64,000 nt of DNA from Octopus vulgaris (Eukaryota): assembly GCA_951406725.2 (NCBI GenBank), contig OX597843.1, positions 7,998,001 through 8,062,000 of the forward strand, in the 5' to 3' direction. The position numbers and the translations under genes are program-made. This document shows, one piece after another, positions 1 through 64,000 of this stretch. The notes beneath the pieces are model-generated. The model made no database searches. It was not told the DNA's origin and worked only from the letters and a program-made list of their open reading frames with translations. How positions within the stretch are numbered: the stretch's first letter is position 1; every line of letters starts with the position of its first letter.

Positions 1-39
1 TATATGTACATCATATATATGGATGTTTCTATATATATG

Positions 40-98
<59 letters not shown>

Positions 99-403
99 GT
101 GTATGTATGTATATATATGTGTATGTATAGATAGATTGATCGATATGAAGTCTGTACATATATGCATATGTAAAGCTATACAGAAATAAATGCGTACACA
201 CAAAGACACACACAGAAACACACACATATACACACACACACACAAACATATACATACACAGACTCACAGACTGATAAATACAGTCACAGATATGTACAGT
301 GTATATGAGTGTACATGCATAACTACAAAAATTATATATATATATATATATATGTACTAGAAAACATCATCATCATCATCATTATCATTATTATTATTAT
401 TAA

Positions 404-491
<88 letters not shown>

Positions 492-797
492 GGAATGTAT
501 GATTTGGTGGATGGGGATGATGCTGATGCTGGTGTCGATAATAGGGAGTGATAAGGAAATGGGGATATTCAGGTGCATTGTAAGGGAACCGAAGAAGGTG
601 AGACAACCAGCAAGACGGGAGGGGGAGGAGAGTGGAGTGATGGGCGGTGGGGTTGCGTGGGATGCACCTATTCTTAACCCCAATACTCTCGTTGAATAAG
701 GGATAATTTTAGGGGTCAGCCTCATGATTCAGAACGCAATTATACATATATGTAAACTTCGTCATATGTTTTATTATTGTTGTTGTTATTGTTGCTA

Positions 798-865
<68 letters not shown>

Positions 866-1009
866 CATTGTTGTTATTCTGACCCAGCAAAGACATATTT
901 TTTACTATCTGTTTATCACATTTTACTGTAATCTTATTATTATCATTATTGTGGTTATTATCATCATCATCATCATCATCATCATCATTATTATAATTAT
1001 TATTACTCA

Positions 1010-1432
1010 GGCGGCGTGTTGGCCGAATCGTTAGCGGTATTTCGGTTGCCGCTACGTTCTGAGTTCAAATGCCGCCTTGGTCGACTTTGCTTTTCATCAT
1101 TTTCGGGGTCGATTAAATAAGTACCAGTTACGCACTGGAGTCGATGTAATCGTCTAGCCTCTTTCCCCCGAAATTTCAGGCCTTGTGCCTACTGCAGGAA
1201 CGATTACTATATTTATTATTGTTGTGGAGGCTCGCTGGCAGAATCGCTGGTACGCCAGGCATGATGCTTAGCAGTGTGTCGTCCGTCTTCACGTTCTCAG
1301 TTCAAAATCCGCCGAAGTTGATTTTGCCTTTCGTCCTTTCCGAATCGAGGAAGTACCAGTTCTCAACTGGGGGTCAATATAATCGAATTCCTCACTTAAA
1401 CGAATTTTCTGGCCTTGTACCAAAATTTCGAA
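1010..1432 (+). mobile_element. Two diverged SINE B-related monomers (also 4473-4650 +, and a faint one at 44560-44655 +)
   Basis: A/B-box head and GTCGACTTTGC..GGGGTCGAT..AAGTACCAGTT core; the 1010-1432 copies end in a different tail (GGCCTTGTRCC). Confidence 0.75.
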
Positions 1433-1502
1433 TTCAACATAAGGGATCGTGTATCACAGAAAGAATTTTTATTTTTTCAAAGTAACAAACAAGATTATGT
1501 TC

Positions 1503-1995
<493 letters not shown>

Positions 1996-2165
1996 TTTAG
2001 AGTGAAATGACTTGATTTTATATTTTCATCTTTATTTTGTAAATAGTGATTTTTTTTTGTCTAAAATCAAAACCGAGCGACAATTCGCCATTTTAACCAA
2101 TCATTTTGCGGTCAGTTAGACGTTAGATTTAACTAACAAACCTATGTGAAAACAACTAACAAAAA

Positions 2166-2577
<412 letters not shown>

Positions 2578-3491
2578 GTGAAAACAATCAATGAAACCAG
2601 AAAAGAAATTGTGTGTGGCGGGGTGGATAATTTCGAAGGTATAGATGGAAGTGGGGCGGGTGGAAAACGGGTGAGTTTGTCGAAAGTAGAAAGGGGGAAG
2701 AAAAATAATGAAATCGGGTACGGGGACGGAGATCGGTACGAGGGGCGATGGTGGGTTTTTGTGAGATCAACGTTTAAAAAAGAGAGAGAGAGAGAAGTAC
2801 TAGTGGGGTGTTGGTCGGGGTGGATGAGGTAAACAATGCTCAAAATAAATATTGAACTATAAACATCGATCTGCCATTTTGAGTGAATAAACAGAGAGTG
2901 ATGTTTATGTAATCGATACCCGTTTATGCCTGATTGGGTAAACGTTGTAATGTGTGTGTGTCTGTGTGTGTATCGTGTGAGGGCTGGGTGAAGGGTAAGC
3001 GCTGAGTGATAATGTAGTAGCGGTAGTGAGGGGGTGATGGTGGTGGTAGCAGTGGTGGTGGTGGTGGTGGTGGTGGGAGTGCTGGTGTTTCGGTGGTGGT
3101 TGTTTTCATGGTGGTCGAGATTGTAGTATTGGCAGTAGCTGTGGTGGTGGTCGTCGTCGTGGTTGTGCTGATGGTATTCGTGAGTGTAGTGGTGGTGGTC
3201 GTTATGGTACTAGTAGTAGTGGGGGTTGTACAGCTCTTATGGTGAGGGTGGAGGTCATAGTTGCGTGCTCATTGGTGGTGGTAGTTGAAGAGCTTACCAT
3301 GCTGGTGTTTCGGCGATGGTGTTAATGCTTGTCTTGACTATAGTGGCAGTGGTAGGTGTGGTGGAGATGGCGATGGTGGTTGTAGTTGTTGATAGTTATT
3401 TTTTTCTACTTGTTGGCTTTTTGTTTTGACATTCTTCATGTGTTTTTTTTTCTGGTGTTATTAACGTTGTGCAAGCTGTTCTTTCTGCAAC

Positions 3492-3739
3492 CGTCGTCGT
3501 CATCATCAACATCACCATCACCATCACCATCACAATCACCATCACAATCACCATCACAATCACCACCACCACCACCACCACCACCACCACCATCACCATC
3601 ACCATCACCACCACCACCACCACCATCACCATCACCATCACCACCACCACCACCATCATCACCATCACCATCACCATCATCATCATTATCATTATTATTA
3701 TCATTATTATTATCGTTATTTTTATCATTATTATTATTA

Positions 3740-3785
<46 letters not shown>

Positions 3786-3793
3786 CATCATCA

Positions 3794-3864
<71 letters not shown>
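3492..3864. repeat. Compound (CAC/CAT/ATT)n microsatellite
   Basis: Direct reading. Confidence 0.95.
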
Positions 3865-4420
3865 GAGTGAGAGAGCAGTGCATGACATCAAAGTGACACT
3901 GGGGTAAAATATACGAAGCCCAGTATACCCATCATGAATACCCGTCTGATAACGGTACACCAGGCACATGCATCACAACTATATGTGTGCGACATGGTGA
4001 TCTCATATCAAGATAAACAGCACATGACCTTGCAGGTGGGGCCCCAGTTAGAATTTGCTTCAGGTTGAGTAGCCCATCCCGCTCAAAAGGTCCCTGAATA
4101 AGGGTTGTTTAAGGATGTTGAACGAACCACACATGTTTCCAGAAGTGAATTATTCAAACCCCAAAGAATCCCTCTCAACACACAGCTATGATGCTCCCCC
4201 ACTACTTCTGCTCGTGATCAGAGATGCACATATCGTCAACCACTAAGGGACATGCTCAACTGGTTATGGTCAAACAACTGACAAGCAAATCTGTGGTATT
4301 GAGCAGAATATTTTCCTGTAGTCCATCTTTTATACCAAGACAAAACAATGAACATGATAACACTTCCAATCAGTTAAGATCAGAAGCCATGAGAGCCACT
4401 GCCTGGTCCTGCATCAGGGC

Positions 4421-4422
<2 letters not shown>
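3865..4422 (-). mobile_element. Interspersed ~560-bp non-coding repeat embedded in (TAA)n (possible R4/Dong-type non-autonomous retroelement)
   Basis: Flanked by (ATT)n on both sides; homologous to 43261-43646, with the same boundary at (ATT)n|GAGTGA. Confidence 0.65.
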
Positions 4423-4472
<50 letters not shown>

Positions 4473-4650
4473 TAGCACGTCGGACGAAATGCTTAGCGGT
4501 GTTTCGTCTGCCGTTACGTTGTGAGTTCAAATTCCGGCGAGGTCGACTTTGCCTTTCACCCATACGGGGTCGATAAATTAAGTACCAATAACGCACTGGG
4601 GTCGATGTAATCCATTTAATCCTTGTGTCTGTCCTTGTTTGTCCCCTCTA

Positions 4651-4731
<81 letters not shown>

Positions 4732-5435
4732 CTGTTCTTCAGGGAAATGTAATAAAACTCGTCAATAAGAAATTTTAACAGAATCTGACAGATATGTATA
4801 GTGATGAACTGAACGCTAATACCATTAACCCCCTAGAAATATTAATAACAAGGTTATTGTCTCTGAAGTCAATTCCAGCAAAATTAAGTTTATGTAAAGT
4901 AACTCTAAAATAAAAAATTCTATATACCAGTGTAAGATTACTTCAGGTATCGATGTCTTTTTTATATAGGTAGCTCCTCTTAGTTATCTAAAAGAATTTC
5001 TAATCATTACTCTACATTTAGGGATAGGAATAAACGTAACAGTACAGGGCTTAGTAAATTAATTTGGTATCTAAAAGACCATAGCCGCCCAAGGGATAAA
5101 TCATTTCTTTCCCCTCTTACAGTCCACAAATAGTTGGCCTACGGGATCTAACTCGTCCTCACTAACGCGCCGGAATATTTATTCATTTTCTTTTTTGATG
5201 ACTAAATGAAAAATGGCCGTAACGGACTTCTACCTCCCAGAAGTGAAGAGTATGTATGTATGTATGTATGTATGTATGTATGTATGTATGTATGGATGGA
5301 TGCATGTATGTATGTATGTATGTATGTATGTATGTATGTATGTATATGTGTGTGTGTGTATGTATGTATATGTATATATATGTATATATATGTATGTATA
5401 TGTATATGTATATATATATATATGTATCCATGATA

Positions 5436-5625
5436 GACCGTTAGCTCCTACACGCATTTTTTTCTCTCCGTGTTTCTTTTCTGTGTATCTTTCTGTCAAA
5501 GAGCGTAGGCTCGAAACGTAAAGACTTGTTCTATTTCTATTCTTGAGCGCTATACTGATACAATTGTTTGTTTGTACTCCACCTGCCATCGTATTTTGTT
5601 TATTTTCGTAAACCCTCCCGTTATA
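5436..5625 (+). mobile_element. Second copy of the family H5 repeat, with degenerate hammerhead at 5488-5524
   Basis: Homologous to ~33292-33440; TCTTT-CTGTCAA-A-GAGCGTAGGCTC-GAAA-CGTA-AAGA; ends in (TA)n. Confidence 0.6.
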
Positions 5626-5643
5626 TATATATATGTATGTATA

Positions 5644-5710
<67 letters not shown>

Positions 5711-5723
5711 GCATATATATGTC

Positions 5724-5759
<36 letters not shown>

Positions 5760-5760
<1 letters not shown>

Positions 5761-5880
5761 CTACCAAATCCACTCACAAAGCTTCGGTGGGCCCGAGGCT
5801 ATAATGGAAGACACCTGCCCAAGGTGCCACGCAGTGGGACCGAACCCGGAACTATGTAGTTGGGAAGCTTGTTACCACAC
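5760..5880 (-). mobile_element. SINE A head fragment (other fragments: 6408-6465 +, 10952-11028 -, 26400-26455 +, 34999-35046 +, 38749-38877 +, 47375-47512 -, 49653-49702 -)
   Basis: Local matches to the SINE A consensus seen in this window. Confidence 0.75.
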
Positions 5881-6279
5881 ACACACACACATACACACAC
5901 ACACAGAAGAACCGAGGAGCCTTACACCTGAGTTGTCACTGAAATCTAATTACATTTTCAAAAGCCTTTCCTCACAGGTGTACTGATTCATGTTTCTCTT
6001 CGTTTTCTTCCCTTTTTAACGTTTTTTTTCCGGTATTTAAACGATTTTCTTTATATGTTGTGTTTATTCTTTATTTAATTATTTTATAACTTTTTTGCTT
6101 TTTTTCCTTGTTGTTGTTTTGTTTATTTCTTTGTTTTTGCTTTTTTTTTTGCTTTTCTTTTGGTTCATTTTCTTTTTTTTTTTTTGGTTGTTAAAACATC
6201 GGTGTTCCGCAGCCGATGCGACGTGTGGGTGAATATATCTTTCTGAACGTCTGTCTGCGCATGTGCATGTATGTGTATG

Positions 6280-6323
<44 letters not shown>

Positions 6324-6462
6324 ATCTATTTTGTATGCGATTATGCTGGCTTTAGGTAATTTGTAAACCTGTGTGTCTATATGTGTGTGTAAATTTATGC
6401 GTATGTAGGCGTAGGAGTGGCTGTGTGGTAAGTAGCTTACTTACGAACCACATGGTTCCGGG

Positions 6463-7060
6463 TTCTTTACTACCCACGAGGGGCTAAACACAGAGAAGAC
6501 AAACAAGGACAGACAAAGGAATTAAGTCGATAACATCGATCCCAGTGCGTAACTGGTACTTAATTTATCGACCCCGAAATGATGAAAGGCAAAGTCGACC
6601 TCGGCGGAATTTGAACTCGGAACGTAGCGGCAGACGAAATACCTCTTTCTTTACTACCCACAAGGGGCTAAACACAGAGAGGACAAACAAGGACAGACAA
6701 AGGAATTAAGTCGATAACATCGATCCCAGTGCGTAACTGGTACTTAATTTAATCGACCCCGAAAGGATGAAAGGCAAAGTCGACCTCGGCGGAATTTGAA
6801 CTCAGAACGTAGCGGCAGACGAAATACCTATTTCTTCACTACCCACGAGGGGCTAAACACAGAGGGGACAAACAAGGACAGACGAACGGATTAAGTCGAT
6901 TATATCGACCCCAGTGCGTAACTGGTCCTTAATTTAATCGACCCCGAAAGGATGAAAGGCAAAGTCGACCTCGGTGGATTTTGAACTCAGAACGTAACGG
7001 CTGACGAAATACTGCGAAGCATTTCGCCCGGCGTGCTAACGATTCTGCCAGCTCACCGCC
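6463..7060 (-). mobile_element. tRNA-derived SINE family B, one head plus three tandem ~184-bp bodies
   Basis: Head GGCGGTGAGCTGGCAGAATCGTTAG, B box GAGTTCAAA, core GCCTTTCATCCTTTCGGGGTCGAT; units at 6463, 6646 and 6831. Confidence 0.9.
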
Positions 7061-7581
7061 TTAATATCAGTAACAATAGCTGTGACGTTGTTCATGGTGG
7101 TGGTCGTCGTTGTAATAGTAGTGGTGGTACTGACCCTAAGTGTGATTATAAATAAAAAATCTTTTATCATAACAATCGATGAGTGATTAATGTCCACCGT
7201 TGTTCTTGTTTTCCGCGGATTAATCGGTGCTGCACTTTTTTCTGACACATCGCCATTTTACATGGTCGTGTGCGCGCATACGGACGTACATCCAATCCAT
7301 ACTCTATGTATCTATGTTGATATAATTGTGTATGTAAATATATATATTTATATATATTTACGGATGACCTCGTGTGTACCGTTGGCGATTTTTTTCCTCT
7401 GTCTTCCCTTCTCTGGATCTTTCCTTCTCTTATGTTTCCGATGGATAGATAGGTTTGATTGCGTTCGTACCAGTGTAAAAAGTATGCTATTGCGTATGTT
7501 CGTTGATATTATTCTATGTATATACATAAATCCGTGTGTGTTTATATATAAATATATGATATAATATACATTGGTATAGTG

Positions 7582-7639
<58 letters not shown>

Positions 7640-7675
7640 AATTAAAGGAGTACCTGATTTATACACACACACACG

Positions 7676-7712
<37 letters not shown>

Positions 7713-7874
7713 GGTTAGTGTTTGTGTTAGTGTATGGATATATGTATATATATTTACACCTATGGGTATAAATATGTATACATAATATATTTTTCTGTGC
7801 CTCTGTGCGGTTGTATATCTGCATCTATTGTATACGCACTTTCAATTTATATGTATACAAATGTATGCGTTTAT

Positions 7875-7932
<58 letters not shown>

Positions 7933-8195
7933 ATATATATGTATGCATGTATACATCTATATGTATATATATGTGTGTCTATATATGTGTATATACATAT
8001 ATGTATATATATATGTGTATATATATTATGTATATATGTATATATGTATGTATATATATTGTGTATATATGTATATATGTATATGCATCTGTATATATAT
8101 GCACATATATATAATTGTATATATATATGCATATATGTATATATGTATATATATGTGTGTGTATTTATATATATTTGTATATATATTTATATATA

Positions 8196-8270
<75 letters not shown>

Positions 8271-8305
8271 ATGTGTGTGTGTGTATATATACACACGTAT
8301 GTGCG

Positions 8306-8344
<39 letters not shown>

Positions 8345-8727
8345 GTATATACACTTGCGTTATCCTTTTTTCCTTACTCTAAAAACACTCTTTGTATTCA
8401 TCCTTGTTTGAAAACGCAGGTGCATGATGGCGCGCGCGCAGGACGTGATCTGCGCACGCGCCGTAATTAGCCCGGCACGTGGCTGTTTAGTCAACAGACA
8501 CACTTTTCCATATAATATATATTCGTATCCAGCCAGGGATGTTGGAAATGTTGGCGAGCTTCTGAGCCACTTAAAATTTGCTATTGCATACACACACGCG
8601 CCCATCGGTACTCACACCACCCCACACACACACCACACATACGCATGCGTGGATTCATAGTGACTTCCACGTACATACCCATATCGGAGTATTTACAAAC
8701 ACACTTATAACACAAATACACAGGAAA

Positions 8728-8785
<58 letters not shown>

Positions 8786-8813
8786 TACACACACACGTAT
8801 ATTAATACAAAGG

Positions 8814-8882
<69 letters not shown>

Positions 8883-9053
8883 TATGCATACATATACATA
8901 CATCCATCCATATATATACCCCTACATATATTTATATACATATATATATATACATATATATATATATACATACATATACATACATACATCCATATATATA
9001 CGCACACATACATATATATAGACACAAACATATATACATATATATATATATAT

Positions 9054-9261
9054 TCTCTTTACTCTTTACTTTTTTACTTATTTCGGTCATTTGACTGCGG
9101 CCATGCTGAAGCACCGCCTTTAGTCGAGCAAATCGACCCTAGGACTTATTCTTTGTAAGCCCAGTACTTATTCTATCTGTCTCTTTTGCCGAACCGCTAA
9201 GTGACGGGGACGTAAACACACCAGCATCGGTTTTCAAGCAATGCTAGGGGGACAAACACAG

Positions 9262-9302
<41 letters not shown>

Positions 9303-9487
9303 TATACATATATATACATATATACGACAGGCTTCTTTCAGTTTCCGTCTACCAAATCCACTCACAAGGCATTGGTCGGCCCGGGGCTATAGCAGAAGAC
9401 ACTTGCCCAAGATGCCACGCAGTGGGACTGAACCCGGAACCATGTGGTTGGTTAGCAAGCTACTTACCACACAGCCACTCCTGCGCC
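9054..9487 (-). mobile_element. tRNA-derived SINE family A, full length
   Basis: Head GGCGCAGGAGTGGCTGTGTGG (A box) and GGTTCAGTCC (B box), CTTGGGCAAG core, internal (TA)n/(TG)n, tail CCAGCATGGCCGCAGTCAAATGAC + (GTAAAAGA)-like repeats. Confidence 0.9.
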
Positions 9488-9910
9488 AATATATATATAC
9501 ATGCATATACAAACATACTGACACACACACACACACACACACACATAAATATATAATGACATTTTACTGTTTTTTAAAAATTTAACAGAAATATATATAA
9601 ATATATTCATATATATATATTTGCGTATATATATATATATATATACACATACATATAGGTACGTATGTACATTTATGCACATAAACCTCTACGAATGCAC
9701 GATATATGCGTGTACATACATATATATATATATATATATAACGTATGTATACTTGTTTATTATTACTAAGCATTCCTGTGTATAGTATATATGTATTCAT
9801 ATATACACATATTTATCTTTCTTCTATCTTTTTCTTTGTGTTTTGTAGAATGTACACGCGCGTGCATTTGTCTGTCAGTCTATCTCTCTGTCTGTATATA
9901 TGTCTGTACG

Positions 9911-9961
<51 letters not shown>

Positions 9962-10014
9962 GCGTAAGCATTTGCTTATATAATTTCAAGGGTGTGTGTA
10001 TGTATATGTACATC

Positions 10015-10095
<81 letters not shown>

Positions 10096-10537
10096 CTTAT
10101 AAGTTAGGGCTAAAGAAAATTATTTCAAAGCCAATATGCTGATAACAGACTATTAAGTCGTCAATTTCCACATATAATCTGCTCGCTACGGCAAAAATCG
10201 AAGACCTGAAGTCGGGCAAGCTGGCCGTTAGAATCTTTAAAATTCGTTATCTCTCTATTGAATCAATTCCGGAATTAATCTCATAAAAGACTTATTCCTC
10301 TTCAGTAGAGCTTACGAGAGAATATAAATAAGATACTTACATGCGCCCATGGAAAAAGCCGAGGCAAAGAACATGCGTACATTTAAGTACCCCAGTTATA
10401 TCTAAATATATATATATATATATATATGGAGAGAGAGAGAGATTCAAATGAATACGGTACTTAAGTTGAGGCACCAGAATTTAGTACCGTATTATCCATA
10501 CAATTTCAAAATAAGTAACAAGGATATCCAGAGGTAA

Positions 10538-10624
10538 TGCAGTACGATCGTTTCATGCAGCTCCATTTAATTGAACAATGAAATCATTACATCACTTTAA
10601 AATGTTGGGCAATCTTCAGCTGCA
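10538..10624 (-). ncRNA. Type-I hammerhead ribozyme, canonical core (family H1, left arm of an inverted repeat)
   Basis: Minus strand reads UGCAG-CUGAAGA-[UUGC...GCAU, long stem II]-GAAA-CGAUCG-UA-CUGCA. Stem I is UGCAG/CUGCA, stem III is the palindrome ACGAUCGU, triplet GUA. Confidence 0.8.
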
Positions 10625-10698
10625 GAAAGACATAGAATTTTAGGTATAATTATACAAATATGTCCATCCGTTCTAATTTAATAAAGTTATATGACTTT

Positions 10699-10788
10699 GT
10701 GCAGCTGAAGATTGCTCTACATTTTAAAACTGATCTAATGTTTGCATTGTTCAATTAAATGGAGTTGCATGAAGCGATTGTACTACAC
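10699..10788 (+). ncRNA. Degenerate hammerhead copy (family H1, right arm)
   Basis: GTGCAG-CTGAAGA-...-GAAG-CGATTG-TA-CTACAC; GAAA changed to GAAG, with mismatches in stems I and III. Confidence 0.6.
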
Positions 10789-10883
10789 TACCTTTGGATA
10801 TCCTTGTTGCTTATTTTGATAAGATGACATAATATAATGTCTAAGTTGATGAACCACCTATTGATCCCTCCATTTTCTTATTG

Positions 10884-10915
<32 letters not shown>

Positions 10916-11029
10916 GTATATATATATATATATATAGTATACATACATATATACGACGGGCTTCTTTCACTTCCGTCTACCAAATCCACTCACAAGGCTT
11001 TGGTCGGCCCGAGGCTATAGTGGAAGACA

Positions 11030-11065
<36 letters not shown>

Positions 11066-11250
11066 TGTATGTATGTATGTATGTATGTATGTATGTATGT
11101 ATGTATGCACAAATATAAGAGAGTGTATAAATTTTTATTGTATCCCTGGTTTTTATGCGCTAAGCCACTTGGTGTTAAATTGATGGTAATATTAAATTAA
11201 TATCCAATTTTTTCACCCTTATTTTTGATTTATGTATGTATGCATGTATT

Positions 11251-11283
<33 letters not shown>

Positions 11284-11482
11284 ATAAGCCAGTAAAGGAG
11301 ACCTCTTCATTAAAGGGAGATTTTTCTGCGATTTCTATAGGGTCTAAAGATTAAGTAGTCGTCTCCCTGATTGGCTAGCTGCGTTTGCTATTTGGGGGCA
11401 GTGATTCTGCAGGATCTTGGTGATATCAGGCTGGGATGGCAGGGCTGGAACGGCGATGGTTACGGAACACAACCTACAACAC

Positions 11483-11527
<45 letters not shown>

Positions 11528-11571
11528 CATGATTATTATTATTATTATTAGTAGTAGTAGTAGTAGTAGTG

Positions 11572-11605
<34 letters not shown>

Positions 11606-12009
11606 AAGTAGTAGCGGTGGTGGTTGTAGTAGTGAGGAGTGTGTGAGAGTGAAGAGAGATTGAAGTGGAACGGCGAGGAGGATGGTGGGTCCTTTCTACA
11701 GGAGACGAACGAGCAAATGTGGAAGTCAGGGTGGGTCCGGGTGGTGTGGCCGCGGGGGGTGGGGGGTGAGAGAAATGTTGGGATGGAGGATGTAAGGGGT
11801 CGGTGGGTGGAGGTGCTTCAGTCAGGTGATTAGAATTAATTGTCTCTTTTATTATATATTCTCCTGCTTTTGTTTGTGTACACCCAATAAACACATGTAT
11901 GTATGTATGTATGTATGTATGTATGTATATATACATGTGTGTGTGCATGCATATACACTATATTTACGTATGTATGTCTAATCTCTCTCTCTCTCTCTCT
12001 TTCTTTCCC

Positions 12010-12080
<71 letters not shown>

Positions 12081-12188
12081 TGAATGTTGTTTATGTGTCT
12101 GTCTTCTCTCTCTCCCTCCCATAAATAAATATGTATACACATACATATATGCACACATACATACATACATACATACATATATACATGC

Positions 12189-12271
<83 letters not shown>

Positions 12272-12334
12272 AATAGAAATATTAAACACGTGCTACATCT
12301 ACGCACCCAAATCGGGATAGACACACAACCCCAT

Positions 12335-12375
<41 letters not shown>

Positions 12376-12559
12376 CTATATACACAGACACATATACACT
12401 GTTATAGATGAGATTATAAACAAACGTGTGTGTATGTATAGAAATATCAATATACACATATATGCATAAATACATGTCCTATAACATGCGTATTCACACA
12501 TACACACATGCACACACATATACACTCACGCACGCATATATACACACATGTATAGACAC

Positions 12560-12795
12560 GTCCCTAATCGCCATATAGCCGCACGTGCCAAAGCTGGATA
12601 GAGAAGTGTGTTTAATGCATATAAATGCACGTAACAGCGCCGGCACGTGCCAGGGCTGGCGCGGTGTGGGCGCTGCGGCGCTGACTGCCAGAGCAGTGGA
12701 GGGCAAGGGTGGAGAGGCAAGACTCGGTTGCATTGTTTTGTGTGTTTAAACAAATACAAGCACTCACTGAACAGACACGTATGCGCGAAGTCTGT
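12560..12795. promoter_or_regulatory. GC/CpG-rich unique island with paired GCACGTGCCA E-boxes (candidate enhancer or promoter)
   Basis: GCACGTGCCA at 12581 and GGCACGTGCCA at 12642; TGTTTAAACAAA at ~12743. Confidence 0.4.
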
Positions 12796-12882
12796 GCTTA
12801 TGTGTGTGTGCGTGTGTGTGTGTGTGTGTGTGAGCGTATATATATATATATATATACATGTATATATATATATATAAGTGTG

Positions 12883-12921
<39 letters not shown>

Positions 12922-13329
12922 GTATGTATGTATATATATATATATATACACACACGTATATGCACACACATATATATACACATACATATATAAACACACT
13001 TACATGTATACATATATATATATATTCACACACACACATATGCACACACATATATATACACATACACACTTACACATACATACATACATATATGTGTGTG
13101 TATTCATTTGTTTATATATATAAACACAAATATATATACATATATACACACGCACAAGCACACATAATTACACACAAACACACACACACATATATATATA
13201 CATACATGTTTGTCACTGAGTGTGTGTATGTTTATATATATATGTGTGTGTGTGTGTCTGTGTGTGTGGACGCAAATATATATATATATGTAATTAAATG
13301 TTCATGTGTGTGTGTGTATGCCACATAAT

Positions 13330-14406
13330 TACACACATATACACATACATCATCTAAATACATACATATATATCAATGTATAAATACACATATAGACACA
13401 CTATACACACACTCACATACATACACAGATACACATACACACAGAGACACGTATACACACGCACACAATCACTTGCACGTACATACACACACAGTTCCTG
13501 TTAATACATTATGGTTAAACATATGCTCACACATATACACTCATATATACATATACACACACATACACACACGCTCACATACACACTCATGTAGTCATAG
13601 ATACACACTCACGCACATACACACACTCACGCAGACACATGTACGCATATACACATACACACACTCACATATTCATAGGTTTACACACATAGACACACGC
13701 ACACACACTCATAAGGACACATATGCACATATACACATATTCACGCAATCAAAGATACCCACGCTTGCGGACACACATACACACACACATACACACACAT
13801 ACACATACACACACATACACACACATACACACACATACACATACACACACACACACACATCCATAAATTATGACAAAGTAGAATGGCGTACGCATTCTAA
13901 ACACATTAAGACACACACACACACATACATATACTCACACACTCTCCCACACACATGCATGCAAATACACACACAACATACACACACACTCTCACACACT
14001 CACACAAACACACACACACACACTCTCACACACTCACACACACACTCTCAGGTACTCACACACACACACTCTTACACACTCTCACACACACTCACACACA
14101 CACACACACGCTCTCACACAGACACACACACTCTCACACATTTATACACACACGCACTCACACACACAAACTCTCACGCACTCACACACATACTCTCAGG
14201 TACTCACACACACACTCTTACACACACACACACTCACACACACACACACTCACACACACACACACACTGTCACACACTCACACACAGACACTCACACACA
14301 CACATTCTCACACTCTCACACACTCACACACACACACTCACACTCAGTCACACACACACTCTCACACATACACACACGCACACTCACACACACACACACA
14401 CACACA

Positions 14407-14447
<41 letters not shown>

Positions 14448-14700
14448 TCACACGCACACACACACTGTCACACACTCACACACAGACACTCACACACACA
14501 CATTCTCACACTCTCACGCACTCACACACACACACTCACACTCAGTCACACACACACTCTCACACATACACACACGCACTCACACACACACACACTCACA
14601 CTCAGTCACACACACACACACACACACTCACACACACACGCACTCACACACACGCTTTCACTCACTCACTCTCACACTCTCACCCACACACACGTGCGCA
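13330..14700. repeat. Long cryptic (CA)n tract with internal higher-order duplications
   Basis: Block CTGTCACACACTCACACACAGACACTC recurs at ~14267 and ~14465. Confidence 0.9.
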
Positions 14701-27493: not shown

Positions 27494-27917
27494 TTTTTTT
27501 ATCTAGTTTCAGCTTACAAGCTGTGGCCATGCTGGGGCACCGCCATTTGGTGTTGCTACATGATTTTACTTCACGAATGCTTTTTGCAATTGCCATTTGG
27601 TGCATGAGAGAGTTCGATGCAGCTGCCCTCATCTGCACCTCCTGCTGTGAAGTTGGTTCATCTGGGACACCTGACAGGAAGAGATCCAGTTTTATTTTAA
27701 AGACATCTCCATCAACCCCACGCAATTCCCTCAGGTTCTTCGGGAGGATATTGAAGAGCTGTGGGCCTTGAAAGCCCAGGCTATCACAGTATCTTGTCCT
27801 ACATCTTGATGGCAAGTTTGGAGTCCTTGGCACTGTGCAGTGGGGCCCAGTTCTGGCATTTGTGTAACTCTCGATGCCAAAGTTTGGGACAAGTCCTTCT
27901 ATGATCTTCCAGATGTA
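27494..27917 (-). mobile_element. 5'-truncated CR1-like non-LTR retrotransposon (ORF2 C-terminus and 3' end)
   Basis: YIWKIIEGLVPNFG...GPQLFNILPKNLR...FKIKLDLFLSGVPDEP, which resembles C-terminal motifs of CR1-group ORF2; ends GGCGGTGCCCCAGCATGGCCACAGCTTGTAAGCTGAAACTAGATAAAAAAA. Clade assignment is from memory. Confidence 0.8.
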
Positions 27918-28213
27918 AGATATGAAAGGTTTATTCCACTTTGAACGCTTAAACCCAAATCAAACAATAATAAAGATCTACCAGGAGCAGCTTAAGTCAG
28001 CGCTAGAAGAAGAACGGCCATCTTTGGTCAGAACAGTACTGGACGAGTATTTTTCGTCACGGACAAATCTATCTTGGAAGTGGGACCTTGCAAGTCTACC
28101 AGATAGATGGAAGAGCATTATAGAAAATGAAGGATTGGATATTTTAGATTAAAAAAGAACTTTGTTTATCTTAATTTTGAAAAATAAAAGAAATAGAAAT
28201 ATCGAAATATATA

Positions 28214-28388
28214 TGCAGGAGTGGCTGTGTGGTAAGTAGCTTGCTAACCAACCACATGGTTCCGGGTTCAGTCCCACTGTGTGGAATCTTGGGCAAGTGT
28301 CTTCTGCTATAGCCCCGGGCCGACCAATGCCTTGTGAGTGGATTTGGTAGACGGAAACTGAAAGAAGCCTGTCGTATATATGTATATA

Positions 28389-28478
<90 letters not shown>

Positions 28479-28647
28479 CGCAGGAGTGGCTGTGTGGTAA
28501 GTAACTTGCTAACCAACCACATGGTTCCGGGTTCAGTCCCACTGCGTGACATCTTGGGCAAGTGTCTTCTGCTATAGCCCCGGGCCGACCAATGCCTTGT
28601 AAGTGGATTTGGTAGACGGAAACTGAAAGAAGCCTGTCGTATATATG

Positions 28648-28720
<73 letters not shown>

Positions 28721-28930
28721 TTGTGTGTTTGTGTTTGTCCCCCCTAGCATTGCTTGACAACCGATGCTGGTGTGTTTGTTTATGTCCCCGTCACTTGGCG
28801 GTTCGGCAAAAAGAGACCGATAGAATAAGTACTGGGCTTACAAAAGAATAAGTCCCGGGGTCGATTTGCTCGACTAAAGGCATTGCTCCATCATGGCCGC
28901 AGTCAAATGACTGAAACAAGTAAAAGAGAG
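28214..28930 (+). mobile_element. SINE A, two heads plus one tail
   Basis: Heads at 28214 and 28477 separated by (TA)n. Confidence 0.9.
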
Positions 28931-29049
28931 TAAAAACAGAGTATAAAACAAATTCTGACTTTCAGCACCAACTCGTAGAGTTTTCCTTTTATAAGTACGA
29001 AGTCCAGTTTATTCTCTGCGACTGAGGCGGCGCTGTTCTTGTTGTTTTC

Positions 29050-31190
29050 GGCATTGTTGTTGCTCGTAGTGGTGGCCATGTCAGTCTTTGTGATGGTGGT
29101 GGTGGTGGTCATCATCGTCGTCTCAGTCTTGGTGGCGGTGGTGACGGTGATACTGGTATTGTTCGTAGTCACGGTAGAGGTGTTGGTGAATGCAGTGGTC
29201 GTGGTGTTGGTAGTAGTGGTGTTGATAGTAGTGGTGTTGGTAGTAGTAGTGATGGCATTGGCGGAGTGGGGGGGTGATGTTCTCGTTGTTTTCGAAGTTG
29301 TTGTTCGTAGTGGTGGTCACGGTGGTGGTGATGGTCATCTCCGTCTGGGCGGTGGTGGTATTTGTGGTGGTGGTTGTGGTGATGGTGGTGGTGGTGGTGA
29401 TGGTGGTGGTAGTGGTGGTTGTGGTGGTGGTGGTGGTGGTGGTGATGGTGGTGGTAGAGGGGGATGATGGTGATGGCAGTGGTGGTGGTGGCGGTAGTGG
29501 TGGTGGTGGTGGTGGTGGTGGTGGTGGTGGTGGTGGTAGTGGTGGTGGTGGTGGTGGTGGTGGTGATGATGGTAGTGGTGGTGGTGGTGGTTGTGGTGGT
29601 GATGATGGTAGTGGTGGTGGTGGTGGTGATGATGGTAGTGGTGATGATGGTAGTGGTGGTGGTGGTGGTAGTGGTGGTTGTGGTGGTGGTGGTGGTGGCG
29701 GTGGTGGTTGTGTTAGTGGTGGTGGTGATGATGGTAGTGGTGGTGGTGGTGGTGGTGGTGGTGGTGGTGGTTGTGTTAGTGGTGGTTGTGGTGGTGGTGG
29801 TGGTTGTGGTGGTGGTGGTGGTTGTGGTGGTGGTGGTGGTGGTTGTGTCAGTGGTGGTAGTTCTTAGTCTTGTTGTTTGTGGCGTTGTGCATGGCGGTGG
29901 TGGTGGTGGTGATGACCACGATAGCGGCGATGGTTGTGGTCACCCGCGTAGAATTGTCGGCGGTGGCGCCGGCGGCGGCGGCGGTGATGATGGTGATAAT
30001 GCTGTTGTTGATGCTGGTGGTGGTGGTGTTGGCGGTATTACAAATGATGGTGGCGGTGGTAGTGGTGGTGTGAGGCTGGTGTCTATGGTGTCTATGAACG
30101 ATGTGCATTTAATAAACTGCACATAATTACTTTTACACCTCCTTTGATGTCCGCCATACATTCTGTAATGTTGTGTTGCCTCTGGTGGTGGGGTCGGCGG
30201 TGGAAACGGTCTTGGTGGTGGTGGTGGTAGTGGGTGGCGGTCGTGGTGGGGGTGGAGATGCTTGTGGTGCATGCGTTGATGGTGGTGGTGTAGGGGATGG
30301 TGGCGGCGGTGGTGTTGGCTGTGATGGTGGTGGTGGTGGTGGTGATGGTTGTGGTGGCGGTGGTGGTGGTGGTGATAATGGTGGTGGTGGTTGTGGTGGT
30401 GGTGGTGGTGGTGGTGGTGGTGGTGGTGATGATGATGATGGTGATGGTGGTGGTGGTGGTGGTGTTGGTGTTGGTGGTGGTGGTGATAGTTGTGGTGGTG
30501 GTTGTGTTAGTGGTGCTGTTGGTGGAGGTGGGGTTGGGGGTGGTGTTGGCGTTGGTGTTGGTGGTGGATGGAGGTGGTGGTTGTGGTGGTGGTGATGATG
30601 ATGGTGGTGATGGTGGTGGTAATGGTGGTGGTGGTGGTGGTGGTGGTGTTAATGGTGGTAATGGTTCTGGTCTTTGTTCACGTCATGCCTCTGCTTATGG
30701 TTTTGGTGGTAGCGGTCATGTGTGGCTTGTGATATTGTGTAAAGTATGGTTGACCTTGTAGTATGGTAGATGTATCGGTAGTGGTATGGGTCACAGTGCA
30801 ATGGTTATAGTAATTGTGCTAGTAGTGGTGGTAATGGTGGTGGTGGTTGTGGGGTGGTGGAAGTGCGATGGTAGCAGTGGTGTTAGTGGTGGCTGTGGAG
30901 TGGTATCAGTGGTAGTAATGGTAGTGATGCCACTGGTAGTGGCGGCAGTGGTCGTAGTGAGGTGGTAGCAGGGGTGTTAGTGGTAATTTTAGTAGTATTA
31001 GTGGTGGCAGTGAAGTGGTAGTAGTGGTGTTAGAGGTTGTGGTGCCACTGGTAGTGGTAGCAGAGGTGTAGTGGTGGTAGCAGACGTGTAGCGGTGTAGT
31101 TGTGGTAGCAAAGGTGTAGTGGTGGTAGTGGAGTGGTAGTAGGGGTGTTTGTGTTAATGGTTGTAGTGTTAGTGGTGGATGTGGTAGTAG
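29050..31190. repeat. (GGT)n-rich tract
   Basis: Direct reading. Confidence 0.95.
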
Positions 31191-31197
31191 CGAGGTC

Positions 31198-31490
31198 CCT
31201 CCTCCTTCTCAAGCCACGCCTGGCTCATAAGGGCCGGTTTCCCGGTTTCCTTGGCGTATAGGTTCCCCACCTGGACGGACGCCGGTCCGTCGCAGGTGAG
31301 CTGCAAGATGCAGGAGGAAAGAGTGAGAGAAAGTTGTGGCGAAAATGTCAGCAGATGTTCGCCATTACCTTCTGCCGGAGCCGCGTGGAGCTTAGATGTT
31401 TTTGGTCATAAATACACACATCGCCCAGTCTGAGATTCGAACCCGCGATCCCTCGACCGCAAGTCCGCTGCTCTAACCACTAGGCCATGT
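31198..31490 (-). mobile_element. SINE C-related element (tail type 2)
   Basis: Same type of tRNA head and AAGCTCCACG.GGCTCCGGCAG core; tail GGAAACCGGGAAACCGGCCCTTATGAGCC. Confidence 0.8.
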
Positions 31491-31501
31491 GGTAGCAGTG
31501 G

Positions 31502-31556
<55 letters not shown>

Positions 31557-31577
31557 TATACATATATATACATATAC

Positions 31578-31653
<76 letters not shown>

Positions 31654-32334
31654 CTCGTTGTTGTTTTGTTTTGTTTCATGTTTGTGTCAGCTAGAGTTGT
31701 TGATTGGTCTACGGTTAGCACCAACAAAAGCGTTCCTCTCGTGACAATCCAGACCATTATTTCTTTCCCCCCATAAATTTCATCATTTTATCTATCTAAA
31801 ACTTAATTACGCAAAAATATATCATATATTTTTATCCTTGTATTTTTGAAAAAGAAAATACAAAATAAAAAAACCAAAAAACTATTCGCCCAGAAGGCAT
31901 GACTTAATTTTGAAATTAGCCGTTATTTCTAACGCGCCAACCTCCACGTAAAATCCCCCCTCAAATCCTACCCTTTCCTCATTCCCACCGTATCTCTCTT
32001 TGCTGTCTCTCTACTTCCCTTCTACCCTACACCTAAGCGGTGCTTATATCTGATGCCACGCTCCGTTTCCCGTTTACAATACAAGTGAACATTGAGTTGC
32101 CTCGAGACGATGTCAGATAATAATCAAACGTTTTTAAAGCGGCGAAATTGTTGTGTCAATATGGCCGACCGAATGATTTTCGCTCGACGTTTTACTGTCG
32201 CTGGATTTTTAAGTGTATTTATTTGCGTGGCTTGCGTGCGTCCGTGTATGTGGCTGTGCATGTGCGTGCGTGCGTGTGTAATTGCTTGTATGCATTGCTG
32301 TGGATGAGGGCTAGTGGCTGTGAATATACATGTA

Positions 32335-32529
32335 CACATACATACATACATAAATAAATACATACATGCATACATGCATACATACGTACATACATACATA
32401 CATGCACAAATATATACATACATACATACATACATACACACATACATACATACATACATACACACATACATACATACATACATACACACATACATACATA
32501 CATACACACATACATACATACACACATAC

Positions 32530-32562
<33 letters not shown>

Positions 32563-32724
32563 TGCATACATACTTACATATATACATACATACACACACA
32601 CACATACATACATACATACACACATACATACATACATACACACATACATACATACATACATACTTACATACATATATACATACAAACATATATACATACA
32701 TACACACATACATACATACATACA

Positions 32725-32758
<34 letters not shown>

Positions 32759-32932
32759 CATACACACATACATACATACATACACACACACATACATACA
32801 TACATACACACATACATACATACATACATACATACTCACATATAGACATACATACATACATACATACATACATACATACATACATACATACATACATACA
32901 TACATACACACACACATACATACATACATACA

Positions 32933-32960
<28 letters not shown>
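32335..32960. repeat. (CATA)n microsatellite
   Basis: Direct reading. Confidence 0.95.
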
Positions 32961-32967
<7 letters not shown>

Positions 32968-33044
32968 GTATATATTTATATATATTTATAAAAAAAGAAT
33001 TTTGAAAATGCCACTATATAAGATAAATTTAAATTTTCTTAGAG

Positions 33045-33092
33045 ATTTTACATGTTTCGGTTCTTCTTGAAAAAACGAACCTTATCAAAAAC
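33045..33092 (-). ncRNA. Hammerhead with U3-A8 core variant (family H4, left arm)
   Basis: GUUU-UUGAUAA-GGUUC...GAACC-GAAA-CAUG-UA-AAAU; stem III is the palindrome ACAUGU. Confidence 0.7.
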
Positions 33093-33153
33093 ATTTTCAA
33101 AAGTTAAGTGTAATAAAAAAGTTCATAATTGTTTTAAAATAACTTTTTAAAAT

Positions 33154-33202
33154 ATTTTTGATAAGGTTCGTTTTTTTCAAGAAGAACCGAAACATGTAAA
33201 AT
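33154..33202 (+). ncRNA. Hammerhead with U3-A8 core variant (family H4, right arm)
   Basis: ATTT-TTGATAA-GGTTC...GAACC-GAAA-CATG-TA-AAAT. Confidence 0.75.
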
Positions 33203-33303
33203 CTCTAAGAAAATTAAAATTTATCTTATATAGTGGCGTTTTCAAACTTCTTTTTTTATAAATATATACCCACTCGTATACGATCTACACTCTTTTCTGT
33301 GTA

Positions 33304-33341
33304 TCTTTCTGTTGAAGAGCGTAGGCTCGAAACGTAAAAGA
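33304..33341 (+). ncRNA. Minimal hammerhead-like motif (family H5; A6 replaced by U)
   Basis: TCTTT-CTGTTGA-A-GAGC GTAG GCTC-GAAA-CG-TA-AAAGA; stems I and II perfect; core deviates at position 6. Confidence 0.55.
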
Positions 33342-33437
33342 CTTGTTTTATTTATATTCCTGAGCGCCATACTAATACAATTGTTTGTTTGTATTCCACC
33401 TGCCTTCGTCTTGAGTTTATTTTCATAAAGCTTCCCG

Positions 33438-33484
<47 letters not shown>

Positions 33485-33485
<1 letters not shown>

Positions 33486-33720
33486 TTTATTTAAAAACAG
33501 CAGAAATTTAACAAAAGCTGTTACTCGGAGTTTCACGTTCCCGGCGTCGGACATACCAGAGGTAGTGTCGGACAGTTTTAATAAAACTGTCCGACGAACG
33601 GGGACGTAAAACTCCGAGTAACAGCTTTTGTTAAATTTCTGCTGCTTTAAATAAAGCATATTACTCTACCTCTGGTATTTGAGTACTCTTTTTTTCCACC
33701 TTGTTTCACATTTATGTATT
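33485..33720. mobile_element. Inverted-repeat element with C4-variant hammerheads (family H6)
   Basis: Arms ~33485-33553 and ~33587-33657. Consensus across copies is CTGT-CCGACGA-ACG GGAA CGT-GAAA-CTCYGAG-TA-ACAG; each copy has a core lesion. Central palindrome GTCGGACAGTTTTA-A-TAAAACTGTCCGAC at 33567-33595. Confidence 0.65.
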
Positions 33721-33726
33721 TACTCC

Positions 33727-33796
<70 letters not shown>

Positions 33797-34115
33797 AACA
33801 CTCATAGACACACAACACACAAACATAGAAATATATGAGCATGCATATGCATATATATGTACGTTTTGTATGTGTGTGTGTATATATATATCGTTACACG
33901 TGTGTACATGTGTATGTAAACGCATATGTAGAAATGCGTGTGGGTATACATACATACACATGAATACATATACGTACGTAACTATGCGAAATTATATATG
34001 AGTAAGTGTGTGTGTGTACATATGAGTATATCTATCTATCTATCTATATACATATATATATGTGTGTGCGTGCGTGTGTGTGTGTACATGTGAGTATATC
34101 TATCTAACTATATAC

Positions 34116-34149
<34 letters not shown>

Positions 34150-34218
34150 ATGTGTGTATATATATATATGAGACAAAGAGCTGACAAGAAAAACAACGGT
34201 TATGTAATAACTTTCATT

Positions 34219-34299
34219 AGCTCACAGTTGTTTCTGCTATTAGATGCTGCGTACTCATAGTCAAGGACTTGGGTGTAATCCTATAGCTTCATCGGAGCT
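34219..34299 (-). ncRNA. Degenerate hammerhead (family H7)
   Basis: AGCU-CCGAUGA-A GCUAU...AUAGC A-GAAA-CAACUG-UG-AGCU; G at position 17 should block cleavage. Confidence 0.5.
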
Positions 34300-34457
34300 G
34301 TAACTTAATGATGTTCATAGCCTAACCATTGTTTTTCCCTTGTCATCTCTTTTTTCTTATCAACACTTTAAACTCATCTAACAGTGTTCTGAAAAATACG
34401 TATTCTAAGTTCTACACCAGCTTATTAGTATCAAATTGCCTAAGCGAAATAAATCAA

Positions 34458-34855
34458 TCTTTATATATAAAAGTAAGGTTGTGTGTCTGTCTCCTACGAT
34501 TTAGATTCCTAACTACTCCCACATTTTGCGGTGCAGTTTAACCAAAACCGGGTATCTTATAGTCGTGATTCATATCGAGCCCTTCTGGGTATTAGCGCGC
34601 GTCTACGATGAGTCTACGATTTAAAAAAAAAATTACCATCATTTTTTTCCATTTTAATGCATTTTTTCGCTATTATATAAGGGAAGCAACTCTCTAAAAA
34701 TGTCTACGATGAGTCAAGGATTTTTAAAAAAATTTACCATCATTTTTTTTCCATTTGTAATGAATTTTTTGGCTATTTTTTGGCTATAATTCTCTAAAAA
34801 TGCTTATATAGTTATTTCCCTTACAAACCCGAGCAACGCCGGGCGATACTGCTAG
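34458..34855 (+). mobile_element. Non-autonomous Helitron
   Basis: 5' A|TCTTTATATATAAAAG; 3' hairpin CCCGAGCAACGCCGGG (34828-34843) then CTAG|T; no TSD; internal ~100-bp tandem duplication (34601-34800). Confidence 0.85.
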
Positions 34856-34885
34856 TGATAAATACATAAATACACACACACACAC

Positions 34886-34931
<46 letters not shown>

Positions 34932-35330
34932 CAAGAGAAAAAATTCAGGCAGCTATCTATAAAGCATTCAGTTTTTAAAGAATTTGCTTAACTATATCGG
35001 CGTAGGAGTGGCTGTGTGGTAAGTAGCTTGCTTACCAAACACATGGCACAGAATGTTTTCACCTCAATAGACGGTCATTGATTGGTTGAAATTGCCGAAA
35101 TGCAAGAAATTAAAAACCAAATATCTTACAAACTATAGAATTTTCTCAATAAAGCCAAAAGAAAAAGTTGTTTTATAAACTCATTCTACCAGTATGCGAA
35201 GTTTAAAGTGTTTAGTTACCTAGAAATTATGTTAAAAACTGCCGGTCAAACCGAAAAGATCCGGAATATTGTTAGCTACTGAATATGTGAATGGTGCATT
35301 ATACCAAATAATATTTTTTGATATATTCTA

Positions 35331-35492
35331 GGCGCAGGAGTGACTGTGTGGTAAGTAGCTTGTTTACGAACCACATGGTTCCGGGTTCAGTCCCACTGCG
35401 TGGCACCTTGAGCAAGTGTCTTCTGCTATAGCTTCGGGCCGACCAAATCCTTGTGAGTGAATTTGGTAGACGGAAACTGAAAGAAGCCCGTC

Positions 35493-35555
<63 letters not shown>

Positions 35556-35714
35556 GGAGTGGCTGTGTGGTAAGTAGCTTGCTTACTAACCACATGGTTC
35601 CGGGTTCAGTCCCACAGCGTGACACCTTGGGCAACTGTCTTCTACTATAGCCTCGGGCCGACCAAAGCCTTGTGGGTGGATTTCGTAGACGGAAACTGAA
35701 AGAATCCCGTCGTA

Positions 35715-35765
<51 letters not shown>

Positions 35766-35994
35766 GTATGTATGCGTGTGTGTGTTTGTGTGTCTGTGTT
35801 TGTCCCCTTAGCATTGCTTGACAATCGATGCTGGTGTGTTTATGTCCCCGTTACTTAGCGGTTCGGCAAAAGAGACCGATAGAATAAGTACTGGGCTTAC
35901 AAAAGAATAAGTCCCGGGGTCGAGTTGCTCGACTAAAAGGCGGTGCTCCAGCATGGCCGTAGTCAAATGACTGAAACAAGTAAAAGAGTAAAGA
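35331..35994 (+). mobile_element. SINE A, two heads plus one tail
   Basis: Heads at 35331 and ~35553 separated by (TA)n. Confidence 0.9.
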
Positions 35995-36349
35995 GGCAAA
36001 GAGTATTATTTATATATATATACTCTTTTCTTAGTATTAGCATCATTGATATTAGATTCTTTTCGTACTGTAATTTTGATTAATTTTTCTAAAAAAAGAC
36101 ATGTCTGGGATTTGTTTTGAGGGAGACTTAACAACTATTTCTAGCAAGACGGGTGTGACCGCCAAAATGGCTGACCTGTCTGTTGTTAAATATTGTTCAA
36201 CACATTAGTTGGGACACTTCGAGGCAGTAAGGGGACGAAGTAGGGGGGGGGAGTAGGAGGTGGGCGAGATCGATCGAAAAAATCAGAAGCGATGGGATAA
36301 AAGGCTGGTTTTGAGTAATTTTTTTGGGGGGGGGGACATTTCGTGAGCG

Positions 36350-37010
36350 AAAGAGGAGGAGGGGGAGGAGGAGGGGAGGAGAGAAGGAGGATGCGGAAGC
36401 GGAGGAGGAAATGAGAATGGGAAGGACAATGTAGAAGAAAAAGAAAAAGAAAAAAAAAAGCAGCAACAAAGATGAAGAAAAATGAAGGGGAAGAAAGAGA
36501 ATTGAGATAAAGGAAAGGAATGAAATTGAGAAGAATATTAAAGAATGGCAACAAGAAGAAGAATTGGATGAGGGTGAGGAGGAGGAGGAGGAGATAGGCG
36601 AAGTAGACCCAGGAGGAGGAGGAGGAGGAAAGAAGAATAAGTGAAAGAAAAATTGGAGGAATTTGGAGAAGAGTTGGAAGAAGAAGAAAAATAAAAGAGG
36701 AAGAAGAGGAGGAGAAGGGTTAGAAGAAAGAGAATAAAAAGAAAGGGAAGAAGAAGAAAGAGAAGGAGAAAGTTAGAAGAAAGAAGAAGAAGAAGAAGAA
36801 GAAGAAGAAGAAGAAGGAGAAAAAGAAGCAGAAGGGTTAGAAGAAAGAGAATAAAAAGAAAGAGAAGAAGAAGAAGAAGAAGAAGAAGAAGAAGAATGAG
36901 AAGAAGAAATGGAGAAAGAAAGAGGAGGAGGAGAAGAAGAAGAAGAAGAAGAAGAAGAAGAAGAAGAAGAAGAAAAAGAAGGGTTAGAAGAAAGAGAAGA
37001 AGAAGAAGAA

Positions 37011-37042
<32 letters not shown>

Positions 37043-38330
37043 AGAAAAAGAAGGGTTAGAAGAAAGAGAAGAACAAGAAGAAGAACAAGAAGAACAAGAA
37101 CAAGAACAAGAAGATTTGGAAGAAGAAGAAAGGGAAGAAGATTTGGAAGAAGAATGAAAGGAAGGAGAATAGGGTGGCATAAAAGAGGTAGGATAGGGTG
37201 GTATGGAAAAAATGAAATAATGGGTCGATAGATAGAAATGGCTGAAACAAGAAGAGTCGGGTGGAGTTAGGATGGCGTTGGTAATGCCGGACGTTTCGGA
37301 AGAGGGAACAAGTTTTGGAAAGAAGCAGGCGGAAATGGAGCGATGACAGGGACGGTGGGGGAGGTGGGGGTGATGGAGGTGGTGGAGGAGGGGGTTGTGA
37401 AGTTGGTGTTAGTGTTGGTGGTGGCCATGATCGTAATGACGTTGATGGTAATGATGGCGCCGGAGGCGGTTGTGGTGGTGGTGGTCGTCGTCGTCGTGGT
37501 TGCAGTGGTGATGTTGCTTGTGGTGGTGGTGGGGTATTGGTGGTGGGGGTGGGGGTATTGGTGGTGTTGGTGGTGGTGTTGGTGGTGTTGGTGGTGGTGG
37601 TGGTGGTGCTGGTAGTTTTGGTTATGTTTGTGGCGGTGATTCGGATGATGGTGGCAGCGCAGTCGGTGGTGATGTTGATGATGATGATGATGATGAGGGA
37701 GAGTCGGTGGTGGTGGTGGTCGGGTGAGGATTGTGGTGATGGATGGAGATGGCGGAGATGGTGGTGTAGGTGACGATTGTAATGATGACGGTGGGGGTGA
37801 TGATGATGATTATGATGATGATAGCGATGGTGATCATGATGGTGGTGTTGATGAGGATGATATTAGTGACATCGGTAATGATGCTGATGGTGTGTGGTGC
37901 CGGTGGTGGCGACGTTTGTAATGATGATCAGGATGGTGGCGGTGGTGGTGGTGGTGGTGGTGGTAGTGGTGGTGGTGGTGGTGGTAGTGGTGGTGGCGGA
38001 GGTGCTGGCGGCGGTGGTAGTGGTGGTGATGATGGTGGTGGTCGTGGTGGCAGTGGTCGTGGTGGTGACGATGGTGGTGGTGGTGGTGGTGATGGTAGTG
38101 GTGGTGGAGGTGGCGGTGGCGGTAGCGGAGGTGATGTTGGTGGTGGTGGTGGTAGTAGTGATGGTGAATGAGAATGGTGGTGAGCGTGTGGGTGATGGTA
38201 GTAGTATTAATAATGACGACAACAGCGGCGGCGGCGGCTGTGGTGGTGGTGGTGGTAGTGGTGGTGGATACGGTGCCGCTTCTCTTTATGATGGTAGTGA
38301 TGATGGTAACAGTGGTCGTGGTCGTCTTGG
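36350..38330. repeat. (GAA/GGA)n purine tract followed by a (GGT/GAT)n tract
   Basis: Direct reading; spacer GAAGGGTTAGAAGAAAGAGAA recurs four times. Confidence 0.9.
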
Positions 38331-38977
38331 AGCTCGTCATCGCCGTCGGCTCCAACATGGCGACGTTAATTAACGTAGGACAAAATGGCGGATACTGGCA
38401 GTTGTTGCTCTGCTTCTTGTTGTTGTTGTCACTTAGCCCCAGGTATTTCCAATCCTGTTCCAACGATGCTATGGCCAAAAAGCATTGCAGCCGCGACCAT
38501 CCTGCCTTCCACCGCCTCTCCATGTCGTTGTTATTGTTATTGCTGCTGCTACTGCTGTTGTTGTTATTGTTGTTGTTTCTGTTCTTGTTATTATTGATTT
38601 TGTTGTTGTTGTTGCTATCGCTGTTTAACCCCACAACATACTGCCCCAACCAAGTAAATCTACCGTCAATGGCGTTCCTACTGTGACCATCCCATCCACC
38701 AACTTATCACTCTACGAACAAAGAAACCACAGCATCACCAGAATATGTAGGCGTAGGCGTGGCCGTGTTGTAAGAAGCTTGCTTCCCAACCACATGGTTC
38801 TGGGTTCCATCCGACTGCGTGGTACCTTAGGCAAGTTCTTCTGGTACACCCTCATGCCGACCAAAGCCTTGTGAGTGATAGTAATAGATATAATGCTGCT
38901 TTTGTGGTGCCTAATATTGACAGCCGTACTTCAGTGGGTGTGTGTGTGTGTGTATATATATATATACATATATATAT

Positions 38978-39469
38978 AATTTATCGAACCCGAAAGGATG
39001 AAAGGCAAAGTCGACCTCGGCGGAATTTGAACTCAGTACGTAACGGCTGACGAAATACCTATTTCTTTACTATCCACAAGGGGCTAAACACAGAGGGGAC
39101 AAACAAGTACAGACAAAGGGATTAAGTCGATTATATCGACCCCAGTGCGTAACTGGTACTTATTTAATCGACCTCGAAAGGATGAAAGGCAAAGTCGACC
39201 TCGGCGGAATTTGAACTCAGAACGTAACGGCAGACGAAATACCTATTTCTTTACTACCCACAAGGGGCTAAACACAGAGGGGACAAACAAGCACGGACAA
39301 AGGGATTAAGTCGATTACATCAACCCCAGTGCGTAACTGGTATTTAATTTATCGACCCCGAAAGGATGAAAGGCAAAGTCGATCTTGGCGGAATTTGAAC
39401 TCAGAACGTAACGACAGGCAAAATACGGCTACGCATTTAGCCCCGCGTGCTAACGTTTCTGCCAGCTCG
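38978..39469 (-). mobile_element. SINE B, head plus ~2.5 tandem bodies
   Basis: Junctions at ~39060 and ~39244. Confidence 0.9.
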
Positions 39470-39764
39470 CACGATTACCACTACCCCCCACCACCACCAC
39501 CGCTATTAGCACCACTACCACCGTAACCAACAACAACAAAAGAGTTTACCAGCATTACTGTCACCATTACCATCACTGCAACCAACACCACCACTTCGAA
39601 AGCCCACCATTATCAACACCACCGCCACTATAACCTGTACGAGCATCTCATACGCCACCACCACCACCACCGCCAACACCACTACTACTACCACTCGCAC
39701 CACCCATTTCTATCTGATCTCAAATTTCTAACTCCACCCGTATGAAACGTAAATGTACACGATA

Positions 39765-39840
39765 TCGTAATTGACTCAGACATTTAATCCGGCAGTCACG
39801 TGACCGTTTGCAAACACAACGGCCGCCATTTTTCGAAGAC
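39765..39840. promoter_or_regulatory. Motif cluster: TGACTCA, GTCACGTGAC, GGCCGCCATTTT
   Basis: AP-1-like 39772-39778, USF/TFE-type E-box 39795-39804, YY1 consensus 39821-39832. Confidence 0.45.

Positions 39841-64000: not shown

What the first reader, a model, noticed from the sequence alone, without database searches (positions are those of the whole stretch)
27494..27546. SINE A's probable LINE partner is in the same window, with a covarying 3' stem-loop
Seen: the LINE end GGCGGTGCCCCAGCATGGCCA-CAGCTTGTAAGCTG-AAACTAG matches the SINE A tail GGCGGTGCTCCAGCATGGCCG-CAGTCAAATGACTG-AAACAAG (e.g. 15602-15643) and the tail at 54533-54572 (CAGCTCAAGAGCTG). The 14-nt hairpin differs in sequence in all three yet stays fully paired. 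Established: some LINEs mobilise SINEs through a shared 3' stem-loop (eel UnaL2/UnaSINE1; Kajikawa & Okada 2002). Inference: this hairpin is the RT recognition signal for the most abundant SINE here.
Basis: partly seen in the sequence, partly recalled or inferred. Interest (0 to 1): 0.72.

Follow-up and report, generated by a model that had tools for sequence, protein, structure and literature searches.

The report
LINE tail hairpins that seed SINEs
A jumping gene and two short parasitic repeats in this (probably octopus) genome end in the same two-hairpin tail, which likely lets the repeats borrow the gene's copying enzyme, and about half of the sampled gene copies are nothing but that tail, cut at one spot where other small RNAs are joined on, which would explain how new short repeats get their tails.

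Summary
The match is real. 27494-27917 (-) is a 5'-truncated copy of an endonuclease/RT LINE (family LA; intact 4.5-kb copies exist). Its tail folds into two hairpins. The partner assignment needs correcting. Over 43 nt the window LINE matches SINE A at 31 and the 54369 element (SINE B) at 38. SINE B matches subfamily LA2 at 43; SINE A best matches a sister family, LB, at 38. Age does not exclude LA also moving SINE A. The flagged hairpin keeps its stem through two compensated pairs, but its loop varies even within LA. The nearly invariant upstream hairpin is the better recognition candidate. Unexpected: 38 of 65 LA, 15 of 30 LF and 8 of 30 LB tail copies are tail-only insertions ending at the 5' base of hairpin 1, against 0 of 30 for SINE A. 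U6, an unspliced pre-tRNA and both SINE bodies join the tail at that point. SINE B is a very young tail-swap chimera. Shared tails are known, and this scan noted similar LINE/SINE tails in other genomes and a Tx1-type pair in this one. I did not find the fixed breakpoint in ten literature searches. No mobilisation was tested.

The parts
27494..27917 (-). 5'-truncated LINE copy (family LA, CGTG-type subfamily): end of ORF2, short 3' UTR, tail and A-rich end. A 1-nt loss removes the usual ORF2 stop in this copy.
   Evidence: 94-96% identical to 39 other top genomic hits. Copies carry RT.
27524..27545 (-). Hairpin 1 (SL1): 4 bp, a G.G mismatch, 4 bp and a YCCA loop. Nearly invariant in all families; candidate ORF2 recognition element (inferred). 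Its 5' base is the breakpoint hotspot.
   Evidence: breakpoints.
27510..27523 (-). Stem covaries between families; loop is free.
26985..27486 (+). Host mariner transposase remnant, left part.
   Evidence: Weak PF01359 hit, E 0.02, below cut-off; translation.
27918..28180 (+). Host mariner remnant, right part. About 16 bp of host were lost at the insertion and there is no target-site duplication.
   Evidence: Uninterrupted relative L401.
15252..15655 (+). SINE A example; tail from 15602, SL2 at 15623-15636. Its tail type is closest to LINE family LB.
   Evidence: 95,410 exact tail matches of this type in the genome.
54369..54597 (+). SINE B: young chimera, 161 nt of an older SINE's head and body joined at about 54529/54530 to the LA2 tail (SL1 54532-54553, SL2 54554-54567).
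   Evidence: 20 of the 40 listed hits, the window copy included, are 100% identical over all 222 nt on different contigs, with different flanks. Median divergence 0.3%. Alignment to the parent ends at the junction.
19128..19413 (-). Copy of SINE B's parent family, with the same head and body but a different tail (another copy at about 40363-40629, -).
   Evidence: loose ends at the junction in three public runs carry the parent body.

Best explanation
The stretch is the 3' end of a dead copy of an endonuclease/RT LINE (probably CR1 clade) whose two-hairpin tail is shared by at least five LINE families and two SINEs; the LINE enzyme likely grips this tail, most likely at hairpin 1, to start copying, and about half of sampled LINE copies end at the 5' base of hairpin 1, where the enzyme would jump to other RNAs and so hand the tail to new SINEs. 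Shown: shared tail, fold, covariation, intact LINE copies, the breakpoint hotspot, and joins of U6, a pre-tRNA and both SINE bodies at that point. Inferred: (1) ORF2 binds SL1 and needs SL2 only as a stem. (2) SINE B rides LA2. SINE A took its tail from the LB/LE lineage and was probably moved by more than one family, because SL1 is common to all. (3) Copying meets a physical RNA end 2-3 nt 5' of SL1 and ends there or jumps end to end onto the oligo-U 3' end of a Pol III RNA. I favour a LINE mRNA trimmed from its 5' side down to the protein-covered hairpin.
For: Tail identity: LA2/SINE B 43/43, LB/SINE A 38/43. 22 exact LINE-leader plus SINE-B-tail copies. The tree groups LA1-4 (support 98) and LB with LE (95) (quick tree, SH-aLRT only). 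In 12 hand-picked family representatives, 98.1% of cells pair, three pairs change on both sides (two in SL2, one in SL1), and 0 of 500 shuffles reach the covariation score; slid controls give 21-44% paired. Breakpoints within 12 nt of loop 1: LA 38 of 65, with 27 at 10-12 nt, 0 at 13-20 and 1 at 21-40; LF 15 of 30, 0 at 14-160; LB 10 of 30, of which 8 are true truncations. A constant truncation rate predicts about 1%. The position holds although the local sequence differs between LA, LF and SINE A, and A-rich tracts further upstream in LA are not used, which argues against microhomology with AT-rich targets. Of 30 U6 3' ends examined (of 181), 11 join tail-only pieces at that point (4 LA, 1 LC, 3 LF, 3 SINE A), 8 join the 5' end of a whole SINE, 2 join another U6, 7 are a gene array and 2 are unassigned; none joins elsewhere in LA or LB. 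Genome-wide, a U6-end 11-mer lies 1-10 nt before the hairpin 61 times and 11-40 nt before it 6 times, with controls at 0. An intron-bearing pre-tRNA with its oligo-T trailer joins the same way (L269). Loose ends at the boundary also appear in three other public runs.
Against: No binding or mobilisation assay was run. The covariation rests on about three change events among related rows; 'pairs with a change on both sides' was reached by 69 of 500 shuffles and 'further pair types' by 499 of 500. SL1's near invariance is evidence of constraint, not of pairing. The window tail folds only modestly better than shuffles (z -1.5; SINE B -1.9, SINE A -3.0). No LINE with SINE A's exact loop was found (0 matches; none with ORF2 upstream among 92 SINE-A-type tails). 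LB is rare for so abundant a SINE (92 against 95,410 exact tails). SINE A has a mismatch at SL1's basal pair. Three U6 chimeras carry tail-only SINE A pieces, so the breakpoint is not confined to LINE mRNA, which weakens a Pol II-only decay model. No short tail RNA was observed. The LA sample comes from one contig, left out CAAG-loop hits, and counts one inverted pair (L219/L220) twice.
Confidence: 0.62

Rival explanations
1. One reading: the window's LINE family LA is SINE A's working partner and SL2 is the signal.
For: LA is abundant (9,906 exact tails). Its CGTG subfamily (3.9%) is about as old as the younger SINE A group (4.6%). SL1 differs at only one loop base and the basal pair. One SINE A body with an LA tail exists (L364).
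Against: SINE A's stem, loop-1 T, AAACA and terminal repeat are LB-type. The older SINE A group (8.3%) predates the sampled LA subfamilies. The SL2 loop is not conserved within LA.
Confidence: 0.3
2. The breakpoint is an intrinsic reverse transcriptase stop or release after it unwinds the element it was bound to (or after the new cDNA refolds as a hairpin); no trimmed RNA exists. This rival concerns only the cause of the hotspot.
For: The position is set by structure, not sequence. SINE A tail-only pieces occur in U6 chimeras (3 of 10 U6/SINE A joins). Nine LA breaks fall inside the 5' arm.
Against: SINE RNAs carry the same structure yet rarely give tail-only copies: SINE A 0 of 30 and at most 2 of 92 by eye. 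For the CAAG tail, 22 whole SINE B against 6 tail-only copies, which by eye mostly have the LINE's terminal repeat. U6 joins to whole-SINE 5' ends and to U6 show that joins happen at physical RNA ends.
Confidence: 0.4
3. SINE A's true partner is a LINE family not yet found that carries SINE A's exact tail.
For: SINE B has an exact partner, so SINE A might too. New families (LE, LF) kept appearing as sampling widened. A family forming a few percent of 95,410 hits could be missed.
Against: 0 exact matches for an LB/LE leader with SINE A's loop. No ORF2 upstream of 92 SINE-A-type tails. 0 of the 14 AAAT-loop loci were LINEs.
Confidence: 0.15
4. Chimeric RNAs form by RNA ligation (RtcB) of U6 to a cleaved LINE fragment before reverse transcription, as shown for human U6/L1.
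For: Full-length U6 with its oligo-U end sits directly on the tail. RtcB joins U6 to L1 RNA (PMC6789731, abstract).
Against: U6 also joins whole-SINE 5' ends and other U6 copies (10 of 21 chimeras), which should not carry the 5'-OH that ligation needs (inference). Most tail-only insertions have no such RNA partner: by Rfam 3 of the 5 candidates tested among 44.
Confidence: 0.12

Closest known systems
Stringent LINE/SINE pairs: eel UnaL2/UnaSINE1 and zebrafish ZfL2-1/ZfL2-2 (PMC1636434 abstract; PMC4176376 abstract, sections 13 and 19; Kajikawa & Okada 2002 recalled, not read)
   Same: Shared structured 3' tail, a stem with an internal mismatch, and a terminal short tandem repeat.
   Different: Two tandem hairpins here. 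Hairpin 1 is common to LINE families whose ORF2s are only about 60-75% identical, where ZfL2-1 and ZfL2-2 have exclusive loops. No assay here.
Bivalve CR1-14_CGi with BivaV-SINE2, BivaCORE-SINE1 and Vhc_1 SINEs (PMC4824008 section 11; PMC4758252 passages)
   Same: A mollusc LINE tail shared by SINEs, with compensatory changes in the stem.
   Different: Different lineage. Here both a recent tail swap and its donor subfamily are present, and the joining point is a measurable hotspot. I could not compare the tail sequences, which are in figures.
U6/LINE chimeras: U6/L1 in mammals; U6/L2 and U6/Mon-1 in platypus; U6/L2, U6/RTE and U6/SINE in Anolis (PMC4476161 section 10 and passages; PMC6789731 abstract)
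   Same: U6 3' end joined to a LINE or SINE 3' part. The platypus L2 parts are described as short. Template switching is the proposed route of SINE tail gain.
   Different: Those texts, as far as read, give no single fixed joining position at the foot of the recognition hairpin and no class of tail-only insertions making up about half of all copies.
Octopus SINEs OR1, OR2 and OK (Ohshima & Okada 1994, not read; cited as CORE-SINEs in PMC4758252 and PMC4824008)
   Same: tRNA-like heads in a probable octopus genome. That SINE A resembles OR2 is my recall only.
   Different: Identity not tested. No octopus pair appears in PMC3747384 (0 occurrences of 'octopus' in the main text).

Membership tests
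Stringent LINE/SINE pair | SINE and LINE share the 3'-terminal sequence | tested here: met
   LA2/SINE B 43/43; LB/SINE A 38/43; window LINE/SINE A 31/43.
Stringent LINE/SINE pair | Tail forms a stem-loop kept by compensatory changes | tested here: met
   Three pairs with double changes in 12 rows; few independent events.
Stringent LINE/SINE pair | LINE encodes endonuclease and RT; intact copies exist | tested here: met
   L189, L195 and L202 have ORF1 302 aa and ORF2 1037-1039 aa, stop to stop; PF14529, PF03372 and PF00078.
Stringent LINE/SINE pair | SINE has a Pol III (tRNA-derived) head | tested here: inconclusive
   A- and B-box-like motifs by eye only. ARAGORN found 0 genes, and there is no tRNA row among the 150 of 271 Rfam rows shown.
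Stringent LINE/SINE pair | LINE protein mobilises the SINE in trans, dependent on the stem-loop | not testable with these tools
   Needs a retrotransposition assay.
CR1 clade LINE | Two ORFs; ORF2 with APE and RT and no RNase H | tested here: met
   This layout is shared with L2 and related clades, so it is not diagnostic.
CR1 clade LINE | RT groups with labelled CR1 references | not tested
   No labelled references were obtainable. Indirect only: the recently active O. vulgaris LINE groups include CR1 and no L2 (PMC13282606 Table 1). The CR1-like look of the C-terminal motifs is recalled.
CR1 clade LINE | Short tandem-repeat 3' end and little or no target-site duplication | tested here: met
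   Terminal repeats. The window copy deleted about 16 bp with no duplication; one insertion only.
U6/LINE chimeric retrocopy | U6 with its oligo-U end joined to a LINE 3' part | tested here: met
   RF00026 model positions 1-105 at 106.9 and 99 bits in L210 and L224.
Octopus OR1/OR2/OK SINEs | Identity with the published consensus, including the CORE domain | not testable with these tools
   SINEBase supplement unavailable; motif searches of two other papers' supplements were negative.

The most novel reading that the evidence does not exclude
These LINEs shed a discrete RNA of about 55-60 nt, the footprint of ORF2 on its own tail. It is reverse-transcribed in about half of all insertions and works as a universal adaptor: the enzyme reaches its 5' end and jumps onto U6, pre-tRNAs or SINE RNAs. 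One fixed breakpoint would then account for tail-only micro-insertions, small-RNA chimeras, the birth of new SINEs and tail swapping. A shared hairpin 1 would let one SINE ride a succession of LINE families.
Probability: 0.35. Interest if true: 0.78.

Novelty: new variant of a known kind. Interest (0 to 1): 0.56.

Why it matters
How SINEs gain and swap LINE tails is usually put down to template switching, with little direct trace. Here the genome shows the intermediate steps at one nucleotide position: tail-only copies, U6 and pre-tRNA chimeras, and a near-identical young SINE whose parent and tail-donor subfamily are both present, with intact LINE copies for assay. The breakpoint may map the enzyme's footprint on its RNA in vivo. 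It also names candidate partners for a very abundant SINE (about 95,000 exact tail matches), and implies thousands of roughly 60-bp insertions (extrapolated from the sampled fraction) that repeat annotation could miss or miscount as SINE fragments. The SINE/LINE pairing on its own is ordinary.

Tried and rejected
Clade assignment: homologue searches and cluster look-ups gave no clade names, PDB hits were only R2 and L1 at E about 1e-7 to 1e-5, and motif look-ups in a gastropod RT supplement were uninformative. The careful tree did not finish, so the quick tree is used, and LF was not in it. Insertion polymorphism of SINE B at L089: uninformative, because no contig spanned the site and the raw-read run gave 0 reads. 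Expression: three runs only guessed to be RNA cover LA, so transcription is not shown. Age as a way to choose SINE A's mover: family-level values first favoured LB, but splitting SINE A into two groups removed the distinction. Chimera counts (SINE A body with LA tail 1; with LB tail 1 real of 5 matches) are too few to weigh. A Tx1-type partner for SINE A, suggested by earlier scan notes, was rejected on my reading: that other tail sits on a different SINE, though I could not see the notes' sequences. Tail-only copies as one family: rejected, since their flanks differ apart from the U6 pair, one inverted pair and hosts that are SINE A copies, and each carries its own subfamily's loop and repeat. 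Assembly artefact: unlikely, as the boundary shows in other runs. The Rfam scan of the window showed only microsatellite-driven miRNA hits below threshold in the 150 rows listed. Literature: ten searches found no octopus LINE/SINE pair and no hairpin-base truncation hotspot. Repbase, Dfam, Ohshima & Okada 1994 and 2005, Gilbert & Labuda 1999, the SINEBase supplement, one file each of the PMC4758252 and PMC4824008 supplements, and the PMC13282606 repeat library were not seen and may hold either.

Full report
Observation. Window LINE and SINE B share the SL2 stem and differ in the loop; only SINE A has the other stem.

The LINE. 27494-27917 (-) is a 5'-truncated copy inside a mariner remnant. 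It removed about 16 bp of host and made no duplication. The genome is 2.8 Gb and the closest named proteins are from Argonauta hians at 63-64%, so an octopus is likely (inference). The family, LA, is about 4.5 kb, with ORF1 (302 aa, sub-threshold CCCH finger) and ORF2 (endonuclease and RT, no RNase H hit). Of 20 ORF1-bearing copies fetched (the best non-self hits of 874 candidates), 14 end in the tail and 3 have both ORFs open. CR1 clade is probable but was not tested against labelled references.

More families. The same tail ends LB (stem CAGTC/GACTG, about 60% aa to LA), LE (CAGCC/GGCTG) and LC, and LF (about 75% aa, copies up to 99.9% identical). A quick tree joins LA1-4 and joins LB with LE. 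Within LA the SL2 loop is CGTG/TGTG, CATA, CATG, CATT or CAAG on a fixed stem. Across 12 hand-picked representatives, two SL2 pairs and one SL1 pair change on both sides and 98% of cells pair. This reflects about three events in related sequences, and two of the five measures do not beat shuffles. In zebrafish L2, stems can be swapped but loops cannot (PMC4176376, sections 13 and 19), and the eel tail needs a bulge and a mismatch (PMC1636434, abstract). By analogy SL1, with its near-constant loop and mismatch, is the likelier specific signal and SL2 a structural element (inference).

Who pairs with whom. Over 43 nt: window LINE/SINE A 31, window LINE/SINE B 38, LB/SINE A 38, LA2/SINE B 43. Of 975 exact CAAG tails, 30 were read: 22 SINE B, 2 LA2 LINEs and 6 tail-only. 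22 copies have the LINE leader with that tail. SINE B is a chimera: its first 161 nt match an older SINE in the window that goes on into another tail, and contigs of three public runs diverge into the parent body at that point. It is very young (median 0.3%, n=22). SINE A's tail is LB-type, but LB has 92 exact tails against 95,410 for the SINE A type and 9,906 for LA. SINE A falls into groups at 4.6% (n=45) and 8.3% (n=38), with 21 unassigned; LB is at 6.1% (n=18) and LA-CGTG at 3.9% (n=7). So the tail came from the LB/LE side, while LA may have moved the later wave. No LINE with SINE A's exact loop turned up. SINE A's body also resembles that of a third SINE up to the same boundary, after which that SINE has a different tail (by eye).

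The breakpoint. I measured how far LINE homology extends 5' of loop 1 in pattern-picked copies. LA: 65 copies from contig C1 (the first 30 hits less 5 CAAG, plus the next 40 non-CAAG); 38 end within 12 nt, 27 of them at 10-12 nt, 0 at 13-20, 1 at 21-40, 10 at 41-599 and 16 reach 600 or more. One inverted pair is counted twice. LF: 15 of 30 within 12 nt (one, L390, is a complex site) and none at 14-160. LB: 10 of 30, less one SINE A chimera and one internal deletion. A constant rate fitted to the longer copies predicts about 1%. SINE A: 0 of 30. Of 92 SINE-A-type tails from all fetched loci, 9 scored short, and by eye 7 of those are older forms with another linker. The break lies about 2-3 nt 5' of the SL1 stem whatever the local sequence; AT-rich flanks blur it by a few bases.

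What joins there. Two tail-only copies carry a full-length U6 and one an intron-bearing pre-tRNA with its oligo-T trailer. Among 30 of 181 U6 3' ends, 21 are chimeras: 11 with tail-only pieces, 8 with whole SINE 5' ends and 2 with U6; none joins elsewhere in LA or LB. Genome-wide, the U6-end 11-mer stands 1-10 nt before the hairpin 61 times and 11-40 nt before it 6 times, five of these just over the limit and one with a long T run. These 67 places were not each confirmed as U6.

Mechanism. Shown: the anatomy, the counts and the joins above. Established by analogy: target-primed reverse transcription starting on a structured tail. Inferred: joins to whole-SINE 5' ends and to U6 mean that the enzyme jumps when it reaches an RNA end (end-to-end jumping by R2 RT is recalled, not read), so joins at the SL1 base point to an RNA end there. 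Because LINE but not SINE transcripts yield many tail-only copies, I favour 5'-to-3' decay of LINE mRNA halting at ORF2-covered SL1 (that XRN1 needs a few unpaired bases is recalled). An intrinsic RT stop is nearly as likely, given the three U6/SINE A tail-only joins.

Against what is known. Shared tails with compensatory stems are described in eel, zebrafish and bivalves (PMC4824008 section 11; PMC4758252 passages). U6 chimeras with short L2 pieces and with SINEs are described in platypus and lizard, with template switching proposed for tail gain (PMC4476161 section 10). Other papers seen: PMC3747384, PMC5786205, PMC10294476, PMC4120745, PMC11203168 and PMC3531059 as passages; PMC13282606 part 1 of 3 and passages; PMC6789731 abstract and opening. 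Ten searches showed no octopus pair and no fixed breakpoint, but Repbase, Dfam and several classic papers were out of reach. Earlier scan notes report the same kind of shared tail in other genomes and a Tx1-type pair in this one; a look-up for tail-only copies found none.

Verdict. The pairing is a new member of a known kind, with the partner corrected. The fixed breakpoint that links tail-only copies, small-RNA chimeras and a fresh SINE tail swap raises it to a new variant. Interest 0.56.

Noticed in passing
window 14870-15052, 15061-15243, 15252-; also 28217/28478 and 35332/35555: SINE A heads (first 183 nt or so) stacked in tandem before a full copy, apparently breaking at the internal (TA)n tract.
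   Followed up: no
window about 16129-16156, 16299-16326, 39245-39272, 61772-61799 (-): A third SINE whose body resembles SINE A's up to the tail boundary, then ends in a different tail that also ends an ORF1-bearing element in L063.
   Followed up: partly
window 54180-54680: SINE B sits inside a long inverted repeat (MITE-like), with a short duplicated stretch at its 5' junction; another copy of the arm lies at about 54000-54120.
   Followed up: no
window 26531-26814 and 25500-25620/26183-26400: Local duplications of the mariner 5' part and of a neighbouring AT-rich segment, separated by (TA)n tracts.
   Followed up: no
L370-L399 (family LF): Youngest LINE family seen, with copies up to 99.9% identical. 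Its SL2 has a cUUCGg loop and its SL1 stem is one pair longer.
   Followed up: partly
L341-L347 (G000:C1:139.42-139.43 Mb): Tandem array of seven U6 genes at about 1.1-kb spacing.
   Followed up: no
L108:1400-1500 and L288: Partial tRNA-like sequences upstream of tail-only pieces (in L108 with an oligo-T trailer); not confirmed by Rfam or ARAGORN.
   Followed up: partly
L189:707-1612: ORF1 with a sub-threshold CCCH zinc finger and a faint N-terminal Myb/SANT-like hit. 'CCCH' does not occur in the ORF1 survey PMC4120745.
   Followed up: partly
L149 and L185 upstream flanks; L146 upstream flank: ORFs that look Penelope-like (RT with GIY-YIG-like end) and RTE-like next to the LINE copies; labels are from recall.
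   Followed up: no
one search matches: Many U6/tail joins have CT right after the T run, as the U6 genes do downstream of their terminator; this may be read-through U6 RNA.
   Followed up: no

Follow-up and report, generated by a model that had tools for sequence, protein, structure and literature searches.

Hammerhead ribozymes in which the core pair has changed by covariation from C3-G8 to U3-A8 occur naturally, and such ribozymes have already been found active in vitro (Perreault et al. 2011, PMC3088659). The same variant is known from the Penelope-like elements (PLEs) of Schistosoma, for which about 1,300 matches, pairs of motifs located on opposite strands at distances of 100-700 bp and, in a supplementary alignment, the core UUGAUAA have been reported; a Schistosoma motif showed no activity as a monomer and low activity as a dimer (Cervera and De la Pena 2014, PMC4209133). 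Among EN+ PLEs, the Neptune and Nematis clades are marked by a CX2-5CxxC linker, and their members combine an RT, a Zn-finger-like linker and, at the C terminus, GIY-YIG with an optional ORF1 and a frameshift, an architecture shared by the element described here; ORF1 is frameshifted in some PLEs (Craig et al. 2021, PMC8557442). The insertions left by EN+ PLEs likewise resemble those reported below in their 5' truncation, partial tandems, inverted 5'-truncated copies, one-sided tail of 30-40 bp and (TA)n targets (Craig et al. 2021, PMC8557442; Frangieh et al. 2024, PMC11167929). For the PLE of Anolis, it has been described that the enzyme cuts and extends both strands, that two internal RT start sites bound the tail, and that the hammerhead motif is assisted by protein and is not required for insertion in vitro (Frangieh et al. 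2024, PMC11167929).

Here we characterize an inverted pair of hammerhead-bearing sequences in a stretch of 64,000 nucleotides from Octopus vulgaris (contig OX597843.1), referred to as the window. A repeat search of the window identified 32979-33118 and 33129-33268 as an inverted repeat with 84% identity in an ungapped alignment; when gaps were allowed, 32979-33106 paired with 33140-33268 at 95.3% identity over 129 nt. The repeat is flanked by a long (TACA)n tract on one side and by further repeats on the other. Its arms are asymmetric, the left one extending to 33134 and the right one beginning at 33140 and continuing into a tail. Together with this tail (33140-33291), the right arm is 98% identical to the genomic copy L011, and in full-length copies the tail sequence is found after the 5' pLTR, leading into ORF1. 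We read the locus, with a probability of about 0.85, as two 5'-truncated 3' ends of a PLE joined head to head, which carry the type I motif of their family with a U3-A8 core, a motif that is likely to cut slowly and only as a dimer. The features are compiled in Table 1.

Table 1. Features of the inverted pair and of other hammerhead families in the window
Feature	Position	Strand	Basis or remark
(TA)-rich target closing a long (TACA)n tract	32961-32978	.	
Left arm: 5'-truncated 3' end (pLTR part) of a Penelope-like element, tail-less	32979-33134	-	94% identity to genomic copy L011 over 156 nt
Start of left arm	46 nt upstream of its U3	-	reverse-strand read
Filler at the head-to-head junction, 5 nt	33135-33139	.	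gap between both L011 matches
Right arm: 5'-truncated 3' end of the same element; start 18 nt upstream of U3	33140-33268	+	L011 match
PLE tail, first 22-23 nt of about 34; right arm only	33269-33291	+	
Hammerhead motif 1: U3-A8 core, 5-bp stem II, GAAA, ACAUGU palindrome (33050-33055), GUA	33049-33088	-	descriptor scan
Predicted cut site of motif 1	3' of 33049	-	
Hammerhead motif 2: core 33158-33164, stem II 33165-33188, GAA, palindrome 33192-33197	33158-33198	+	descriptor scan
Predicted cut site of motif 2	3' of 33198	+	
Adjacent 3' end of a second PLE-linked family, interrupting the tail of the right arm	33291-33438	+	
C3-G8, A6U minimal hammerhead of the adjacent family, core CUGUUGA	33309-33336	+	relaxed scan
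Second window copy of the A6U family	5475-5621	+	
G3-C8 hammerheads	53677-53713, 54275-54311	-	relaxed scan
G3-C8 family copies	53591-53736, 53961-54106, 54190-54335	-	middle copy damaged
G3-C8 family copy	54598-54680	+	

Scanning both strands of the entire window with a descriptor confirmed what a sequence-only reading of this DNA had described, namely that both arms contain a type I hammerhead with the core UUGAUAA, a GGUUC/GAACC stem II, GAAA, the palindrome ACAUGU and a GUA triplet. The features of a type I core, i.e., a Watson-Crick pair at 3:8, GAAA, A15.1-U16.1 and an NUH triplet (GUA), are present in each of them. Stem II comprises 5 bp in both arms and is closed by G10.1-C11.1, a pair found in 25 of the 27 rows of a lineage alignment, with G-U in the L050 subfamily. 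Stem I, which had been called weak with 4 A-U-rich bp, indeed has 4 bp in the arms; three A-U pairs are conserved across the lineage, and covariation in this stem does not rise above shuffles. With a relaxed descriptor, four perfect cores were found in the window compared to 0.23 per shuffle (30 block shuffles), while cores with one mismatch occurred once compared to 1.27 per shuffle; the Rfam hammerhead models gave no match in the window at gathering score. The ACAUGU palindrome is predicted to form a 6-bp duplex (-4.6 kcal/mol), and for the monomer a hammerhead-compatible fold of -4.6 kcal/mol is predicted compared to -6.7 kcal/mol for the MFE structure. The motif resides in the pLTR, has a palindromic stem III and is located at both ends of the tandem copies L043, L050 and L051. 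As two copies of one family that most likely stem from one insertion event, the arms do not provide independent evidence.

Among the described motifs, the U3-A8 hammerhead of Cercyon from Schistosoma mansoni resembles the one reported here in being of type I, with a short stem I, a palindromic stem III, G10.1-C11.1 and a location in the pLTR; it differs from ours, which lacks the extra nucleotide A9/10.1, has a 6-nt ACAUGU and a longer loop II, and resides in another host on a carrier with a CX2-5CxxC linker (PMC4209133). The extra residue that separates position 9 from 10.1, absent here and also in the related elements L197 and L199, is usual but not universal in the minimal hammerheads of PLEs and is missing in some published rows (PMC4209133). 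The natural U3-A8 hammerheads of Perreault et al. (2011) are not described there as minimal dimer-dependent PLE motifs, whereas the motif here is known from sequence (PMC3088659). Metazoan non-LTR retrozymes share the type I hammerhead and the palindromic stem III, but consist of tandem non-coding units, while the motif here forms the end of a protein-coding PLE (PMC7229834). The motif is real, its U3-A8 variant has already been published, and its carrier belongs to a known class; a literature search returned no paper on this particular PLE family, with incomplete coverage of papers on PLE hammerheads.

The carrier is, to judge by its linker motif, an EN+ Penelope-like element of the Neptune/Nematis type. 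When one arm was used as a query against the 2.8-Gb genome, 1382 first-look candidates were retrieved (best identities 92-98%), and the end of a GIY-YIG frame was found upstream of several arm copies. This end, used as a query in turn, yielded 15,333 candidates, with many open frames of about 781 aa. Twenty fetched copies comprise ORF1, ORF2 (RT, CX4CxxC linker, GIY-YIG) and a 3' sequence of 0.5-1 kb at whose end lies the hammerhead region; ORF1 has 479 aa in L048, L050, L051 and L053, and Pfam places RVT_1 and GIY-YIG in one ORF of the family copies L046 and L050. The physical link to the window is provided by L046, in which a 796-aa frame (91% to L050) is joined to a 3' end that shares 90% identity with the window arm, and by L015, in which a GIY-YIG end is joined to a 3' end 96% identical to it. 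The linker reads CGRPNCGIC at residue 647 of the L050 frame, and a CX2-5CxxC linker lies between RT and EN in 117 of 120 listed homologues. A tblastn search of the 64-kb window found no ORF part of the element. Family copies exhibit the traits of EN+ PLEs: 5' truncation, a direct or inverted pLTR, an optional tail and a microsatellite target. In Poseidon of Anolis the ORF begins inside a C3-G8 hammerhead, unlike the situation here, where ORF1 follows the motif after about 140 nt and ORF2 precedes it by 0.5-1 kb (PMC11167929). The idea that UGA-UAA of the core serves as stop codons of an ORF was rejected, as ORF2 ends 0.5-1 kb upstream.

As a separate observation, ORF1 and ORF2 overlap in the -1 frame at a U-UUU-UUA heptamer (L050:1683-1700, with equivalents in L041, L045, L046 and L051), which we take to resemble a slippery site; no strong hairpin is predicted downstream of the heptamer.

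Insight into the origin of the pair came from 96 copies, taken from the first 100 listed of 272 matches to a 27-nt anchor downstream of the ribozyme. An inverted partner lies upstream in 23 of these 96 copies, a tail is present in 27, and (TA)n follows within 110 nt downstream of the anchor in 81. After duplicates had been dropped from 120 loci, there were 28 head-to-head pairs, with spacings of 73-940 nt, and 84 single arms. Exactly one tail is present in 17 of the pairs, none in 11 and two in not a single case, for which we calculate p of about 0.07 if tails were independent. These numbers also bear on the notion that the inverted pair is the terminal repeat of a MITE or DNA transposon with a hammerhead likeness that arose by chance, a view that could draw on the long arms and short spacer, on the ease with which weak stems form in AT-rich sequence and on the lack of an Rfam match at gathering score. 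It is hardly conceivable given that single arms differing in their 5' ends make up most of the copies, that the spacing within pairs varies, that an RT-GIY-YIG element has the arm as its 3' end and that descriptor matches far exceed those in shuffles; the link to the ORF refutes it, and most copies lack fixed terminal inverted repeats at both ends.

The pair is instead most likely the product of one insertion event with priming on both strands. The endonuclease of the element would have cut both strands at the (TA)n tract, reverse transcription would have been primed on each strand, with the end of the pLTR and the end of the tail as start sites on the RNA, and both cDNAs would have stopped early and then been joined at their 5' ends. 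For the whole locus, folding predicts a hairpin of -156.8 kcal/mol on either strand. With the arms on opposite strands, any read-through RNA would be expected to form a hairpin of about 130 bp, leaving the ribozyme inactive, and the locus is likely to be a dead, ordinary PLE insertion whose ribozyme is predicted to be buried in the hairpin of any transcript. That the arms constitute a designed pair instead, such as a sense/antisense switch or an intramolecular dimer, might be suspected from the two intact cores and the presence of both palindromes. We consider this highly improbable, because the two cores, being on opposite strands, cannot share one RNA; furthermore, pairs of this kind arise as a by-product at many loci, with truncation points that are random, and in genomic copies the core positions accumulate mutations as the flanks do.

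The exact U3-A8 pattern has 1410 matches in the genome, compared to none for a reversed control pattern, and these are 1410 out of 1440 matches to a pattern with purines at positions 8-9 and position 3 left free. A base other than A is present at position 8 in 16 matches (12 G, 3 U, 1 C), and U3 is retained in all 16. Of the 96 anchored copies, which were chosen by sequence outside the ribozyme, 80 reach position 3, and they comprise 76 U:A, two C:A, one U:C, one G:A and no C:G. A family consensus of CUGAUGA with both changes private to this locus, which had been named as the outcome that would speak against the motif, is therefore not what the copies contain (0/80 C3-G8). Core columns are about as variable as the flanks in the 96 copies, which is what dead copies would be expected to show. 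A pattern with a shorter stem II, in which the core was partly fixed and position 3 left free, gave 130 matches; the 30 that were fetched were 17 U:A, five U:G, four C:G, three C:A and one A:A. Four of the U:A members adjoin frames 50-76% identical to ORF2, from which it follows that sister families share the core. In these sister families (50-76% aa identity), UUGAUAA, GG/CC and ACAUGU are retained, while loop II and the flanks differ. U3-A8 is thus the family state, fixed in this family and its sister families. A weak hint comes from three records in sequencing-run contigs (four runs, short pieces in two) that match the ribozyme stretch alone, with unlike flanks.

Pair 3:8 is U-A in all rows of the 27-member lineage alignment, so that a covariation test at family level has no power, and the check by family covariation proposed in the sequence-only reading accordingly did not lend the fold any support: 90.2% of cells were paired compared to 89.7% after shuffling, and 163 of 500 shuffles scored as high. 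The same reading had taken the occurrence of three different 3:8 pairs in one window as its strongest internal evidence. U3:A8, G3:C8 and C3:G8 do occur, but the C3:G8 copy has an A6U core, and as the window families are separate repeats, one of them with A6U, the argument from covariation within the window is weaker than had been stated. Across families, pair 3:8 does covary. Among 80 metagenome loci encoding relatives of ORF2 (291,529 nt), 27 matches were found in 24 loci, all 27 with a Watson-Crick pair at 3:8 and all 27 with A6 (20 C:G, five U:A, one G:C and one A:U, some from one family), whereas ten shuffles of this set gave six matches, none with A6. That the pair and A6 have been retained near related elements speaks for selection acting on the catalytic core. 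A scan of 400 kb of unselected genome, in which positions 3, 6 and 8 were free, gave 21 matches, of which 18 were Watson-Crick (13 C:G, seven of them in one tandem array and five with U6, and five U:A), two A:A and one C:A, compared to no match in five shuffles.

Among outside relatives that have a motif, the nearest four (L192, L197, L198 and L199; 44-48% aa) bear C3-G8 and a 6-nt palindrome, which in L197 is ACAUGU; the closest homologues, P0001-P0011 (50-58% identity), fall outside the ribozyme comparison. In a rough tree of 31 query-anchored partial rows, rooted at the midpoint, with no clade test and with L192 and L198 left out, the lineage of the window (support 0.99) is sister to L197+L199, and the remaining U3-A8 cases are placed elsewhere. 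From these sequences we infer that U3-A8 would be a derived compensatory switch from an ancestral C3-G8 that occurred several times.

The fourth Watson-Crick pair, A3-U8, was encountered in a minimal hammerhead motif in a single record (L236:1969-2000), about 80 nt behind a PLE-type GIY-YIG frame; a full-text literature search for 'A3-U8', which may miss reports on core variants, found no paper. The adjacent A6U family, with the consensus CUGUNGA, has 16,898 matches with position 7 free, U6 being present in 96 of the first 100 listed, and two of its copies lie behind PLE-like frames of 27% identity. The G3-C8 family (core GUGAACA, 7-bp stem I, palindrome AAUAUU) has 2409 candidates in the genome that are truncated, inverted and tailed like the U3-A8 family; no ORF was found next to 25 copies.

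Further repeats were noted in passing. The 3'-end insertion at 33487-33700, the third that is inverted, tailed and located at (TA)n, contains a hammerhead-like core, and another copy lies at 49419-49528; both window copies have a core change, and genomic relatives have CCGACGA or CUGAUGA, after which come a short stem, GAAAC and UC, with no palindrome. In L122, L127 and L138, retrozyme-like units of about 360 nt are arrayed in tandem and bear canonical type I hammerheads; they fall into a C3-G8 family and a U3-A8 family that resemble each other only in the ribozyme. Another U3-A8 family at (TA)n, represented by L129 and L140, has UUGAAAA, an extra G, a GUUGC/GCAAC stem II and an AAUU palindrome. 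Three copies of the head of a dispersed repeat, presumably SINE-like, are located at 34993-35046, 35325-35378 and 35544-35597.

For the predicted ribozyme, the best-fitting reading is cutting that is slow or partly dispensable. Two motifs of the source element would pair via ACAUGU into stem III and cut after GUA, probably aided by the protein of the element. The ORF1-containing set comprised 21 copies, one of them without a pLTR match; three of the other 20 begin no more than about 10 nt from the cut (-7, -2 and about +3) and 17 start farther upstream, with the upstream motif uncut in 17 of 20. In the short copies, 5' ends do not cluster at the cut site, where only one of 96 begins (+1), and many of the far-upstream end positions in this set are artefacts due to the subfamily used as reference. 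L048-L054, the subfamily in which intact 781-aa frames are most frequent, carry G10.1-U11.1 and GUU, and their proximal stem I is broken; a distal TA-rich helix is predicted in its place. The exchange A9C recurs in six of 80 copies, and the palindrome-preserving ACGU in ten of 96.

Such observations could also be taken to mean that the element is the same, but that the hammerhead of this lineage is a relic that no longer cuts or is retained only as a signal for protein binding or dimerization. The decayed stems in the subfamily with the most intact ORFs, the recurrent A9C and the absence of 5' ends from the cut site agree with this, as do the A6U core of a nearby family, which numbers at least 16,898 copies, and the finding that ribozyme mutants did not impair insertion in vitro (PMC11167929). 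We nevertheless regard it as rather unlikely, since the core, the G-C closing pair, GAAA, the palindrome and the NUH triplet have been retained between sister families with differing loop II and flanks, and the uniform Watson-Crick pairing and A6 near related elements count against it. Slow cutting remains our preferred reading. A more far-reaching proposal, which is somewhat less probable still and which we put forward only tentatively, is that a whole PLE lineage switched from C3-G8 to U3-A8 and retained the new pair through several families, that the flanking stems decayed in its most successful young subfamily and that PLE hammerheads form a natural, slow-cutting rate series. If this were true, PLE hammerheads, taken together with the G3-C8 and A6U families and the L236 A3-U8 motif, would sample all four Watson-Crick 3:8 pairs, and slow cutting would spare RNA for reverse transcription.

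The family represents a clean case of a compensatory core change that is fixed across a retroelement lineage, and this change can be polarized against C3-G8 relatives bearing the same palindrome. Together, the U3-A8, A6U and G3-C8 families offer ready constructs for the question of whether the hammerheads of PLEs must cut for the elements to spread.
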